DNA from: Firmicutes bacterium UBA4795
Lineage (GTDB): Bacteria; Bacillota; Desulfotomaculia; Desulfotomaculales; Nap2-2B
Length of the DNA stretch: 64,000 bases
Reading direction: 5' to 3'
NCBI GenBank assembly: GCA_002402825.1
Contig: DHGP01000004.1
Location: forward strand, 19,259 to 83,258
Positions within the stretch are counted from its first letter, which is position 1, and each line of letters opens with the position of its first letter. Shown piece by piece: positions 1 through 64,000 of the stretch. Made by a program: the position numbers and the translations under genes. The notes under the pieces are model-generated. The model had not been told where the DNA came from. It saw only the letters and a list, made by a program, of their open reading frames with translations, and did no database searches.

Positions 1-239
1 AAGCAAGGCCAGTGGTAGCTACTCCAGTAGGAGGGATTAAGTTGCAGGTATTGCCGGAAAAAACTGGGTTGCTGGCTCGAACTAATGAGGAAATGGCGGC
101 GGCAGTTATACGGCTGTTAAGAAACCCAGACTTTGCAGAACAGTTGGGCAAGGCGGGACACGAACATGTACGGCAAAATTTTATTTTACCTATTTACCTT
201 AAGCATTGGTTGGAAGTTCTTAATGCTGAACTTTTATAA
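1..239 (+). CDS. glycosyltransferase (GT-B, family 1/4-like), C-terminal fragment entering from the left edge
   Basis: The frame is open to the window edge. The tail (PVGG...E.G.L....NEEMAAAVIRLLRNPDFAEQLGKAGHEHVRQNF) is a typical GT1/GT4 C-terminus. Confidence 0.6.
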   Translation, partial: ARPVVATPVGGIKLQVLPEKTGLLARTNEEMAAAVIRLLRNPDFAEQLGKAGHEHVRQNFILPIYLKHWLEVLNAELL

Positions 240-284
240 GGCGAAAAAAAATATAAAAAATATTAAGATAGGAGTTGAGCTTTT

Positions 285-728
285 TTGAGTAAGACGCTTG
301 ATGATTGTATTTTTTGTGCTGTTATTGCTGGAAAGGCACCGGTTTATAAGATAATGGAAAATGAGCTATCCCTTGGTATTCTTGATATTAATCCTTTGGC
401 GCCGGGGCATTGTTTAGTGCTTCCCAAAAGACATGTTCCCTGGTGGCATGATTTAAGCGAGGAGGAAGTTAAAAGCCTCTTTAGTTTAGCTAGAATAATG
501 GCTCAAAAAATCAAGCAGAAATTTAAGTCCGATTTTATCTCTCTATATGCGCGCGGCCGTAGAATTCCTCATACACATATATTTCTAATTCCTACCGTAA
601 GCGGCGATTTAACGGACCGTTTTTTCAACACCCTGGAAAAATTTCAGGAATCCCCTGAGGAATTACTTAAAATAAAAAATTCACTGGGGTTAATTGCCGC
701 GGCTCTATTAGATAAACCGCCAACTTAA
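285..728 (+). CDS. HIT (histidine triad) family protein
   Basis: It has an N-terminal CIFC motif, NPLAPGHCLVLPKRHV, and a triad region RIPHTHIFLIP. The first His of the HxHxHxx motif is replaced. The start is TTG with a GGAG upstream. Confidence 0.8.
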   Translation: MSKTLDDCIFCAVIAGKAPVYKIMENELSLGILDINPLAPGHCLVLPKRHVPWWHDLSEEEVKSLFSLARIMAQKIKQKFKSDFISLYARGRRIPHTHIFLIPTVSGDLTDRFFNTLEKFQESPEELLKIKNSLGLIAAALLDKPPT

Positions 729-877
729 GAATTTTAGTCTTTTTTAATTGGACAAGCTAAAAGTACTAAAAGTTTTGTTTAAAGTTGATATTTTTAAAGC
801 AGGAGATTTTTTAAAGAAGGAGAATTAAACATTAATAACTGTAATTTAAATTTTATTAGAAAGGGTGAAGTAAAAAA

Positions 878-2050
878 ATGCTGGTAAATTATAATCTTAC
901 TGAGGAACAGCAAATGGTGCTTAGCACGGTAAAAAGGCTGGCAAAGGAAAAAGTGGCCCCAAGAGCGGCAGATATTGAAAAGGAAGGTAAATGGCCCCAG
1001 GATATTTTTGAGTTATTTAAAGAAAATGGGTTGCAGGGTATTCCCTGGCCGGAGGAGTATGGGGGTACTGGCACAGGAGCATTAGTTTTAATGATGGCCG
1101 TTGAGGAACTGGCCAAGTATTGTGGTACTTCTCCATATGTCATGTCTTTAAATGACTTAGGAGCGCAGCCAATTATGGTAGCTGGTACAGAAGAACAAAA
1201 ACAAAAGTATATTGGCCGGATTGCCGCCGGAGAATCTTTGGCTGCTTTTGGTCTTACTGAACCTAATGCCGGAAGTGATGTAGCAGCATGTAGAACTACC
1301 GCCACACTTAAAGATGGAAAGTATATTTTAAATGGACAAAAATGTTTTATCAGCAATGCTGACAATGCAGATATAATTACGGTTTTTGCTAAAACAGACC
1401 CTGCAGCGGGATATAAGGGAATAAGTTGTTTTGTAGTGGAGAAACCCTGCCCGGGTCTTATTATTGGTAAAAAGGAAGAAAAAATGGGCGGCGAAGCTAT
1501 AAGCGCCTGTGAGGTATTTTTCGAAAATTGTGAGGTTCCAGCAGAAAATATGCTGGGTAAACCAGGGCAAGGATTTTTAATTGCCATGGAAACATTAGAT
1601 AGAACCCGACCCATGATTGGTGCCGTTGGTGTAGGTACAGCCCAGGGATGTTTAGATTACGCTATTCAATACGCCAAACAACGGGTGGTGTTTGGAAAGC
1701 CTATTGCTGAATTGCAAGCTATTCAATTTAAATTAGCCGATATGGCCATGAAAACTGAAGCCGCCCGGCAGTTGGTGTACCGCGCGGCTATCTTAATTGA
1801 TGCGTACCTGGAAGGAAATAAAGATATTAAGCGGACGGAGCTAAGTAAATTAGGTTCTATGGCTAAATGTTACGCTACAGACGTGGCTATGTATGTAACC
1901 ACTGAAGCAATCCAGATTTGTGGGGGCTATGGTTACATGAAAGATTATCCTTTAGAGCGGCGCTTTAGAGAAGCTAAACTTTTGCAAATTATTGAAGGAA
2001 CAAATGAAATTCAGCGGACAGTTATTGCGGGTAATCTTTTAAGAGAGTAA
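878..2050 (+). CDS. acyl-CoA dehydrogenase (short-chain/butyryl-CoA dehydrogenase-like)
   Basis: 390 aa with GLTEPNAGSD, a FISNA-type motif, QICGGYGYMKDYPLERRFREAKLLQIIEGTNEIQ, and the catalytic Glu context near the C-terminus. Confidence 0.9.
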   Translation: MLVNYNLTEEQQMVLSTVKRLAKEKVAPRAADIEKEGKWPQDIFELFKENGLQGIPWPEEYGGTGTGALVLMMAVEELAKYCGTSPYVMSLNDLGAQPIMVAGTEEQKQKYIGRIAAGESLAAFGLTEPNAGSDVAACRTTATLKDGKYILNGQKCFISNADNADIITVFAKTDPAAGYKGISCFVVEKPCPGLIIGKKEEKMGGEAISACEVFFENCEVPAENMLGKPGQGFLIAMETLDRTRPMIGAVGVGTAQGCLDYAIQYAKQRVVFGKPIAELQAIQFKLADMAMKTEAARQLVYRAAILIDAYLEGNKDIKRTELSKLGSMAKCYATDVAMYVTTEAIQICGGYGYMKDYPLERRFREAKLLQIIEGTNEIQRTVIAGNLLRE

Positions 2051-2131
2051 TTTTTCCCTAAAAATAAAGTAAAACTAATTAACGTAAATTTTTAAGCTAT
2101 TAAGCTATTTTTTAATTGAATTCTCTTATCT

Positions 2132-2166
2132 AAGGCTTCCGGGTCTTTGCCGGAAGCCTTTTTTAT
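2132..2166 (+). terminator. rho-independent terminator after the acyl-CoA dehydrogenase gene
   Basis: AAGGCTTCCGG-gtctttg-CCGGAAGCCTT forms an 11-bp perfect stem and is followed by TTTTTAT. Confidence 0.8.
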
Positions 2167-2302
2167 TAATCCACTCACCTTTTTTACCCACCTTTTCCTT
2201 GTTCCTCTCCCCTTGTTCTTTTGGTTAAATTTTAAGCACATTTAACTTAAAAAAGCAATATATATATATATTATAAATCATCTTTGAAAGGAGGAAATGT
2301 AT

Positions 2303-3859
2303 ATGGCTATAGATGCTGTCCAAACTACAGAAAAGCTGCGGGTTAGTCAGGTAGTTAGTGAAAATACGCAGCAAACAGTGGTACGCGGCAAAATTACCGT
2401 ACCTGAACCAAAACCAGATGTGGAAAAAATTCTTTCTACTGATAAAACAGCAAAAATTAAAAAAATTGAAATATTACTCGATAAAGCCATTGTAGAGGGA
2501 ACTTTATCTTTGCAGATTACTTATATTGCTTTTGAACCGGCGCAAGCGGTACACCATGTGCACCAACAAATACCTTTTACAGCTTTTGTTAATTTGCCTG
2601 GTGCCGCGCCAGATATGGAGGCTTTAGGGAAAGTTACGGTTGAAGACGTAAATATTATGCCTACCACCACCGATGTCAGGGTGTTTGACGTGGCCGCAGT
2701 TTTAAGCGTATTTGTTAAGGTTACCCAAATAGGTGATTTATCCGTAGTTACCCAGTGTCCTGCTGGGGCTACTTGTACCAGTGAATTAGTTAAAATTGCT
2801 AATGTAATTGGCAGCAAAACAAAACAGGTGCTTATAAGCAGTGACGTGGAAATCCCAAACGAAAAACCTTTGGCTGAAAAGATTTTAGAGGTGGATGCCA
2901 GTGGCGAAGTTAAAACTAAACGAATCGTTAAAGACAAAGTAATTATTGATGGCGCGGTAACCCTGCAGGTACTTTACGTTGCCGCCGAACCTGACCAGCC
3001 GGTACACCAGTTACATACCGTTTTACCCTTTAGTGACTTTATTGAAGTACCTGGCGCAGCTCCCGGAATGGATGTTCGGGTGGAGGTGAGAGTAGAAAGC
3101 GCTGAAGTGGAACAGATTGACGACCCTGCGGGTAAACTACGCGCTGATGTGGTAATTATGCTTACCGCAAATGTAATGGAAGTACGGCAGATTAACATCA
3201 TTACCAGCATCAGCGGGGTAGAAGCTACTATGGTTAAGCTGCGCCTTGATCACGTAGTAGGAGAAAATAGTGCCCAGGTAGTTCTCCGGGACATTTTTGA
3301 AACTCCGGAACCCAAACCAGAAGTAGAAAAAATAATTGATACGGCCGTGCGTGAGGTAAAAATTACCGAAACTAAAATTATTAAAGAAAAAGTAATTATT
3401 CGCGGTTATGTAAATTTACAGGTTATTTATGTTGCCGCCTTGGCAGATCAACCAGTTCACGCCATGCACCGGCGGCTTGATTTTAGTACCTTTATTGTTG
3501 TTCCTGGGGCTAAAGAAGGTATGGATGTAGATATCCGGCCCTTAGTGGAGTACATTACGGCCGATAAAGAAAACTGCCACGTAATTGTAGAGCTGGTACT
3601 TAAAGTTACGGCCAAGGTTACCGAATTACTACAGCGGGACGTGGTGGTAGCGGTGGCGCCGCCGGTTACACCGCCTCCGGTTTGCCCTCCTGGTCAGGTT
3701 ATTACTTATACCATTAAGCCGGGGGATACCTTTTTCCTGTTAGCGCAGCGCTTTAACGTAGGCGTAGCGGCAATTCAGCAGGCAAACCCAGGAGTAAACC
3801 CCAATCAGCTTACCATAGGGCAAGTTATTAATATTCCTTGCCCGCCGGCCAAAGGATAA
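2303..3859 (+). CDS. SipL-like spore coat morphogenetic protein: three SPOCS/DUF3794 repeats plus a C-terminal LysM domain
   Basis: Three internal repeats each begin with EPKP[DE]VEKI / NEKPLAEKI and contain ...V.G.L.LQ..YVA..P.QPVH.....PF..F. A Pro-rich linker follows, then LysM (YTIKPGDTFFLLAQRFNVGVAAIQQANPG...LTIGQVINIP). I prefer the ATG at 2303, 8 nt after AAAGGAGG, over the ATG at 2297. Confidence 0.6.
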   Translation: MAIDAVQTTEKLRVSQVVSENTQQTVVRGKITVPEPKPDVEKILSTDKTAKIKKIEILLDKAIVEGTLSLQITYIAFEPAQAVHHVHQQIPFTAFVNLPGAAPDMEALGKVTVEDVNIMPTTTDVRVFDVAAVLSVFVKVTQIGDLSVVTQCPAGATCTSELVKIANVIGSKTKQVLISSDVEIPNEKPLAEKILEVDASGEVKTKRIVKDKVIIDGAVTLQVLYVAAEPDQPVHQLHTVLPFSDFIEVPGAAPGMDVRVEVRVESAEVEQIDDPAGKLRADVVIMLTANVMEVRQINIITSISGVEATMVKLRLDHVVGENSAQVVLRDIFETPEPKPEVEKIIDTAVREVKITETKIIKEKVIIRGYVNLQVIYVAALADQPVHAMHRRLDFSTFIVVPGAKEGMDVDIRPLVEYITADKENCHVIVELVLKVTAKVTELLQRDVVVAVAPPVTPPPVCPPGQVITYTIKPGDTFFLLAQRFNVGVAAIQQANPGVNPNQLTIGQVINIPCPPAKG

Positions 3860-3917
3860 GAGGATTAATTTAATTGACCTAAGTTTTAAATGTTATTTAA
3901 GAAGAGGAGGTTATTTT

Positions 3918-4991
3918 ATGCCTGAGCAATTTATTTTTACCGAGCCAGAAGAGGTAACTTGCATGAAGGTAAGTATACCAGTTGTCCTGGCGGAGGAAGA
4001 GGTACAGGTATTAATTGACAGCACGCTTCATATGCCGGAGCTAACCAAAAAAGTTGACCACATTGATGCCCGGGTAGACGATTTGGAGGTTGAACCTGTA
4101 TTTATTCACGAGCACATTGCCCACTGGCACGTAAAAATTAAAAAAGAATGGGCGCATCATTTCAAAGAAATGGCAGGGCTAACTTCAGTGGTAAAAAAAC
4201 TTATTGTTGAAGGAACGCTGCATAAACAAATATATTACGTTAACCAGCGGGACGAAGTTAAACATGTCCAGGAAGAAGTACCCTTTACGAAAATGATTGA
4301 GCTAAAAGAAGCCCAACCCGTACTTGATGAAGATAATGTTTTTATCCAAATGCACAAACCAAGGCTGGATGTATCCTGGGAATTAGTCCGGGCCGGCCGG
4401 CTGCAGCAGACCGGGATTATTATTTTACGGGTAAAAGTAGTTGAGTACCGGCAAATATTCGTCCAGGTTTGTCCTTCTCCGGAATTATGCCCCCCCGGTA
4501 ATTTTTTAGAGGACCCATCCTTTGAACATTGGGCGGGGAATATCCCTGTTTTTTGGGGAGCTACTAACGTAACTTCTACCGGTATTGCCCATACTGGTAG
4601 TCTGGCGGCGGATTTAGGAAGAATAGACCCTACCAAGGTAGCCGCTTTGTTCCAGACTACCCGGCGTAACATTGCTGGTGGGCGAACATATAAATTAATT
4701 TTTTGGGTTAGAGAAAATCTGGCGCAGGCCCCCTTAAGTGCTTTCAGTAACTTTAATCTTATGGCTGAAGTACGCTTTTTTAACGGGCAGGGAATCCAAA
4801 TTGACGGTGCCAGTCAAACCTGGCCTCATACCGGCATTCCCGATAATCGTTACGAACAGTTTAGTTTTAACGTAACGGCTCCTGCCGGAGCGGGTATTGT
4901 TTTGGTACGGTTTAGCTTTATGCCTGGTACCGGCAACAATGGCACCGTAAAAATTGATGATGTTACTTTAGAATGTATTGGGGGGATTTAA
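3918..4991 (+). CDS. SPOCS/DUF3794-domain protein with a C-terminal beta-sandwich (CBM4/9-like) domain; probable spore surface protein
   Basis: The N-terminal half resembles the repeats of the upstream gene (VKKLIVEGTLHKQIYYVNQRDEVKHVQEEVPFTKMIEL). The C-terminal half begins NFLEDPSFEHW and ends GTVKIDDVTLE, a pattern typical of carbohydrate-binding jelly-roll modules. There is a strong RBS, GAGGAGG. Confidence 0.5.
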   Translation: MPEQFIFTEPEEVTCMKVSIPVVLAEEEVQVLIDSTLHMPELTKKVDHIDARVDDLEVEPVFIHEHIAHWHVKIKKEWAHHFKEMAGLTSVVKKLIVEGTLHKQIYYVNQRDEVKHVQEEVPFTKMIELKEAQPVLDEDNVFIQMHKPRLDVSWELVRAGRLQQTGIIILRVKVVEYRQIFVQVCPSPELCPPGNFLEDPSFEHWAGNIPVFWGATNVTSTGIAHTGSLAADLGRIDPTKVAALFQTTRRNIAGGRTYKLIFWVRENLAQAPLSAFSNFNLMAEVRFFNGQGIQIDGASQTWPHTGIPDNRYEQFSFNVTAPAGAGIVLVRFSFMPGTGNNGTVKIDDVTLECIGGI

Positions 4992-5026
4992 AGAAAGCCC
5001 TGAAAAAAATATTGGGGAAAAGGGTT

Positions 5027-5112
5027 AACCTTCCTGTCTGTCAACCATGCCAGTTTAGCTATTTTGTATGATAAACTTTTAAAAACGGTCATGACAGACA
5101 GGTTGGTTTTTT
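5027..5112 (+). terminator. possible terminator / long-loop hairpin downstream of 3918..4991
   Basis: CCTGTCTGTCA (5033-5043) pairs with TGACAGACAGG (5092-5102) and is followed by TTGGTTTTTT. The loop is unusually long, about 48 nt. Confidence 0.35.
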
Positions 5113-5268
5113 CGTTAACGAATTTATTGGTTTCTTTTTTGGCGAAAACATAGAGCCCTTTATTTTAAGGAAAGCTGTAATTGCTTAGCGGTTAAAAGAT
5201 TATCTGTTTTTTAGGCTCTTTAAGCTAACGGGTAATTTTTTTTAAAGAAAGCAGCTTTTCTTTTTTAT

Positions 5269-5448
5269 TTAGGCTTCCGGTAATTTTATTCCTGCCTGTA
5301 AGATTTTAAGACCGCTTTTAAATATTTGAATAGAATTTTGGGCTGTTTGAACTAAAGAATTAATCATGGCTAGCTCTTCTTCAATTTGCGGTCGGGTAGA
5401 AAGCAGGAGCAGAAAAGCTAAGTAAAATAAGTCTTTATTTTTTTTCAC
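5269..5448 (-). CDS. small hypothetical protein (59 aa), not in the ORF track
   Basis: The GTG start is 8 nt after AAGAAGGGGG. Translation: (M)KKNKDLFYLAFLLLLSTRPQIEEELAMINSLVQTAQNSIQIFKSGLKILQAGIKLPEA. It has a hydrophobic N-terminus followed by an amphipathic helix. Confidence 0.35.
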   Translation of the reverse strand: MKKNKDLFYLAFLLLLSTRPQIEEELAMINSLVQTAQNSIQIFKSGLKILQAGIKLPEA

Positions 5449-5591
5449 GTAGTTAGCCCCCTTCTTGGTTTACATTAGCTTTAAAGCTTTAATATTATAT
5501 ATTACGCTTTAAGCAGGTGTACGGTGACAGACAAATGGCGGTTATTTTTTTGTCTTTTGAGGTAACAATAAGGTAAAAAAGGTGATCGTTA

Positions 5592-6035
5592 ATGAATTTT
5601 GAGTGGCTGGCGCTAATTATTGCTGCCGGGGCAGGAGTTACCATGGCTATTCAGGGCACGTTGAATACTATTTTGGGTAAAGCCACCGGTCTTTTGGAAG
5701 CTACCTTTATTGTGCATCTGGTGGGCTTGACGGTAGCGGCCTTACTTTTAATTTTTGGCGTAGGTGAGGAACGGTTATACCAGCAAGTTTCTCCGCCTTG
5801 GTATATTTATTTAGGCGGTGTGTTAGGGGTGATGATTATTTACGGGGTGGTACGTAGCATCCCTTTAGTAGGGGTTGCTCCGGCTACTACCGCTATTATT
5901 TTAGGCCAGGTGCTTACGGCAGGGATAATAGATTACCTGGGTTTATTTGGTATGGAAAAACTACCTTTTAACTGGTTTAAAGTTGCCGGTACATTATTAA
6001 TGGCGGGAGGTGCCTGGTTATTATTAAAAAAATAA
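5592..6035 (+). CDS. DMT-superfamily membrane protein (YdcZ/DUF606-like)
   Basis: 147 aa with 5 predicted TM helices and a Gly-rich hydrophobic pattern typical of DUF606 half-transporters. Confidence 0.6.
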   Translation: MNFEWLALIIAAGAGVTMAIQGTLNTILGKATGLLEATFIVHLVGLTVAALLLIFGVGEERLYQQVSPPWYIYLGGVLGVMIIYGVVRSIPLVGVAPATTAIILGQVLTAGIIDYLGLFGMEKLPFNWFKVAGTLLMAGGAWLLLKK

Positions 6036-6102
6036 GGTAAGATTTGTTAGCCCCAAGTTTTTATCTAATTGTTAAATAATTATAAAATACGTTATTCAGC
6101 TG

Positions 6103-6675
6103 TTATTTAGGTAGAATAATTTTTTGACCAGGGTAAATCAAGTCCGGATTTTCTATTTGGTTCAGCGTGATTAGGGTTTGCAAGGGAAATCCAAAGCGCC
6201 GGGCAATTTTCCATAGGGTATCTTGCGGTTGGACGATATAGATTTGTTTTTCGGAAAAGCTATTAGGGTTATGGTCTGGAACGGGGCTTCCTGATTTGCT
6301 ATTTTCTTTTATAATAATTACTAAGGTGCCAATTTCTATTTGGGGAAAAAGGGCCTCAATATGATGATTGTGCATCCTGATACAGCCGTTAGAAACGGCT
6401 TTGCCTATAGAGGCCGGATTATTGGTGCCGTGAATTCCGTAGTTACCTTGCGGTATATTTAGGCCCATCCACCGGCTGCCCAGGATACCGCCAGGATTGA
6501 TTATTTTATTTATTACCTGAAATTGACCAGGAGGAGTAGGGGTATCGGGTTTACCTACGGCAATAGGGTAAGATTGCATCAGGTTCTTGCCCTGGTAATG
6601 ATATAAAACACGTCTGGTGGTATTAATGAGAAGACATGTTCCCCCCAGGGGAAAGTTAACCTTATTTTTAAACAT
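6103..6675 (-). CDS. L,D-transpeptidase (YkuD fold) with a C-terminal LysM domain
   Basis: The catalytic motif is HGTNNPASIGKAVSNGCIRM. The LysM domain is YIVQPQDTLWKIARRFGFPLQTLITLNQIENPDLIYPGQKIILP. I prefer the ATG at 6675 over the GTG at 6684, which lies inside the SD. Confidence 0.85.
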   Translation of the reverse strand: MFKNKVNFPLGGTCLLINTTRRVLYHYQGKNLMQSYPIAVGKPDTPTPPGQFQVINKIINPGGILGSRWMGLNIPQGNYGIHGTNNPASIGKAVSNGCIRMHNHHIEALFPQIEIGTLVIIIKENSKSGSPVPDHNPNSFSEKQIYIVQPQDTLWKIARRFGFPLQTLITLNQIENPDLIYPGQKIILPK

Positions 6676-6918
6676 AAAATTCACCCCTAAATCCTGATGG
6701 CGGAAGAGCCGATAATTATTTAGCCGTTATAAAATATATTTATGTTTTTATATTTAAATTTAACGTTAATTTTTCGTTAGATTATTAGATTAATTGGGTT
6801 ATATTAATCTTTCTTATAATAATCTTTTAATTTGTCTTTTAACTAAATATATGGTAACATTTAGCAATAGGTAGCTTTTTTTAATAAAATTCTGCGTTTC
6901 AAGAAAGGGGCCAGAAAA

Positions 6919-7272
6919 ATGGAACTGGATTTGGAAATAAGACAATATGCTTTACTGGTACGGCCAAAAGGCGAGCTTGATTTAGCGGTAGCCGATGAAT
7001 TTCGGGCAGCTTTGGAAAAAGCTTTGGAAAGCAGGCCCATAAGCTTTTTAGTCCTTAATTTAAGCCAGGTTTCTTTTATTGATAGCTCCTGTCTAGGGGT
7101 TATTTTAGGAAGGTATAAACGGCTGGTTCAAATAAACGGAAGGGTTTCCCTGGTGAATGCGCAACCCCAGGTACGCCGGGTCTTAGAAATGTCTGGCTTT
7201 TTTCGGATCATGAAGGAGTATCCTAACGAAGAAGAAGCTTTAAACCTAATTGTTAGGCATAGGGGTGAGTAA
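6919..7272 (+). CDS. spoIIAA: anti-sigma-F factor antagonist SpoIIAA (STAS domain)
   Basis: 117 aa with the phosphorylatable Ser context FIDSSCLGVILG. It lies directly upstream of spoIIAB-sigF. Confidence 0.95.
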   Translation: MELDLEIRQYALLVRPKGELDLAVADEFRAALEKALESRPISFLVLNLSQVSFIDSSCLGVILGRYKRLVQINGRVSLVNAQPQVRRVLEMSGFFRIMKEYPNEEEALNLIVRHRGE

Positions 7273-7724
7273 TGATGGAGGTTGTCAACCAAATGAAGCT
7301 TGAATTTTTAAGTATTCCGGCTAATGTTGCTTTTGCGCGGGTAGCCGTAGCTGCCTTTGCCTCCCAGTTAGAATTTACTTTAAACGATTTGGAAGAAATT
7401 AAAGTTGCGGTTTCCGAAGCTGTAGCCAACGCCATTATTCACGGCTATGCCGACTCGCCAAACGGTATTGTCCGGATAGTAGCCACTTTAGGTAAAGATA
7501 GTCTTGAAGTTAGGGTGGAGGACGACGGGAAGGGAATTGAAGACATTAGGAAAGCCCTTCAACCGGCTTACTCTTCTGACCCGGAGCGTACGGGGCTGGG
7601 TTTTGTTTTTATGCAATCCTTTATGGAACGGTTGCAAGTAGACTCTGCTCCCGGAGAAGGTACCCGCGTAACCATGATTAAAACGGTAAATCCTTCTTTA
7701 TCTTCTACGCAACTAAAGCATTAA
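7272..7724 (+). CDS. spoIIAB: anti-sigma-F factor SpoIIAB (GHKL serine kinase)
   Basis: It shows the N-box EAVANAIIHG and G-boxes DDGKGI / GLGF. Its ATG overlaps the spoIIAA stop. Confidence 0.95.
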   Translation: MMEVVNQMKLEFLSIPANVAFARVAVAAFASQLEFTLNDLEEIKVAVSEAVANAIIHGYADSPNGIVRIVATLGKDSLEVRVEDDGKGIEDIRKALQPAYSSDPERTGLGFVFMQSFMERLQVDSAPGEGTRVTMIKTVNPSLSSTQLKH

Positions 7725-7741
7725 GGCAGGGTCCTAAAAAA

Positions 7742-8527
7742 ATGAGCTCTAAGCTAACCGGAATGAATTTACCCCGCTTCCCCTTACTTAAAGATAGTGA
7801 AATGATAGAGCTTATTAAACAGGCCCAGGCGGGAAATAATTTAGCCCGGGAAAAATTAATCAATTGCAACCTTAAACTGGTTTTTAATTTAGTAAAACGT
7901 TTTCAAAACAGGGGCTATGATTTGGAAGATTTATTTCAGATCGGTTGCATTGGCTTGATTAAAGCTATTGATAAATTTGATTTTAATTATGGGGTCAAGT
8001 TTTCTACTTACGCTGTACCCATGATTATTGGCGAAATCAGACGTTTTTTAAGGGACGACCAGTTAATTAAAGTAAGCCGGTCCGTAAAAGAGACGGCTTA
8101 CAAAATTCAAAGAACACGGGAATTTTTGGCCAATCAATTAGGAAGAGAGCCTTCAGTAGGTGAAATAGCCGAAAATCTTGGGTTGTCCCGGGAGGAAATA
8201 GTTACGGCTATAGAAGCGGCCCAATATCCGGCTTCAATTTACGAAACACTCCACCAAAATGAGGGCGACCCAATATACCTTTTAGACCAGCTGGATGACC
8301 TGCGGGTTACAGAATTGTCCTGGATAGATCATATTGAGCTTAAGGATTTATTATTTAAATTACCGGAGCGGGACCGGCAAATTTTATCCTGGCGTTTTTT
8401 CGAAGATAAAACCCAAAAAGATATAGCCGACCGCTTGGGCCTCTCCCAGGTCCAAATATCACGCTTAGAACGTCAAGCTTTAAACAAAATAAAAAAACTA
8501 ATTATTTCGCCCAAAAAAACTTCTTAA
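7742..8527 (+). CDS. sigF: sporulation sigma factor SigF
   Basis: Sigma-70 regions 2 to 4 are present (DLFQIGCIGLIKAIDKFD, YAVPMIIGEIRRFLRD, QKDIADRLGLSQVQISRLE). The position after spoIIAA/AB matches the known operon. Confidence 0.95.
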   Translation: MSSKLTGMNLPRFPLLKDSEMIELIKQAQAGNNLAREKLINCNLKLVFNLVKRFQNRGYDLEDLFQIGCIGLIKAIDKFDFNYGVKFSTYAVPMIIGEIRRFLRDDQLIKVSRSVKETAYKIQRTREFLANQLGREPSVGEIAENLGLSREEIVTAIEAAQYPASIYETLHQNEGDPIYLLDQLDDLRVTELSWIDHIELKDLLFKLPERDRQILSWRFFEDKTQKDIADRLGLSQVQISRLERQALNKIKKLIISPKKTS

Positions 8528-8621
8528 GAAGTATATATATTTTATTATTGCAAATAATATTGTAAAATGCACCGTTAGTTTTAAGTCATTAAAAAATTTA
8601 AATTTATAAGGAGGAATTTTG

Positions 8622-8816
8622 ATGTCCATAAACGTTTCAGAAATGGTTGGAGAATCAAATGATGGTTGGAAAGGGGCTGTTCAGTCGGCGGTTGACAAAG
8701 CCTTAAAAGAGGGAAAGGAAGTTGTTGGCGTAGAGGTGGTTAACCTGACGGCAAATGTGAATAATGGCCGGGTAACTGAATATAAAGCTAACATTAAGCT
8801 GGCTGAAAAAAGTTAA
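8622..8816 (+). CDS. dodecin-family (flavin-binding) small protein
   Basis: 64 aa. The pattern MVGES.DGW.GAVQSAV..A.....V.GVEV......V.NG.V.EYKANIK matches the dodecin fold signature. The ATG is 6 nt after AAGGAGGA. Confidence 0.55.
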   Translation: MSINVSEMVGESNDGWKGAVQSAVDKALKEGKEVVGVEVVNLTANVNNGRVTEYKANIKLAEKS

Positions 8817-8864
8817 TAGAATAAATAAAAAGAAACTATTCAATTATTAGCAGTCAGCTTATTA

Positions 8865-8892
8865 ATGGACACCTTCCGGTGTCCATTTTATC
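8865..8892 (+). terminator. rho-independent terminator after the dodecin-like gene
   Basis: ATGGACACC-ttcc-GGTGTCCAT is followed by TTTTAT. It overlaps the false N-terminal extension of the spoVAC ORF in the track. Confidence 0.7.
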
Positions 8893-8912
8893 TAAAAAGA
8901 GGAAGGATGAAC

Positions 8913-9362
8913 ATGGCTCAACCTTTAGAAATACAAAAAAAACAATATAAAAAGTTAGTGGATGAAATCAAGCCTCGTCCTCCACTTATCCGAAATACCC
9001 TGGGAGCTTTTATTTTTGGCGGTTTAATCGCCTTAATTGGCCAGTTTTTACTTAGTTTTTTTCAGGGACAGGGCTTATCAGTAAATGATGCCGGAACCGC
9101 TACCTCGGCTACCCTGATTTTTTTAGCGGCTTTATTTACCGGCCTAGGCATTTATGATGAAATAGCCAAGTATGGCGGCGCCGGAACTATTGTGCCTATT
9201 ACCGGTTTTGCCAATTCTATGGTTTCTCCCGCCATGGAATACCGCACCGAGGGACTTGTATTGGGAGTAGGAGCCAGACTATTTACCATTGCTGGTCCGG
9301 TACTGGTTTTTGGCATTTTTAGCGCCTGGTTAGTTGCCCTTTTATATTATTTCTTCCGTTAG
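8913..9362 (+). CDS. spoVAC: stage V sporulation protein AC
   Basis: A membrane protein with the conserved GAGTIVPITGFANSM motif. The start is set at the ATG 6 nt after AAGAGGAAGG. The track start at 8865 lies inside a terminator hairpin. Confidence 0.9.
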   Translation: MAQPLEIQKKQYKKLVDEIKPRPPLIRNTLGAFIFGGLIALIGQFLLSFFQGQGLSVNDAGTATSATLIFLAALFTGLGIYDEIAKYGGAGTIVPITGFANSMVSPAMEYRTEGLVLGVGARLFTIAGPVLVFGIFSAWLVALLYYFFR

Positions 9363-9377
9363 AAAGAGGGATAAAAA

Positions 9378-10391
9378 ATGGCGGCCCCCAAAAAAATTGG
9401 CGCCCAGACAAGATGGTTTCAAAACCCACCCGTAATTTTAGCCTGCGCCACTATTGTCGGGGAGAAAGAGGGCATGGGCCCTTTGGGCCATACCTTTGAC
9501 AAAGTTATAATGGATAGTTACTATCATGAAAAATCGTGGGAAAAAGCGGAACAACGCATGCTGCAAGAAGCAATGCAAATGGCGGTAGAAAGAGCAGGCC
9601 TTTCGTTAAAAGACATTGATTTTATGTTAGCCGGCGATTTGTTAAATCAAATTATTAGTGCCAACTACACAGCCCGCAACCTGGAGGTGCCTTTTATCGG
9701 CCTGTATGGAGCTTGCGCCACGTTGTATGAAAGTATGGCCTTAGGGGCCATGCTTATTGACGGTGGCTTTGCCGAGTATGTCCTTATAGGAGCTTCCAGT
9801 CATTATGCCACCGCTGAACGCCAGTACCGCTTTCCTGTAGAACAGGGAACCCAGCGCCCTTTATACGCCCAGTGGACAGTAACGGGCGCGGCCGGGATGG
9901 TATTGGCCCAGCAAGGTGCCGGTCCGGTTATTACCCACGCTACCATTGGGAAAGTGGTTGACTTAGGGCAGCAAGACCCGATGAATATGGGCGCCGCTAT
10001 GGCCCCGGCCGCTGCAGATACAATTATGTATCATTTTGTAGATACCGGTCGGACAATAGATTATTATGACCTGGTTATTACGGGTGATTTAGGCACTTAC
10101 GGCAAAGAACTAGCCCAAAGAATTCTAATAAATAATGGTTACGATATTACCCCTCGCTTTACTGATTGCGGGGTCTTGGTTTACGCCCCCGAACAGGATG
10201 CCCACGCTGGGGGCAGTGGTTGTGCCTGCTCGGCGGTAGTTACTTGTGGTTATTTACGGCAAGAGATGCAAAAAGGCAATTACCAGCATGTTTTGGGGGT
10301 AGGCACCGGTGCCTTGTTAAGTCCGTGCAGTTCCTTGCAGGGTGAAAATATTCCTGGTATTGCTCACGCAGTAGTAATTGAGGCCAATTAA
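9378..10391 (+). CDS. spoVAD: stage V sporulation protein AD (thiolase-like fold)
   Basis: 337 aa with GDLLNQ, GLYGACAT and SGCACSA motifs typical of SpoVAD. It sits between spoVAC and spoVAE. Confidence 0.92.
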   Translation: MAAPKKIGAQTRWFQNPPVILACATIVGEKEGMGPLGHTFDKVIMDSYYHEKSWEKAEQRMLQEAMQMAVERAGLSLKDIDFMLAGDLLNQIISANYTARNLEVPFIGLYGACATLYESMALGAMLIDGGFAEYVLIGASSHYATAERQYRFPVEQGTQRPLYAQWTVTGAAGMVLAQQGAGPVITHATIGKVVDLGQQDPMNMGAAMAPAAADTIMYHFVDTGRTIDYYDLVITGDLGTYGKELAQRILINNGYDITPRFTDCGVLVYAPEQDAHAGGSGCACSAVVTCGYLRQEMQKGNYQHVLGVGTGALLSPCSSLQGENIPGIAHAVVIEAN

Positions 10392-10415
10392 CCGGGGAAG
10401 GATGGTGGTAAAAGC

Positions 10416-10772
10416 ATGATTTTTCTAAAAGCCTTTGTAGTAGGGGGATTATTTTGCGTAGTAGCGCAGTTATTAATGGATTTGACCACTCACAAAGTAA
10501 CTCCCGCCCATATCTTAGTCGGATACGTGGTGGGAGGAGTTGTTTTAAGCGCTTTTGGTCTTTATCAACCTTTAATAGATTGGGCTGGGGCTGGGGCAAC
10601 AGTCCCTATAACCGGCTTTGGTCATCTCTTGGCCCAGGGGACAATTCAAGGGGTAGGGCAAAAAGGGATCCTGGGAGCTTTTAGCGGGGGGTTAGCTGCA
10701 GCAGCAACCGGAATTACCGCTGCGGTTATTTTTGGTTATCTGGCAGCGATATTTTTTAAACCAAAAGGATAA
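10416..10772 (+). CDS. spoVAE: stage V sporulation protein AE
   Basis: 118-aa membrane protein with GAGATVPITGFGH, paralogous to the SpoVAC motif. Confidence 0.9.
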   Translation: MIFLKAFVVGGLFCVVAQLLMDLTTHKVTPAHILVGYVVGGVVLSAFGLYQPLIDWAGAGATVPITGFGHLLAQGTIQGVGQKGILGAFSGGLAAAATGITAAVIFGYLAAIFFKPKG

Positions 10773-10837
10773 AAAATGTTTTATAACCGGCACAAAGGTA
10801 CAAATATACAAATGAAAATTAACCAGGGTAATTAAAA

Positions 10838-10870
10838 TATATATGGCCGGAAAAATTCCGGCCATATATA
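10838..10870. terminator. bidirectional terminator hairpin between the convergent spoVAE and CBM-like genes
   Basis: TATATATGGCCGG-aaaaatt-CCGGCCATATATA forms a 13-bp perfect stem, with A/T runs on both sides. Confidence 0.75.
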
Positions 10871-10887
10871 AGTCTTTATATATTGGT

Positions 10888-11202
10888 TTAAGAACGAAGG
10901 GTCCAGTTGAAACCATTATTATTGTCCCAATTATTAGCCGAATCTTTAAAGCAAAAGCTTACCGTATTATCCTGTAGGCGTATGTTTGTTTCCCAGCCGC
11001 GTGCACTCCGATCCATTTTTATGGTACTTACATTACGCCAGTATTTTGGGTCACCAAAGCCGCAATGTAAATATACCTGGTCCGCGCCTGATTTAGCTAA
11101 AAGTCCGTTGTATGCAATATTTACTTCGTTGTAACCAGCCGGCCTTGTTTCAACACCTTTTTGAAAATCTGTCCATCCTTGGATCAAAATAGCCACCTCC
11201 AT
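10888..11202 (-). CDS. stand-alone carbohydrate-binding module protein (CBM25/53 starch-binding-like)
   Basis: 104 aa. The Trp-rich pattern and the tail FCFKDSANNWDNNNGFNW match the ...F.F.d..g.WDNNgG.Ny signature of starch/glycogen-binding CBMs. Confidence 0.5.
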   Translation of the reverse strand: MEVAILIQGWTDFQKGVETRPAGYNEVNIAYNGLLAKSGADQVYLHCGFGDPKYWRNVSTIKMDRSARGWETNIRLQDNTVSFCFKDSANNWDNNNGFNWTLRS

Positions 11203-11469
11203 TTTTTTTAAATTAAGATTCCTTTTTTATCATGCCTCAGTATTTGAAAAGTATGACAAGATGTTTATGGAATAAATTCTAATTTAAACCAATAGGGACG
11301 TTAAATTTAAACCCCCTAAATTAAAACCTTAAGTAAGAAAAAAACCTCTTCCTTGTTTTTTGCTGAAAAAAATTTAAAATAAAGACTTGTTTAAACCACT
11401 CTTATTTAATAGAATTATTAAACTAAGGGTAATTATAAAACTCACTTGAAAGGAGCCGTAATTTAAGAT

Positions 11470-12825
11470 ATGGAGGAAACTAAAATCACCCTAACAGAGA
11501 AAGAAATACCTACCCACTGGTATAATATTCAGGCTGACATGCCTAACCTGCCTAAGCCCCCTTTAAATCCGGCCACCGGCCAACCAGTGGCCCCAGATGA
11601 CTTGAAACCTATATTTCCCATGGGCCTTATTATGCAAGATGTATCACTAGAGCGGTGGATTGAAATTCCGGACGAAGTACGGGAGATTTACCGTTTATGG
11701 CGTCCTGCCCCCTTGTATAGAGCCAGGCGATTGGAAAAAGAACTGGATACGCCCGCGCGCATTTTCTATAAGTATGAAGGTGTAAGCCCGGCCGGCAGCC
11801 ACAAGCTAAATACGGCCGTAGCCCAAGCATATTACAATAAAAAAGAAGGCATTAAGCGTTTGACTACCGAAACGGGAGCAGGACAGTGGGGAACGGCTCT
11901 TTCCCAGGCCTGCAACTTTTTTGACCTTGAATGTGTTGTTTATATGGTAAAGGTAAGCTACCAGCAAAAACCCTACCGGCGTTCTATTATGGAAATTTTC
12001 GGGGCTAAAGTTTTTGCCAGTCCCAGCGAAAACACCAATATTGGCCGCAAAATCCTGGCGGAAATGCCTGAAACGCCAGGTAGCTTAGGCCTTGCCATTA
12101 GTGAGGCCATTGAGGAAGCTGCGGGACGTGAAGACACTAATTATTCTTTAGGTAGTGTTTTAAACCACGTAGTTTTGCACCAGACGGTGGTCGGTCTGGA
12201 AACGAAAGAGCAAATGGCTAGAGCCGGTTATTACCCGGACGTGGTTATTGGTTGTGTGGGAGGAGGCAGTAATTTCAGTGGCTTTGCCTTTCCTTTTGCG
12301 CACGATAAAATTACCCAGGGAACAAGCGTCAGACTAGTGGCCGTAGAACCCACGGCCTGCCCCACTCTTACCCGCGGGTTACATACTTACGATTTTGGTG
12401 ATGTGGCCGGATATACTCCCCTTTTATACATGTACACCCTTGGTTCAAGTTTTATTCCTCCAGGCATACATGCGGGCGGACTGAGGTACCATGGCGATGC
12501 CCCCTTGCTCTGTCAGTTGGTGGCAGACGAAATTATTGAAGCGCGAGCCCTGCACCAAAAAGAGATTTTTCAAGGAGCAATCCTTTTTGCCCGCAGCGAA
12601 GGCATTGTTCCCGCTCCAGAGGCAGCTCACGCTATAAGGTGGGCTATTATGGAGGCCGAGCAGGCCAAACAAGAAGGCAAGGCCAAAACCATTCTTTTTA
12701 ATTTAAGCGGTCACGGGCTGCTTGACCTTTCCGCGTATGATAATTATTTATCCGGCAAGCTTATTGATTATCCGCTACCGGAAGATGAATTACAAAAAGC
12801 TCTGGCCAAGCTGCCCAGCTTGTAA
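11470..12825 (+). CDS. TrpB-like PLP-dependent enzyme (tryptophan synthase beta chain, type 2 / TrpB2)
   Basis: 451 aa, the long form. It has the PLP-lysine context [11 protein letters not shown] and [13 protein letters not shown]. No trpA lies adjacent. Confidence 0.85.
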
Positions 12826-12958
12826 ACGAGTTTAAACCTGATAAAAATCAAGGGGACTTTAATACCCCCGCTTTAACATTTAAGAAAAAAAACTTTAACA
12901 TTTTCCTGAGGAAAGCATAACCATGAAATGCCGCTTCTTATTATAAGGAGGGATTATT

Positions 12959-14032
12959 GTGCCTTACGCCGTTATTATGGCCGGTGGCAGGGGAGAAAGG
13001 TTTTGGCCGCGGAGCAGAAGGGCAAAGCCGAAGCAATTTTTGAACCTCATTGGCGAAAAAACCATGCTGCAGTTGACCGTAGAAAGGATTGAGGACCTGG
13101 TCGGAATATCGGACACATATATCGTGGCCGGTGCGGAATTTAAAGACACTATCCTGGAACAGATCCCGCAACTATCCGAAGAAAACATCATTATCGAACC
13201 GTTTGGCCGGGATACAGCCGCGGCCGTAGGGCTAACTGCCATGGTCCTGGGACAGAAAAACCTCCGGGAGGTCATGATTGTCCTGCCGGCCGACCATTAT
13301 ATCGGCAACGTGCGTAATTTTCAAGAGGTCCTGAGAAGCGCCGTAGTTACCGCAAGCCGGGGAGATAATATCGTCACCCTGGGCATTATCCCTCACAGCC
13401 CTGAAACCGGGTACGGCTACATTCAACGTGGTGAATTGCTCGATACCTTTGCGGGAATACCGGTTTTCCGGGCTGCACGCTTCCTGGAAAAGCCGGACTA
13501 CGCCCGCGCCCTGGAGTTCCTCTCCAGCGGTGACTACCTCTGGAACAGCGGCATGTTTGTTTGGCGGATTGATGTGATCCGCGAAATGATAGAGAAGCAT
13601 ATGCTATCGCTGGCAGAGGGGCTTAAGGAGATCGAGGACAGCTTGGGCACCGGCCAGTACTCAAAAACGGTTGAAAAAGTCTATTCGAAACTGCCAAAAA
13701 TCTCAGTAGATTATGGTATCATGGAGCGAGCCGACAATATTTCCGTCATTCCATGCGACTTTGGGTGGGACGACATCGGGAACTGGACCGCCCTGGAAAG
13801 ATACGTTGAAAAGGACGAACTCGGCAATGTCCTTCACGGCCAGGGGGTCTTGCTGGATACGGCAAATACCTATATTGTCTCTAATGACAAGACCGTTGCG
13901 GTGCTGGGAGTCGAAGACCTGATCATTGTAAACGACAGCGACAGCCTGCTGATCTGCCACAAAAGCCGGGCCCAGGAGATAAAAAAGGTCGTCCAGGCTT
14001 TGGTTGATAAAGGGTTTGACGATGTTCTATGA
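12959..14032 (+). CDS. mannose-1-phosphate guanylyltransferase (nucleotidyltransferase, short form)
   Basis: The N-terminus AVIMAGGRGERFWPRSR is a G-x-G-x-R-x-W-P motif; GYGYI and WNSGMFVW follow. It starts with GTG after TAAGGAGGG. It is visibly richer in G+C, and in G/C-ending codons, than its neighbours. Confidence 0.85.
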   Translation: MPYAVIMAGGRGERFWPRSRRAKPKQFLNLIGEKTMLQLTVERIEDLVGISDTYIVAGAEFKDTILEQIPQLSEENIIIEPFGRDTAAAVGLTAMVLGQKNLREVMIVLPADHYIGNVRNFQEVLRSAVVTASRGDNIVTLGIIPHSPETGYGYIQRGELLDTFAGIPVFRAARFLEKPDYARALEFLSSGDYLWNSGMFVWRIDVIREMIEKHMLSLAEGLKEIEDSLGTGQYSKTVEKVYSKLPKISVDYGIMERADNISVIPCDFGWDDIGNWTALERYVEKDELGNVLHGQGVLLDTANTYIVSNDKTVAVLGVEDLIIVNDSDSLLICHKSRAQEIKKVVQALVDKGFDDVL

Positions 14033-14078
14033 TCTTTAAATATAAATCTGTCGGTTAGAAATTCTTGATTAAGGTGGC

Positions 14079-14453
14079 CTATTTTTTCTCTGGCGTCTGG
14101 TACATTTTTATATATGCTCCGGTCCTTTTTACTTTACTTGTGGGAGTCTGCACCCGGCCGGCAGTTAACTGGGCATTGAACTTACAGGTCAGCGCCCGGG
14201 TCACGTTCAGCCCGATCAGCCAATCGGCCTCCGCCCGGCATGCCGCCGCATCATACAGGTTGTTGTAAGCGGTTCCGGCCTTTAAACTGGTAAAGCCCTC
14301 CCGGATAGCGTCATCAGTCTGGGATGAGATCCACAGGCGCTTGAACGGTTTCTTCCAGTTGGTGAGGACCATAGTCCAGCGGGCCACCAGTTCTCCTTCG
14401 CGGCCGGCGTCGGTGGCAATGACCAGTTCTTTAAGATCTTCCCGTTCTTTTAG
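14079..14453 (-). pseudogene. DNA topoisomerase III (TopB-type, type IA) internal fragment
   Basis: The open frame reads ...[21 protein letters not shown] (the Toprim DxD region) ...[16 protein letters not shown]...[27 protein letters not shown]...TAGRVQTPT and then diverges to a stop. Only about 110 of an expected roughly 700 aa are present. There is no start codon at the true N-terminus. The frame abuts the pyrF stop codon. Confidence 0.75.
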
Positions 14454-15142
14454 CTAACCAGAGCAATTTCCTCAATAATCTTTTGGGCGGCGGCATACGG
14501 CTCTGAGGCGGCGGTAATTGGCCTTCCTACCACTAGGTAGTCTGCCCCCTTTAAAATAGCTTCTTTTGGGGTAACGGCTCTTTTATGTTTATCCAGGGAT
14601 TCTCCGGCCGGTCTTATGCCCGGGGTTACCACTAAAAGCTTTTTACCTATTGCTTCTCTAATCAGGTCAATCTCAAGGCCTGAAGCCACAACGCCGTCAC
14701 AGCCGTACGTGGCGGCTTTTTGGGCCCGGTAAAGGACCATCTCCTCTAAAGAGCAGGGGAAACCTAAATCTAAAATGTCGGTCGTATCCAAACTGGTTAG
14801 TACCGTTACCGCCAGCAACTTTAGGCCCGTGTTTCCCCGTCCCTTTACCGCTTGTTTAATAATCTGGGTATTTCCGTGAATAGTCAAAAAAGAAACCCCA
14901 AGCTTTGCGGCCAGAGCCACTACTTTTTCAACGGTTTCAGGAATGTCAAAATATTTCATATCCAAGAAAACTTTTTTACCTTGCTTTAAAAGCCAGGGAA
15001 TTATCTCTGAACCACAGCTTAACTGCAAAACAACACCGACTTTAAAAAAGTCTACCATGCCATCAAGTTTTGTTACCAGTTCTTTAGCTTTATCAACCTG
15101 GTCAACATCAAGGGCGCAAATAAGCCGCTCTCTTGGTTCCAT
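14450..15142 (-). CDS. pyrF: orotidine 5'-phosphate decarboxylase
   Basis: 230 aa with LICALDV, FKVG, the [10 protein letters not shown] catalytic Lys/Asp context, and VVGRPI. Confidence 0.93.
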
Positions 15143-15260
15143 ATAAAAGCTCCTTTCTTTTTGACTTTTAAATTATCTTTGTTTAAAACTTCGAAATTCT
15201 ACCCCCCAGATTACAGAAATATATCTTTTTTTTGTTGATGGTCTTTTCTCGCCGGCTGTC

Positions 15261-17432
15261 CTAAAAAATTTCTTTCTTTGCTTCTTCTTTTGTTTCTTCC
15301 TTTATTTCCTTTATTTCATTTTTTATTGCAGAAGCGTCTTTGTTACCAGGAGGCAAAATTTCTCTTCCTTCTTGTGGTATGTTTGTCTCTTGAATATCCG
15401 GAGGCATTATTATTGGTTCCGGTTGTTTTGGCTGCGGTGTGATTGTCCCAGATGATTTAGGAGGTGCAGGTGATGAAGGTTTGGTATTTGTTTCGGGAAC
15501 ACCAGGGGTATAAGGTGGTAGGGGAGGTGCTTCTGGAATCGTTTTACACCATTTTTTTTCTGATGGTTCTTTTATCCCTAAAGAGGCAAGCATTACCTGA
15601 CGCCAGATTGAAGCACAATACTTACCTCCAGAGACACCAGACATATAACGGGGAATATCACAACCCATCCAGACTACCCCAACCAGGTGAGGAGTATAAC
15701 CGCAAAACCAAATATCTTTGCTCCGGTCAGTTGTTCCAGTTTTACCAGCTACATCAAGGCCAAAAATCCGGGCCTGCGTTCCTGTACCATAACTTACTGC
15801 TGCCTTCAACATTTCGGTCATCATTTGCGCCGTTTGTGGCCTCATCACCCGGCGAGACACCGGGTTTGTTTCTTCCAGGATGGTTCCGTTATCCTGGGTA
15901 ATACGGATAATTGGCTCAGGGGCCGTATAAATACCGTCATTTGCAAAGGTAGCGTAAGCAGCCGCCATTTGCAAAGGGGTTACTCCTTTATGTAACCCCC
16001 CTAGAGCTACGCTTAGGCCTTCTCTGGTTGGTTCTATGTTGGTAAAGCCCATCTGGCGGGCAAAGGTTATGGCTTGGGTAAGCCCTACTTGATTAAGTAA
16101 TTTTACGGCGGGTATATTTATTGAGTATGCCAGTGCGTCTTTTAAGGTAACCGTTCCCCGGTACCTGCCATTATAATTCTTCGGGCAATAATCACTATAA
16201 CTAACCGGAGTGTCACTTATTATGCTCTTTGGGGTCATATTAAGATATTCTAAGGCTGGCGCATAAGCAATAATGGGTTTAAATGCCGAACCTGGTTGCC
16301 GGTAAGCCATGGTAGCGCGATTATATCCTAAATTAGTGGTATGTTCCCGGCCCCCCACCAGGGCCCTTATGGCACTGTTTTGTGGGTCAATCACTACTAC
16401 TGCTGCTTGCGGTTGTACGTTTTGTTGGTTATCATGTGTGGTAAAAGGAAAGTTCGCCTTTTTAGATACCGCTTGTTCGGCTGCTTTTTGTATATTTGGA
16501 TTTAACGTAGTATAAATCTTTAATCCGCCGTGATATAAATATTCCTCCCCATATTTATTCACGACCTGCTGTACTACGTAGTCCACAAAATATGGGTAGG
16601 GGTATGGTGATGAGAAGCTGGCAGTATTTTTCTTCAGGTTTAACGGTTTTTGTTCGGTCTGCTCTCGTTCTCGGGGGGTGATAAAACCGTGCTTTACCAT
16701 TGAATCTAAAACAGAATTACGTCGGGCTGTAGCAGCTTGAGGGTTACGGAATGGAGAATAATAACTGGGTGCTTGGGGCAACCCGGCTAGTAGCGCTGCT
16801 TCAGCAAGAGTTAAGTCATTTACCTGTTTTTTAAAGTAAGTTTCTGCGGCAGCCCCTATCCCTCTTGCACCTTCACCAAAGTAAATGTTATTTAAATAGG
16901 CCATAAAAATTTCTTCTTTGGAATAACGGCGCTCGAGCTGTAAAGCCAGGATTATCTCCTGAATTTTACGTTTTAGGGTTCGCTCAGGGGTTAAAAAAGT
17001 ATTTTTTACTACTTGTTGGGTAATGGTACTGCCGCCTTGGACTATTTTTTGCCGGCTAATATTAGCCCAGGCGGACCGTAGAATGGCCCAAAAATCAACT
17101 CCATGGTGCTGGTAAAAACGTGCATCTTCCGCCGCTAAAAACGATTCCCTTACCACCTTAGGTACATCAGCGTACTTTACTGGTAAGTAGTTTTCACTTT
17201 TTAACTCCGCAAAAGGCTTTCCGTATACGTCATAAAGTACGCTGGGCCCTTTTTTGTTTAGTGTATCTATTTTCAGGACGGGTAAATCACGCACACATAC
17301 ATAAGCAAGGCCGCTGGCTACCCCACCGGTAATAAAAAAGAGCAAAAAGAGTAAAACAACAATGATTTGTAAAATATTAAGCCGGCTTTTTTTCCGTTTT
17401 TTATTTCCCTTTTTCTCTTCATAATTAAACAT
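15261..17432 (-). CDS. class A penicillin-binding protein (PBP1A-type glycosyltransferase/transpeptidase)
   Basis: The GT51 motifs are EDARFYQHHG and GGSTITQQ. The transpeptidase motifs are SAFKP, SIN-type and KTGTT. There is a Pro/Lys/Glu-rich low-complexity tail. Confidence 0.93.
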   Translation of the reverse strand: MFNYEEKKGNKKRKKSRLNILQIIVVLLFLLFFITGGVASGLAYVCVRDLPVLKIDTLNKKGPSVLYDVYGKPFAELKSENYLPVKYADVPKVVRESFLAAEDARFYQHHGVDFWAILRSAWANISRQKIVQGGSTITQQVVKNTFLTPERTLKRKIQEIILALQLERRYSKEEIFMAYLNNIYFGEGARGIGAAAETYFKKQVNDLTLAEAALLAGLPQAPSYYSPFRNPQAATARRNSVLDSMVKHGFITPREREQTEQKPLNLKKNTASFSSPYPYPYFVDYVVQQVVNKYGEEYLYHGGLKIYTTLNPNIQKAAEQAVSKKANFPFTTHDNQQNVQPQAAVVVIDPQNSAIRALVGGREHTTNLGYNRATMAYRQPGSAFKPIIAYAPALEYLNMTPKSIISDTPVSYSDYCPKNYNGRYRGTVTLKDALAYSINIPAVKLLNQVGLTQAITFARQMGFTNIEPTREGLSVALGGLHKGVTPLQMAAAYATFANDGIYTAPEPIIRITQDNGTILEETNPVSRRVMRPQTAQMMTEMLKAAVSYGTGTQARIFGLDVAGKTGTTDRSKDIWFCGYTPHLVGVVWMGCDIPRYMSGVSGGKYCASIWRQVMLASLGIKEPSEKKWCKTIPEAPPLPPYTPGVPETNTKPSSPAPPKSSGTITPQPKQPEPIIMPPDIQETNIPQEGREILPPGNKDASAIKNEIKEIKEETKEEAKKEIF

Positions 17433-17510
17433 CAAATAAAAAATTAACCTGGCTTATGCATTATTTATTTCAACATATACCAGGTAAATGACCCTCAATC
17501 AAATTTCTTC

Positions 17511-17597
17511 TGGTGCCGAAGGCGGGAATCGAACCCGCACGGCCTTGCGGCCACCGGTTTTTGAGACCGGCGCGTCTGCCAGTTCCACCACTTCGGC
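17511..17597 (-). tRNA. tRNA-Leu (anticodon CAA), type II with a long variable arm and encoded CCA
   Basis: The minus-strand read is GCCGAAG...CCGGT-CTCAAAA-ACCGG...variable arm GGCCGCAAGGCC...GGGTTCGATTCCC...CTTCGGCACCA. The cloverleaf can be built by eye. Confidence 0.9.
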
Positions 17598-17618
17598 GCA
17601 TCTAACTTTTACTTTTTT

Positions 17619-17647
17619 AATCTATCATAGTTACAGGATAGTGTCAA
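17619..17647 (-). promoter_or_regulatory. sigma-A-type promoter for tRNA-Leu
   Basis: On the minus strand, TTGACA is followed by a 17-nt spacer and TAGATT, about 20 nt upstream of the tRNA 5' end. Confidence 0.6.
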
Positions 17648-17732
17648 TAGGGTCAGGAATATGCGATGCCGTCAATCACTTTGCGTAGAGCCCACTCTCC
17701 CATGCAATAGAGCCGTATCAACGTCTAACGTA

Positions 17733-17761
17733 TTGCGTGCTTTATTTTTTCGTGGTATAAT
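17733..17761 (+). promoter_or_regulatory. sigma-A-type promoter (extended -10) upstream of the ADP-forming acetyl-CoA synthetase gene
   Basis: TTGCGT, a 17-nt spacer, then TGgTATAAT. This would give a leader of about 165 nt. Confidence 0.4.
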
Positions 17762-17933
17762 TCTTATAAAATTGCTTAAATGATTGGTACTAGTGGAATT
17801 AGAAATTGCAAACTAAATTAGAAATAATTTTTTCTTGACTCTCAAGGGTTCTACGGCGCAAAAAATAAAGTTGAGTTTAGCGCGTCAAACTGCTAGAGTT
17901 ATTTTTTAGCTTTATAAAAGAAAGGGAAACAAG

Positions 17934-20009
17934 ATGCAAGATAAAGATTTAAAAATTTTTTTTGAACCGGAAAAGATTGCCCTCGTAGGTGTTTCAACCC
18001 GTTCTACAGACTATAACCTTTTAGAAAGCATTAAATACTTTGGTCACCATGGCCGTTATTATGTGGTTAATCCTGGAGGGGGAACCTTTTTAGGAGAAGT
18101 CATTTATCCAGCAGTGGAAAAAATACCGGAATCAATAGACCTGGCAGTAATTACCACTCCGCGAGAAGTGGTCCCGCAGGTAGCCAGGGAGTGTATCGCA
18201 AAAGGTGCCCGGGGACTAGTAATCATTTCGCAAGGCTTTGCTGATAGCGATGAAGACGGAAAACGCTTGCAGTCAGAAGTGCTTCAAATAGCACGATCAG
18301 CTGGGATAAGAATTATAGGGCCAAATACAATGGGTGTAGTTAATGCTTTTAATAATTTTTCTACCGCGTTTGTTTCTTTTTCCATTGAAAATAAACCTAT
18401 TGGGATTGTGAGTCAATCGGGCATTTTTTTACCGGGAAGTTATTCATTAACCGGCGGTCTAGGTTTGGCTGTAGATTTGGGAAATGCTAGCGATGTTAAT
18501 TTTTCGGAAATAATTTCTCTTTATGGTAAAGACCCGCGGTTAAAAGTAATTTCTTTACATATCGAAGATGTTAAAGACGGAAGAAAATTTATGCAGGTTG
18601 CTGCTGAAGTTAGCCGGCAAAAACCTATCTTGGCTTTAAAAACGGGAAGGACGGAAGCTGGGGCAAAAGCTGCAAGTTCTCACTCAGGCTCTTTGGTAGG
18701 AGAGGATGCGGTCTACACAGCTGCTTTTAAAAAAGCAGGCGTAATCAGAGTAAAAAATGATGAAGAACTCTATGATTTAAGCCGGACATTTGCCACTTAT
18801 CCTCCTTTAAAGAGTAATCGAGTAGCCATTATCACACCTGCCGGAGGGCCATCAATTTTGGCTGTGGACGCTTGCGCCAAAGCAAACTTGAAAATGGCTA
18901 AACTTTCACCCCAAACAATCGCCCGGCTAAAACCTTTTTTTCCTCCCTGGATGGAAGTATCTAACCCCATAGATATTTGGGCAGCCGGAATGTCCCGAGG
19001 GTATCCTCAGGTTCTCCGGGAAGCACTTGCAGCTACTTTAGAAGATCAATGGATAGATGCTGTTTGTGTTATTACTTTCGCTTTCCCTTTTTCTAGTAAC
19101 CTGCTTGAAATTATCTGCGAATTAAGTACGGGAAGCAAAAAGCCTGTGGTTGTTTGGCTTTACGGGCCTTCTAAATGGGAACAAAAGAGGCTTTTTGAAA
19201 AGAAAGGCGTGCTTACTTTTTCTTCCCTAGACGGGGCAATAGGAGCATTAGGAAAGCTTTACCATTACTGGACTTTCATCAACAACCGCCCTATACCTGA
19301 ATATAAAACTTTTCCAGCACACCGGGAAGAAGTGCTTCATTTGTTTGCTTCCCGCCGAGGAATGCTTCCGACTTTAGAAACATATCGCATTTTGAAAGCT
19401 TACAATATTCCTGTGGTAAGAAGTGGTTTGGCGCAAAACCTTGAAGAGGCCTTAAATTTTGCCAGTATGCTTGGCTATCCGGTAGTCATGAAAATTGTAA
19501 GCCCGGATATTATTCATAAAACAGACGCGGGAGGGGTAAAAATTAACTTGTCAGGTCCGGATGCACTCCGACAGGCTTATTTAGAAATGTTTACCGAAGT
19601 AAGAAAAAAGGCACACAAAGCAAGAATTGAAGGAGTGTTCCTTCAGCCTTACATTAAAGGGGGCCTGGAGGTAATCATAGGAGGAAAACAGGATGCTTGT
19701 TTTGGAGCGGTAGTAATTTATGGTAGTGGTGGTATTTTTACTGAAGTTACCCGCGATTTCTCTTTACAAGTGGCTCCCCTGAGTATTTCAGACGCACTAA
19801 ATATGGTGCAGAAAACAAAGTCTTTTGCTCTCTTCAAGGGTGTTAGGGGTCAAAAACCTTTGGATTTGGAAGCAGTAATAGAAACTTTGTTAAAAGTTTC
19901 TCAAATAATGAATGACTTTCCCCAGATTGAGGAAATGGATTTAAATCCGGTTATCGTAAGAGAAAAAGGAGTTTCGGTGGTTGATGCACGGATCGTTTTA
20001 TCTACCTAA
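17934..20009 (+). CDS. acetate--CoA ligase family protein (ADP-forming acyl-CoA synthetase; fused CoA-binding, ligase-CoA and ATP-grasp domains)
   Basis: 691 aa. It has an N-terminal CoA-binding Rossmann region (IALVGVS), the phospho-His loop SHSGSL, and a C-terminal ATP-grasp domain (GYPVVMKIVSPDIIHKTDAGGVK). Confidence 0.85.
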   Translation: MQDKDLKIFFEPEKIALVGVSTRSTDYNLLESIKYFGHHGRYYVVNPGGGTFLGEVIYPAVEKIPESIDLAVITTPREVVPQVARECIAKGARGLVIISQGFADSDEDGKRLQSEVLQIARSAGIRIIGPNTMGVVNAFNNFSTAFVSFSIENKPIGIVSQSGIFLPGSYSLTGGLGLAVDLGNASDVNFSEIISLYGKDPRLKVISLHIEDVKDGRKFMQVAAEVSRQKPILALKTGRTEAGAKAASSHSGSLVGEDAVYTAAFKKAGVIRVKNDEELYDLSRTFATYPPLKSNRVAIITPAGGPSILAVDACAKANLKMAKLSPQTIARLKPFFPPWMEVSNPIDIWAAGMSRGYPQVLREALAATLEDQWIDAVCVITFAFPFSSNLLEIICELSTGSKKPVVVWLYGPSKWEQKRLFEKKGVLTFSSLDGAIGALGKLYHYWTFINNRPIPEYKTFPAHREEVLHLFASRRGMLPTLETYRILKAYNIPVVRSGLAQNLEEALNFASMLGYPVVMKIVSPDIIHKTDAGGVKINLSGPDALRQAYLEMFTEVRKKAHKARIEGVFLQPYIKGGLEVIIGGKQDACFGAVVIYGSGGIFTEVTRDFSLQVAPLSISDALNMVQKTKSFALFKGVRGQKPLDLEAVIETLLKVSQIMNDFPQIEEMDLNPVIVREKGVSVVDARIVLST

Positions 20010-20220
20010 AGTACAGCCGTTTCGGTTGTTTCCCGTATTATTCCATTTTTGCAAAATTAATTTATGCTACCTCAATAAAAATTTTAGCAACAAGAATAAT
20101 TTATTGTCTTATCTAATTTAAGTTATTCTGATATTGATCATTATTATTATGTTAATAAATTGGTCATAAATTTGGTTTATTTGCTTAAAAAACATTATTT
20201 TTAACTATTGCATTTTAGCT

Positions 20221-21936
20221 TTATAACCATAGCGCCACAAATTCAAGCTTATTTACGTCTACTAACCCCCTATCGGTAATCCTTAATTCTGGAATTACCG
20301 GCAGGGCAAGAAAGGACATGGTCATAAAAGGTGACGACAGGATGCACCCAATTTCCCAGGCGGCATTACTCAATTTTTGATACTGCCTGGCTACGGTAGA
20401 TGCGTCCTGGTCCGACATTAAGCCGGCAACCGGCAAAGCTAAAGAGGCTAGCACCTTTCCCCCGGCTGTTACCGCCAGCCCCCCGCCCGTAGCGGCTACC
20501 GTTTGGGCAGCCAGTTCCATATCGTCTTCATTTGCACCCACTAGAATAAGGTTGTGGCTGTCATGGGCTACCGTTGAAGCCATGGCCCCTTTTATTACCC
20601 CAAACCCTTTAACTAAACCCAGCGCTACGTTGCCGTTTTTGCCGTGGCGTTCCACTACGGCCACCTTTAAAATACCTTCTGAGGGGCTGATTTTACCGGC
20701 TGGAACAAGTATGCCTTTAGTAAGAATTTGGTTTGGAAGTACCTCAATAACCCGGGCCAAAATACTTGAAGGCGGCTTTTTTAAGGTTAACCTTCCTTTT
20801 AAGTCCGGAAGATGTACCGTATTTAACATCTTTTTATCTACCACTTTTGATAAACTACCAAGGACTTTTCCCTCGCGGGCCGCCAGCTTACCCGCCTTAT
20901 AAACCATTTCTACCTTAAATTCAGTTAAGTTATTTACTACCACCAGGTCGGCCTTATAACCAGGGGCAATGCCTCCCAAATCTTGCAAGTGATAATGCCG
21001 GGCAGGATTAAGGGTAGCCATTTGTACTGCCGTTACTGGATCAAGACCGGCAGCCACCGCCCGGCGTAAAATATTATCTATCTCCCCCTCGCCAATTAAA
21101 TCTACCGGGTGGCAGTCATCGCACCCAAAAAAAAGATTAGGGCAGGTTTTTTCATTTGCTAGCGGCAGCAATTCAAGCAGGTTTTTGGCGGCCGAACCTT
21201 CGCGAATAATTATTTTCATTCCCAGGCGAAGTTTTTCCAGGGCTTCTTCTAAAGCAGTACACTCATGGTCGGTTAGGATACCTGCGCTTAAGTAAGCGTT
21301 TAAATTTTTCCCGCTTAAAGCCGGCGCATGGCCGTCAATCAGACGCTTGTTTTCACGAATTGTTTTTATTTTAGCTAAAATGTCTGGTTCTTTAAGGTAA
21401 ACGCCAGGGAAATTCATTACCTCTGCCAAACCCGGGGACGACGGACAAATTTTAAAGCCTTCCTGAATTTCTGTGAGGCCAATAACTGCTCCTGCTGTTT
21501 CCAGTTGGGTAGCCGGGACGCAAGAAGGAAGCATATAAAATATATCCAGCGGCAGCTCCTGAGCAGCTTTCACCATATAACGCAAGCCGTCCAGGCCGGC
21601 CACATTAACAATCTCGTGCGGGTCGGCAATAACGGTGGTAGTACCGTGAACAATGGCCGCGGCAGCAAAGCCGGCCGGGGTAAGCAAAGAGCTTTCAATA
21701 TGGAGGTGAGCGTCAATTAAACCAGGAATTAAATATTTACCGGTAAGGTTTTCTACTTCCTGTCCCCAGGAGCAATCTCCTACTCCGGCAATAACACTGC
21801 CCTTTATGGCTACGTTGGCTTTTAAAATTTCCCCGGTAAAAACATTAACCAGTAAAGCGTCTGTTAATAAAATGTCGGCCGGGGCATTTCCCCTGGCTAC
21901 ATCAATTATTTTTTCTGTAAGTTCTGTAAATGCCAT
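20221..21936 (-). CDS. ade: adenine deaminase
   Basis: 571 aa with PGLIDAHLHIESS and the length and architecture of the amidohydrolase Ade family. Confidence 0.88.
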   Translation of the reverse strand: MAFTELTEKIIDVARGNAPADILLTDALLVNVFTGEILKANVAIKGSVIAGVGDCSWGQEVENLTGKYLIPGLIDAHLHIESSLLTPAGFAAAAIVHGTTTVIADPHEIVNVAGLDGLRYMVKAAQELPLDIFYMLPSCVPATQLETAGAVIGLTEIQEGFKICPSSPGLAEVMNFPGVYLKEPDILAKIKTIRENKRLIDGHAPALSGKNLNAYLSAGILTDHECTALEEALEKLRLGMKIIIREGSAAKNLLELLPLANEKTCPNLFFGCDDCHPVDLIGEGEIDNILRRAVAAGLDPVTAVQMATLNPARHYHLQDLGGIAPGYKADLVVVNNLTEFKVEMVYKAGKLAAREGKVLGSLSKVVDKKMLNTVHLPDLKGRLTLKKPPSSILARVIEVLPNQILTKGILVPAGKISPSEGILKVAVVERHGKNGNVALGLVKGFGVIKGAMASTVAHDSHNLILVGANEDDMELAAQTVAATGGGLAVTAGGKVLASLALPVAGLMSDQDASTVARQYQKLSNAAWEIGCILSSPFMTMSFLALPVIPELRITDRGLVDVNKLEFVALWL

Positions 21937-21951
21937 GAAGTACTTTCCACC

Positions 21952-22443
21952 TTATTTTAAGACAATTATTTTCCTTTTAATTTCTTGACCTAACTCAAGA
22001 ACGCCGTACGAATTAAAAGGAGCAAACCTTTTATCTGTCGGGCTTCCCGGGTTAAAAAAAAGAATACCCTCTTTGACCTCATTTATAGGGCTATGGGAGT
22101 GACCAAAAAGGATAATTTCAATCCTCTCAAACTCAGATTTTACTTTATCAATCAAATTTTGAGGGGAACCAAAGCCATGGATTACTCCTATCCGGTAACC
22201 CGCGGCCTCAAAAGTAGCCTTGGCAGGAAGAATATTCACCAGTTCTGGTGCATCCATATTTCCGTGAACAGCAATTAGTTTTCCCTTTTTATTTAATTTT
22301 TTTAATCGTTCATAAACAGGGGAGACTACAAAGTCACCACAATGAACCATGAGGTCAGCTTCTTGAAGGGCCTTTTCTACCTCCTGGGGAAGCCACTTTT
22401 CTTCCCGTTTAAGGTGGGTGTCTGAAATAACTACAATCTTCAT
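21952..22443 (-). CDS. YfcE-family metallophosphoesterase
   Basis: It has MKIVVISDTH, HCGD, GNMD and GHSH motifs. Confidence 0.85.
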   Translation of the reverse strand: MKIVVISDTHLKREEKWLPQEVEKALQEADLMVHCGDFVVSPVYERLKKLNKKGKLIAVHGNMDAPELVNILPAKATFEAAGYRIGVIHGFGSPQNLIDKVKSEFERIEIILFGHSHSPINEVKEGILFFNPGSPTDKRFAPFNSYGVLELGQEIKRKIIVLK

Positions 22444-22571
22444 GTTTTAAAACCTCTCTATAAGGTAAAAGTAAAGGTATGTGTATTCTAGAAAACCGCT
22501 CGGAGTTGGGTGTTGCTTTCGTTTGCTCCAATGCTTCTCGTTTTCAGCACTTAAGCTTGCTTCAAACCGGG

Positions 22572-23810
22572 CTAGCGGCGCCTAAACTTTTGCCACCATC
22601 GTCCCAGCAGTCCACTGCTATTCAATTCCAGATAGCTTCTTTCTTCCTTGCCGGGGACCAGGAGAAGACCAAAGGGCTGCCCTTCCCGGGGCGGTTGGCA
22701 TATTTCCCGCCGGTAATTTCGCGTCTCTCCCTGAAGGTACTCAACCTCTACCGGTCCTTGTTTTTCTTTTAACTTTAAGCTATTTTCTAAACTGGCCCGG
22801 TCAAAGACCGGTAAACCATTTACTCTTAAAACCAAATCACAGGAACGAATTCCTGCCTGCCAGGCCGGGGTATTTTTTAGAGTGTCCAGTACCCGAACCC
22901 CCTCAAGAGAAGGAACGTAAATAGGTGAAGCTTGAAATTCAATTTTTTTGCCCATAAAAATAACTAATTCGTGACCTAAAGGAGAAAATAAGGCGGCCAG
23001 CAAAGCTAATTCTTTAAAGTTTTGGGCCAGGGTGGCGAACAGCAGTAAAACAAGACTGTAAGCCCCTAAAAAGTAAGCAGATAACCGGCTCTTTTTTACC
23101 GGAGGACGCGCCAGAGCTAAATCACCGTAACCCAGGGCCGCAATTACCGGAATAAGCGTGTACACTGCGTTTTTCAGGTCTCCTTCTATTTCTGGTTTGA
23201 TTAAAGGCCACCAATCCGGCATGTTTATTCCTTCAGGGAGAAAGGTTTGTCCAACTACTGCCAGGGCGACAATGGGAATAGGCCAAAATCTTTGTAAAGT
23301 AAAGCCTCCCACCAGTTGGCCATTTGCTGCTTTAAAATAGGCCGGCACAGCTCCTAAATGACCGCTAAAAAAAATAAGCAGGCTTTCCACTAAATGAAGA
23401 ATAGCTACCAAAGCCAATAACTGGGAAATATTTACCTGGGGGAAGTTAAATATCAGATTGCTTAAGGCTATAATACCTCCCGCATAAGCAAAGCATAAAA
23501 ACCGCGGGTTAATAAGCATTAAAAGGATAGCTGCCGGCCAAAGATAAATCAAGCCCGTGCCTGATAAAGTTAATCCTACTACCACCATAATGACACTACC
23601 TATTAAGCCTCCCAAAATGCCGTATACCACGGCAGTAAAAACATCTCCCCATCCCTGTTTTAGCCGGATGCCGTAAATGGCCTCTTTTGCCGCGGCCATC
23701 CGGCGATACTGCAAGGCAACCAAAAATACCACCAGCCAAAAAATGGGGTTAAAAAATACTCGGCCTATGTTTGCTACAATTAAGGGTAAAACCTGATCAA
23801 ATGGAAACAT
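22572..23810 (-). CDS. polytopic membrane protein with a C-terminal PDZ domain (MinJ-like)
   Basis: About 8 TM helices are followed by a PDZ domain (AGIRSCDLVLRVNGLPV). Its position next to a Ctp protease and near ftsEX mirrors the B. subtilis ftsEX-ctpB-minJ neighbourhood. Confidence 0.5.
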   Translation of the reverse strand: MFPFDQVLPLIVANIGRVFFNPIFWLVVFLVALQYRRMAAAKEAIYGIRLKQGWGDVFTAVVYGILGGLIGSVIMVVVGLTLSGTGLIYLWPAAILLMLINPRFLCFAYAGGIIALSNLIFNFPQVNISQLLALVAILHLVESLLIFFSGHLGAVPAYFKAANGQLVGGFTLQRFWPIPIVALAVVGQTFLPEGINMPDWWPLIKPEIEGDLKNAVYTLIPVIAALGYGDLALARPPVKKSRLSAYFLGAYSLVLLLFATLAQNFKELALLAALFSPLGHELVIFMGKKIEFQASPIYVPSLEGVRVLDTLKNTPAWQAGIRSCDLVLRVNGLPVFDRASLENSLKLKEKQGPVEVEYLQGETRNYRREICQPPREGQPFGLLLVPGKEERSYLELNSSGLLGRWWQKFRRR

Positions 23811-23839
23811 TTCTTCACCTTCCTGGTTAAACGTTTAAA

Positions 23840-25030
23840 TTAAGCGGCAAGTTTTTGCTGGAGGATTTCAACGGCCTTTTCTTTTTGAAGGTCTTTTTCA
23901 GCATCAAGTTTTTGTTTAACTATAATATCAGGGGAGATGCCCCGCTGGTGAATATTATGTTTTGCCGGAGTAAGGTAACGGGCAGTGGTTAGTTTTAGCC
24001 CCGCTCCGTTACCCAGGTTAAATACAGTTTGAACAACTCCTTTACCAAAAGTTTTTTCTCCAATTAAAATACCCACCTTTCGGTCTTTAATTGCGCCGGC
24101 TAAAATTTCGGCGGCACTGGCACTGGCTTCGTTAACCAAAACTACCAACGGCAAATTAAGATTGCTGCCGTTAACAGTATAAGTATCTTTTTTTCCCGAA
24201 CGGTAGTCAACGTATACTACCGGGCCTTTAGGAATGAATTTTTCGGCTACTTCAACGGCGGCACGCAATTCTCCGCCCGGGTTATTTCGCAAATCCAGGA
24301 GGATACCCTGAACCTGACTTTTTTTAAACTTACCCAATACTACTTCTAATTCTGCCGGGGTTTTGGTAGTGAACTGGGAAATAGCAAGGTAACCTATTTT
24401 TGTACCCTTTAGGATATGTCCTTCTACCGTAGGAATACTAATTTCTTCTCTGGTTAATTCTACGGTAAATTCAGTTTTGCGGCTTAGCTTCTGGTTTGTT
24501 TCTTTTATTCCTTCGTTTTGGCGTAGAATAGTCAATTTAACCTTTGTTCCTGCCGCCCCCCGCATTAAACTAATGGCTGTATCCAGGTCAATACCCTTTG
24601 TTTCACGATTATTAATCTTAAATACAATATCGCCGGCTTTTATTCCTTTCCGGTAGGCCGGGGTTCCTTCATACGAGCGCATTACGGTTAAGTAATCATT
24701 TTCTAGACCTACTAAAATTCCCAACCCCCCAAATGTGCCGTTAATTTGTTCTTTTAACTGGGCATAAGTTTCCGGGTCTAAATAAATTGAGTATGGATCC
24801 CCAAGCGATTCAACTATTCCTTTGGTTGCTCCTTCAATGAGGTTGTTAGTGCTAACCGGATAAAGATATTGGGAACGGATTAAAGAAACAACTTTAAACA
24901 TATTACCGAAATTATGGTAATTAATAATTATTAAACCGCCCGAAAAAATAAAAGCAAAAAAAATTAATATTCCCAGGAAAACAAACCAGCGTTTACCACG
25001 GGGAGCCTTTCTGTTTAGGTAATAAGCCAC
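23840..25030 (-). CDS. S41 carboxy-terminal processing protease (CtpA/CtpB-like)
   Basis: It has an N-terminal TM helix, a PDZ domain (GIKAGDIVFKINN), the catalytic Ser context NEASASAAE and the Lys context GEKTFGKG. Confidence 0.9.
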   Translation of the reverse strand: MAYYLNRKAPRGKRWFVFLGILIFFAFIFSGGLIIINYHNFGNMFKVVSLIRSQYLYPVSTNNLIEGATKGIVESLGDPYSIYLDPETYAQLKEQINGTFGGLGILVGLENDYLTVMRSYEGTPAYRKGIKAGDIVFKINNRETKGIDLDTAISLMRGAAGTKVKLTILRQNEGIKETNQKLSRKTEFTVELTREEISIPTVEGHILKGTKIGYLAISQFTTKTPAELEVVLGKFKKSQVQGILLDLRNNPGGELRAAVEVAEKFIPKGPVVYVDYRSGKKDTYTVNGSNLNLPLVVLVNEASASAAEILAGAIKDRKVGILIGEKTFGKGVVQTVFNLGNGAGLKLTTARYLTPAKHNIHQRGISPDIIVKQKLDAEKDLQKEKAVEILQQKLAA

Positions 25031-25290
25031 CTACAATTCCACCCACCCATAAAAATTTAAATTTCTAATTGTTATAGATTAAAAAATTAATATTTTAGAA
25101 AATTATTAGTCTAGCCCTCATAATCCTCATTATCCATATTATACTACACCAACTTATTAATAAGTACAACTTAATTAAAAATCGAGTTATTTTATCCCTT
25201 AAAAGAAGGATTTCGGTAGTTAATGTCGAAAACATTTTAATAAAAGCGGTGTATGTCATTATTTACCATATAGCCACCGGGAGGGTAAAA

Positions 25291-25977
25291 ATGATTCATT
25301 TTTATCATGTTTCTAAAGTTTACCAAAATGGAGTTAAAGCTTTAAAAGATGTAACAATGCATATTTCTAAAGGTGATTTTCTTTTTTTGGTTGGCCCAAG
25401 TGGGGCAGGGAAAACCACTTTAACTAAGTTATTGTTGCGGGAAGAACTTCCTACCAAAGGTCAGGTAATTTTTTGCGGTAAAAACGTTGCCCGTTTAAAA
25501 TCTCAGGAAATTCCCTTATTAAGACGTAAAATCGGGGTGGTTTTTCAGGACTTCAGGTTGCTTCCTAAAAAAACAGTTTACGAAAACGTAGCTTTTGCTC
25601 TAGAGGTTGCTGGCGGTTCGAGACAAATCATCAAAAAAAGAGTACCGGAAGCTTTGGAGATGGTGGGGCTGGCTGACAAGCAAAAAATGTTTCCTTCCCA
25701 GTTGTCCGGGGGGGAACAACAACGGGCCGGAATTGCCCGCGCTATTGTTAACCGTCCTTTATTGTTAATTACGGACGAACCTACCGGTAATTTAGACCCC
25801 AAAACTTCTTGGGAATTGATTTATTTATTACAGGAAATTAACCGTCTAGGAACCACCGTTATAATGGCTACCCACGCCTGGGATATTGTAAATGCTTTAA
25901 AAAAACGGGTGGTTGCCCTTTCGGGCGGTCAAATGGTCCGGGATGAAAAAAGAGGCGCTTATGGCTATGGGGGTTAA
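25291..25977 (+). CDS. ftsE: cell division ATP-binding protein FtsE
   Basis: It has Walker A GPSGAGKTT, the signature LSGGEQQR and Walker B LLITDEPT. The start is set at the ATG after GGGAGGG, giving 228 aa. Confidence 0.93.
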   Translation: MIHFYHVSKVYQNGVKALKDVTMHISKGDFLFLVGPSGAGKTTLTKLLLREELPTKGQVIFCGKNVARLKSQEIPLLRRKIGVVFQDFRLLPKKTVYENVAFALEVAGGSRQIIKKRVPEALEMVGLADKQKMFPSQLSGGEQQRAGIARAIVNRPLLLITDEPTGNLDPKTSWELIYLLQEINRLGTTVIMATHAWDIVNALKKRVVALSGGQMVRDEKRGAYGYGG

Positions 25978-26851
25978 TACCCTAGCCTATTTTTTTAAAG
26001 AAACAGCTCGCTCTCTTTTTAGAAACACCTGGCTTTCTTTGGCGGCTACAGGGACCATTACCGTTTCGCTTTTAATATTAGGCGCCTCTTTACTTTTAGT
26101 GATAAATACCAATAGAATTGCGCTTGATTTAGAGCAGAAGCTTGAAATAAGGGTTTTTTTAGTGCCGAATTTAGCCTCAAATCAGGTAAAACAACTTGAA
26201 AAAAGAATTTATCTTGTTCCTGGGGTGGCCAGGGTATCTTTTGTTTCCAAAGAAAAGGCCATGGAAGACCTGCGCCGTGGTCTGGGGGAACGAAAAGATA
26301 TTTTAGCCGGGATAAAAAAAAATCCCTTACCTGATGCCTTTCAGGTAAAAATGGCTCGCTCGGAACAAATAGCCAATGCTGCGGCCCAAATCAGCTCTTT
26401 GCCTGGTGTTGAACAAGTGCGTTACGGACAGGGTACGGTAGAAAAACTGCTGCTGGTAACCCGCTGGATGCGGATAGCCGGGATAATAATTATAGGAGCC
26501 TTAATCCTGGCGGCTTTATTCCTTATCTCTTCAATTATTCGTTTATCGGTATTTGCCCGGCGCCAGGAAATAAGCATTATGAAAGTTTTAGGTGCTACCA
26601 ATTGGTTTATTCGTACCCCTTTTTTGCTTGAGGGGGTAACTTTAGGTTTTTTAGGTTCTTTTGTTGCGGTAGTGATCCTTTATTTTAGTTACTGGTCTTT
26701 TGTTCAGCAGGTAAGCATGTTTGTGCCTTTTGTTCCTTTGGTTGCTGATCAGCGCTTGTTATTTAATCTGTTTGGTGGACTAGTTGGATTAGGATTATTA
26801 GTTGGTATGGTAGGAAGTTTTTTTTCCGTCCGCAAATATTTAAAAGTTTAG
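25961..26851 (+). CDS. ftsX: cell division permease-like protein FtsX
   Basis: Four TM helices plus an extracytoplasmic domain, overlapping the ftsE 3' end. The start is uncertain (25943, 25961 or 25967); I chose 25961, 5 nt after AAGAGG. Confidence 0.85.
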   Translation: MAMGVNTLAYFFKETARSLFRNTWLSLAATGTITVSLLILGASLLLVINTNRIALDLEQKLEIRVFLVPNLASNQVKQLEKRIYLVPGVARVSFVSKEKAMEDLRRGLGERKDILAGIKKNPLPDAFQVKMARSEQIANAAAQISSLPGVEQVRYGQGTVEKLLLVTRWMRIAGIIIIGALILAALFLISSIIRLSVFARRQEISIMKVLGATNWFIRTPFLLEGVTLGFLGSFVAVVILYFSYWSFVQQVSMFVPFVPLVADQRLLFNLFGGLVGLGLLVGMVGSFFSVRKYLKV

Positions 26852-26854
26852 GAG

Positions 26855-27997
26855 GTGGTAATAATTAGTAATGTTACCAAAAAGCTAATATTTTTAAGCC
26901 TCGTTTTATTCTTTTTTAGTATTTATTTTTTGCACTCAGCTCAAGGGGCCAGCTTGCAGGAAAGATTAAATGATACCAGACAAAAGATTTTCCACCAAGA
27001 AAAGCAGGTCAAAGAAAGCAAAAAAGAAGTAAAGAGTTACGCCAGCCAAGTGGCCCAGGTGGAAAATAATATTGTGACTGTAGAAGATCAGGTTATAAGC
27101 ACGCAAAATAAACTTGATCAGGCTTTAATTGCTCTTCAGCTTACAGAAAGACAACTTAAAGAAGTAGAAGCTGAACTGGCTTTGAGTACGCGTATTTTGG
27201 AACAAAGGCTGCGTAATATTTACGTAGAAGGGCAGGTTAGTTATCTTGAGGTAATTTTAGGGGCCGAAGATTTTGGTGATTTTATTATCCGCTACGAATT
27301 ACTCAAAAAAATATTAGCTGAAGATAGCAAACTAGTTGAAGAGGTGGCGGCCAAACAACAAGAGGTGGTTCAGAAAAAGGAAGCTTTACAGCAGCAGAGC
27401 AGCCACATTGCTAGTTTGCTTCAAGAACAAAAGGCGGCTTATCAGGAGCTAGCGCAGCAAAAAACCCGCCAAAAAGCCTTGTTGGCTTCTGCCAGGGAAG
27501 AGCTAAGCCGTCATCAAGAGGAATTGGAAGAGTTAGAAGCTCAGGAAAGGGAAATTTTACGGCAAATTGCCTTGCAGCGAACAAAAAATACTGCACCCCC
27601 CCGGGGTAGTGGTGGCTTTGCCTGGCCGGCGCCGTCAGGAAGCGGTATTTCATCCGGCTTTGGTAACCGCTTGCACCCTATTTTAGGCTATACCCGTTTT
27701 CACAGCGGTATTGATATTCCTGCCCCCTCAGGTTCATCGGTGGTGGCAGTTCAAGATGGTACGGTAATTTATGTTGGTTTTATGAGTGGTTATGGTAATA
27801 TTATTATGCTTGATCACGGGGGCGGCGTTACCACTCTCTACGCTCATCTTTCTGCCCAGCTTGTCTCCCAAGGGCAAGAAGTAACTAAAGGTCAGTCAAT
27901 AGGCTTAGTTGGTAGTACAGGCATGTCTACCGGACCACACTTGCATTTTGAAGTTAGGGTCAACGGTTCACCAGTTAATCCCACCGGTTATTTATAA
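26855..27997 (+). CDS. coiled-coil M23 peptidase (EnvC/PcsB-like murein hydrolase or activator)
   Basis: It has a signal peptide, about 200 aa of coiled coil, and an M23 domain (HSGIDI...LYAHLS...TGPHLHFEV). The only canonical in-frame start, GTG at 26855, overlaps the AGGAGG SD, so the true start is uncertain. An ATT at 26864 lies 8 nt after the SD. Confidence 0.85.
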
Positions 27998-28950
27998 GCA
28001 AGTTGTAATTTTTTATTAATTAATTTTTCTACGGTAGTAATTAAATTTTGCGGGGTAAGCCCGTACTTTTCTAATAACTCCTCTGCCTTTCCTGATTCGC
28101 CAAATACATCGGGCAGGCCTACCCTTTTTACCGGTACGGGACAATATTCACTAGTTACTTCGGCTACTGCACTGCCTAAACCGCCAATAATACTGTGTTC
28201 TTCAGCCGTAACCAGGAGCCCTGTTTCTTGGGCTGCTTTGACAATTGCCGCCGTATCTAAGGGTTTTAAGGTATGGATATTTAAAACCCTTATTTGTTTC
28301 CCTTTCCGGGCTAATTTTTCGGCGGCAATCAAGGCCTGATGAACCATGATTCCGGTAGCGATAATGGTTGCGTCGTAGCCCTGGCGCAGCATAACGGCTT
28401 TGCCGGGCCGAAAAACAGAATCCTCATGCCGGGGCAAAATAGGAACACCTGATCTTCCTAGACGAATATACACCGGACCATTAATCTCCATTGCTGCCTG
28501 TACGGCTTCCCACGTCTCAAGTGCGTCGACCGGGATGAAAATAGTCATGTTAGGCAAGACCCGCATTAAAGCTAAATCTTCCACTGACTGGTGGGAGGCC
28601 CCGTCCTCGCCTACTGTAATCCCGGCGTGGCTGGCTCCTATTTTTACGTTTAAACGGGGATAAGCCACACTGTTTCGTACCTGGTCAAAAGCCCGCCCCG
28701 TAGCAAAAACAGCAAAGGTACTGCAGAAAGGAATTTTTCCTGCTGCCGCCAAACCGGCGGCTGTACCTAACATGTTTTGTTCTGCCACCCCAAAATCAAA
28801 AAAACGGTCTGGATAGTGTTTTTTAAAATCAATAGTTTTGGTAGACTTGGCTAAATCAGCATCTAAAACTACTACATCAGGATTTTTTTGTCCTAAAGCT
28901 ACCAGGGCCTGCCCGTAAGCTTCTCTGGTAGCTATTTTTTTATCATTCAT
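27988..28950 (-). CDS. transketolase, C-terminal (pyrimidine-binding + C-terminal domain) subunit
   Basis: 320 aa with [18 protein letters not shown] and HQSVEDLA motifs of split transketolases. No N-terminal subunit gene is adjacent. Confidence 0.88.
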
Positions 28951-28965
28951 AAACTACCTTCCTAA

Positions 28966-29046
28966 CTCGAGGTTCGAAATTCGAAATTTGAGGTTCGAAA
29001 CTGGTTAAAATTATTTTGAACTTCGGACTTCTAATCTTAAACCTCA
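28966..29046. repeat. heptamer-periodic imperfect inverted repeat (CTCGAGGTTCGAA family)
   Basis: The left arm reads CTCGAGG TTCGAAA TTCGAAA TTTGAGG TTCGAAA. After a spacer the right arm reads TTGAACT TCGGACT TCTAATC TTAAACC TCA. It shares the CTCGAGGTTCGAA core with 61929..61993. Confidence 0.7.
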
Positions 29047-29085
29047 TTGTTTTTTGTGGCCTTTTTGCGCTAAAAAATAATCACC

Positions 29086-29649
29086 TTAGTCCTTTTCTTC
29101 AGCAAAATTATTATTGAACTCTTCTAACATACGGGAAAAAATTACTTCAATTCTATTGATGTTTTTTTGGCTCATCTCTAATATATCCTGATAATATAAC
29201 TCAAGCGTTTTCTTTGAATAAGTGGCCAGTTCACCCCGGGAATAGGTCTCCGAAGAAACAATCTGTGGGGTATCCTGCCGGCTGTAAATAGGCCGGGCCG
29301 GCGTATATTGCGGAGATTTTGCGGCTAACTCTTCCAGCCACTTGCATTCAATAGCCACAATTTTGTCTATTAATGAGAGAACCTCTGAATCTGGAGGTGG
29401 AATTAAACCTTCCATACGGGCGTACTTTTCGGTCATTAAATTTCGCTTTACTTTTTTTGCCCCTTGAAGGTCATTTAAATAGCTTTCCAAAGTAGCTTCA
29501 GACCAGCTCATAAAATTGCTTGACCTGATAATTTTAAAAGTATCTGGTTCTTCCTGACACGATGCCTTTCCTCCCCTATTTTTAACCTTTGAAAACATCT
29601 CCCATTCAATTTCTATAATTTTAGTGATTAAGTCTTCCTTCTTACTCAT
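29086..29649 (-). CDS. DUF4125-family protein
   Basis: EIEWEMFSKVKNRGGKASCQE...MTEKYARMEG matches my recollection of DUF4125. The ATG at 29649 lies after AAAAAGGAGGT. Confidence 0.55.
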   Translation of the reverse strand: MSKKEDLITKIIEIEWEMFSKVKNRGGKASCQEEPDTFKIIRSSNFMSWSEATLESYLNDLQGAKKVKRNLMTEKYARMEGLIPPPDSEVLSLIDKIVAIECKWLEELAAKSPQYTPARPIYSRQDTPQIVSSETYSRGELATYSKKTLELYYQDILEMSQKNINRIEVIFSRMLEEFNNNFAEEKD

Positions 29650-29666
29650 TTTTTTACCTCCTTTTT

Positions 29667-31088
29667 TCAATCTTTACCTTTAATTACGGCTAATGGGTGC
29701 ATCCGGGCAACTTTTTGGGTAAAACCAAGGGTAACTAACGAATTTACCACTTCATCAATATTTTTGTAGGCCAGGGGTGCTTCATCAATTAACTCCCGGT
29801 AATTACGGGCATTGTATAACACCTCACCCATGCTTCCGTTAAATTGTTCTCTGGTAATTACTTTAGCTGCAGCATTTCGGGAGAGAACCCTTCCTGCTCC
29901 GTGGTTTACTGAAAAGAAGGTTTCTTTAGCTAAAGGGGTACCTACCAACACGTATGAAGCCGTACCCATGCTGCCCGGAATTAAGACCGGATGGCCAGTG
30001 TTTAAATAAACAGGCGGATTATCCGGGTGCCCGGCGGGTAAGGCGCGGGTAGCTCCTTTACGGTGGATTAATACCCGGGTTTTATTATGCTTTTCCCATT
30101 TAGCAATGTTATGGGCTACGTCGTACACTATTTTCATCCCCAGCTTTAGTGGTGTTTCACCTAAAACATCAGTAAAAGCCTTCATCACGTCATGCATAAT
30201 AATTTGCCGGTTGGAAAAGGCAAAATTTACGGCACAGGCCATGGCGGCATAATAATTTTTCCCTTCAGGAGAATTAATGGGTGCGCAAGCCAAACCTTTA
30301 CTGGATAAGTTTATTTTATATTTTTCGGCTACCGTAAGCAAGCTTCTGGAGTAATCCGTGCAAATCTGGTGGCCGAAACCGCGGCTGCCTGTATGTATCA
30401 TTATGGTAAGCTGGCCGGTAAAAAGCCCAAAGGCTTTAGCCAGCAACTGGTCATATATTTCCACAACCTCCTGAATCTCAATAAAATGATTGCCGCCCCC
30501 TAATGTTCCTAACTGTACTGAGCCGCGCTCACAAGCTTTACTGCTCACCGCGCCTAAGTCAGCGCCTTTTAACCAGCCTCTTTCCTCTATATGTTCTAAG
30601 TCTTGTTCGTGGCCATAGCCCTGGGTAATTACCTCTTTTGCCCCGGTATAAACCACTTGTTCAAAGATGGCCCGGGTTATTCCTTGATGACGGCCTTTGC
30701 GACCAATACCGGTAGGAACGTATTCTTCAATTTTTTGCATTAGTTCCCTTAAAACAGGTTTATTAAAATCACGGGCCAGTAAGCCGGTCCTCACTAAACG
30801 AACGCCGCAATTAATATCCATGCCCACGGCCCCGGCCGAAATTACCCCCTCCTCGCCAACGGCCATTACTCCTCCTATAGGTAAGCCAAAACCTTCGTGA
30901 ATATCCGGCATACCCACCACTGGACTTATTACTCCAGGCAACTGGGCTGCGTGAGCCAATTGTTCCAAAGCTTTATCTTCGTACAGATTTGATACCAGCG
31001 CCGGACTTGCAAATACAACTACTTCTACCCGCATCCCTTCTGCCCGGGCCAGGCGGTAACGGTTAACGCCATCGGAAATTAACTTCAT
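29667..31088 (-). CDS. rtcB: RNA-splicing ligase RtcB
   Basis: 473 aa with PDIHEGFG, DINCGVR, GGGNHF, GSRGFGHQ and HGAGR motifs. Confidence 0.93.
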   Translation of the reverse strand: MKLISDGVNRYRLARAEGMRVEVVVFASPALVSNLYEDKALEQLAHAAQLPGVISPVVGMPDIHEGFGLPIGGVMAVGEEGVISAGAVGMDINCGVRLVRTGLLARDFNKPVLRELMQKIEEYVPTGIGRKGRHQGITRAIFEQVVYTGAKEVITQGYGHEQDLEHIEERGWLKGADLGAVSSKACERGSVQLGTLGGGNHFIEIQEVVEIYDQLLAKAFGLFTGQLTIMIHTGSRGFGHQICTDYSRSLLTVAEKYKINLSSKGLACAPINSPEGKNYYAAMACAVNFAFSNRQIIMHDVMKAFTDVLGETPLKLGMKIVYDVAHNIAKWEKHNKTRVLIHRKGATRALPAGHPDNPPVYLNTGHPVLIPGSMGTASYVLVGTPLAKETFFSVNHGAGRVLSRNAAAKVITREQFNGSMGEVLYNARNYRELIDEAPLAYKNIDEVVNSLVTLGFTQKVARMHPLAVIKGKD

Positions 31089-31099
31089 TATCCCTCAAC

Positions 31100-31870
31100 C
31101 TACTTTTGAGCTTCGCCTTCTTGTTCTTGAAAAAATTTCAGGAACGGTTTAATTATATCCAAAGGCAAAGGAAAAACAATAGTACTAGCCTTGTCGGTAG
31201 TAATTTCTCTTATTGTTTGCAGGTAGCGAAGCTGTAAGGCGGCCGGGATTTGAGCAATAATTTTTGCCGCATCGACCAGTTTTTCGGCGGCCTGGTATTC
31301 GCCGTCAGCGTGAATTATTTTTGCCCGCTTTTCCCTTTCTGCTTCCGCCTGCGCGGCCATGGCCCGCTGCATGGTAGGCGGTAGTTCTAAGTCCCGGATT
31401 TCAACCAGACTGACTTTAATTCCCCATGATTCTGTACCCTCATCAATGGTTTTTTGCAGACGTTGGTTAATTTCCTCTCTTTTCCCCAGAATTTCGTCTA
31501 ATTGTGACTGTCCCATGATACTGCGCAGGGTAGTTTGGGATAACTGGGAAGTAGCGCGAATAAAATCAAGTACGTTGATTACGGAATGAACCGGGTTTAC
31601 CACCTGAAAATAAACAATGGCGTTTACTTTAATGGTAACGTTATCGTTGGTAATAGTTTCCTGAGCGGGAACGTCCATAGTAATTACCCTTAGGTCAACC
31701 TTTTGCATACGCTCAATGAAGGGAATTAAAAGTATTAAGCCTGGTCCCCGCGCTCCCACACAACGACCCAGCCGGAAGATTACCCCCCGTTCATATTCCT
31801 GGACAATACGAATGGAAGCAAACAAGAGCATTAGAACAATAATCACAATAATAGTCACTAAAATAGGCAT
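31100..31870 (-). CDS. SPFH/band-7 (stomatin-like, slipin) membrane protein
   Basis: It has an N-terminal TM helix, the SPFH core ([14 protein letters not shown]...TNDNV) and an Ala/Glu-rich coiled coil. It is paired with an upstream NfeD gene. Confidence 0.9.
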
Positions 31871-32006
31871 TTTTAAAACCTCCTAAATTTATTGTAGTGG
31901 CGTCAAATTTAACACCCCTACGTACTAAGTTTTTACTTGCTTTTAACGTAACTTTTAACGTAAACAAATAATTATTGATCTCATTTGAACCGCTAATTAG
32001 CTTTAG

Positions 32007-33317
32007 TTATTTTTTCTTTACCCGCAGCTTTAAGCCATCCATACCCGTAATGATTACTTCTTCACCCTCATCACACCACCCCTCTTCAGCTATAGCCTGC
32101 CAAAGTCCGCCAGCGTAAAGAACAGTTCCTTTAGGCGTAAGAGGTGTACGCGTAACAGCTACCTGGCCTATAGCTCCTTCTTGTCCTGTTGTTACTCGAC
32201 GTTTTTGACCCCGTACAATGGCCATAACCAGCAAAAATAAAAGACCGGTGAACAATATGGTAATCGTAAAAATAAGCCAGGGGCTGACCCTTAAACCTGG
32301 TTCACTTCCTGAAAAAAGAAGCAAAGAACCTAACACGAAAGCCACCAACCCTCCTGTTCCTAATAAGCCGTGACTGACAATAAAAGCTTCAGCAATAAAA
32401 AGCCCAAAGGCCAATACCAAAAGCAAAAGGCCAACCCAGTACGCTTCAAGAGTTCCCAAGCCATAAAGCCCCAGTAAAAGGCTCAAGCCCCCAATTAAGC
32501 CCGGAAAAACAGCCCCCGGATGGTATATTTCTACCATCAAACCAAGCATCCCTAAAGTAAATAATAAATAAGCTATTTCCGGATTGCTAAAAGTCAAAAG
32601 AAATTTTTCCCGCCAGTTCAGGTCTATTGGGTGCAGGGAAATATTTTTTGTTTTCACGGTTACTTGCTGATCGTTTCTTAGCGTAAAGCTTTTTCCATTT
32701 AGTTTGGCCAACAATTCTTCCAAGCTCCGGGCCCGGGCATCAATTAAATTTTTTTCTAACGCCTCCTTATCGGAATAAGATTTGCTTTTCTTTACCGTGA
32801 GTTCAGCCGCCTGGACGTTTCTCCCCCGCATTTGGGCCAAAGAGCGAATCCAGGCCGCCGCATCTTCGGTAATTTTTTCCCCGGGAATCTTTGCTTCTTC
32901 TTCCGGACCAACGGATACAGGATGAGCGGCCCCAATCCTGCTTCCCGGGGACATAACAGCATAATGAGAGGCAACCGTAATAAAAGTGCCTGCCGAAGCA
33001 GCCCAGCCCCCCTGAGGAAATACAAAAACTACCACTGGAACCTGAGCACTTAAAATCCGGCTGACAATTTGCTGGGTTGATTGGTAAAGACCACCAGGAG
33101 TATTAAGTTTAATGAGGCAAAAAGAAGCGCGGCTTTCTTCCGCGTAATTGATTCCCCGGTCAAAGTAACTGGCAACCACCGGAACAATTGGTCCATCTAC
33201 CGTAAGAACTACCACTTCATTTTTTTGGGTTTCTGCTGGCCCAAAATTAACCGGCCAAGTAAAGCTTAGCAGCAAAATAAAAAGAAAAAAGATTAATTTA
33301 CGTTTATTTTTTCCCAT
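32007..33317 (-). CDS. NfeD-family membrane-bound ClpP-class serine protease
   Basis: It has a signal/TM helix, a ClpP-like domain (GGWAASAGTFI), a multi-TM block and a C-terminal OB-fold NfeD domain. This is the canonical partner of SPFH proteins. Confidence 0.88.
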   Translation of the reverse strand: MGKNKRKLIFFLFILLLSFTWPVNFGPAETQKNEVVVLTVDGPIVPVVASYFDRGINYAEESRASFCLIKLNTPGGLYQSTQQIVSRILSAQVPVVVFVFPQGGWAASAGTFITVASHYAVMSPGSRIGAAHPVSVGPEEEAKIPGEKITEDAAAWIRSLAQMRGRNVQAAELTVKKSKSYSDKEALEKNLIDARARSLEELLAKLNGKSFTLRNDQQVTVKTKNISLHPIDLNWREKFLLTFSNPEIAYLLFTLGMLGLMVEIYHPGAVFPGLIGGLSLLLGLYGLGTLEAYWVGLLLLVLAFGLFIAEAFIVSHGLLGTGGLVAFVLGSLLLFSGSEPGLRVSPWLIFTITILFTGLLFLLVMAIVRGQKRRVTTGQEGAIGQVAVTRTPLTPKGTVLYAGGLWQAIAEEGWCDEGEEVIITGMDGLKLRVKKK

Positions 33318-33684
33318 TTTTGTTCCTTAATCAAAAATTTCAGGTTTAAAAACATTTTTTAACCTTTTTCTTATTATACCATAACGTAGCATAGCAGCAA
33401 GCAAAAGAGAATAGCCGTTCCTTAATAAAAACCGGGAAATAAATTCCCTGAGGCAAATAAAGACTGTCGAAAAATCCCCCCTGCTTTTGTTTACCAATAA
33501 ATAACATGCAATAATATTTGATTATGTTCTAAGGTAAACTAACAAAATTAAGAGATTTCTTCTAAAAAAGAAGGAATTATGCCATTCATGTCGAATATTA
33601 CCTCTAATAAAGAATAATTTTTTGATTGAGAAGCAATGAATAAAAAAACTAAAAAATACCTCAATTTATTAAGGGAGGCGAAGG

Positions 33685-34209
33685 GTTACGGGCAAAGTAA
33701 AATTACCCCAACTGGTTAAGCTTTTTGCAGGGCTTTTATTTACCTCCCTTGATTTTTTAAGCCGGGCCAAAAAAAGATTGGTAAAAGAGTTCGGCCCGGC
33801 GGATAAAGAAAGTAAAATAATGGATTTTACTTATACCAGTTATTATAATGAAGAAATGGGAGTTGGGATAAAACGACAGTTTATTAGTTTTACCCGACTC
33901 ATTTTACCTGAACAACTGCCGGGTATTAAACTTTTAACCAACAAAATGGAACAGGACCTGGCCTTAGAAGGAAAGCGATTGGTAAATATAGACCCTGGTT
34001 ATTTAAGTTTAGCCAAGGTGGTACTGGCCACCACCAAGGACTATTCTCACCGGCTTTATCTAGGGCAGGGGATTTACGGGGAAGTTACCTTGACTTACGC
34101 TAAGGGTAAATTTAGTCCTTTTCCGTGGACTTACCCTGATTACCAAACCCAGGCTTACCAACAGTTTTTTAGGGAGATTAGGGAAATTTATAAAAAGCAG
34201 TTACCGTAA
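33685..34209 (+). CDS. DUF4416-family protein (start codon unresolved)
   Basis: The conserved core is FTYTSYYNEEMG...NIDPGYLSLAKVVLATTKDYSHRLYLGQGIYGEVTL...WTYPDY. Family-like N-terminal sequence (GKVKLPQLVKLFAGLLFTS) continues upstream of the track TTG at 33778, but there is no ATG/GTG/TTG between the stop at 33670 and 33778. Confidence 0.6.
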   Translation, partial: VTGKVKLPQLVKLFAGLLFTSLDFLSRAKKRLVKEFGPADKESKIMDFTYTSYYNEEMGVGIKRQFISFTRLILPEQLPGIKLLTNKMEQDLALEGKRLVNIDPGYLSLAKVVLATTKDYSHRLYLGQGIYGEVTLTYAKGKFSPFPWTYPDYQTQAYQQFFREIREIYKKQLP

Positions 34210-34325
34210 ATTAGAGCAGGCTTTCTTAATAAGCTTTCCCAAAGGCAAAAAGGCAAGCGCTAAACTTGTTTAAATTTAATACTTTTGCCCTGGTATAAAA
34301 TGAGATGATAATTTCTGGTTTTAGG

Positions 34326-35906
34326 CTACCGCAAAGGTACATTTTTCTTTAATAATAATCCGTAAGCAATGCTGTCTACCAGGGCTTGCCAACTGGCTTC
34401 AATAATATTAGACGAAACTCCCACTGTTCCCCAGGAACGTTGACCGTCGCCGGTTTCAATAAGCACCCTTACCATCGCGCCGGTACCATCTTTTTCGTCC
34501 AGCACCCGTACTTTGTAATCAGTAAGGTGCATTTTTTTAATTTCCGGATAAGCTTCTTCTATGGCTTTACGCAGGGCATTGTCTAAAGCGTTTACCGGTC
34601 CGTTTCCTTCGGCCGCGGTGTGTACGGTGTGGTTATTAATGGTAATTTTAATGGTAGCCTCAGAATAAACCGTCCCATTTTCTCTTTTTTCAATTATGAC
34701 GCGCAAGTTTTCTAACTTAAACAATTCCTTATAGCCCTGGTAAATTTTACATAAACGTAATTCTAGGGAGCCTTCTGCTCCTTCAAACTGGTAACCTTGG
34801 TGCTCTAATTCTTTAATTTCTTTTAAAATCGCGCGGTTTTCTTCTCCTGTTACAGGAGGGATAAAATTAAATTCTTTATATTTATATAAAAGATTTGAAG
34901 TTCCGCTAAGCTCCGAAACCAAAATTCGCCGCTGGTTACCTACTATTGCCGGGTCAATATGTTCGTAAGTACTTGCCTCTTTTAAAATAGCGCTGGCGTG
35001 AACACCACCTTTGTGGGCAAAGGCGCTTGACCCCACGAAAGGCTGGGAGGATAGCGGATGCATGTTGGCCAGTTCACTAACGTAACGGGCCAGTTCAGTC
35101 AACCGGACCAGGTTGTTAAAAGGAATGGTGGCCACCTTGCATTTTACAGTCAAATTAGGAATAACAGAACAAAGATTAGCGTTGCCGCAGCGTTCCCCGT
35201 AGCCATTAATTGTGCCCTGCACCTGACTTACGCCGGCCTGGACAGCGACTATGGTATTGGCTACCGCTAATTCCCCATCGTTATGGCAGTGAATACCCAG
35301 AGGAAGGTTTATTTCTTTCCTTACCTGGTCAATTATAGGCCCGATTTCGTGAGGCAAACTCCCGCCGTTAGTATCACATAGCACAATTATTTTTGCGCCT
35401 CCCTCCCTGGCTGCTTTCAAAGTAGCCAGGGCGTATTCGGGATTTGCTTTAAATCCATCAAAGAAATGTTCGGCGTCGTAAAAAACAGCTAACCCATTTT
35501 GACTTAAATAAGCAACAGATTGCTTAATCATGTTTAAATTTTCAAACAAAGAGGTAGCCAGGGCCCGGGTAACGTGAAAATCCCACGATTTCCCCACTAT
35601 GGCGGCGGTAGACACTTTTGCTTCCAGAATACTTTGAATATTTTTGTCTTCCGCAGCCTCTATATTAGGTTTTCGGGTACACCCAAAAGCTACTATTTTT
35701 GTATTTACCAGGCGGTGCTCCTGTATGCGTTTAAAATAAGTAATGTCTTTGGGATTAGAGCCCGGCCAGCCACCCTCAACATAATGAATACCTAATTTAT
35801 CCAGTTTTAAAGTTATTTTTATTTTATCTTCAACCGAGAAGGAGATACCTTCTCCTTGTGCCCCATCGCGTAGTGTGGTGTCGTAAATTTCTACCGCCGT
35901 CAACAT
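34326..35906 (-). CDS. cimA: citramalate synthase (CimA; LeuA-related)
   Basis: 526 aa with IYDTTLRDGAQGEGISFSVEDK, the HCHND metal site and a C-terminal LeuA-dimer regulatory domain. Confidence 0.85.
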   Translation of the reverse strand: MLTAVEIYDTTLRDGAQGEGISFSVEDKIKITLKLDKLGIHYVEGGWPGSNPKDITYFKRIQEHRLVNTKIVAFGCTRKPNIEAAEDKNIQSILEAKVSTAAIVGKSWDFHVTRALATSLFENLNMIKQSVAYLSQNGLAVFYDAEHFFDGFKANPEYALATLKAAREGGAKIIVLCDTNGGSLPHEIGPIIDQVRKEINLPLGIHCHNDGELAVANTIVAVQAGVSQVQGTINGYGERCGNANLCSVIPNLTVKCKVATIPFNNLVRLTELARYVSELANMHPLSSQPFVGSSAFAHKGGVHASAILKEASTYEHIDPAIVGNQRRILVSELSGTSNLLYKYKEFNFIPPVTGEENRAILKEIKELEHQGYQFEGAEGSLELRLCKIYQGYKELFKLENLRVIIEKRENGTVYSEATIKITINNHTVHTAAEGNGPVNALDNALRKAIEEAYPEIKKMHLTDYKVRVLDEKDGTGAMVRVLIETGDGQRSWGTVGVSSNIIEASWQALVDSIAYGLLLKKNVPLR

Positions 35907-36475
35907 TTTTGCTCCCTTATTTGAACTTCTAACTCAAGTTTTAAAGGATTTAATTTTTCTTCGTATAACTGCTTTAAAAAAGTCAGGTCTTGTTTCCATT
36001 CATCTTTTGCGGCGGGATTAATTTCTATAATTGCCTCTCCAGATATTTTAAGGGCCGTTAACCTTTTTCTTCCTTCTATTGCTAACTCCTCCTTTTTCTT
36101 TTGGTTTATTTGGTCATACTGTTCAAAAAGATCCTTTATTTTTTCAATTGTTTCATTAAAAGCTGTTTGTTCCTCAAAAATTAGAAAAAGGGCTTTTTTA
36201 ATAGCCGTTAATCTTTTTTGGTTACCTGTTTCAATGGCCTGGATAAGTTTTTTGGCCATAGCCTGTTTAACTACCTCTTTTTCCTTACCAAAGTATTTTT
36301 TTAGTTCATGTTCTAATTGACGCGGGTCAGCTTGCTCTAAATATCTAATTGCTAAATTGCTTCCAATCATTAAGCATTTTTCGATATTGTACTTATCTAT
36401 CTGGTCTTTAGGTAATTCCTTAATATTTTGTGCTTTTTCCAGGGCTATTTCCCAGGCCTTTTTTATTTCACCCAT
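35900..36475 (-). CDS. hypothetical coiled-coil protein (paralogue of 57316..57897)
   Basis: 191 aa, Lys/Glu-rich and helical. The N-terminus MGEIKKAWEIALEKAQNI parallels MEKIKSAYEKALERAEKI in the paralogue. The 3' end overlaps the cimA start by 7 nt (AAATGTTGA). Confidence 0.6.
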   Translation of the reverse strand: MGEIKKAWEIALEKAQNIKELPKDQIDKYNIEKCLMIGSNLAIRYLEQADPRQLEHELKKYFGKEKEVVKQAMAKKLIQAIETGNQKRLTAIKKALFLIFEEQTAFNETIEKIKDLFEQYDQINQKKKEELAIEGRKRLTALKISGEAIIEINPAAKDEWKQDLTFLKQLYEEKLNPLKLELEVQIREQKC

Positions 36476-36585
36476 TTTTTTTCTCCTTAACGCTATACTT
36501 TTTATTTACTTCCTTATATAATAACTTATAATTTTTCTAAAAAAAATGTTTTTTAAAGAAAGTTTTTAAGAGGAGGACTGATTAT

Positions 36586-37317
36586 ATGTTTCATGAAAAT
36601 ACTAATTACCAATCGGTAAAAGTACTTGAAAATTTATACGGTTACCTTTGGCAAGGTATAGGCAATAACTGTAATACTTATCTTTTTACCCATCTTCTTG
36701 AAGGAAAATGTCCCCATGTTCTCATTGATCCAGGACATATTTCCAACGAATTTGGCAGTCCGTGTTTTGACCAGCTTTTGGCCGCCTTGCAAAAAGACGG
36801 GTTTGATGCTGCCTCCATTGGTTTAATCATAAACACTCACGCTCACCCGGATCACTGTGAAGCAAACCAGGCCTTAAAACAAAAAAATGGGGAAGTGCTT
36901 ATCGCCCTTTCCCAAATAGAAGATGAGTTTCGTAAAACAGTGGGTGAAAAATTATATACTTTACTAGGAATGACCGCTCCAGTCTTTGAGCCATTTTTGC
37001 TTTTAAGGGAAGGCCAGTTAAAATTAGGCGAAATTTCTTTATGTTTAATTCACACCCCCGGCCACTCACCAGGTTCTATATCTATTTATTGGGAGGAGAA
37101 GAAAGTCCTGATTACCGGTGATGTTCTGTTTGTAGGCAGTATTGGCCGAACAGACTTTCCCGGCGGGGACATATCACATTTAGAGCAAAGCATCAATAAA
37201 CTGGCCTCCTTAGAAATTGATTACTTGCTTACCGGCCACGCCACAGAATACGGGAGTATTTTAACTGACCAGGATAAAATAAAACGTAATTTTCAAATGG
37301 TCCGGTTCTTTTTTTAA
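36586..37317 (+). CDS. MBL-fold metallo-hydrolase (glyoxalase II-like)
   Basis: It has HAHPDH, HTPGHSPG and GDVLF...GRTDFPGG motifs. Confidence 0.88.
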   Translation: MFHENTNYQSVKVLENLYGYLWQGIGNNCNTYLFTHLLEGKCPHVLIDPGHISNEFGSPCFDQLLAALQKDGFDAASIGLIINTHAHPDHCEANQALKQKNGEVLIALSQIEDEFRKTVGEKLYTLLGMTAPVFEPFLLLREGQLKLGEISLCLIHTPGHSPGSISIYWEEKKVLITGDVLFVGSIGRTDFPGGDISHLEQSINKLASLEIDYLLTGHATEYGSILTDQDKIKRNFQMVRFFF

Positions 37318-37324
37318 AGTTATT

Positions 37325-37960
37325 TTATTTTGGTGCGGTTTCTTTAGCCATTCTTTCCTGCAGTTTTTCTCTTTGCCAGCGGTGAATATCGTCTAAAGCA
37401 GGTGGGGCGACGTAAAATACTTGAATTGAAGCAGGAAATTGCACGGCGTGTTCTTCACGGATAAACAAAACTCCCACCTCGTTTTCTTTTAAAGTAGCGT
37501 TAATTTGTTGGGCTATAAAATTATATCTTTTTTGACTGGCCTCCTGATAAAATTCGGTAACTTTTTGAAACACCTTTTCCGTCATAATTGCCTGTAAACA
37601 ATTACCCCAATCAATAAATTCATAAAATAAATTAATATCCTCGGTGGCCTGGACTTCTGCCCCCTTATCACACTTGCTTTTGATAAGCTGGTAGCCTTTT
37701 TCGTTTAACTCTTTGATTATATTTAAGCCTTCCTCGCCAGTATGTGGATTGGCTTCGTAATAAATCTTATTTATTATCCCAATTTTTAGCTCTAGCTTAT
37801 TTATTTGTTCTGCTAATTGTTGCCAGTATTGCTCAACTAATTTTAAATAATCCTGGGGAAAATTATCCCTGGCGTAAATTAAAGGCACCAAAAATAATTT
37901 CCTTTCTTTTTTATATTCTTCTACGTTGGGTTTTTCAATTTTGCCCAGTATTTCCGACAT
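37325..37960 (-). CDS. hypothetical protein (211 aa)
   Basis: Good RBS (GAGGAA) and tightly coupled to the upstream cupin gene. I recognise no motif. Confidence 0.5.
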   Translation of the reverse strand: MSEILGKIEKPNVEEYKKERKLFLVPLIYARDNFPQDYLKLVEQYWQQLAEQINKLELKIGIINKIYYEANPHTGEEGLNIIKELNEKGYQLIKSKCDKGAEVQATEDINLFYEFIDWGNCLQAIMTEKVFQKVTEFYQEASQKRYNFIAQQINATLKENEVGVLFIREEHAVQFPASIQVFYVAPPALDDIHRWQREKLQERMAKETAPK

Positions 37961-37963
37961 ATT

Positions 37964-38353
37964 TTATTCCTCACTAATCCCCTCGTAAAAACCAATAAGC
38001 TTTCCTTCTTCAGTGTAAGGAGTCATTGTTGTAGGCGGTGTATTAACGGTAAGGTAAACGGCGTTTCCCTCTCCAATATTTTCTATGGCGTGAGGGGTGG
38101 TGGATTTATGCCACAGAATATCCCCTTCTTCCAGTTCGTAAACTTTATTGCCAACGGTGCATTTAACTTTGCCTTTTAACATAATACGCAATTCTTCCCC
38201 TTCATGAGCGTAAAATCCCGTTCCATTTCCAGGTTCAAATTCTACTTCTACCCCAATTAATTTATTAGACCTTGCAACCATCCGGTATGTTTTACCTTCG
38301 ATCTTTCTTTCTTCCTGGTACTTGCCTTTTTTTCTTAAAATTGCTTCATCCAT
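37964..38353 (-). CDS. cupin-domain protein
   Basis: The cupin motifs are G.G.YAHEGEE and GDILW......PH...N. The start is set at the ATG 9 nt after AAGGGAG (MDEAIL...). Confidence 0.75.
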   Translation of the reverse strand: MDEAILRKKGKYQEERKIEGKTYRMVARSNKLIGVEVEFEPGNGTGFYAHEGEELRIMLKGKVKCTVGNKVYELEEGDILWHKSTTPHAIENIGEGNAVYLTVNTPPTTMTPYTEEGKLIGFYEGISEE

Positions 38354-38546
38354 TATTGTCATCTCCCTTTCCTTTAATTTTAACTGCAATATTAATTTAG
38401 TTTAATTTGTCATAAAAGTCAATCGTAAATCAGGATATATTAATCATATGGATAATTTATATGAATATTAAAAAAATATACTTTACATTTAATTATTTAA
38501 CTATTATAATAGTCAGAAATTTAAAAAATTAAAAGGAGGTAAAAAA

Positions 38547-38933
38547 ATGAAAATTGCTTCTCCCGAATGGTGCGCTGCAGTTTTAGAAGCGACGAAAAAG
38601 GACAATGAGGTTCATGATGGTTTTGCCGACCCCCCAAGTTTTACTTATAATGTAGAGTTTGTTATTTTACCTGACATTAAAATTTGTGCTGCTGTGGAAA
38701 AAGGGCGTATTGTTCGCGTTAACAAAACCACTAACGAAGAGATACACCTTTCATTTGTGGCGGATGCAGGTACATGGGGGTCAGTAATTTCAGGTAAAGA
38801 ATCGGCGTCTAAGATGGTTACCATGGGGAAAATAAAGGTTCAAAAAGGACCACTAGATTTAGTAATTAAAAATGTTAAGGCTTTAGAAGCATTTTGCCGT
38901 AAAATGGGTCAAATTCCGACAGAATGGAGTTAA
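38547..38933 (+). CDS. SCP2 (sterol-carrier-protein-2-like) domain protein
   Basis: 128 aa with the C-terminal SGKESASKMVTMGKIKVQKGPLDLVIK pattern typical of SCP2 domains. Confidence 0.55.
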   Translation: MKIASPEWCAAVLEATKKDNEVHDGFADPPSFTYNVEFVILPDIKICAAVEKGRIVRVNKTTNEEIHLSFVADAGTWGSVISGKESASKMVTMGKIKVQKGPLDLVIKNVKALEAFCRKMGQIPTEWS

Positions 38934-39367
38934 CGGCTGTGTATTCAGTAATGCTTGCTGACGGAGATGAGGCAAATGGTTTAGCTTATTTAATTAATAT
39001 GCTTTTAAGTCAAAACCTTTCCGCTAACCCGGAAAAGCAAAAACTTGCGGCAAAAATGAATTGTACCATTGGAATTGACAGTATTGATACGGAACAAAAA
39101 GTAACTTTAACTTTTAGTCCGGAACAATTAATTATTAAAAATGATTTTACTAAACCAAGGCATATTACTGTATCGGCCACCACAGACCATATTATGGAGG
39201 TATCCCAACTAAAAGTAATAAGAAACATATTTCCGGTTGGGTTCTTAACTAAACGTGGTTGGCAGTTAATTAAGGAAATATTAACCGGACGTTTTAAAAT
39301 TAAAGGACTAATTATTCACCCGCTTAAAGTAATTAAATTTGTGGCTTTAGTTTCTATAGCCCAATAA
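38924..39367 (+). CDS. SCP2-like domain protein
   Basis: 147 aa with the LTGRFKIKGLIIHPLKVIKF pattern. It overlaps the upstream SCP2 gene by 10 nt. Confidence 0.45.
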   Translation: MELTAVYSVMLADGDEANGLAYLINMLLSQNLSANPEKQKLAAKMNCTIGIDSIDTEQKVTLTFSPEQLIIKNDFTKPRHITVSATTDHIMEVSQLKVIRNIFPVGFLTKRGWQLIKEILTGRFKIKGLIIHPLKVIKFVALVSIAQ

Positions 39368-39380
39368 TTTTATTCTTTAT

Positions 39381-39437
39381 AAACCCTACTTTAAGAACGG
39401 TAATTTGGAGGCAAAGTGGGGTTTCTCTTTTTTTAAA
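39381..39437 (+). terminator. terminator after the SCP2 gene pair
   Basis: AAACCCTACTTT pairs with AAAGTGGGGTTT (one mismatch) and is followed by CTCTTTTTTT. Confidence 0.6.
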
Positions 39438-39445
39438 GTCTAAAA

Positions 39446-40462
<1,017 letters not shown>

Positions 40463-40595
40463 TCACTCTCCTTTATTTAAGTAAAATTAAATAAAATCTT
40501 TGTAAACAGTATATTTGAGCTTATAAAATAATGTTATAATTAAGGTATCCATTTTTTTATTGAATATTAGTTATAGAAAAGAGGAACGCAGGGCT

Positions 40596-41123
40596 ATGAA
40601 TGCTTTAATGGTTATTGACCTGCTTAAAGATTTTCTTGAACCCCAAGGTGCCTTATACTGCGGGGAGGCAGCCCGTCAAATTATTCCTTTTGTCACCGCA
40701 AAAGTGACGGAATTCAGACAAAAGGAGCAGCCTGTTATTTTTATTATGGATGCGCACCAAAAGGATGACCTTGAATTTAACCGTTTTCCGGTCCACTGTC
40801 TTGCGGGTAGTCGGGGGGCGGAGCTAATTGATGAACTGGTTGACCAGGCCGAAGAATATGCCCTGGCTAAAAAAATTTTTAAACAACGCTACAGTAGCTT
40901 TTACGGCACTCCCCTGGCGGAAATTTTAAAAGAACTTGCTCCTGAAGAAGTGCAGGTGGTGGGTGTTTGCACAAACATTTGTGTTCTTTATACCGTAGAA
41001 GAATTGTGCAACCGTGATTATAAAGTTGTCGTTTACCGTCAGGGAGTGGCTAGTTTTGACCTCCAAGCGCATAATTGGGCTCTTGCCCAAATGGAATCTG
41101 TTTTAGGGGCAAAAGTTTTGTAA
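40596..41123 (+). CDS. isochorismatase-family hydrolase (nicotinamidase/PncA-like)
   Basis: ALMVIDLLKDF and the catalytic Cys context VVGVCTNICV. I prefer the internal ATG at 40596 over the track TTG. Confidence 0.8.
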   Translation: MNALMVIDLLKDFLEPQGALYCGEAARQIIPFVTAKVTEFRQKEQPVIFIMDAHQKDDLEFNRFPVHCLAGSRGAELIDELVDQAEEYALAKKIFKQRYSSFYGTPLAEILKELAPEEVQVVGVCTNICVLYTVEELCNRDYKVVVYRQGVASFDLQAHNWALAQMESVLGAKVL

Positions 41124-41124
41124 C

Positions 41125-41991
41125 ATGTACTGTGTGGATTATCATATTCACCCAGGTTATTCGGTGGACGCGGAAGATGTTAGTCTTTTTGCTTACTGTT
41201 ACCAGGCGCTACAATTGGGTTTAAAAGAGATTTGCTTCACCCCCCATCTTGAAGTAGATCCCGCCAGGCGGCATCTAGATTGGTTTGTAAGGGTTAACGG
41301 CTGTCGTTACCCTATGGAACATAATTACTGGTTAGATAAATATTTTCTTGAACTGGATCAGGTTAAGCAACAGTTTAAAACTGCCCAATTAAAGATTAAA
41401 GCAGGTATAGAAGTAGGCTTTGAAAAGGGACACGAAAAGGAAATTGAAAAAATACTGGCTAATTATCCCTTTGATTTTGTTTTGGGTGCGGTTCACTGTC
41501 TGGAGCACAAAGCCATATCTTCAGCAAGTGAATGTGAGGAATATTTTGCTTCGCGTAGCTTAACCCACGTAATTAAAGAGTATTTTACCACACTTGAATT
41601 AGCTGTCAAGACCGGCCTTTTTGATAGTATGGCCCACTTTGATCTTTACCGGCGTTTCGGCGTAAAATTTTTTGGTCCCCAAATCTTAGAGGCCCACCAT
41701 GGCTTAATAGAGCCTGTCTTTGCGGAAATGGCAAAAAGAAGAACAGGATTGGAACTTAACACCTCTGGTATTCGCCGGGGCCTGACGGAATTTCACCCTG
41801 GCAAGGACATCCTCTTGTTAGCCAGGGAAAACGGAATAAATATTTTTACCATTGGCTCTGACGCTCACCAGTTAAAAGATTTAGGGGACCATGTGCTTCA
41901 GGCGGTAGCTCTTTTAGATCAATTAAAACTACCGGTGCATATTTTTACCGCACGCCATCCGTTTGAGATTTATGAAGAAATTTGTTTCTGA
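41125..41991 (+). CDS. PHP-domain histidinol-phosphatase family protein (HisJ-like)
   Basis: DYHIHPGYS at the N-terminus, GAVH, and GSDAH near the C-terminus. Confidence 0.75.
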   Translation: MYCVDYHIHPGYSVDAEDVSLFAYCYQALQLGLKEICFTPHLEVDPARRHLDWFVRVNGCRYPMEHNYWLDKYFLELDQVKQQFKTAQLKIKAGIEVGFEKGHEKEIEKILANYPFDFVLGAVHCLEHKAISSASECEEYFASRSLTHVIKEYFTTLELAVKTGLFDSMAHFDLYRRFGVKFFGPQILEAHHGLIEPVFAEMAKRRTGLELNTSGIRRGLTEFHPGKDILLLARENGINIFTIGSDAHQLKDLGDHVLQAVALLDQLKLPVHIFTARHPFEIYEEICF

Positions 41992-42081
41992 TTACTTAAA
42001 AATTTACCCTAAACAGTTTTTTCGTGCCTGGACAAACCTCCCTATATAACCTTAAAATATTTTTGCAGGGGAGGGCAGCCT

Positions 42082-42879
42082 ATGACCATAAAGGTTGGAA
42101 AAACGGTTAAAAGATACGGTAAAGGAAACATTACGGCAGCTTTTGGTGCTGATTTATTTGTCCGGGGAGTTACCAGCATCCCAAATTTACTACTACGTTA
42201 TTACCCCATTATTGGTCTTAGTGATACAGAAATGATGCTTTTAATTCAATTATTCCGTTTACGGACCGAAGAAGAATATTACCCTTCTCCAGAGATATTA
42301 GCCGAATGTCTAACCCGGGATTACCGTCAAATAGAGCGTGATTTAGCCAGCCTTTTAGAAAAAGAAATGCTTTCTACCGCCCAATATTATGACGAAGAGC
42401 GAAAGGAAGTTTTTCTCGGGTATGATTTTGAACCTTTATTTGAAAAAATATCAGAAATATGGGCCTGTATAAAAGTAAAAGAACTGGAAAAAATTCGTCA
42501 AATTTCAGATGGTCCTGGCTTAACAGACGAAAGCAAGTTAGCTGTTTTGGTTAAAACCTTTGAAAATGAATTTGGCCGCCCTTTATCGCCTATTGAAATA
42601 GAACAAATTGAAAAATGGGCCTTGGAAGCAGACCAGGGAATAATTTTGGAGGCTTTGCGACGGGCCGTCTTAATGGGAAAGCTTAATTTTAAATATATTG
42701 ACCGCATTCTTTTGCGCTGGCAAAAAAATAATTTACGGAACCTAGAAGCTATTACGGCATATGACCAGCAATTTTTAACCCAAAAGGACAAAAAAAACAC
42801 CACCCCTTCCCGCAATGAAGGCAAAAAGAACACAAACACAAAGAAAAAGGAGCTAATCAAGAACCTTTATTTAAGTTAA
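42082..42879 (+). CDS. DnaD-domain replication initiation/helicase-loading protein (Firmicute DnaB/DnaD-like)
   Basis: The DnaD C-terminal domain pattern is FENEFGRPLSPIEIEQIEKWA.........EALRRAVLMGK.NFKYIDRILLRWQKN. It is followed by a dnaI-like gene. Confidence 0.75.
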   Translation: MTIKVGKTVKRYGKGNITAAFGADLFVRGVTSIPNLLLRYYPIIGLSDTEMMLLIQLFRLRTEEEYYPSPEILAECLTRDYRQIERDLASLLEKEMLSTAQYYDEERKEVFLGYDFEPLFEKISEIWACIKVKELEKIRQISDGPGLTDESKLAVLVKTFENEFGRPLSPIEIEQIEKWALEADQGIILEALRRAVLMGKLNFKYIDRILLRWQKNNLRNLEAITAYDQQFLTQKDKKNTTPSRNEGKKNTNTKKKELIKNLYLS

Positions 42880-42908
42880 ATAAAAAAGTAAAAAACTTAA
42901 CCATCAGT

Positions 42909-42938
42909 AGTGGGGGCGTTATATTTAACGCCCCCACT
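42909..42938 (+). terminator. GC-rich hairpin after the dnaD-like gene (possible terminator or REP-like element)
   Basis: AGTGGGGGCGTTA-tatt-TAACGCCCCCACT forms a 13-bp perfect stem. The downstream T tract is weak. It is related to the palindrome at 53783. Confidence 0.5.
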
Positions 42939-43018
42939 TGAAAAATATTTTCTTAAAAAGGCTGATAAACGGAGTTATTTAAAGAATGGCTCCAAAAAAT
43001 TGAGGTAGGAGTAATCAA

Positions 43019-43750
43019 ATGGCTTTCTGCAATTTGTGTCATGACCGGGGGGTAATTGTCCAAAATGAACTGGCGGTTATATGCAGTTGCCGGCAGCAAA
43101 GAACGTTAGTTAACCGGCTTAAAGAATCGGGATTACCCTTACGAATGCAAGCCTGTACATTTGATGATTTTAATTTTAAGTATTACTCTCGTAAAAATAT
43201 TGACCCGGCAAAAGGAACAACCTTTTACGAATTGGCTAAAATTACTTTTAAGGCGGCAAAAGATTTTGTGGCCCGTTTTAAACAAAACAACTACCTTGAC
43301 GGTTTATTTCTTACCGGTCCGGTAGGGGGTGGAAAAACTTTTTTAGCCTGTTGTATAGCCAATTCCCTCATAAAAGAAGGATACCAGGTTTTATTTATTG
43401 TGGTCCCTGATTTATTAGACCAATTGCGCGCTACTTACGAACCAGGACGTTTACCCGGTGATGATACGGAAGCCGATATTTTAGCCAAAGCCCAGAAAAC
43501 CCCGTTATTAATTTTAGATGACCTTGGAGCCCACAATTACACTGAGTGGACGCGTAATAAGCTTTATTCTATTTTTAATTATCGGCTTAATAATTGTTTA
43601 CCATTAATCATCACCAGCAATATAAAATTAGAAGATTTAGAGGATTATTTAGGCGAACGTACTACCTCACGGCTTTATCAAATGTGCCGGCCTTATAGGT
43701 TACTGATCGATGTAGACATTAGAATGGTTCAGCGGGGAGAAAAAATTTAA
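43019..43750 (+). CDS. dnaI: helicase loader DnaI/DnaC-like AAA+ ATPase
   Basis: It has an N-terminal Cys-rich Zn module (CNLCHDRG...CSC), Walker A GPVGGGKTF and Walker B LLILDDLG. Confidence 0.85.
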   Translation: MAFCNLCHDRGVIVQNELAVICSCRQQRTLVNRLKESGLPLRMQACTFDDFNFKYYSRKNIDPAKGTTFYELAKITFKAAKDFVARFKQNNYLDGLFLTGPVGGGKTFLACCIANSLIKEGYQVLFIVVPDLLDQLRATYEPGRLPGDDTEADILAKAQKTPLLILDDLGAHNYTEWTRNKLYSIFNYRLNNCLPLIITSNIKLEDLEDYLGERTTSRLYQMCRPYRLLIDVDIRMVQRGEKI

Positions 43751-44022
43751 GCGGACCGCTAAATATCTATTTTTTTATTAAATAAAATCAAATAGAATGG
43801 CAGGAGGGGGAGAAAGAAGCGGAAGAAGATATAAATGCCGGAAGAGTTAAATCGTTCAATAATGCAGATGAACTGGTTAAGGATTTGGATCAATGAAACT
43901 CCAAAGACCGGTCTCCTGAAATAAATTTACCAACGCCTGACGTATCTTTTGGTTAAGGCAAAAAACCATAAGGTTAATTTCTGGCATATTTCCCCCTATA
44001 TTTTTATCCAAAATTTTTCTTC

Positions 44023-44067
44023 AAATAAATATAAATATAAATATAAATATAAATATAAATATAAATA
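44023..44067. repeat. hexanucleotide microsatellite (AAATAT) of about 7 units
   Basis: A direct read shows seven tandem AAATAT units, ending 16 nt downstream of the GGDEF/HD-GYP gene stop. Confidence 0.95.
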
Positions 44068-44083
44068 CGTTTAAAGGCAGGGG

Positions 44084-45802
44084 TTAAGAAGTTCTTTTGT
44101 AGACTTCCCTGACGGCTACAAGGAAATGATTTACCAGGTGGGGGTCGTAAAAAGTGCCGGCATGCTTTTTTAATTCCAAACAGGCTTCAGAAAATTTTAA
44201 GGCGTTCCGGTAGGGGCGGTCGGTGGTCATGGCGTCAAAGCTATCGGCCAAGCGCAATATGCGGGATAAAAGCGGGATACTCTCTCCTTTTAGGCCGTCG
44301 GGGTAGCCTGTGCCGTCGTAATTTTCGTGGTGGGAACGGATAACCGGTCCTATTTCCTTTAAGGCAACCAGCATTTGGATAACTTCGTTGCCCCAAACGG
44401 TGTGGTTTTTCATTGTTTCCCATTCAGTTTTATTTAAAGGACCTTCTTTATTTAAAACGGCGGCTTTTATTTCAATTTTACCTATATCATGCAAGTAGGC
44501 CCCGTAACGTAAGACATCCTTTTCTTCTTCGGAAAGGGCTAATCTTTCCCCTAAAGCCAGGGCATAAGACATAACTCTTTCCGAGTGCCCAAAGGTGTAC
44601 CTGTCCCGGGCGTTAATAAGGGCCACCAGAGCCTGCAGCGCAGGATAAGCATCTTTTACTTTTAGGGTGCTAATTTCACTTAAGACAGATTTGTAAAGGT
44701 AAGCTTTATCCAGGCTGTACTTTATTCTAAATAAATCATTTTCGGCGGCTCTAATTAAAGGTAAAACAGCTTCTCCATCAGCTGGATAACTGGCCATCCC
44801 TACCGACATGGTAAGGGGCTTTAAACTTTTTGAATTTTCTTTTTCCGATAAGTAAGAGGTGACCAGGGTGGTCATTTTTTCCATCAAATTGTTGGCTACT
44901 GGCAAAGCCGCACTCTTATCTTTTCCCGGTAAAACCAGTATAAACTCGTCGCCTCCGTAACGGGCGGCATAAGAAGGTTTTTTAATCTCAGCCAATAAAA
45001 TCTTTCCAATAACGGCTAAAATTTCATCTCCCTTTTGGTAGCCCCAAATGGTGTTGTAATACTTAAACTGATTAATATCGAATAAAACCAGGGTTAGTTT
45101 ATCGGTTACGGGTACTGTCTTCTTAAGGGTGGTAGATAAAGGGGTATTTTTGACGGCTGGAGCGGTTTTAGTTAAGAAAGTAGCTAGTTTTTCCTGTAAA
45201 TAGCGGTGGTTGTATAAACCGGTTAACTGGTCAAAATCAGCCATTTGAACCAGTTCATCCTGGGTCTTTCTTTCCACTTCCATAAGTCCGCCCACCAGCC
45301 AAGCCAAAAGGATGGTTACACTGCTGATAATAACGTTAGTTTGAAAAACGTCAGGAGGCAAGTTGTGGAAAATTTTATAGTCCAAAAAAAATAAAAGGGC
45401 GCTGGCCAAAACAGCCCCGCCAGCACCCCAAGACTTTCCAAAAGCCGTTGCCGTAATTATTACCGGCACGATGATTAAAACCTTAGCCCCAAAAAAATCC
45501 TTACTAAAGTAAAGAAAAGCAAAGGTTAAAGGAAAAACAATGCTGATAAGTAATATTTCGTCTATTTTAGATTGGTTAAGTAAGGTAATTTTAGAAATAA
45601 GCTTGCGGAAAGCATAAAAAGCGACAATTAAACAAAATACAAAAACAACAATATTACCATTAAAAAGATTTGATACATTTATTCCTATTTTTAAACCATA
45701 GAAGCTAAAAATTATCATTAAAAAAATTAAAAGACAAATGACCTGGGTAACTAATACATATTCCTTTATTTCGCTGGCTCTTTTTTCTTTCCAGCCGCGC
45801 AT
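44084..45802 (-). CDS. membrane sensor protein with GGDEF (diguanylate cyclase) and HD-GYP (c-di-GMP phosphodiesterase) domains
   Basis: About 6 N-terminal TM helices. The GGDEF domain shows DQLTGLYNHRYL and an intact RYGGDEF. The HD-GYP domain shows HSERV, LHDIGK and HHENYDGTGYPDGL. The RBS is GGGAGA. Confidence 0.9.
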   Translation of the reverse strand: MRGWKEKRASEIKEYVLVTQVICLLIFLMIIFSFYGLKIGINVSNLFNGNIVVFVFCLIVAFYAFRKLISKITLLNQSKIDEILLISIVFPLTFAFLYFSKDFFGAKVLIIVPVIITATAFGKSWGAGGAVLASALLFFLDYKIFHNLPPDVFQTNVIISSVTILLAWLVGGLMEVERKTQDELVQMADFDQLTGLYNHRYLQEKLATFLTKTAPAVKNTPLSTTLKKTVPVTDKLTLVLFDINQFKYYNTIWGYQKGDEILAVIGKILLAEIKKPSYAARYGGDEFILVLPGKDKSAALPVANNLMEKMTTLVTSYLSEKENSKSLKPLTMSVGMASYPADGEAVLPLIRAAENDLFRIKYSLDKAYLYKSVLSEISTLKVKDAYPALQALVALINARDRYTFGHSERVMSYALALGERLALSEEEKDVLRYGAYLHDIGKIEIKAAVLNKEGPLNKTEWETMKNHTVWGNEVIQMLVALKEIGPVIRSHHENYDGTGYPDGLKGESIPLLSRILRLADSFDAMTTDRPYRNALKFSEACLELKKHAGTFYDPHLVNHFLVAVREVYKRTS

Positions 45803-45846
45803 TTTTTAATTCTCCCGTTAATTAAACTTAAATTACACTTAAAGGC

Positions 45847-45978
45847 TTATTTCCTTAAAGCTTTTGGTACCTCAGGCTGATATAATATTAAACTACAAGC
45901 CGGCTTTATACTTCCACAGGCAATAACCACTAGACTGCTAAAAAGAACGGGTAAAAGTTTATAGTAAAGGCGCTTCAT
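45847..45978 (-). CDS. agrD: AgrD-type autoinducing peptide precursor (43 aa), not in the ORF track
   Basis: The ATG lies 8 nt after AAAGGAGGG. Translation: MKRLYYKLLPVLFSSLVVIACGSIKPACSLILYQPEVPKALRK. The C28-x4 then xxPEVPKAL arrangement has the same Cys-to-EVP spacing as staphylococcal AgrD. It overlaps the agrB 3' end by 20 nt. Confidence 0.8.
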   Translation of the reverse strand: MKRLYYKLLPVLFSSLVVIACGSIKPACSLILYQPEVPKALRK

Positions 45979-46612
45979 TTCTTTTTCCCTCCTTTCTTAA
46001 TTTAAAATTATCCGTAAAAGTGGCAAACCAATGCCCGGCTTTGGTTAAAGTAAAGGCTTGCCACCACAGACCTAAACTTAAGGCTAAAACAATAGCTAAG
46101 GCTTGTCCTTTTATTAAAAGAAAAGCCTGCCCCATGGCAAGTAAAAAAACAGCGCTAATAGAAAAAAAACGCAGTTTTTTGCGCTGTTCCAGGGAAGTGA
46201 TTGGTTTAGCCGGAGAATCTACCGGGGCTAAGCGCCAGATAATAATTAAAGATAATATAAGACCCGGGGCAACTATTAAAAATAAACTTAAAAGAGTAAA
46301 AAGGGGAGCGGTAATGGCGGCTATTTTTCCTAATAAAGGAACCATGACCATCCCCAGTAAGGTACAGGTTAAAGGAGAGTTGCTGTGCGCCCCCCCGGTA
46401 AAAAGACGCAGGCCGGCCGCCGTCAAACAGACCGCTAGAGTGGTCCAAAAGCAGCCTAAAAGCCAGCCCCCCAAACAAATAGTCAAAAAGCCGGTAAGGG
46501 TGTATATAATTATTTGCAGCCCGTAGAGGGCTACCTCTTCTTCAGCCGGCGTTAAATTTAATTTTTCTTTTAAATAAGCCGCGGTGCTTTTAGTAAAGTT
46601 AAGCTTTAGCAA
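45959..46612 (-). CDS. agrB: AgrB-family accessory gene regulator B (AgrD-processing membrane peptidase)
   Basis: The catalytic His/Cys pair is in FTGGAHSNSPLTC, with the Cys at His+7 as in S. aureus AgrB. The basic loop is PAKPITSLEQRKKLR. It is polytopic. The start is TTG after AAGGAAA. Confidence 0.85.
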   Translation of the reverse strand: MLKLNFTKSTAAYLKEKLNLTPAEEEVALYGLQIIIYTLTGFLTICLGGWLLGCFWTTLAVCLTAAGLRLFTGGAHSNSPLTCTLLGMVMVPLLGKIAAITAPLFTLLSLFLIVAPGLILSLIIIWRLAPVDSPAKPITSLEQRKKLRFFSISAVFLLAMGQAFLLIKGQALAIVLALSLGLWWQAFTLTKAGHWFATFTDNFKLRKEGKRNEAPLL

Positions 46613-46639
46613 ATTGACTGTTTCCTTTAGTTTAAAAAA

Positions 46640-47113
46640 TTAATTAATTATCAAGCCTTTTTTATGGTTATAATAATTTTTCCCTAAAGACAGGGCCAGT
46701 AAAATTATTTCGTAAGGCAGGGCACACGCTGCCCTTAAAAAAGGGTTGGCAAAAACTGTTTCGTAAGGTAAATTAATAACTTTTAAAAGCGGCCTAAAAT
46801 AAGTTAATTCTGCCAGGGCAACAACGGCAAAACAAATTAAAACGGCCATAAAAATTTTGCTTAACTGCGCCTTAGTAAAAAGCCGGGTATAAAGGGCCAA
46901 AGTAATAATTAAGATTACCGAATGCATTCCAAAGGCTATGGGCAGGTCACGTACTAAGTTTGTTATGGTTTGTAAAAAAGCTATAAACAAGATTTTTTTA
47001 TCCCGTAAGCGCAGGTTTAAAATACTAAACACAAATAATACCTCTACCAGGCTTTCGGGAAAATCCTGCAGTAATAAAGCGTAAATAATATTAGGAAAAG
47101 CTTCTTTAAACAT
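46640..47113 (-). CDS. hypothetical 5-TM membrane protein, first gene of the agr-like operon
   Basis: 157 aa with five hydrophobic segments and no soluble domain. It lies 27 nt upstream of agrB on the same strand. Confidence 0.6.
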   Translation of the reverse strand: MFKEAFPNIIYALLLQDFPESLVEVLFVFSILNLRLRDKKILFIAFLQTITNLVRDLPIAFGMHSVILIITLALYTRLFTKAQLSKIFMAVLICFAVVALAELTYFRPLLKVINLPYETVFANPFLRAACALPYEIILLALSLGKNYYNHKKGLIIN

Positions 47114-47302
47114 GCTTTTTACCTAGGTGGTTTTTTACCTGATTTTTGTCTTCTTTACCTGAGTTTTATATCATATCCTTATAAAGATAAAGTAAAATTT
47201 ATAACTAGCTATTAACTGTTTAAACCTGCCTATTTTATTGCTAATTCTAAATTAACCCGGTTTAAAAGTAAAGTTTTCTTTTATAGGCAACTTTTTCATG
47301 TT

Positions 47303-47331
47303 ATTTTATTATGCTCTTTTTCGACTGTCAA
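47303..47331 (-). promoter_or_regulatory. candidate sigma-A promoter of the agr-like operon
   Basis: On the minus strand, TTGACA is followed by a 17-nt spacer and TAAAAT. This implies a leader of about 190 nt containing three YAGGTAAA repeats. Confidence 0.4.
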
Positions 47332-47436
47332 CCCAATTTTTCCTCTAAAAAAAATTTTTTCTCCAAAATTTATTAAATAAATTAAGAAGAAAGAAAGACT
47401 TGCTTTTAGCTAACCATCTAACCGTCGTTATTTTAC

Positions 47437-47464
47437 TTGCAGCTTTACTGCGCTATGGTATAAT
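47437..47464 (+). promoter_or_regulatory. candidate sigma-A promoter (extended -10) of the rpn-like gene
   Basis: TTGCAG, a 16-nt spacer, then TGgTATAAT, about 35 nt upstream of the TTG start. Confidence 0.5.
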
Positions 47465-47498
47465 TTAATTAACCTAAAAACGAAAGGACAAACGACTT

Positions 47499-48308
47499 TT
47501 GCCGGCAAAAGACATTTATGACCGCAGCCTGAAAATTTTAGCTAAACAGTACCCCAGACCTTTTATTAAATTAGCTCTTGACTCAACAGAAAATATAAAC
47601 ATTGAAACTATTGAAAACCCAGAAATTAACCTGCCGGAAAAGCGGCTTGATTTTGTTTATGGTCTTACGGATGAAGAACAGGAGTATATCCTGCACCTGG
47701 ATTTTCAGTTGCGCCACAAAAAAGAGTTGCCGAAGAGGATGCATATCTATAACGCTCTTTTGACGGCTAGCCATAATAAGCCGGTTATTTCCAAAGTAAT
47801 TTACCTGGAGCGAAGGGAATACCGTAATTTACCCCAAGAATATGTAGTAAGCTACCAGGGGAGGCGGGAGAATATTTTTACCTACCAGGCAATTAAACTC
47901 TGGGACTTAAAAGAACTAATTCTTGAAAGTGAGGATAAAAAATGGCAGGCCGAGGCATTGTCTTTAGCCGTTACGGTTGCCGGAAGGTATTTTCCCAAAG
48001 ACTTTTTACTGAAATTTTTTAAGGAGGAGATGAAAATGCTGCAGGAAGCAAGCATTGTGCAGGACTGGATAAATGAAGGTATGGAAAAGGGTATGGAAAA
48101 GGGTATGGAAAAGGGGCGAATTAAGACCTTGCAGGAAGATATTCTAGATGTTTTAGAAGAACGTTTTGGCATAATTAAAAAAGGTCTTGGCAAAAGGGTG
48201 AGAGCCATTAATGACCCAAGCGTGTTGAAATTCTTATTCAAAAAAAGCATCAAGGTGGCCAGCCCGGAAGAGTTTGCCATACTCCTGCAAGAGGCAGAAG
48301 AAGAATAA
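47499..48308 (+). CDS. Rpn/YhgA-like recombination-promoting nuclease / putative transposase (PD-(D/E)XK) with a DUF4351-like C-terminus
   Basis: The N-terminus is YDRSLKILAKQYP, and the nuclease core is RLDFVY....YILHLDFQLRH. The C-terminal helical region has a tandem GMEKGMEKGMEKG. There is an internal SD plus ATG at 48021-48038. Confidence 0.7.
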   Translation: MPAKDIYDRSLKILAKQYPRPFIKLALDSTENINIETIENPEINLPEKRLDFVYGLTDEEQEYILHLDFQLRHKKELPKRMHIYNALLTASHNKPVISKVIYLERREYRNLPQEYVVSYQGRRENIFTYQAIKLWDLKELILESEDKKWQAEALSLAVTVAGRYFPKDFLLKFFKEEMKMLQEASIVQDWINEGMEKGMEKGMEKGRIKTLQEDILDVLEERFGIIKKGLGKRVRAINDPSVLKFLFKKSIKVASPEEFAILLQEAEEE

Positions 48309-48325
48309 AAAGTTAAAGAACCTAG

Positions 48326-48419
48326 GATGTCAAGGGGAAGATGTCAAGGGGACAGGTACATTGACAGGATGCCGATGTCTAGGGGGTACCTGTCCCCTTG
48401 ACATGTGTCCCCTAGACAT
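48326..48419. repeat. cluster of five ATGTCWAGGGG 11-mers (three direct, two inverted) forming interleaved inverted repeats
   Basis: Copies start at 48328, 48341 and 48375 on the plus strand. The reverse copies are at 48394-48404 and 48409-48419. The 19-nt arms ATGTCAAGGGGACAGGTAC and GTACCTGTCCCCTTGACAT are perfect complements. Confidence 0.85.
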
Positions 48420-48431
48420 GGGTGTAAATGA

Positions 48432-48992
48432 TCAAACTTTGGGAATAAGAATGATGTTTTGTTCACTAAAACCGGTGCTGCGGGTTATTATATCAGTCAA
48501 GTTAACCGTTTCTTCCCAGGAAAGATTAGCTTTTTGTACCACCACCGTTATCCCCTTTTCCCCCAAACATACAATGGCGTCAGGAAAGCCTTTGGCCCGG
48601 ATGAGGTTTTCCAGTTCGGCTTCTTTGCCCATTTGCCGGGTAATGTTTAAAAGCTGCTCCTGGGCCCTTTGGCGGCTTTCAGCCGTTACCGCCGAATTGC
48701 TTACAATCTCCCTTAAAAGCTCCACCTGCTGGCCGCGCGTTCTTTCCCTATCCAAACGGTAATCCACAAAAAAGGCCGCTTGGTTGTTTGTTCGTTCTTC
48801 TTTTTTTAAGGCAGCCTTTTTGAACCGGTTAATATCGTCATCCTTTGCCAGGCTGGTTACCGGCACCCCCAGCGTCCCCTTATTTTTTTCCGGGGCCGGT
48901 TTCACGCAACAGTTCCAGATAAGGAAGCAAAAAAGCAATAAAGCAAATAAAATTAAACCCAGCCCCTTTTTTTTAATAATTATCGTGTACAC
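48432..48992 (-). CDS. spoIIIAH: stage III sporulation protein AH
   Basis: It has the YscJ/FliF-like C-terminal domain (FFVDYRLDRER...AELENLIRAKGF.DAIV......VVVQ). The start is set at the GTG 9 nt after GGAGGG. Confidence 0.88.
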   Translation of the reverse strand: MYTIIIKKKGLGLILFALLLFCFLIWNCCVKPAPEKNKGTLGVPVTSLAKDDDINRFKKAALKKEERTNNQAAFFVDYRLDRERTRGQQVELLREIVSNSAVTAESRQRAQEQLLNITRQMGKEAELENLIRAKGFPDAIVCLGEKGITVVVQKANLSWEETVNLTDIITRSTGFSEQNIILIPKV

Positions 48993-49614
48993 TATTATCC
49001 GCCCTCCTTTCTTTGGGTAAAACAATGATTTTTTGGGGGGCTGCCCCTAAGGCCACCCGGGTGGCCTGAAACAAGCTGGCTTTAACGTAAGGCTCACTGG
49101 CTCCTTCAGCCACTACCAGCACTCCTTCCACCCGGGCGGCCTGTTCTTTTTCCACCACTGGCTTTTCTTCCTGGCCGTTATGGATTAGAACCACCTGTCC
49201 CTGGTCGGTATTTTCGGTGGTTAGCCGGTTGCCTCCTCCCTGGTCCTTTTCTTCTGTTGTCTTGCGACTGCTGGTAGTGTTAACGGCGTATTCCTGTTGG
49301 GTAGAACTGGCCAGGCGCACGGTTACTTTTACTTTACCGGCCCCGGCCACCTGGCTTAACATTTGCTCCAGTTGGCGGGCCATGGTTTCTTCTTCCCGGG
49401 CCATCACCGAGCGGTAAGAAGACACTGCCTTTTCCTTTGGGTCTGGGGAAGAGGTGTTTTTAGAGGTGCTTTTACCATTGCCGCTTAAAATTAAAATGAT
49501 ACCTAAAATTACCAGACAGGCCAGCCACCATAATTGTTTTTTTTGGAGCTTGGGGGGGTAAACTTCTTTTTTCCTTTTGAAAAAACTTACCAGATAATCC
49601 CTAAAGTTTAACAT
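48973..49614 (-). CDS. spoIIIAG: stage III sporulation protein AG
   Basis: It has an N-terminal TM helix and the conserved C-terminal VEGVLVVAEGA motif, and sits in the operon position expected. Confidence 0.88.
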   Translation of the reverse strand: MLNFRDYLVSFFKRKKEVYPPKLQKKQLWWLACLVILGIILILSGNGKSTSKNTSSPDPKEKAVSSYRSVMAREEETMARQLEQMLSQVAGAGKVKVTVRLASSTQQEYAVNTTSSRKTTEEKDQGGGNRLTTENTDQGQVVLIHNGQEEKPVVEKEQAARVEGVLVVAEGASEPYVKASLFQATRVALGAAPQKIIVLPKERRADNSVHDNY

Positions 49615-49621
49615 GCTTAAA

Positions 49622-50236
49622 TCACCCCACTACTTTTATTTTTACCTGGTCCAAAGAAAGATTATAGAAATTAGCTATGGCTGCCGCCAGTTGGGATGCC
49701 TTTTCTTTGGCTTGAAATTCTGACGGCGCACTTGTTTCTAAACGGCTTACTTCTTTGGCCGAATCAGGCAACTCATCTGTTTTTTGCTTTTTTTGAACTA
49801 CGGCCAGTTGAATTTCTTTTACTTCTCCAAAATTTCTTTGTTTTTCATCGTCCGCGGTCAGGATTACCTTTGCCTCCTTAACGGTAAATTCATTATTTAG
49901 TTCTGCCAGGGCCTTTACTTGCCTGACCAGACCCTGTTCATACCTGGTTTTGATTTGCTCGTTTCCTACCGCGGCTATTTTTTGGCCCTTGGCCATTATC
50001 TCCGCTAAAGAGGGGGCGGATGCAGAGCCGCCTGCAATGGTTAAAGCGGGTATTTCTTTTTGCCAGCTTCCTTTTGCTGCTTCCCCCACAGCCTGTAGGA
50101 TAGCCACCATGACCAGCAAGCCCAGGACCATTTTTACGTAACGCTGCATTTCCCCAAAGGGAAGCAGCATGGGTAAAAAAACCGCCAGCATAGCGATAAA
50201 AATCAAGTTTTTCACCAAAGTCCGAATTATTTCCAT
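49622..50236 (-). CDS. spoIIIAF: stage III sporulation protein AF
   Basis: It has two N-terminal TM helices with the MQRYVKMVLGLLVM motif, and sits in the operon position expected. Confidence 0.85.
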   Translation of the reverse strand: MEIIRTLVKNLIFIAMLAVFLPMLLPFGEMQRYVKMVLGLLVMVAILQAVGEAAKGSWQKEIPALTIAGGSASAPSLAEIMAKGQKIAAVGNEQIKTRYEQGLVRQVKALAELNNEFTVKEAKVILTADDEKQRNFGEVKEIQLAVVQKKQKTDELPDSAKEVSRLETSAPSEFQAKEKASQLAAAIANFYNLSLDQVKIKVVG

Positions 50237-50271
50237 TTTAAAAACCCCTTTGTGCCTTTGTGCCTCTTATT

Positions 50272-51453
50272 TTAGCGCATCATAATTACCAGGTTGCCCA
50301 CGCCAATAACAATGGTTAAGGCAAAAAAGAAAAGCAGGCCGGTGGTGGCTACCACGGCAAAAACAATGAGCAAACTATTTCCTAAATCGTTAAGACAATC
50401 AACCATACTTCCCTCCCCTACCGGCTGGAGCAGGGCCCCGGCCAGTTTGTAAATGAAGGCCAAAGAAATTATTTTTAAAAGGGGTAAACCCAGGATTAAA
50501 AATATCCCCACCATACCGGCAATTCCTACGGCATTTTTAATTAAAAGGGAAGAACCGGCGATAATTTCCAGCGCGTCGGTAAACATACTCCCAACTATAG
50601 GGACAAAAGCATCAACCGCAAATTTTGCCGTGCGCATGGCAATACTGTCCCCTACCGCCCCTCCCACCCCGTAAACAGCCAGGATGCCTAAAAAAACAGT
50701 GCTGAATAAACCGGCTAAACCCAAAGCAACCGTTTTAATTAAGCCGGCCAGATTAGACAGTTTAAAATCCGGGGCCAGGTTGCTGATAAGGTTTAAAATT
50801 ACGGCAAAAAAAACCAGGGGCAAAACAATATTTTTAATTAGGGTGCCGATAGCGGTAAGGCTGACAAAAATAACCGGGTGAAAAAGGGCGGTGGTAGTTA
50901 CCGCGCCGGTGGCCGTGAGCAGGGTAAGCAAAACAGGCAGCAAAGCTTGCATAAAACCTACCATTTTGTCCACCGCCCCGCGGCCAAAATTAAGGGCCAG
51001 TCCAAAAGAAGTTACCGCTATTGTAACCAGGACCAGGTAAATTACCAGGTAGGCAAGCTGGCTGGTGGTGCTTTTTTCAAAGGCAGCCATCATGTTTTGC
51101 AGTACGGCACAAATAACCGCCAAAATAACCAGCTTACCCAAAAGAGACGCGTTGGCCACCACTTCTCGAAACAAATAGTTGAGTAAATAATAAAATACGG
51201 CCTCAGGTTTCCAGTCCACGTCTTTTTTAATCAAGCGCATGACCAATTCTTTAAAACTAAATTCCGGTACACTTTGCCGTACTTCCTGGTCTAATTGCTG
51301 CAGGTAATGGTTAATTTCCCGGATTTGGGCGGCTAACTCCTTTTGGGCCGCGGGGTCTTCTGTTTGGGCGGCCCTGGCGGTATCTAAACTAAAGAAAAAA
51401 AATAACATAAAGATAAATATGCTTATTTTATGGTTTATTTTTCTTTGGGTCAT
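50272..51453 (-). CDS. spoIIIAE: stage III sporulation protein AE
   Basis: A polytopic membrane protein with a signal sequence. The start is set at the ATG at 51453 (MTQRKINHK). The upstream 22 codons in the track are a read-through of a heptamer repeat. Confidence 0.88.
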   Translation of the reverse strand: MTQRKINHKISIFIFMLFFFFSLDTARAAQTEDPAAQKELAAQIREINHYLQQLDQEVRQSVPEFSFKELVMRLIKKDVDWKPEAVFYYLLNYLFREVVANASLLGKLVILAVICAVLQNMMAAFEKSTTSQLAYLVIYLVLVTIAVTSFGLALNFGRGAVDKMVGFMQALLPVLLTLLTATGAVTTTALFHPVIFVSLTAIGTLIKNIVLPLVFFAVILNLISNLAPDFKLSNLAGLIKTVALGLAGLFSTVFLGILAVYGVGGAVGDSIAMRTAKFAVDAFVPIVGSMFTDALEIIAGSSLLIKNAVGIAGMVGIFLILGLPLLKIISLAFIYKLAGALLQPVGEGSMVDCLNDLGNSLLIVFAVVATTGLLFFFALTIVIGVGNLVIMMR

Positions 51454-51483
51454 CTTTTCCAACCCTTCCAGGGACAATTGATT

Positions 51484-51517
51484 TCTGACGTCTGACGTCT
51501 GACGTCCGACGACCGAC
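51484..51517. repeat. heptanucleotide tandem repeat (TCTGACG x3, then TCCGACG and ACCGAC) between spoIIIAD and spoIIIAE
   Basis: A direct read shows about five tandem 7-mers. It lies between the spoIIIAD stop (51521) and the spoIIIAE RBS. Confidence 0.9.
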
Positions 51518-51520
51518 ATT

Positions 51521-51922
51521 TCAAGGGACTAATTTAAGCAAAGCCTGCAGTACCGCTATAACAATAGGTATGGCCAAAACCAGCACCAGGACCTTGGCGG
51601 CCAGCTCAATTTTTGCCGCCAGGGTGCCTTCACCCGCGTCACGGCAAATTTGGGCCCCAAAATCAGCTATATAAGCAATGGCCACTACTTTTAAGATAAT
51701 CCCCAGGTAAGCAATATTTAAGTTGGCCTGACGGGATAAGTCCTTGAAAAGGTCAATTACCGCCCCAATTTTTCCTAGCACCATCATGAATAACATTAAC
51801 CCTGCCGCCAGGCTTAAAAACAGGGCTATTTCCGGTTTATGCTGCCGGATGGTTACCGCCAACAAAGCAGCCATGATTCCTAAACCCACAATTTGAATGA
51901 TTTCCATGTTTATCCTCACCAA
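51521..51922 (-). CDS. spoIIIAD: stage III sporulation protein AD
   Basis: 133-aa, 4-TM protein with the conserved CRDAGEG motif. Confidence 0.9.
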   Translation of the reverse strand: MVRINMEIIQIVGLGIMAALLAVTIRQHKPEIALFLSLAAGLMLFMMVLGKIGAVIDLFKDLSRQANLNIAYLGIILKVVAIAYIADFGAQICRDAGEGTLAAKIELAAKVLVLVLAIPIVIAVLQALLKLVP

Positions 51923-52119
51923 AGCTTAAATACGGTTCTGACCTGGTCAAAGAAATTTCCTAAAAGTTGAATGACCCAGATTAAAACGATAGCCAAACCG
52001 CCTAAAGTAGCCAGAAAAGCATAGTCTTCCTTTCCTGAATTTTTAAGCACGTAATGGGCCGCCGATACAAGAATGCCTACCCCTACAATTCTAAAGATTA
52101 AATCAATATCAAAGCCCAT
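51916..52119 (-). CDS. spoIIIAC: stage III sporulation protein AC
   Basis: 67-aa, 2-TM protein in the operon position expected. Confidence 0.88.
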   Translation of the reverse strand: MGFDIDLIFRIVGVGILVSAAHYVLKNSGKEDYAFLATLGGLAIVLIWVIQLLGNFFDQVRTVFKLW

Positions 52120-52130
52120 TGTTTTCCTCC

Positions 52131-52649
52131 TTAGTACAAAAGCAATATTAACGCCAAACTACCCAGTAAGCCCAGGTAATTCCATAATTTAACGTATTTG
52201 GCCGCCTGCTGTTCAGCCGTGATTATTTCTCCTTTTAATTGTTCCTTGGCCAGGCGCAGGTGTTTGCACTGGTCTTCGCCGTTAGAAACGCCTAAGACCG
52301 TTCCTAAATTACGCAAAACGGCCAGGTCGGAAGGCAAAGTGCTTGATAAAGCGTAAAACTTATTTAAAGCATTTTCCCAGGCTTCGCCGGCGGTACAGCC
52401 TGTTTGAGCATAAAGCTCCTCACTGGCCCTGGAAAACAAAGGGGCAATTGCCTTATCGCACCTGGCGGCAATACGCGCTAAAGCTTCAGGCAAAGGGGTG
52501 GCGGTATAGGAAATTTCTGTTTCTAACATTTGTAAAGCCGTTACCATACTCCGCAACTCGCCCGGCCGGCGAGCGTAATTACGGGCCGTGCTTATCCCGG
52601 CAAAACTGCCCGCCGACATTATTAAAAGACAACCCGCAATTTTTAACAT
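52131..52649 (-). CDS. spoIIIAB: stage III sporulation protein AB
   Basis: 172 aa with N- and C-terminal TM helices and a GspF-like helical core. Confidence 0.85.
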   Translation of the reverse strand: MLKIAGCLLIMSAGSFAGISTARNYARRPGELRSMVTALQMLETEISYTATPLPEALARIAARCDKAIAPLFSRASEELYAQTGCTAGEAWENALNKFYALSSTLPSDLAVLRNLGTVLGVSNGEDQCKHLRLAKEQLKGEIITAEQQAAKYVKLWNYLGLLGSLALILLLY

Positions 52650-52653
52650 GCTC

Positions 52654-53646
52654 CTACCTCCAAAGGGAACGTCTGGTTTTACCGTCTAAAATATCTTCAA
52701 TGGTACCTACGCCGCGCGAACGCCCTAAAAGAACAAAACGTTCAACCACGTTAAGACGGAAAAGATAAGCTAAAGCCGGCCGGCCGGCCAGTTCTGCCAG
52801 CGAAGAACCGTGCACTGTGAACAATACCTTAACTCCAGCGTGTAAAATTTCTTCTAAAGCCGCCACGTCTTCCTGACGGCCAATTTCATCCGTGGCCACC
52901 ACCTGGGGGGCCATCGCCCGCACCAACATGATCATCCCTTTAGATTTGGGACAACCATCCAGCACATCCGTTCTGACCCCAAGGTCGCGCTGCGGTACGC
53001 CCCGGTAACAGCCGGCCAGTTCTGAACGTTCATCAACCACTCCTACCGTTAGGCCGGGTAGATTTAAATCTGGTGTACCGTTGCTTATTTGCCGGATTAA
53101 ATCGCGCAGCAGAGTGGTCTTGCCACAGCGCGGGGGCGAAAAAAGCATGGTATGGTAAATTGCCTGGTGGTTAACCAGATAAGGAAGCACTGGGGTGGCG
53201 GCCCCAATTACTTCCCTGGAAATTCTAATGTTTAGGGACCAAATGTTTTTTAGGGTTTTTATTTGCCCTCCTTCAACTACCGCTCTTCCCACCAGGCCCA
53301 CCCGGTGACCGCCGGGTAAAGTGATATAGCCATTGCGCAGCTCCTCCTCCAAGGCGTAAAAAGAGGCGCCGCTTACCAGTTGAAGCGTGCGCTGGATGTC
53401 TTCACCGGAAACCAGGTAGGCCCCGGCGGGCAACGTTTCCAGTTGTCCTTCGGGGCTTACAAAAGCATCATTTTGGGCCTGACCCACCATTAAAGGCCTG
53501 CCCTGCCGCAAGCGAATTTCTTCCAATTGAGCTAAAACCGGCCGGGGCAGGCCGGAAATCAACCGGCGCAGATTGGCCGGCAGCACAGGCAGTACTTCCT
53601 GCCAGGGCTCTGGTTTATTATTAGGAAAAAATTTTTCTTCCGCCAC
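52654..53646 (-). CDS. spoIIIAA: stage III sporulation protein AA (secretion-type AAA+ ATPase)
   Basis: It has Walker A PPRCGKTT and Walker B VVATDEIG. It is the first gene of the spoIIIA operon. Confidence 0.92.
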   Translation of the reverse strand: MAEEKFFPNNKPEPWQEVLPVLPANLRRLISGLPRPVLAQLEEIRLRQGRPLMVGQAQNDAFVSPEGQLETLPAGAYLVSGEDIQRTLQLVSGASFYALEEELRNGYITLPGGHRVGLVGRAVVEGGQIKTLKNIWSLNIRISREVIGAATPVLPYLVNHQAIYHTMLFSPPRCGKTTLLRDLIRQISNGTPDLNLPGLTVGVVDERSELAGCYRGVPQRDLGVRTDVLDGCPKSKGMIMLVRAMAPQVVATDEIGRQEDVAALEEILHAGVKVLFTVHGSSLAELAGRPALAYLFRLNVVERFVLLGRSRGVGTIEDILDGKTRRSLWR

Positions 53647-53782
53647 TGTTTGTCCCCCCCTTGTTCACTATAAATATGGGGGGACGTGGTAATATATACC
53701 TGAAAATAAAAATTTTAAATAGGAAATTTTAAATTTGAATTTGGGATTTAGGATAGGAGTTTAAAAAAGTGGCGTAGAATTG

Positions 53783-53812
53783 GTAGGGGCGTATGGCCAT
53801 ACGCCCCTACCG
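53783..53812. repeat. perfect 30-nt palindrome GGTAGGGGCGTATGG/CCATACGCCCCTACC (REP-like; possible efp terminator)
   Basis: It is self-complementary over all 30 nt and lies 29 nt downstream of the efp stop. It is preceded (53712-53760) by an AT-rich stretch with 7-nt periodicity. Confidence 0.85.
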
Positions 53813-53840
53813 GTTGTTTTTATGTGCCTTTCTTTTAGGC

Positions 53841-54398
53841 CTAAGCCCGCTTGATGTATTCTCCCGTACGGGTGTCAATTTGCAGCACATCTCCCACGTT
53901 AATAAAAAGAGGAACCTGTACTACCGCCCCGGTTTCTAAAGTGGCCGGCTTGGTTCCCCCGGCTACCGTATCTCCTTTAACTCCCGGGGTTGTTTCTATG
54001 ACTTTTAACTCTACAGAATTAGGAAGGTCTGCTCCAATGGATTTTCCTTGAAACAAAAGGAGAGTAATGGTCATATTTTCTTTTAAAAATTTTACCCCTT
54101 CTCCTAATTGTTCAGCGGTTAAAGCTATCTGGTCATAATTTTCCAGGTCCATAAAATTATAATTAACTCCGTCATAATAAAGGTATTGTATCTCCCGTCT
54201 TTCCACGCGTGCCCGCGGCACTTTTTCGCCGGCGTTAAAGGTTTTTTCTATCACCGCTCCGGTACGTAAATTTTTAAGTTTAGAGCGTACAAAAGCCGCC
54301 CCTTTTCCTGGTTTTACGTGTTGAAAATCAATTACCTGATAAGCATCGTTATCCACTTCAATAGTTAACCCGGTTCGAAAATCATTAGTTGAAATCAA
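53841..54398 (-). CDS. efp: elongation factor P
   Basis: A TTG start gives [16 protein letters not shown]..., the canonical EF-P N-terminus. [15 protein letters not shown] contains the modified Lys loop. The upstream SD is GGGGGG. Confidence 0.93.
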
Positions 54399-55483
54399 TT
54401 GAATCGTCCCCCCCCACAAATTATTAAAGTCTCTTTTGGGGCCAGGGTAAGAAGGCGGCAACCCTCTTCTTCCACTAAAACCATATCCTCAATTCGAACC
54501 CCACCCCAGTCAGGAAGATAAATGCCTGGTTCTACGGTAACTACCATCCCTGGTTTTAAAATAGTTTCATTATCTTTGGCCAGGGCCGGGCTTTCGTGCA
54601 CCGCCAGTCCTACCCCATGACCCGTGCTATGGCCAAAGTTTCCCCCCCAGCCGTGCGCTTCAATTACCTGGCGCACTTCTCCATCTACTTCTTTGGCCTT
54701 AATCCCGCTTTTAAGGGATAAAAGACCAGTTTTTTGGGCTTTTAAGACTAACTGATAGATTTCTTTTTGCCGGGCCGTTGGCTCCCCTAAAACTACCGTG
54801 CGGGTAAAATCAGCGTAATAGCCGTTATAGCCGCAGCCAAAATCAATTACTACCAGGTCCCCTTCGTTTAACGGTTTATCAGTGGCTGTACCGTGCGGGC
54901 GAGCGCTATTTGGGCCGGAAGCAACAATAAGCTCAAAACCAGGGGCGCTGCCCCCGGCAGAGCGCATAAAAAATTCTAAGGCTAAGGAAATTTCTTTTTC
55001 TGTTTTTCCCACCTGAAGGTAGTTTAAAATATAGTTAAAGGCCTGGGTGGTCAGCGCGGCGGCCTTTTTTAAAGCCTTAATCTCAGCTTCATCTTTTACC
55101 TCTCTTAATTCTTCAATAAATTCCGAAAGAGGAGTTAGGGTCCGTCCGGCCAGTTTATTTTGTAAGTCTATAAACTGCTGGTAAGTCAAAAAGTCTCCTT
55201 CGCAGCCCAAAACATTAACTTTAATTTCCGCCAACAATTCGTGCAAAGCGCTAAACAAAGATTCTTTTACCTGGACAACCTGCCAGTCCGGGCATTCTGC
55301 CCTAACCTGGATAAGGTAACGAAAATCAGTTAAAAAGTATTTTTCCTTTTCGGTAATAACTAAAGCGCCGCTTGAACCAGTAAACCCGCTTAAATATCTT
55401 CTATTTTCCGGACGCGTAATTAATACGGCCTCTATATGGTGCAGCTTTAATTTTTCCTGAACCCGGGTGCATCTAGCGTTCAT
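54395..55483 (-). CDS. M24-family Xaa-Pro aminopeptidase (YqhT/PepP-like)
   Basis: Metal ligands appear in [24 protein letters not shown] and VEPGIY...GGVRIED. The aroQ-pepP-efp synteny matches Bacillus. Confidence 0.9.
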
Positions 55484-55935
55484 TTTTTCTCCCCTTGTTC
55501 TTGTTCTCCAACCAGCGCAACTGCCGCTCTTAAAGCCAGTAAATAACTTGTTTTTCCCAAACCGCTAATTTGACCAACCGCGACCGGAGCAATAACGGAG
55601 TGCTGCCGGAACTCTTCCCGGCGGTAAATATTTGACAGGTGAACTTCAATAACCGGCAGCGGAATGGCAGCTACTGCATCCCGTAAAGCCAGACTGTAAT
55701 GAGTAAAGGCTCCCGGGTTAAATATTACCGCCGAAAATTCACCAGACGCCTGATGAAGCTGATCAATTAAATCTCCTTCATAATTTGATTGTTTACAAAC
55801 TACTTCTACACCAAGCTCACGCGCCAGGGTGAATAGTGAGGCATTAATTTCCGCCAGGGTTAGTTTACCGTATATGCCGGGCTCGCGCCCGCCTAAAAGG
55901 TTTAAGTTAGGCCCGTGTAAAACCAGTACCTTCAT
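55480..55935 (-). CDS. aroQ: type II 3-dehydroquinate dehydratase
   Basis: It has [24 protein letters not shown] and EVHLSNI motifs. Confidence 0.93.
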
Positions 55936-57275
55936 AGGCCGCTAACCACCATCTCACATACTCTAATGGTTGGCGCGCCGCGGCTGCCTAAGAAAGTTAA
56001 ATCATTTCCTATCCCGTCTATTTTGTTAAAAAATTCTAATATATTCCCGGCAATAGTTATTCCCCTTACGGGTTGGGTTAACCGGCCGTGTTCAATAAGA
56101 ATTCCTGTGGCGCCGACGGAAAAGTCTCCTGAAATAGGATTTGCCGTATGCATGCCGATAACTTCGGTTACCAATAAGCCGCTGGAAATATTTTTAACCA
56201 GTTCGGCTGGTGAAAATTGACCGCTTTGTATAAAAAAATTCGTGGTTCCTACTTCCGGCGTACCTTTAAAAGTGGACCGTATTCCGTTGCCCGTAGAAGT
56301 TGCTCCTGCTTTAGCTGCCGTATAGGTATTGTGCAAAAACCCCTGCAAAACGCCATTTTGAATTAATATGGTGCGTTGACTAGGAACGCCTTCCCCGTCA
56401 AAAGGACATGAAGCAAGACCATCAGGTAAAGTACCATCATCAATAATGGTTACTTCTTGAGCGGCTACCCTTTGATTTATTTTAGCTGTTAGCAAGGAGC
56501 GTTTTTTCTGGACTGCCTCGGCAGAAAGAGAAGCGCCTAGTAAACCTAAAAAACCAATGGCTACGTAAGGCTCTAAAACCACCGCCACTTTTCGGGTAGA
56601 AATAGGTTTAGCGCCTAATAGTCTTAAGGCTCGTTGACTGGCCTCTTCTCCTACTTTTCGAATGTTTAAATCTTTGTAACGCAAGCGGTAATCAAGAGCA
56701 AAACCAGTTTGACTATCCTCCGCATCTTGTGCTATTACGGCTATAAAAAGACCACAAGAGGCGCTTTGGCAAGCTGCTGCCACCCCTAAACTGTTTATTA
56801 GAAGTGTCTCTGATTCTTCATCCTGGTAGGTAGAGCTTTCTATAATTTTGATGCGCGCATCATAAGCCTGGGCTATTTTTTCCATGCGCCGGGCGAGCTC
56901 AACTTTTTCTTCTACCGGAGTTTTACGAATTTCCGGATCATATAAATCTAAAGAAGGGTAAACTGAAACCTTACCAGGAAGAATGTTATTTAAATCAGCA
57001 CTAGTCTGGCTTGCGTTAGCGACGGCCTCACGCGTCAGTTCACGCAATATTTCCGGAGTTAGCTCAGTGCAAAAAGCAAACCCGGTGCGCCCGGCCGTAA
57101 AAACCCTTAACCCTAAACCTTTATCCCGGGCCAGCTTTATAGTTTCAATTTTATCATTTCTAACTTCAATGGTAAGTTCAGAAGCCTCATTAAGGTATAC
57201 TTCAGCTTCTTTCGCCCCGGCCTTTTTTGCTTCTTCCAGGGTAAACTCACCCACTTTTAACAAGGAAGCGTTCAT
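55932..57275 (-). CDS. TldD/PmbA-family metalloprotease
   Basis: 447 aa with the C-terminal GDFS.G..G..IE.G pattern of PmbA/TldD. No partner subunit gene is adjacent. Confidence 0.85.
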
Positions 57276-57315
57276 TATAGATTGCTCCTTCCTATTAACG
57301 TTAGTTAATTTATCT

Positions 57316-57897
57316 TTAGTTAATTTGTCTAATTTTTTCTTTGTGCTCCTTTAAATAGTTTTCGTATTGGGCGTTAATTTGGTTTTGTATTTTATGCCAT
57401 TCCTGCAAAAATTCAGGTTGTTTTTCTATATCAATTTTCACTTTTGTTCCTAATTGTTGCTCCAAACGAGCTTTAGCAGCCTTGAAGTGCCTGGACATTT
57501 TTTCTTTTAAACTTTGGTAATTTTGATTTATGGCCTTTAAGTAATAATCAAATAAATACTCCATTTCCCCAAATACCTGGTTTACGGCCCTTTTATCTCG
57601 TTTAAGCGCCAGGATTCCTTCAAAAGCCCGCTTGTTATTTTCTTTGGCGGCTTCATTTTCCGGCAGACGGATATTGCTTAAAAAAGTCTCTTCAGCTCCG
57701 GTTCTTAAATGTTTTTGTACTTTAACCTCGTATTTTTTAAACTCTTCCTCTAAATTAAAGCTTTTATCCCGCATATATTGACTTGCAGCTTGGCTTCCTT
57801 TAGGAGCATATTCTATTGCCTCCAGTTGTTCCGGTGATACCGTAATTTTTTCCGCGCGTTCCAGGGCTTTTTCGTAAGCACTTTTTATTTTCTCCAC
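57316..57897 (-). CDS. hypothetical coiled-coil protein (paralogue of 35900..36475)
   Basis: 193 aa with the same length class, N-terminal motif and Lys/Glu-rich helical composition as 35900..36475. Confidence 0.6.
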   Translation of the reverse strand: MEKIKSAYEKALERAEKITVSPEQLEAIEYAPKGSQAASQYMRDKSFNLEEEFKKYEVKVQKHLRTGAEETFLSNIRLPENEAAKENNKRAFEGILALKRDKRAVNQVFGEMEYLFDYYLKAINQNYQSLKEKMSRHFKAAKARLEQQLGTKVKIDIEKQPEFLQEWHKIQNQINAQYENYLKEHKEKIRQIN

Positions 57898-57946
57898 CCT
57901 TTAATTAAAACCTCCTTTTGAGATGACAATTACAAAACATTATCCT

Positions 57947-58002
57947 GGGGCAGGCTAGAAGCCTGCCCTACCGAAGCCTGCCCTACCGAAGCCTGCCCTA
58001 CC
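57947..58002 (-). repeat. REP-like element: three tandem 15-mers GGTAGGGCAGGCTTC, the last completing a hairpin GGGCAGGC-ttcta-GCCTGCCC
   Basis: Read on the minus strand, the first GTAG supplies the polX TAG stop codon (TGG TAG). Confidence 0.85.
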
Positions 58003-59713
58003 ACTGTTTAGCTAAAAAAGCGGTTAAATCACGATAGCTAAGGGTATTAAGCACGTCTTTTGCCTCTAGCCAGCCTCTTCTGGCCGTACGTAAGCCTAAT
58101 TGAAGAAATTCCATTTGTTCTACGGCGTGGGCATCAGTGCCAATACCCAGCTTAACCCCGTACCCGGCAGCCGCCCGCGAAGCACGGTCATTAAGGTCAA
58201 GCCTTTTATAATAAGCGTTAATTTCCAGAACTTTTTTTGCGCGAGCGCAAGCTTGGCATAAGAGTTCTAAATTTATAGGGTAAGGTTCCCGTTCCCCTAA
58301 AAGTCTTCCCGTAGGATGGGCAATAATATGGACGTATGGATGATTAATTGCGGACAGAAGCCGCTTTGTCTGGGTAGCTTCATCTTGTTTGAACCCAGTA
58401 TGGATAGCGGCAATTACCAGGTCAAGTTCCTTTAATATTTCATCCGGATAATCAAGATTCCCGTCAAGGTTAATATCTACTTCGGCCCCGCATAAAAGTT
58501 TTACGTCCTGGTTTTTTTGGTTAAAAGTCTTGATTTGAGCTATTTTTTCCTTCAGGGCAGTTATTTCTACCCCCCTGGCTATTCTTAGCGACGGAGAATG
58601 ATCGCAAATGACCACCCATTCCAGCCCCATTTGCCGTGCCTTGGCCGCAATTTCCGCCACAGTATTGGCCCCGTCACTATATCTTGAATGGACGTGTAAA
58701 TCTCCTTTAATATCTTCCGGGCTGATTAGCCGGGGTAGTTTTCCTGCCGCGGCGGCTTCAATTTCACCCCAGTCCTCACGTAATTCAGGCGGAATAAAAG
58801 GCAGGCCAACGGCGGCAAAAATCTCTTCCTCCGTTGCTCCCCCAAGCAGCCTTTCTCCCTTAAAGATACCGTATTCATTAATTTTTAAACCCATTTGGCT
58901 GGCTAACTCCCTAATCCGGATATTGTGAGCCTTAGAACCCGTAAAATAACAAAGGGCTGCGCCATAGCTTTCTTTCTCTACTACCCGCAAGTCATATTGG
59001 AGACCTTCCTTGGTGCGTATTGTTGTTTTTGTTGGCCCGCTTACCAATACTTCGGCCACGATAGGCAACCTGGTATAAAATGACATCACTTCTTCGGGAT
59101 AGGGAGAAGAAACTAAAAGGTCAATATCCTTAACCGTTTCCTTCCATCTTCTGGTGCTGCCCGCCAGGCTAATTCTTTCTACCGGGGCTTCCTGACTTAA
59201 TACTTTAACGATATTTAAAGCCTGAGGCAAAACGCTGCCTAAAGGGAAACGTGCCCTTCCTTTCCTTAATAAAGCAATTCCTTTTAAAATATTTTCCTCT
59301 GTTTTGGCTTTAATCCCCGGCAAATTTCGCAACTTTTGATCCTGGGCCAGTCGTTCCAGTTCCTCTATGCCTGTTACCCCCAGTTTTTCGTATAACACTT
59401 TAGCGGTGCGCGGCCCAACCCCTGGAATGTTTAAAAATTCAACCAAACCTGGCGGTATTTCTTTTTTTAATTCCTCGTACTTTTTTAAAGTGCCGGTAGT
59501 TAAAACCTCGTTAATTTTTTGGGCCAGGTCTTTGCCAATTCCCGGTATAGCGGTTAAATCGCCGCGTTGGGCAATTAAGGCAATATCCTCCGTTAAATTT
59601 TCCACACTTTGGGCTGCTTTTTGGTAAGCCCGGACCCGGAAAGGGCTTTCGTTTTTTATTTCCAGGATATTAGCAATACCTTTAAAAATAGCGGCTATTT
59701 CATAATTTTTCAT
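57998..59713 (-). CDS. polX: family X DNA polymerase with a C-terminal PHP phosphoesterase domain (PolX)
   Basis: The N-terminal HhH motifs include GIGKDLAQKI and IPGVGPRTA. The polymerase beta palm shows GSTRRWKETVKDIDLL. The PHP domain shows GDLHVHS and GTDAH. Confidence 0.92.
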   Translation of the reverse strand: MKNYEIAAIFKGIANILEIKNESPFRVRAYQKAAQSVENLTEDIALIAQRGDLTAIPGIGKDLAQKINEVLTTGTLKKYEELKKEIPPGLVEFLNIPGVGPRTAKVLYEKLGVTGIEELERLAQDQKLRNLPGIKAKTEENILKGIALLRKGRARFPLGSVLPQALNIVKVLSQEAPVERISLAGSTRRWKETVKDIDLLVSSPYPEEVMSFYTRLPIVAEVLVSGPTKTTIRTKEGLQYDLRVVEKESYGAALCYFTGSKAHNIRIRELASQMGLKINEYGIFKGERLLGGATEEEIFAAVGLPFIPPELREDWGEIEAAAAGKLPRLISPEDIKGDLHVHSRYSDGANTVAEIAAKARQMGLEWVVICDHSPSLRIARGVEITALKEKIAQIKTFNQKNQDVKLLCGAEVDINLDGNLDYPDEILKELDLVIAAIHTGFKQDEATQTKRLLSAINHPYVHIIAHPTGRLLGEREPYPINLELLCQACARAKKVLEINAYYKRLDLNDRASRAAAGYGVKLGIGTDAHAVEQMEFLQLGLRTARRGWLEAKDVLNTLSYRDLTAFLAKQW

Positions 59714-61023
59714 TTTGCATTTTTTATTAGCCTTACGGCGCGTTTTTGGGTTTCAAAAAGTATTTCTTCTTCGTCAACGGTTAAAACCTGCTTGTTTTCC
59801 ATTATAAGCTGACCATCTATAATTACTGTTTCTACATCTGACCCTTGGGCCGCGTAAATCAGGTGGGCAAACAGGTCGTGATGAGGATAAAGGTGAGGTT
59901 TTTGCAGGTTGACTAAAATTATATCCGCTTTATACCCCTTTTTCAAAAGACCAATTTCTCTGCCCAGCCCTAATACTTCTGCTCCGTTAACCGTTGCCAG
60001 GGTAAGAACTTGATAGGCCGGCAGAGCCGTAGGGTCATTATTAGCTACTTTTTGTAAGAGCGCTGCGCTATGCATTTCTTCCCACATGTTCTGGTTGTTA
60101 TTACTGGCTGCACCATCAGTTCCCAAGCTAACCAAACAACCGGCGGTTAACATTTTTTTAACCGGGGCTATCCCACTGGCCAGCTTCATGTTACTTTCCG
60201 GATTATGAACTACCCCAACTCTTTTCGCGGCTAAGACGGCAATATCTTCTTCGCTCAGGTGAACGCAATGGGCGGCTGCAACTGGAACCTCAAACATTTT
60301 TATTTCTTCCATAAGCTGAACCGGCGTTGTCCCGTAATCCCGCTTAATATCCTCTATTTCCTGAGCTGTTTCCGCCAAATGAATATGAATCCCCACTTTT
60401 AATTTTTGAGCCAGTTTAATTACTTTTTTTAAAAAGTCAGGCGAACAGGTATAAGGAGCATGGGGACCCAACATTACCGTAATCCGGTTATGGGCCGCTC
60501 CGTGCCATTTATTGGCAAAGCGTTGGCTTAAAGTTAAGCCTACGGTAGAACTGGGAGGTGACTCAATTAATCCCCAGGATAAGCTGGCGCGCATCCCTAT
60601 TTTTTCTACGGCTTGAGCTACCTGGTTCATATGAAAATACATATCGGCAAAAGTAGTTGTTCCTGATTTTATCATCTCCAAGCAGCATAACAATGTTCCC
60701 CAGTATATATCATCTTTAGTAAGTTTAGCTTCCAAGGGCCAAATCTTTTCTTTCAGCCACTCCATTAAAGGCAGGTCATCCGCGTAACCCCGGAAAAGGG
60801 TCATGGCTGCGTGCGTATGAGCATTTACCAGGCCGGGAAGAACCGCCATTCCGGCCGCGTTAATTTCTTTGTCCGGCTTAAAGTCTGCGGGGGTGGTACC
60901 GGCAGGGCCTACATGGGTAATCCAGGGTCCGGTAACGGCAACTTCCCCGTTTTCAATTACTCCCTCACTCCCCTCCCTTTCCATGGTAACTACCGTACCA
61001 TCCCGTATTAATATTTTAGCCAT
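59710..61023 (-). CDS. mtaD: 5-methylthioadenosine/S-adenosylhomocysteine deaminase (MtaD-type amidohydrolase)
   Basis: It has PGLVNAHTHAAMTLFRGYADD, HLAET and GTDGAASNN motifs. Confidence 0.85.
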   Translation of the reverse strand: MAKILIRDGTVVTMEREGSEGVIENGEVAVTGPWITHVGPAGTTPADFKPDKEINAAGMAVLPGLVNAHTHAAMTLFRGYADDLPLMEWLKEKIWPLEAKLTKDDIYWGTLLCCLEMIKSGTTTFADMYFHMNQVAQAVEKIGMRASLSWGLIESPPSSTVGLTLSQRFANKWHGAAHNRITVMLGPHAPYTCSPDFLKKVIKLAQKLKVGIHIHLAETAQEIEDIKRDYGTTPVQLMEEIKMFEVPVAAAHCVHLSEEDIAVLAAKRVGVVHNPESNMKLASGIAPVKKMLTAGCLVSLGTDGAASNNNQNMWEEMHSAALLQKVANNDPTALPAYQVLTLATVNGAEVLGLGREIGLLKKGYKADIILVNLQKPHLYPHHDLFAHLIYAAQGSDVETVIIDGQLIMENKQVLTVDEEEILFETQKRAVRLIKNAK

Positions 61024-61055
61024 TAAATTTCCCCCGTAAAATTATAATTTATTAC

Positions 61056-61122
61056 GAAAACAGGCTAGAAGCCTGTTCTGTCAACCTGCTCTACCACGAA
61101 CAGGCTAGAAGCCTGTTCTACC
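61056..61122 (-). repeat. two REP-like hairpins (GTAG-AACAGGC-ttcta-GCCTGTTC) downstream of the ADH gene
   Basis: The minus-strand read is AGG TAG AACAGGCTTCTAGCCTGTTC gtGGTAGAGCAGGTtgaca GAACAGGCTTCTAGCCTGTTTTC. The first GTAG contains the ADH TAG stop. Confidence 0.85.
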
Positions 61123-62209
61123 TTTGGCATTCAATAATAACTTTCATGGAATGTTTGGCTTCAGTAACCAGCTTAAAGCCAAGCTCTGTTTCAGCTAAAC
61201 CCAAACGGTGGGTAATGAGGCCTTTAACCTGAACATTACCGGCCCGGATTAATTCTAAAGCAGTAACGTAATCGGCAGGACTACCCGCATAAGAGGTAGT
61301 TATGGTTACCCCCTTCCAAAAAAGTTCATTTACCGGCAATGATATGGTCGTTTCTGGGTTTGACGGGGCAAAAAGAAGAATTGTGCCCCCTTGTTCTACT
61401 GTTGATAAAGCCTGGTTTATAGCGCCTTCCGCCCCGGTGCAAATAATAACTAAATCAGCCAGGCGCCCCTGATTAACCTGGCGTATATATGGCGGTAAAT
61501 CTTGGTCAGCTTGAATGGTAAAATCAGCTCCTGAAGACCGCGCCATGTTTAAACGGTAATCTATTAGATCAGTGGCCATTATACATCCTGCCCCCAAGGC
61601 CCGGGCCAGCTTAATATGAATTTGCCCGGCCATGCCACTACCTATAACCAAAACACTGTTTCCTGGTTGCAGGCGGGCCAGTCTTTGACCGCGTAAGACA
61701 CAGGCTAACGGTTCAACAAAAGTTGCCTCTTCAAAGGAGATTGAATCTGGTAGTAAAAATACCCCCCGGTCTACGTTAATAGCCGGCACGCGGACATATT
61801 CAGCAAAGCCACCCGGATCAAGTTTTGTTTGACGCAAGGTCTGGCAAGCTGTATGTTGGTTATTTAAGCAGTAGTAACAAGTATTGCAAGGAACATGGTG
61901 GGCTATTACGACCCGGTCTCCTTCTTTAAACCGGCATTCTCGAAGTTCGAGGTTTGAGGTTCGAGGTTCGAATCTCGAATTTCCAACTTCGAACCTCGAG
62001 TTTGCTCCTTCTCCTACCGCCGCAATTTCACCGGCAATTTCATGACCCAATACCAGAGGTGCTTTAGGGCGGCGGTACCATTCCATTACGTCACTGCCGC
62101 AAATGCCACTGGCTTCCAGGCGTACCAGTAATTCTCCCGGTCTAATTTCTGGTACGGGCATTTCCTCAATCCGCACATCCTGGTTATGGTAATACATGGC
62201 TACCCGCAC
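61118..62209 (-). CDS. zinc-dependent alcohol/polyol dehydrogenase (MDR family, sorbitol/threonine dehydrogenase-like) carrying an in-frame repeat insertion
   Basis: The catalytic Zn site shows GICGSD and GHEIAGE. The structural Zn site is CNTCYYCLNNQHTAC, and the Rossmann motif is GSGMAG. About 23 extra residues (ANSRFEVGNSRFEPRTSNLELRECR) sit between VGEG and FKEGDRV. Confidence 0.85.
   Translation of the reverse strand: MRVAMYYHNQDVRIEEMPVPEIRPGELLVRLEASGICGSDVMEWYRRPKAPLVLGHEIAGEIAAVGEGANSRFEVGNSRFEPRTSNLELRECRFKEGDRVVIAHHVPCNTCYYCLNNQHTACQTLRQTKLDPGGFAEYVRVPAINVDRGVFLLPDSISFEEATFVEPLACVLRGQRLARLQPGNSVLVIGSGMAGQIHIKLARALGAGCIMATDLIDYRLNMARSSGADFTIQADQDLPPYIRQVNQGRLADLVIICTGAEGAINQALSTVEQGGTILLFAPSNPETTISLPVNELFWKGVTITTSYAGSPADYVTALELIRAGNVQVKGLITHRLGLAETELGFKLVTEAKHSMKVIIECQR
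61929..61993. repeat. heptamer-periodic palindromic repeat (CTCGAGGTTCGAA family) embedded in frame in the ADH coding sequence
   Basis: The coding strand reads CTCGAGGTTCGAAGTTGGAAATTCGAGATTCGAACCTCGAACCTCAAACCTCGAACTTCGAG. It shares its core with the intergenic element at 28966..29046. Confidence 0.8.
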
Positions 62210-62256
62210 TTATAATCACCACTCCTTTAACAACTAATAACTAACAACTATTTCGC

Positions 62257-62393
62257 TTAGTACTTGTAACTACTCAGGTTTATAGGGGCAAAGGCACAAA
62301 GGCACAAAGTTTTTTTGCCAGACTTGCAGATCTCTATACGTTTTCATTTCCCTTTGGACCTCTGTGCCTACCTGAATAGTTACTAGTACTTGA
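62257..62393. repeat. long composite imperfect inverted repeat between the aldolase and ADH genes
   Basis: The outer arms TAGTACTTGTAACTACTCAGG and CCTGAATAGTTACTAGTACTT match at 18 of 21 positions. The inner arms AGGCACAAAGGCACAAAG and CTTTGGACCTCTGTGCCT match at 15 of 18. The right arm contains the aldolase TAG stop. The (GGCACAAAG)x2 unit recurs at 50247-50266. Confidence 0.7.
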
Positions 62394-63168
62394 TGCTTTC
62401 GTATATTTCTTGCGCTTCTTTTGGTGAAGCATTTTCGTGCACAATAGCCCGGATAGCTTTAATCATAGCCACCGGAAAGTCATTTTGCCAGATGTTCCGG
62501 CCCAGGTTTACCCCTATAGCTCCTTTTTGCATTCCGTCGTATACAAACTGGAATACCTCAAGTTCGGTATCTACTTGAGGACCGCCGGCCATAACAACCG
62601 GTACGGGGCAACCGCGAACAACTTTTTCAAATTCCTCACAGTAATAAGTTTTTACCAACCGGGCTCCTAATTCAGCCGCAATCCGACAGCATAAGGCCAA
62701 GTAACGGGCATCACGTTTTTCCAGCTCTTTACCAACCGCGGTAACAGCCATTACCGGGAGGCCGTACTTTTCACCTTCGTCAACAAGTTTGGCCAGGTTT
62801 AATAAGGATTCATGCTCGTAATCTGTTCCTACAAAAATAGAAATACCCACCGCCGCTACATTGAGGCGAATGGCCTCTTCCATGGAAGTGGTAATTCCTT
62901 CGTGGGCCAGGTCTTTTCCTACTATGCTGGTACCACCGGATACCCTGAGAATAATAGGTTTTGTTTTTTCAGGAGCGACCGAGGAACGCAGTACTCCCCT
63001 GGTAATAAAGAGAGCGTCGGCATAAGGCAGAAGAGGTTCAATAGTTTTCCGGGGTTCTTCTAGCTTACGCGTGGGCCCCTGAAAATAACCGTGATCAACC
63101 GGCAAAAAACAACAATGACCATCGGCTTGAATAAGTTGAGCCATTCGGTTTTTCATGCCCCAATCCAT
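62383..63168 (-). CDS. class I aldolase of the DhnA/FbaB/LsrF family
   Basis: 261 aa with LPVDHGYFQGP, a (beta/alpha)8 pattern and the Schiff-base Lys region VKTYY. The substrate cannot be assigned from the sequence alone. Confidence 0.7.
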   Translation of the reverse strand: MDWGMKNRMAQLIQADGHCCFLPVDHGYFQGPTRKLEEPRKTIEPLLPYADALFITRGVLRSSVAPEKTKPIILRVSGGTSIVGKDLAHEGITTSMEEAIRLNVAAVGISIFVGTDYEHESLLNLAKLVDEGEKYGLPVMAVTAVGKELEKRDARYLALCCRIAAELGARLVKTYYCEEFEKVVRGCPVPVVMAGGPQVDTELEVFQFVYDGMQKGAIGVNLGRNIWQNDFPVAMIKAIRAIVHENASPKEAQEIYESIKY

Positions 63169-63254
63169 AAAATAACCTCCTTAAAATTTTCTTTAATAGC
63201 TGATAGCCAACCGTTAATATTAACATATTAATTTATAATGAATTTATAATGCAA

Positions 63255-63947
63255 TTATTTATGGCGCAGGACCCCCCCTAAGCACTCCCTTAAATCCTCA
63301 ATACCGTACTTGGAAAGGTAATCCTGACGTAGGAAATTAACGTCTTCACCGGCTAATACCACCGGGTGGCCAATAAGGTCGGCCAGCAAATAAACTTTAG
63401 CTGCCTTTTCTACTACCTGGCAGACAATTAAAGCCTCAAGCGCCGTTCGCCCTACTCCTACTACCCCGTGATTGGCCAGTAAAATCGCGTTATTTTGGGC
63501 TAGAGTTTCAACTGCGACACCAGCTAATTCAGGTGTCCCTGCCCGGGCATAAGGAGCTACCGGTACTTCATTCCCTACATACCGGGCTAAATCCTCTAAA
63601 ATAGGAGGGATAGGCTTACGGGCGACCGCTAAGGCACTGGCAAAGGTACTATGGGTATGCATTATGGCGTTTACGTCATCTCTGGCCTTATAAATAGCCT
63701 GATGTAAACAGAATTCGTTAGAAGGGGGACACACCCCTTCTATTATTTGTCCTTCCATGTTTAAAACAACAATATCTCTGATTTGCAAAGTTCCGTACGG
63801 CAAAATTCTAGGGGTAATTGCAATTAACTTTTCCTGAGGTATTCTGACGGAAAAATTTCCCCACTTACCTGTAACCAATGCGTTTTCAACCATGCGTAAG
63901 CTTATTTTCAAAACCTGTTCCCTTGCTTTTTCGGTGGCTACGGTCAT
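63255..63947 (-). CDS. class II aldolase/adducin-family protein (L-fuculose-phosphate aldolase-like)
   Basis: It has NAIMHTHS and ILLANHGVVGVG, the Zn-binding His cluster and catalytic region of the family. Confidence 0.85.
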   Translation of the reverse strand: MTVATEKAREQVLKISLRMVENALVTGKWGNFSVRIPQEKLIAITPRILPYGTLQIRDIVVLNMEGQIIEGVCPPSNEFCLHQAIYKARDDVNAIMHTHSTFASALAVARKPIPPILEDLARYVGNEVPVAPYARAGTPELAGVAVETLAQNNAILLANHGVVGVGRTALEALIVCQVVEKAAKVYLLADLIGHPVVLAGEDVNFLRQDYLSKYGIEDLRECLGGVLRHK

Positions 63948-64000
63948 CCTTTACCCCTTACTTTACATTATTTTATCGTACAAATTATATCTCTTTATAA

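Follow-up and report, generated by a model that had tools for sequence, protein, structure and literature searches.

The 64-kb stretch of DNA analysed here (the window) carries a gene that is probably a divergent RpnL/RpnS gene-within-gene module, in which a single reading frame would encode both a full-length RpnL-like protein of 269 aa and, from an internal start, an RpnS-like protein of 90 aa. In the E. coli rpn genes and in one C. difficile rpn gene, RpnS is made from an internal start (Zhong et al. 2023, PNAS, PMC10400941). RpnS neutralises the toxic RpnL nuclease, and RpnP2 defends against phage (PMC10400941). The mechanism has thus already been described in principle and Zhong et al. 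proposed broad conservation of the RpnL/RpnS arrangement (PMC10400941), so the window gene adds a member and is not a new mechanism. The features of the gene are listed below.

47437..47464, plus strand: likely cassette promoter (TTGCAG, 16 nt, extended -10 TGgTATAAT), read from the sequence rather than mapped
47482..47488, plus strand: weak Shine-Dalgarno (SD) sequence GAAAGGA of the full-length protein, 10 nt before the TTG start
47499..48308, plus strand: full-length ORF, RpnL-like, 269 aa, with a predicted N-terminal PD-(D/E)XK-type domain, a helical linker and a C-terminal module (hhalign, AF2)
47649..47708, plus strand: putative catalytic residues D51 ... D68-F69-Q70 (E-F-Q in many relatives)
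47907..47908, plus strand: junction of a 93-nt (31-codon) in-frame deletion, from the DNA alignment with paralogue L001 and the protein alignment
48021..48027, plus strand: internal SD AAGGAGG in codons K175-E176-E177; conserved, at a peak of anti-SD energy, unstructured
48036..48308, plus strand: predicted short ORF (RpnS-like, 90 aa) from M180 to the shared stop; start conserved in 41 genes
48078..48115, plus strand: three perfect 12-nt repeats GGTATGGAAAAG encoding (G-M-E-K)x3 (family D1), beginning 14 residues after M180
48111..48305, plus strand: DUF4351-like C-terminal helices, aligned with residues 255-313 of the PF14261-positive Moorella protein P0054; no direct Pfam match

A strong internal SD and an in-frame ATG in the window gene

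Around the internal site the window reads TTTTTTAAGGAGGAGATGAAAATGCTG. The arrangement that a sequence-only reading of this DNA had described is confirmed: AAGGAGG occupies 48021-48027, one ATG (48030-48032) lies 2 nt past the SD and another (48036-48038) 8 nt past it, and both are in frame with the 269-aa ORF that runs from the TTG at 47499 to 48308. Initiation at 48036 would yield the C-terminal product of about 90 aa that had been predicted, namely 90 aa that include GMEKGMEKGMEKG and end at the stop codon shared with the long form (48306-48308). Both ATGs had been put forward as candidates, and only the second stands: the start at 48036 is conserved, while the ATG at 48030 lies 2 nt from the SD and corresponds to M178, a residue that varies among M, L, F, I, V and T, and was rejected as a start. 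The local RNA around the internal SD forms no stable structure (z +0.92). A consensus scan for sigma-70 promoters on the plus strand inside the gene returned none, such scans being insensitive.

The window by itself does not bear out the earlier argument that chance is an improbable source of so strong an SD within a gene. AAGGAGG occurs there 17 times, against 11 +/- 3 expected; about 11 of the 17 copies sit at real gene starts, and four are intragenic, all on the minus strand (53273, 49879, 36094 and 32768). Because those four have no start codon nearby, the motif alone is weak evidence for an internal start. Three of them (49879, 36094 and 32768, minus strand) share the AAG-GAG-G reading frame with the internal SD of the rpn-like gene and serve as internal controls: AAGGAGG alone is no mark of an internal start. 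We estimate at ~0.3 the probability that one among about five intragenic sites would have an in-frame ATG at usable spacing by chance. The internal SD does nevertheless appear to be non-accidental, and it is conservation in homologues that indicates this.

The predicted internal initiation site is conserved across homologues

We assembled 45 genomic loci from Peptococcaceae, Desulfofundulus, Moorella/Neomoorella, Ammonifex and Chloroflexota/Anaerolineae, and the position homologous to M180 could be mapped in 41 genes. The sequence-only reading had named absence of the SD from homologues as one finding that would count against it; 41 of the 41 mapped genes, from Firmicutes to Chloroflexota, have an SD-like core (GGAGG or GAGGAG) and, past it, a start codon at residue 180 or 181. 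The start is ATG in 38 of these 41 genes, and all three genes without ATG (3/41) use TTG, another start codon. In 33 of the 41, 7 nt separate the GGAGG(A/T) core from the start. In six loci (L019, L024, L026-L028 and L031) the start is shifted one codon downstream and the SD likewise (GAG-GAG-GTG), and the spacing is therefore kept.

Codon usage at the site was analysed in 30 sequences dereplicated at <90% identity. At Glu176, 28 of 28 dereplicated sequences use GAG, while elsewhere, where Glu is conserved too, they take either GAG or GAA without restriction; overall, 51% of Glu codons are GAG (545 GAG, 521 GAA), and in the ten remaining conserved Glu columns the share is 24-70%. When 129 columns are ranked by codon constraint, Glu176 comes second, and E183 (GAA), A184 (GCA) and I186 (ATT), which lie just past the start, are in the top eight. 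The constrained codons past the start thus end in A or T and stand at positions +3, +4 and +6 of the short ORF, a pattern of constraint that fits a translation-initiation region. The anti-SD duplex-energy profile of the family has a single strong peak, at residues 174-176, with a mean of -11.2 kcal/mol against -2.6 kcal/mol (sd 1.8) over all columns, and the internal SD is the strongest anti-SD site within the gene in 14 of the 30 sequences. Because synonymous sites are constrained, the K-E-E residues alone do not explain the internal SD signal. Nominal p-values overstate the independence of the loci, which share phylogenetic history; taken across the family, the internal signals are conserved beyond protein-coding constraint, from Firmicutes to Chloroflexota.

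Two further observations concern other sites. The most codon-constrained column in the family is that of window residue R9 (47523-47525), which belongs to a conserved DRS motif near the full-length start; its codon is CGC in 18 of 27 sequences, against 19% usage overall, a constraint that may reflect mRNA structure or long-form initiation. At ~1840-1880 of locus L004, a second and more distant Rpn-like paralogue from Desulfofundulus thermobenzoicus (27% identity) likewise carries an ATG at the homologous position, with an SD-like GAGGTGA 6 nt ahead of it.

Profile comparisons point to a divergent branch of the Rpn superfamily

Scanned against Pfam and NCBIfam, the window protein and 22 relatives gave no qualifying match, with neither PF04754 nor PF14261 among the results, and TIGR01784 (Rpn family) scored the window protein at 25.2 bits, where its cutoff is 52.1. 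A database search found 55 homologues, mostly in metagenome-assembled genomes of Moorellales and Desulfotomaculales, some of which carry the NCBI name 'Rpn family'. A profile of 23 sequences (A1) aligned over its full length (285 columns) with P0054 of Moorella thermoacetica at an hhalign probability of 98.9% (E 3.6e-17), and P0054 is itself above the cutoffs of both PF04754 (31.1 > 21) and PF14261 (34 > 25). For scale, RpnA scores 305.9 bits on PF04754. Direct hhalign comparison of E. coli RpnA with the A1 profile was not significant, and a profile search against PDB sequences found nothing. PADLOC has no Rpn model (RpnA itself gives no match), and a PADLOC scan is uninformative for rpn. An exhaustive profile search recovered 120 representative clusters at E <= 1e-30 and 1,448 at E <= 1e-10, the ~120 clusters of the stricter set falling in Desulfotomaculia, Moorellia and Chloroflexota.

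Taken together, these comparisons make the window family a divergent branch of the Rpn superfamily, one that escapes current family models, and the kinship of its C-terminal region to DUF4351 (PF14261) appears to be remote. The labels 'Rpn-like' and 'DUF4351-like', used when the gene was first read, accordingly survive profile-profile comparison and fail against curated models. A tblastn match at 41194-41439, considered as a paralogue, was rejected as a chance match within a PHP-type phosphatase ORF.

The Rpn D...(D/E)xQ residues are retained in the family. D51, F69 and Q70 do not vary among 23 sequences, and position 68 holds D or E; D51, D68 and Q70 line up with D63, E82 and Q84 of RpnA in an otherwise non-significant alignment. 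The AF2 model of the full-length protein (pLDDT 72.5) has an alpha/beta N-domain, and Foldseek searches with it returned weak matches, mostly to PD-(D/E)XK nucleases (such as NucS, PaqCI, XisH, Hjc and BamHI). The short form is modelled with higher confidence (pLDDT 87) as a helix spanning residues 2-44 followed by three short helices. A search with this model did not retrieve the RpnAS crystal structure 7TH0; the model has four helices versus the three described.

The predicted short form carries a repeat of variable length

The published RpnS repeat has a four-residue unit in which one residue is hydrophobic and the other three are charged or Gly, and it begins 8-20 residues after the initiating Met (PMC10400941). 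Its number varies and sets RpnL-RpnS specificity (PMC10400941). The GMEK unit of the window gene, one hydrophobic residue with three charged or Gly residues, matches this published description. The window gene has 3 GMEK copies and paralogue L001, ~93-95% identical in flanking nucleotide sequence, has 5; across the family the number of units ranges from 0 to 10, and paralogues within one Peptococcaceae genome differ as well (5, 4+2 and 1). SD/start conservation, synonymous constraint and these repeat hallmarks support the idea from which the analysis started, that the gene may encode an internal C-terminal isoform of the RpnS kind.

Peptococcaceae bacterium SCADC1_2_3 holds at least 7 family copies (L001, L002, L006-L009 and L021). 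Because several of them sit on short contigs, the repeated copies seem to break the assembly.

A weak full-length start and the borders of the cassette

The likely promoter at 47437..47464 was missed by a simple promoter scan because its -35 element matches at only 3 of 6 positions; TGnTATAAT recurs upstream of L003, L004, L010, L011 and L016. The arrangement of GAAAGGA with a TTG start is also found in L001 and L004, and 12 of 14 Firmicute-clade loci begin the full-length protein with TTG or GTG. Such a weak full-length start fits an antitoxin made in excess.

Homology between the window gene and L001 extends from the -10 box to the stop codon only, and the gene therefore reads as a single-gene cassette lacking both terminal inverted repeats and shared flanks, as described for rpn. 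The distribution of the family is patchy and multi-copy, with one Peptococcaceae genome holding at least 7 copies. The neighbours of the window gene are agrB and the spoIIIAE-AH genes, which places it outside any defence island.

Two elements of the surrounding DNA are described here in their own right. The rpn and spoIIIAH genes converge, and between them, immediately past the stop codon of rpn, 48318-48428 can form a very stable long hairpin (-62.1 kcal/mol, z -7.05) composed of five copies of (G/C)ATGTC(A/T)AGGGG(A/G), three forward and two reverse, with no T-tract after it. The hairpin is absent from L001 and matches no Rfam family, and its motif is not linked to rpn elsewhere, the one exception being a single copy near the rpn locus of L004. 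On the other side of the gene, 45847-46612 (minus strand) is an AgrB gene (PF04647, 128 bits). At its 3' end an AAGGAGG (45994) is followed 9 nt downstream by an ATG that opens a 43-aa ORF ending ...ACSLILYQPEVPKALRK. The 43-aa ORF has no Pfam match; its position and sequence suggest an AgrD-type autoinducing-peptide precursor.

An in-frame deletion in the window copy and decay in the family

The segment missing at the 47907..47908 junction, YTxEIIAGELKELAPLLILLTxEKxxxVLxRS, is present in 22 of 22 aligned homologues and holds near-invariant I, G, L, P, L and L positions; it belongs to the RpnL-only part of the protein. The sequence-only reading had passed over this deletion. The deletion allele keeps the reading frame, the catalytic residues, the promoter, both starts, the short ORF and the three perfect repeats. 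The long protein of the window copy may be impaired by the deletion, and this copy may no longer be a working toxin-antitoxin pair. Short TAAAGA-like sequences flank the deleted segment in L001, which hints at a microhomology-mediated deletion event. An exact search of metagenome contigs for the deletion junction gave no match, and the allele stands without independent confirmation. When substitutions were polarised by lineage, the window branch had 12 non-synonymous and 11 synonymous changes and the L001 branch 6 and 9; in a dN/dS test of pseudogenisation on the window lineage these changes were too few to show relaxed selection.

Split and frameshifted copies are common in the family. In three members (P0145, P0161 and P0170) in-frame deletions have removed the nuclease domain and left the whole C-terminal module, with the first 7-55 conserved N-terminal residues fused just upstream of the internal SD/start region. 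These deletions end 2-13 residues upstream of the (K/R/S)-E-E...M site, which suggests that all three keep the internal SD, the start and the C-module. The three were chosen by a C-terminal profile match, and the deletion pattern is suggestive only. One route that these three and the window allele might together reflect, which we think unlikely, is that in-frame deletions recurrently disable or remove the nuclease and that selection keeps the internal SD, start and RpnS module, giving rise to orphan antitoxins. If this were true, orphan antitoxins could protect the cell against paralogous or incoming RpnL toxins whose repeat number equals their own. More generally, the deletion allele and the derivatives without a nuclease suggest a way in which an intragenic antitoxin may persist after its toxin is lost.

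A model for the module and its alternatives

In the model that we favour, the full-length RpnL-like nuclease would be made from a poor site, a TTG with the weak GAAAGGA SD, and a strong second site in the same frame (AAGGAGG, 8 nt, ATG 48036) would direct synthesis of the 90-aa RpnS-like protein, predicted to be a long helix with (GMEK)n repeats and a small helical DUF4351-like domain. By analogy with E. coli RpnA, RpnB and RpnP2, the short protein would bind the long protein at the helix that is identical in both, specificity depending on the number of repeats, and would keep the nuclease inactive until a trigger such as phage infection. Short-form translation, complex formation, toxicity and defence are steps that we infer.

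Two alternatives concern the short product itself. The SD-like sequence could be a by-product of a required Lys/Arg-Glu-Glu-x-x-Met peptide and of codon usage, with no internal initiation at all. Conservation of (K/R)-E-E and of M180 at the protein level is what this explanation would expect, and AAG-GAG-G lies in the same frame at three other intragenic sites of the window that have no start codon. A peptide requirement, however, does not account for a Glu176 codon fixed as GAG in 28 of 28 sequences while GAG and GAA alternate where Glu is conserved elsewhere, for the joint shift of SD and start with their spacing preserved, for the use of TTG in all three genes that lack ATG, or for the clustering of constrained A/T-ending codons past the start, and we consider it very unlikely. 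Alternatively, the internal start could be real and the short protein no antitoxin, acting for example as an HTH-like DNA-binding autoregulator or as an independent oligomerisation factor. HHpred relates RpnS to HTH motifs (Zhong et al., PMC10400941), the short form is 90 aa long compared with 49 aa for RpnAS, and no structural match to RpnAS was obtained. On the other hand, both forms share the helix that bears the repeats and their repeat numbers vary in step, which agrees with the published mechanism of RpnL-RpnS specificity, and a weak long-form start combined with a strong short-form start fits toxin-antitoxin stoichiometry; we hold a role other than that of antitoxin to be highly improbable.

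A third alternative is that the window copy is a decaying relic, in which the deletion has inactivated RpnL, neither product has a role and the translation signals are inherited from a functional ancestor. Several facts lean this way: the deletion takes near-invariant residues found in 22 of 22 homologues, many copies in the family are split or frameshifted, housekeeping operons lie on both sides of the gene, and non-synonymous changes weigh more heavily on the window lineage (12 to 11 synonymous) than on that of L001 (6 to 9). Yet the frame, the catalytic residues, the promoter, both starts and the three perfect repeats are intact and the substitution counts are too small to show relaxed selection, and decay of this copy strikes us as improbable. 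It would in any case bear on the window copy only and not on the family-level mechanism.

As a divergent RpnL/RpnS module, the window gene would extend the gene-within-gene principle to a clade missed by current models. The family offers comparative evidence for selection on the internal initiation site itself: one synonymous site is fixed, SD and start move together, and codons just past the start are constrained. Searching for signatures of this kind could reveal internal starts in further genes with no need of ribosome profiling. In annotation, two coding features should be recorded for each of these loci.

Comparison with known systems

The build of the internal site is the same in E. coli rpnA and in the window gene: the former reads AAG GAG AGT TTA ATG (K240, E241, M244) and the latter AAG GAG GAG ATG AAA ATG. 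In rpnA, the mutant K240R/E241D/M244L abolishes RpnAS (PMC10400941). Like E. coli RpnA-E and RpnP2, the window gene combines a predicted PD-(D/E)XK N-domain and the D...(D/E)xQ residues with an in-frame internal start whose SD is formed by Lys-Glu codons. It further shares with the E. coli Rpn proteins a variable four-residue repeat 8-20 aa after the Met, the single-gene cassette and the occurrence of several paralogues per genome. The window protein has no directly detectable sequence similarity to E. coli RpnA and, unlike RpnA, no PF04754 match. The short forms also differ: that of the window gene has 90 aa and, in the model, four helices, the first of 43 residues, and RpnAS has 49 aa and three helices. 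The E. coli rpn genes have an internal promoter, whereas none was detected in the window gene. Unlike E. coli Rpn, the window family has anaerobic spore-formers and Chloroflexota as hosts, and the window copy in addition has its 31-codon deletion.

Among proteins that Pfam does recognise, Moorella P0054 (YhgA-like plus DUF4351) comes closest, with a (GMEK/GIEK)n repeat and a 'REVEQML' Met at the homologous position, as in the window family; it is only ~23-29% identical and passes the Pfam cutoffs that the window family does not. The stand-alone RpnSs/DUF4351 small genes of the ypaA type consist of the C-module alone, as do P0145, P0161 and P0170. In the window gene, by contrast, the C-module is still embedded in a long ORF, and the stand-alone forms of the family appear as deletion products and not as duplicated downstream genes. 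Cas10d/Cas11d and other internal-initiation isoforms (cited in PMC10400941) likewise derive two proteins from one frame by an internal start, as proposed for the window gene; products of the Cas10d/Cas11d type cooperate, whereas the short form of the window gene would be expected to antagonise the long form.

Follow-up and report, generated by a model that had tools for sequence, protein, structure and literature searches.

In the 64,000-nt stretch of the Firmicutes bacterium UBA4795 genome analysed here (hereafter, the window), a putative zinc-dependent medium-chain dehydrogenase gene carries a heptamer-periodic palindrome, inserted in frame and free of stop codons. The insert sits at a permissive site, is shared with related species, evolves under relaxed constraint, has changed length only by a step that keeps the frame and has a terminus in common with intergenic copies. 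It is probably a passenger, that is, a copy of a hairpin family which would have entered the gene in the common ancestor of these species, been tolerated there and evolved near-neutrally since. The features concerned, in window coordinates, are as follows:

61118-62209, minus strand: gene for the putative zinc-dependent medium-chain dehydrogenase, 363 aa, GTG start (Pfam, PDB relatives, synteny, pN/pS)
61934-62002, minus strand: codons N70-C92 (NSRFEVGNSRFEPRTSNLELREC), with a net insertion of 22 codons, or 66 nt (protein alignments, codon view, spacing census, PDB alignment)
61939-62000, minus strand: palindromic core of 62 nt, ~8.9 heptamer units, starting and ending with CTCGAG
61973-62000, minus strand: 5' arm, CTCGAGG TTCGAAG TTGGAAA TTCGAGA, four TTCGARR units (direct read and pattern matches)
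61939-61972, minus strand: 3' arm, TTCGAAC CTCGAAC CTCAAAC CTCGAAC TTCGAG, reverse-complement units (fold; inverted repeats I1, I2, I4 and I5)
28964-29046, plus strand: intergenic relative, AACTCGAGG TTCGAAA TTCGAAA TTTGAGG TTCGAAA, a 16-nt spacer and four degenerate inverted units (TRF, pattern and 15-mer matches)

Judging by its family domains and motifs, the host gene encodes a zinc-dependent medium-chain dehydrogenase/reductase (MDR). Both Pfam domains, the GroES-like ADH_N (2.2e-24) and the Rossmann ADH_zinc_N (1.2e-21), pass the curated cut-offs, the best PDB relatives are ketose reductase, sorbitol dehydrogenase and threonine dehydrogenase, and the model matches threonine and sorbitol dehydrogenases with a Foldseek probability of 1.00. 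The invariant or nearly invariant alignment columns are C37, H56, E57 and E166, which we take, from knowledge of the MDR family, to be the catalytic zinc ligands; C108, C111, C114 and C122, presumably the structural-zinc cysteines; G190-x-G192-x-x-G195, the GxGxxG motif; and D214, presumably the acidic residue for NAD. The gene belongs to a conserved cluster, in which a class II aldolase and then a DeoC-type aldolase come before it and an amidohydrolase after it, and its synteny is kept in the relatives L001, L005 and L006. With the insert set aside, pN/pS is 0.12-0.19 by Nei-Gojobori counts, which points to strong purifying selection.

The core reads, on the coding strand, as the two arms in direct succession, and in the predicted fold the 3' arm pairs with the 5' arm. 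TRF reports a period of 7 with 4.6 copies and 88% matches at 61940-61971, four further units lie on the other arm, and the pattern TTCGARRTTCGAR, with at most one mismatch, has 13 matches in the window against 0.48 expected, all of them in the insert or at 28966-28999. The insert is identical to its reverse complement at 50 of 62 positions and folds at -18.4 kcal/mol as DNA (z -4.1) and at -33.4 kcal/mol as RNA (z -6.7), with none of 200 shuffles as stable. Neither the TTCGARG unit nor its complement has a stop codon, and of the six frames of the present-day element five are open. The insert-free orthologues read GEGV-ERYKEGDR at this site, and the boundary of the insertion is ambiguous by one codon (N70-E91/C92). 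The spacing from LGHE to GDR is 46 residues; of the 120 nearest homologues, 111 have 24. An earlier note on this DNA had quoted the insert and its peptide correctly, from the minus strand, and was right about the 7-nt periodicity, the self-complementarity and the preserved, stop-free frame with zinc ligands and Rossmann motif intact; the element that it placed at 61929-61993 is real, but its position was off by ~7-10 nt, and the ~23 extra codons come down to 22.

In the protein, the insert occupies a turn of 3-4 residues in those same 111 homologues and in solved structures, and the PDB relatives align as two blocks on either side of it (residues 4-68 and 94-362 of the query with 8-78 and 82-350 of 1e3j). 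The structure prediction proposed in the earlier note returned a standard MDR dehydrogenase fold in which strands 70-75 and 88-93 lengthen the native hairpin; pLDDT in this AlphaFold2 model is below 50 for residues 74-89 but is low elsewhere in the catalytic domain too, so that it is a weak sign of disorder. Outside the clade, no repeat-free orthologue has a loop of the same length, of the kind that would speak for an ancestral insertion; in two of them (P0065 and P0098) this turn has independently gained 9 residues of unrelated sequence, so that the site is permissive. The model is consistent with a tolerated, poorly ordered surface-loop extension of the beta-hairpin, putatively translated, as one of the readings in the earlier note had it.

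The insert is found at the same codon in three syntenic species-level relatives, L001, L005 and L006, whose genes are, respectively, 92.5%, 87.6% and 85.3% identical to that of the window at the nucleotide level, and every variant is in frame and without a stop. Because it occupies one codon in four syntenic lineages at 7-15% nucleotide divergence, and has accumulated substitutions and a 21-nt deletion, the insert is not recent; it predates the split of the four species and is old, contrary to the ‘very recent hit’ that had been considered. The deletion, in L006, removes exactly three heptamers, or seven residues, including the conserved centre, whereas the central FEPRTS/RFE residues are kept in three lineages. 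The comparison of relatives for presence and absence that had been suggested found the insert in all four lineages and no empty-site allele within 69% identity. The pN/pS of the insert is 0.4-2.6, about 1, a noisy figure from 16-23 codons, against the far lower values for the rest of the gene. Its total nucleotide divergence is ~0.4-0.75 of the synonymous divergence of the gene, and some constraint is therefore left, whether from the need to keep the frame open or from a weak requirement of structure or of RNA. The RNA hairpin is still very stable in the window and in L001 (-32.7 kcal/mol, z -5.4), where a flank substitution lengthens the pairing (GCAUUC...GAAUGC), and has decayed in L005 (-18.7 kcal/mol, z -1.6) and L006 (-11.5 kcal/mol, z -1.5); the substitutions between lineages are not compensatory. 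A neighbouring AGTTGTT array has three units in the window and six in L001.

The intergenic relative lies between a DUF4125 gene and the gene for a transketolase C-terminal subunit, just upstream of the ribosome-binding site of the latter. It is identical in five assemblies of the same strain, which were found by exact-protein look-up; when metagenomes were scanned with the transketolase subunit that flanks it, the relatives among the matches listed were at most 73% identical. Each of the two elements has one copy of the 15-mer AACTCGAGGTTCGAA, which is found nowhere else in the window and for which 0 occurrences are expected. The kinship that the earlier note had proposed with the element at 28966-29046 holds for the left arm and for the terminus, but the intergenic copy is only a weak hairpin (z -0.86). 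The terminal signature ACTCGARRTTCGAR is present in the window, L005, L006, L046, L069 and L104, all Firmicutes, and in just two of ~108 non-Firmicute TTCGARR loci. Both window copies (at 28964 and 62002), like those of L046, L069 and L104, have the terminus (A)ACTCGARGTTCGAR ahead of their TTCGARR units and inverted arm; the copies of L005 and L006 have diverged. This shared non-repeat terminus would mark the TTCGARG hairpins of Peptococcaceae/Desulfotomaculia as a putative lineage-specific family, with two copies within 64 kb.

Orthologue alignment, as advised in the earlier note, placed the boundary to within one codon and yielded no target-site duplication, either in the flanks of the four lineages or against insert-free orthologue DNA: the flanks read GCAAA/CTCGAG...CTCGAG/AATGC in the window and GTATA/.../AACGC in L005. 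Neither pair shows a direct repeat, but erosion may have removed a short one. As neither a target-site duplication nor an empty site was found, and the 64 kb have just two copies, mobility of the insert is putative. Intergenic regions near the gene gain and lose hairpin elements between species of this clade; one of these elements, 60 nt upstream of the dehydrogenase gene, is a MITE that has terminal inverted repeats and whose target is duplicated. An intein was rejected (22 residues, no splicing motifs), as was translational bypass (the open frame has neither a stop nor a matched codon pair).

We propose that, in an ancestor common to four or more species-level lineages, the dehydrogenase gene would have received a TTCGARG-type hairpin, of a kind otherwise intergenic in Peptococcaceae/Desulfotomaculum-like genomes. 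The hairpin would have arrived as a family copy, by transposition or by templated microhomology-mediated copying, and landed in an insertion-tolerant beta-turn on the outer face of the catalytic domain. The gene would have stayed open because the net 66 nt are divisible by three, the unit and its complement are stop-free and five of the six frames are open. The element would then have been translated as a 22-residue, poorly ordered beta-hairpin extension, presumably without function, and drifted, with amino-acid changes at about the neutral rate and an eroding DNA/RNA hairpin; one lineage would have lost exactly three heptamers by slippage, the smallest change of the array that keeps the frame.

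Arrays of the TTCGARR unit are found in dozens of unrelated phyla. Among the 120 genome loci listed, at least 15 lie in frame within conserved, Pfam-supported genes of other phyla: RecJ, an ABC exporter, DXS, TsaD, Fmt, transketolase, ValRS, Mfd, an aminotransferase, a pilin leader, a methylmalonyl-CoA mutase fusion, a FAD-binding protein, a protein kinase, a PMT_2-family glycosyltransferase and an O-antigen ligase. The array of the ABC exporter is of the hairpin type and adds ~19 residues relative to solved structures. Some 70 of the genome matches could be chance for a 19-mer, although most reach well past the pattern. In viral contigs, TTCGARR has 36 loci against 59 and 81 for composition-matched control heptamers, and we rejected the notion of a special pan-bacterial element, the controls being at least as frequent. 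The strict run test for heptamer over-representation in the 64-kb window had few perfect arrays to draw on, and a literature search for the literal repeat strings returned no paper. Another array in the window, TCTGACG x4 at 51484-51511, was considered as 5' coding sequence of spoIIIAE and rejected, given a downstream ATG with a GGAAGGG ribosome-binding site; by this arrangement it is more likely intergenic.

An origin in situ, by frame-keeping slippage growth and a fold-back template switch that made the inverted half, would render the likeness to intergenic arrays coincidental. In many bacteria, no other long simple repeats are described as so over-represented as the heptanucleotide ones, for which slippage is given as the cause (PMC4692102 and PMC4679880, with reference to Mrazek et al., 2007), and several observations agree with such growth: the deletion in L006 shows slippage at the insert itself, the adjacent AGTTGTT array differs between the window and L001 (three units vs six), no target-site duplication is visible, and the spread of TTCGARR arrays over unrelated phyla, at frequencies not above those of the control heptamers in viral contigs, makes convergence plausible. 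However, orthologues without the insert read GTG GAG CGC TAC at the site, which is no proto-repeat, and single 7-nt steps would frameshift a strongly selected gene. Moreover, the non-repeat terminus ACTCGAGG, with CTCGAGG in place of TTCGAGG as the first unit, is common to the intergenic copy 33 kb off and to L046, L069 and L104. We regard this origin as unlikely, if still worth reckoning with. In a broader reading, stop-free heptanucleotide arrays and array hairpins would be a general, cross-phylum source of in-frame insertions in conserved enzymes, with net lengths divisible by three and hence changes of three units at a time, and in Desulfotomaculia they would spread, by some copying mechanism, as a discrete element with the terminus ACTCGARG...; this we consider possible, if rather doubtful.

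In two further readings, the peptide or the nucleic acid has been co-opted. A hairpin acting in mRNA or DNA, as a translational pause, an RNase site or stabilizer or a protein-binding site, with the peptide as by-product, would fit the stable folds of the window and L001, the longer pairing in the latter and a divergence below that of synonymous sites; but the hairpins of L005 and L006 are no better than shuffles, substitutions are not compensatory, and searches of Rfam with the whole window and with 61000-62450 gave no relevant family (only a tRNA elsewhere and two sub-threshold chance matches). We rejected a terminator or promoter role, since neither was predicted at the insert and the hairpin is not followed by a T-run. 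Such a function is improbable, and an adaptive loop, in which the 22 residues serve, for example, oligomer contact, partner binding or thermostability, is quite improbable. Retention in four lineages, the uniformly open frame, the lowered divergence and the conserved central residues are compatible with selection on the peptide, whereas a pN/pS of about 1, the loss of seven residues with the centre in L006, the low pLDDT and the unrelated insertions of other length at the same turn argue against it and against the functional loop that the earlier note had entertained. That the insert is a mis-assembly, or the gene a pseudogene tolerating anything, is scarcely conceivable: repeats can in general mislead short-read assemblers, and nothing specific was found here, but the identical dehydrogenase protein is present in independent assemblies (ERZ27315071 and SRR5324165), contigs from different samples agree with the window (L007 at 99.86% and L008 at 99.99% identity), which also disposes of the artefact that the earlier note had allowed for, and three other species have diverged versions; the frame is intact, the gene is under strong selection and all catalytic and cofactor motifs are conserved.

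As a probable passenger, the insert is a natural test of the amount of foreign sequence that a loop of an enzyme can take up: a hairpin of 66 nt, carried through speciation in a strongly selected gene, near-neutral and shrinking only by frame-keeping steps of three units. The concept of ‘selfish DNA in coding genes’, for which Rickettsia has been the main example, would thereby come to include a free-living anaerobic Firmicute and a different class of repeats. The insert also suggests that, across phyla, heptanucleotide arrays give rise to more loop insertions in conserved proteins than has been appreciated. In annotation pipelines, such inserts split domain matches and inflate apparent divergence, and the loop itself is a candidate permissive site for the engineering of MDR dehydrogenases.

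Several classes of small repeats resemble the insert in part. REP and BIME sequences are also short imperfect palindromes, usually extragenic, and a REP is an extragenic palindrome of 20-40 bp, the head of which is GTAG or CGTC according to PMC3733652; the insert has no such head, starts with CTCGAG, measures 62 nt with an internal period of 7 nt and is intragenic. MITEs and intragenic ERIC elements are small non-autonomous hairpin repeats with occasional in-frame fusions, as summarized in PMC10969869 (Delihas, 2007, cited there). Unlike MITEs, the insert has no target-site duplication, no unique internal sequence and, within the window, no link to a transposase. As for terminal inverted repeats, it consists wholly of two inverted arms, with no separate internal region to mark off termini. 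Also similar are the cyanobacterial STRR and long heptanucleotide repeats, tandem 7-nt units sometimes arranged as inverted pairs or stem-loops, which are mostly intergenic and vary in copy number among close relatives, with slippage as the proposed cause (PMC4692102, PMC4679880). The insert likewise has at least three tandem 7-nt units and varies in unit number between relatives, by the three units deleted in L006; however, STRR are described from outside genes, and there are stops in forward TAACTGA arrays, whereas the insert is stop-free, lies within codons 70-92 of a conserved enzyme gene and is fixed across species. The heptanucleotide elements of Geobacter metallireducens (GGACCGG x4) are found ‘within genes as well as between genes’, and no evolutionary analysis of translated copies is reported for them (PMC2700814); they differ in their GC-rich unit and are described as tandem arrays, not as hairpins of an arm and an inverted arm.

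Close counterparts are also the Rickettsia palindromic elements (RPEs), which are located between genes as well as in frame in unrelated metabolic genes and are kept across species (Ogata et al., 2000, 2002, as summarized in PMC10969869). Like the RPEs, the insert is palindromic, belongs with intergenic relatives while lying in frame in a gene and adds a segment compatible with the fold of its host protein. RPEs, however, are ~100-150 bp long, form defined families, have a conserved peptide and reside in an alphaproteobacterial parasite, whereas the insert is 62 nt long, is built of 7-nt units, conserves no peptide beyond what the repeat dictates and belongs to a spore-forming Firmicute; kinship in sequence between the two is not to be expected. 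As RPEs are described, the insert is therefore better regarded as an analogue of these elements than as a member.

The zinc-dependent dehydrogenase carries an additional segment in a turn that is short in its relatives. The LGHE-to-GDR spacing is 24 residues in 111 of the best 120 homologues (GEGV-ERYKEGDR) and 46 in the window protein, and PDB relatives align in two blocks skipping query residues 69–93, which correspond to three residues of the ketose reductase 1e3j, bearing out the insertion claimed in the earlier note. The net gain of 22 codons (66 nt) is made up of the 62-nt palindromic core and 4 further nucleotides. The catalytic and structural zinc ligands, claimed to be intact together with the Rossmann motif, all fall, like GxGxxG and the NAD-binding aspartate, in conserved columns of the homologue alignment, and the modelled protein has the standard fold (TM ~0.8 versus threonine and sorbitol dehydrogenases). 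The features concerned are as follows.

61118–62209, minus strand: zinc-dependent medium-chain dehydrogenase, 363 residues (Pfam ADH_N, 2.2e-24; ADH_zinc_N, 1.2e-21)
62000 down to 61939, minus strand: insert core, coding-strand order CTCGAGG TTCGAAG TTGGAAA TTCGAGA TTCGAAC CTCGAAC CTCAAAC CTCGAAC TTCGAG
61118–63947: class II aldolase, DeoC-type aldolase and zinc dehydrogenase; cluster kept in all four lineages
59710–61023: amidohydrolase, MtaD-like by Pfam family; cluster kept in all four lineages

The core comprises four TTCGARR heptamers followed by ~4.9 reverse-complement units, with a period of 7 (TRF); its DNA sequence and peptide had been read correctly before, with coordinates 7–10 nt off. 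Within the 64-kb window, TTCGARRTTCGAR has 13 matches with at most one mismatch against 0.48 expected, all confined to the insert and 28966–28999. The insert folds at −18.4 kcal/mol as DNA (z −4.1) and at −33.4 kcal/mol as RNA (z −6.7), the latter equalled by 0 of 200 shuffles. Five of its six frames are open in its present form; half of the possible heptamers give tandem arrays lacking stops in all six frames.

Contigs from two independent assemblies, L007 (ERZ27315071; 99.86% identical to the window) and L008 (SRR5324165; 99.99%), code for exactly this protein, and the assembly artefact considered in the earlier note thus finds no support. The gene order class II aldolase, DeoC-type aldolase, dehydrogenase, amidohydrolase, PolX recurs in three relatives, L001, L005 (a MAG named Desulfotomaculum sp.) and L006, which are 92.5%, 87.6% and 85.3% identical to the window across the dehydrogenase gene. 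The four-enzyme cluster suggests what we take to be salvage of 5'-deoxynucleoside/methylthioadenosine by-products, with the dehydrogenase reducing the aldehyde product. In all three relatives the insert sits at this same codon, that of L006 being shorter by exactly 21 nt, or three heptamers; the suggestion of a very recent hit is therefore refuted. The next homologues, mostly from Chloroflexota, are insert-free at 69% identity, and none of the homologues offers an insert-free site nearer to the insertion event.

The insert is probably a fixed, nearly neutral passenger, predicted to be translated, in which a heptamer hairpin of the family type occupies a permissive surface turn. Nei–Gojobori counts on the four dehydrogenase genes gave pN/pS of 0.12–0.19 outside the insert for every pair, which, together with the independent assemblies, leaves virtually no credence for an artefact or a pseudogene. 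Inside the insert, pN/pS is 0.4–2.6 (a small number of codons, 16–23), and the changes are mostly non-synonymous (N/F/Y, S/L, R/K, G/E, V/T, N/P/S, L/H/P, R/Q); with the 21-nt loss in L006, these values make a protein function very improbable. Total divergence of the insert amounts to ~0.4–0.75 of the synonymous divergence of the gene, which points to constraint that is relaxed, but perhaps not zero. A function at the RNA or DNA level is likewise quite improbable: the RNA hairpin, strong in the window and in L001 (−32.7 kcal/mol, z −5.4), is weak in L005 (−18.7 kcal/mol, z −1.6) and L006 (−11.5 kcal/mol, z −1.5), and the four-lineage alignment contains no compensatory substitutions, so that, on these comparisons, the hairpin is not maintained among lineages. 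Structure prediction, proposed in the earlier note, was performed with AlphaFold2 on a 47-sequence alignment; in the model, the insert would lengthen the native beta-hairpin (strands 70–75 and 88–93), with pLDDT <50 at the tip (residues 74–89), which is weak evidence of disorder because other parts of the catalytic domain are also modelled with low confidence.

The least certain step of this interpretation is the origin of the insert. The proposed kinship with an intergenic element holds for the left arm: the window contains the 15-mer AACTCGAGGTTCGAA at exactly two places, heading the insert and the element at 28964–29046. In the latter, a 16-nt spacer separates five TTCGARR units from four degenerate inverted ones, and the hairpin is weak (z −0.86). 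A looser form of this signature, ACTCGARRTTCGAR, is present in the inserts of L005 and L006, in a Bacillota MAG (L046), in an uncultured Peptococcaceae MAG (L104) and in Desulforamulus putei (L069), where a hairpin of −50.7 kcal/mol that precedes rpsL begins with it, as opposed to only 2 of the ~108 non-Firmicute loci listed. This distribution supports a putative lineage-restricted repeat family whose terminus is defined. Parsimony makes the first A of the window signature derived, because the ancestral codon is TAC, and the family signature is best given as ACTCGARG. In L046 (5006–5170), a TTCGAAG array lies between two ~37-nt direct repeats (GTAAGCGACTTCTCGGAGAGCGTGAGCGCACGG...) ~124 nt apart. 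Local slippage plus template switching could have made the insert, but this is unlikely: the insert shares its terminus with the intergenic element, insert-free orthologues have no proto-repeat at the site, and stepwise growth would frameshift the gene. For these reasons, we favour an origin in which an element copy would have inserted into the turn.

The same turn has been interrupted elsewhere. Orthologues P0065 and P0098 have unrelated 9-residue insertions at exactly this position (GVVNSKKGI and a G/K-rich duplication, respectively), each with its own local direct repeats in the DNA. The 27-nt insertions are independent in the corresponding loci, L214 and L215, at codons equivalent to window residue 69; one has GGGGATA direct-repeat flanks with GAATTCGAAAAA within, and the other is a G-rich local duplication. 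Judged from these sequences, the turn is a permissive site and looks like a hot spot for indels.

Whole hairpin elements differ among the four lineages in the intergenic regions around the dehydrogenase; the clade shows clear turnover of small repeats. A MITE-like element, bounded by the terminal inverted repeats AGTAACTATTCAGGT...ACCTGAGTAGTTAC and containing short tandem repeats GGCACAGAG / CTTTGTGCC, occupies the DeoC–dehydrogenase interval in the window (62259–62390; flanks repeat AAGTAC, DeoC stop region altered) and in L001, and is absent there in L005 and L006. L001, for which the location of the MITE is listed as ~15010–15120, has a second copy between DUF6657 and tldD, flanked by a GTTTA duplication, at a site unoccupied in the remaining three lineages. 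Between the dehydrogenase and amidohydrolase genes (61059–61117), the perfect palindrome AACAGGCTTCTAGCCTGTT occurs twice, 40 nt apart, in a ~76-nt block that is absent in L001, L005 and L006 and is therefore a lineage-specific REP-like insertion; a related hairpin, GGCAGGCTTC...TAGCCTGCCCC, with a 15-nt tandem triplication, is found at 57958–58002. Immediately 5' of the ribosome-binding site of the dehydrogenase gene, an AGTTGTT array (plus strand TAACAAC; 62228–62250) has three units in the window versus six in L001 (9900–9960), where a 16-nt GGCACAGAGATCCAAA unit is additionally duplicated. Four near-perfect TCTGACG heptamers (minus strand AGACGTC, palindrome GACGTC inside) at 51484–51511, identical in L007 and L008, are followed by spoIIIAE and probably lie in the interval that separates it from spoIIIAD. 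Translation from 51519, where the ORF is listed as starting, would include them, but an ATG further downstream, preceded by the ribosome-binding site GGAAGGG, looks more plausible.

Scanning one genome per species for TTCGARRTTCGARRTTCGA yielded at least 120 loci in many phyla, of which ~70 could be chance matches given the size of the pattern. Most of the loci listed nevertheless reach 4–12 units; many are accompanied by a partner array in inverted orientation, and some border on arrays built from other heptamers. CTCTGTG / GGCACAAAG arrays, resembling the GGCACAAA / CCTTTGTG-type octamers at intergenic window positions 34241–34256, 50245–50265 and 62286–62309, stand beside TTCGAAA arrays in the unrelated phyla of L014 (Thermoanaerobaculales) and L110 (Latescibacterota). 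A special status of TTCGARR was rejected, since viral contigs hold 36 TTCGARR loci versus 59 and 81 for composition-matched control heptamers, which fits the general excess of heptanucleotide repeats reported in bacteria (PMC4692102, PMC4679880). Of the 120 arrays listed, at least 15 lie in frame within Pfam-supported, conserved genes of distant phyla, yielding the peptide words FEIRNSK and PRTSNLE.

In-frame loci: L009, L015, L016, L039, L040, L042, L044, L064, L070, L092, L118, L120, L123, L126, L128
Host genes: RecJ, ABC exporter, DXS, aminotransferase, TsaD, methylmalonyl-CoA mutase fusion
Host genes, continued: type IV pilin leader, FAD-binding protein, Fmt, O-antigen ligase, Mfd
Host genes, continued: transketolase, ValRS, protein kinase, PMT_2-family glycosyltransferase (L128)

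The array of the Planctomycetota ABC exporter, of the hairpin type, forms a ~19-residue insertion relative to solved exporters, whereas in Fmt the array substitutes for a helix of similar length and adds no residues.

By the criteria testable on it, the dehydrogenase insert is neither a MITE nor a REP. Palindromic repeats lying in frame within genes are known as RPEs in Rickettsia and as ERIC elements of the intragenic kind (PMC10969869), and heptanucleotide elements have been noted inside genes of Geobacter metallireducens (PMC2700814). The insert resembles the RPEs in its working and is regarded here as their analogue rather than as one of them; it represents a further case of a kind already known, a repeat element predicted to be translated inside a gene.
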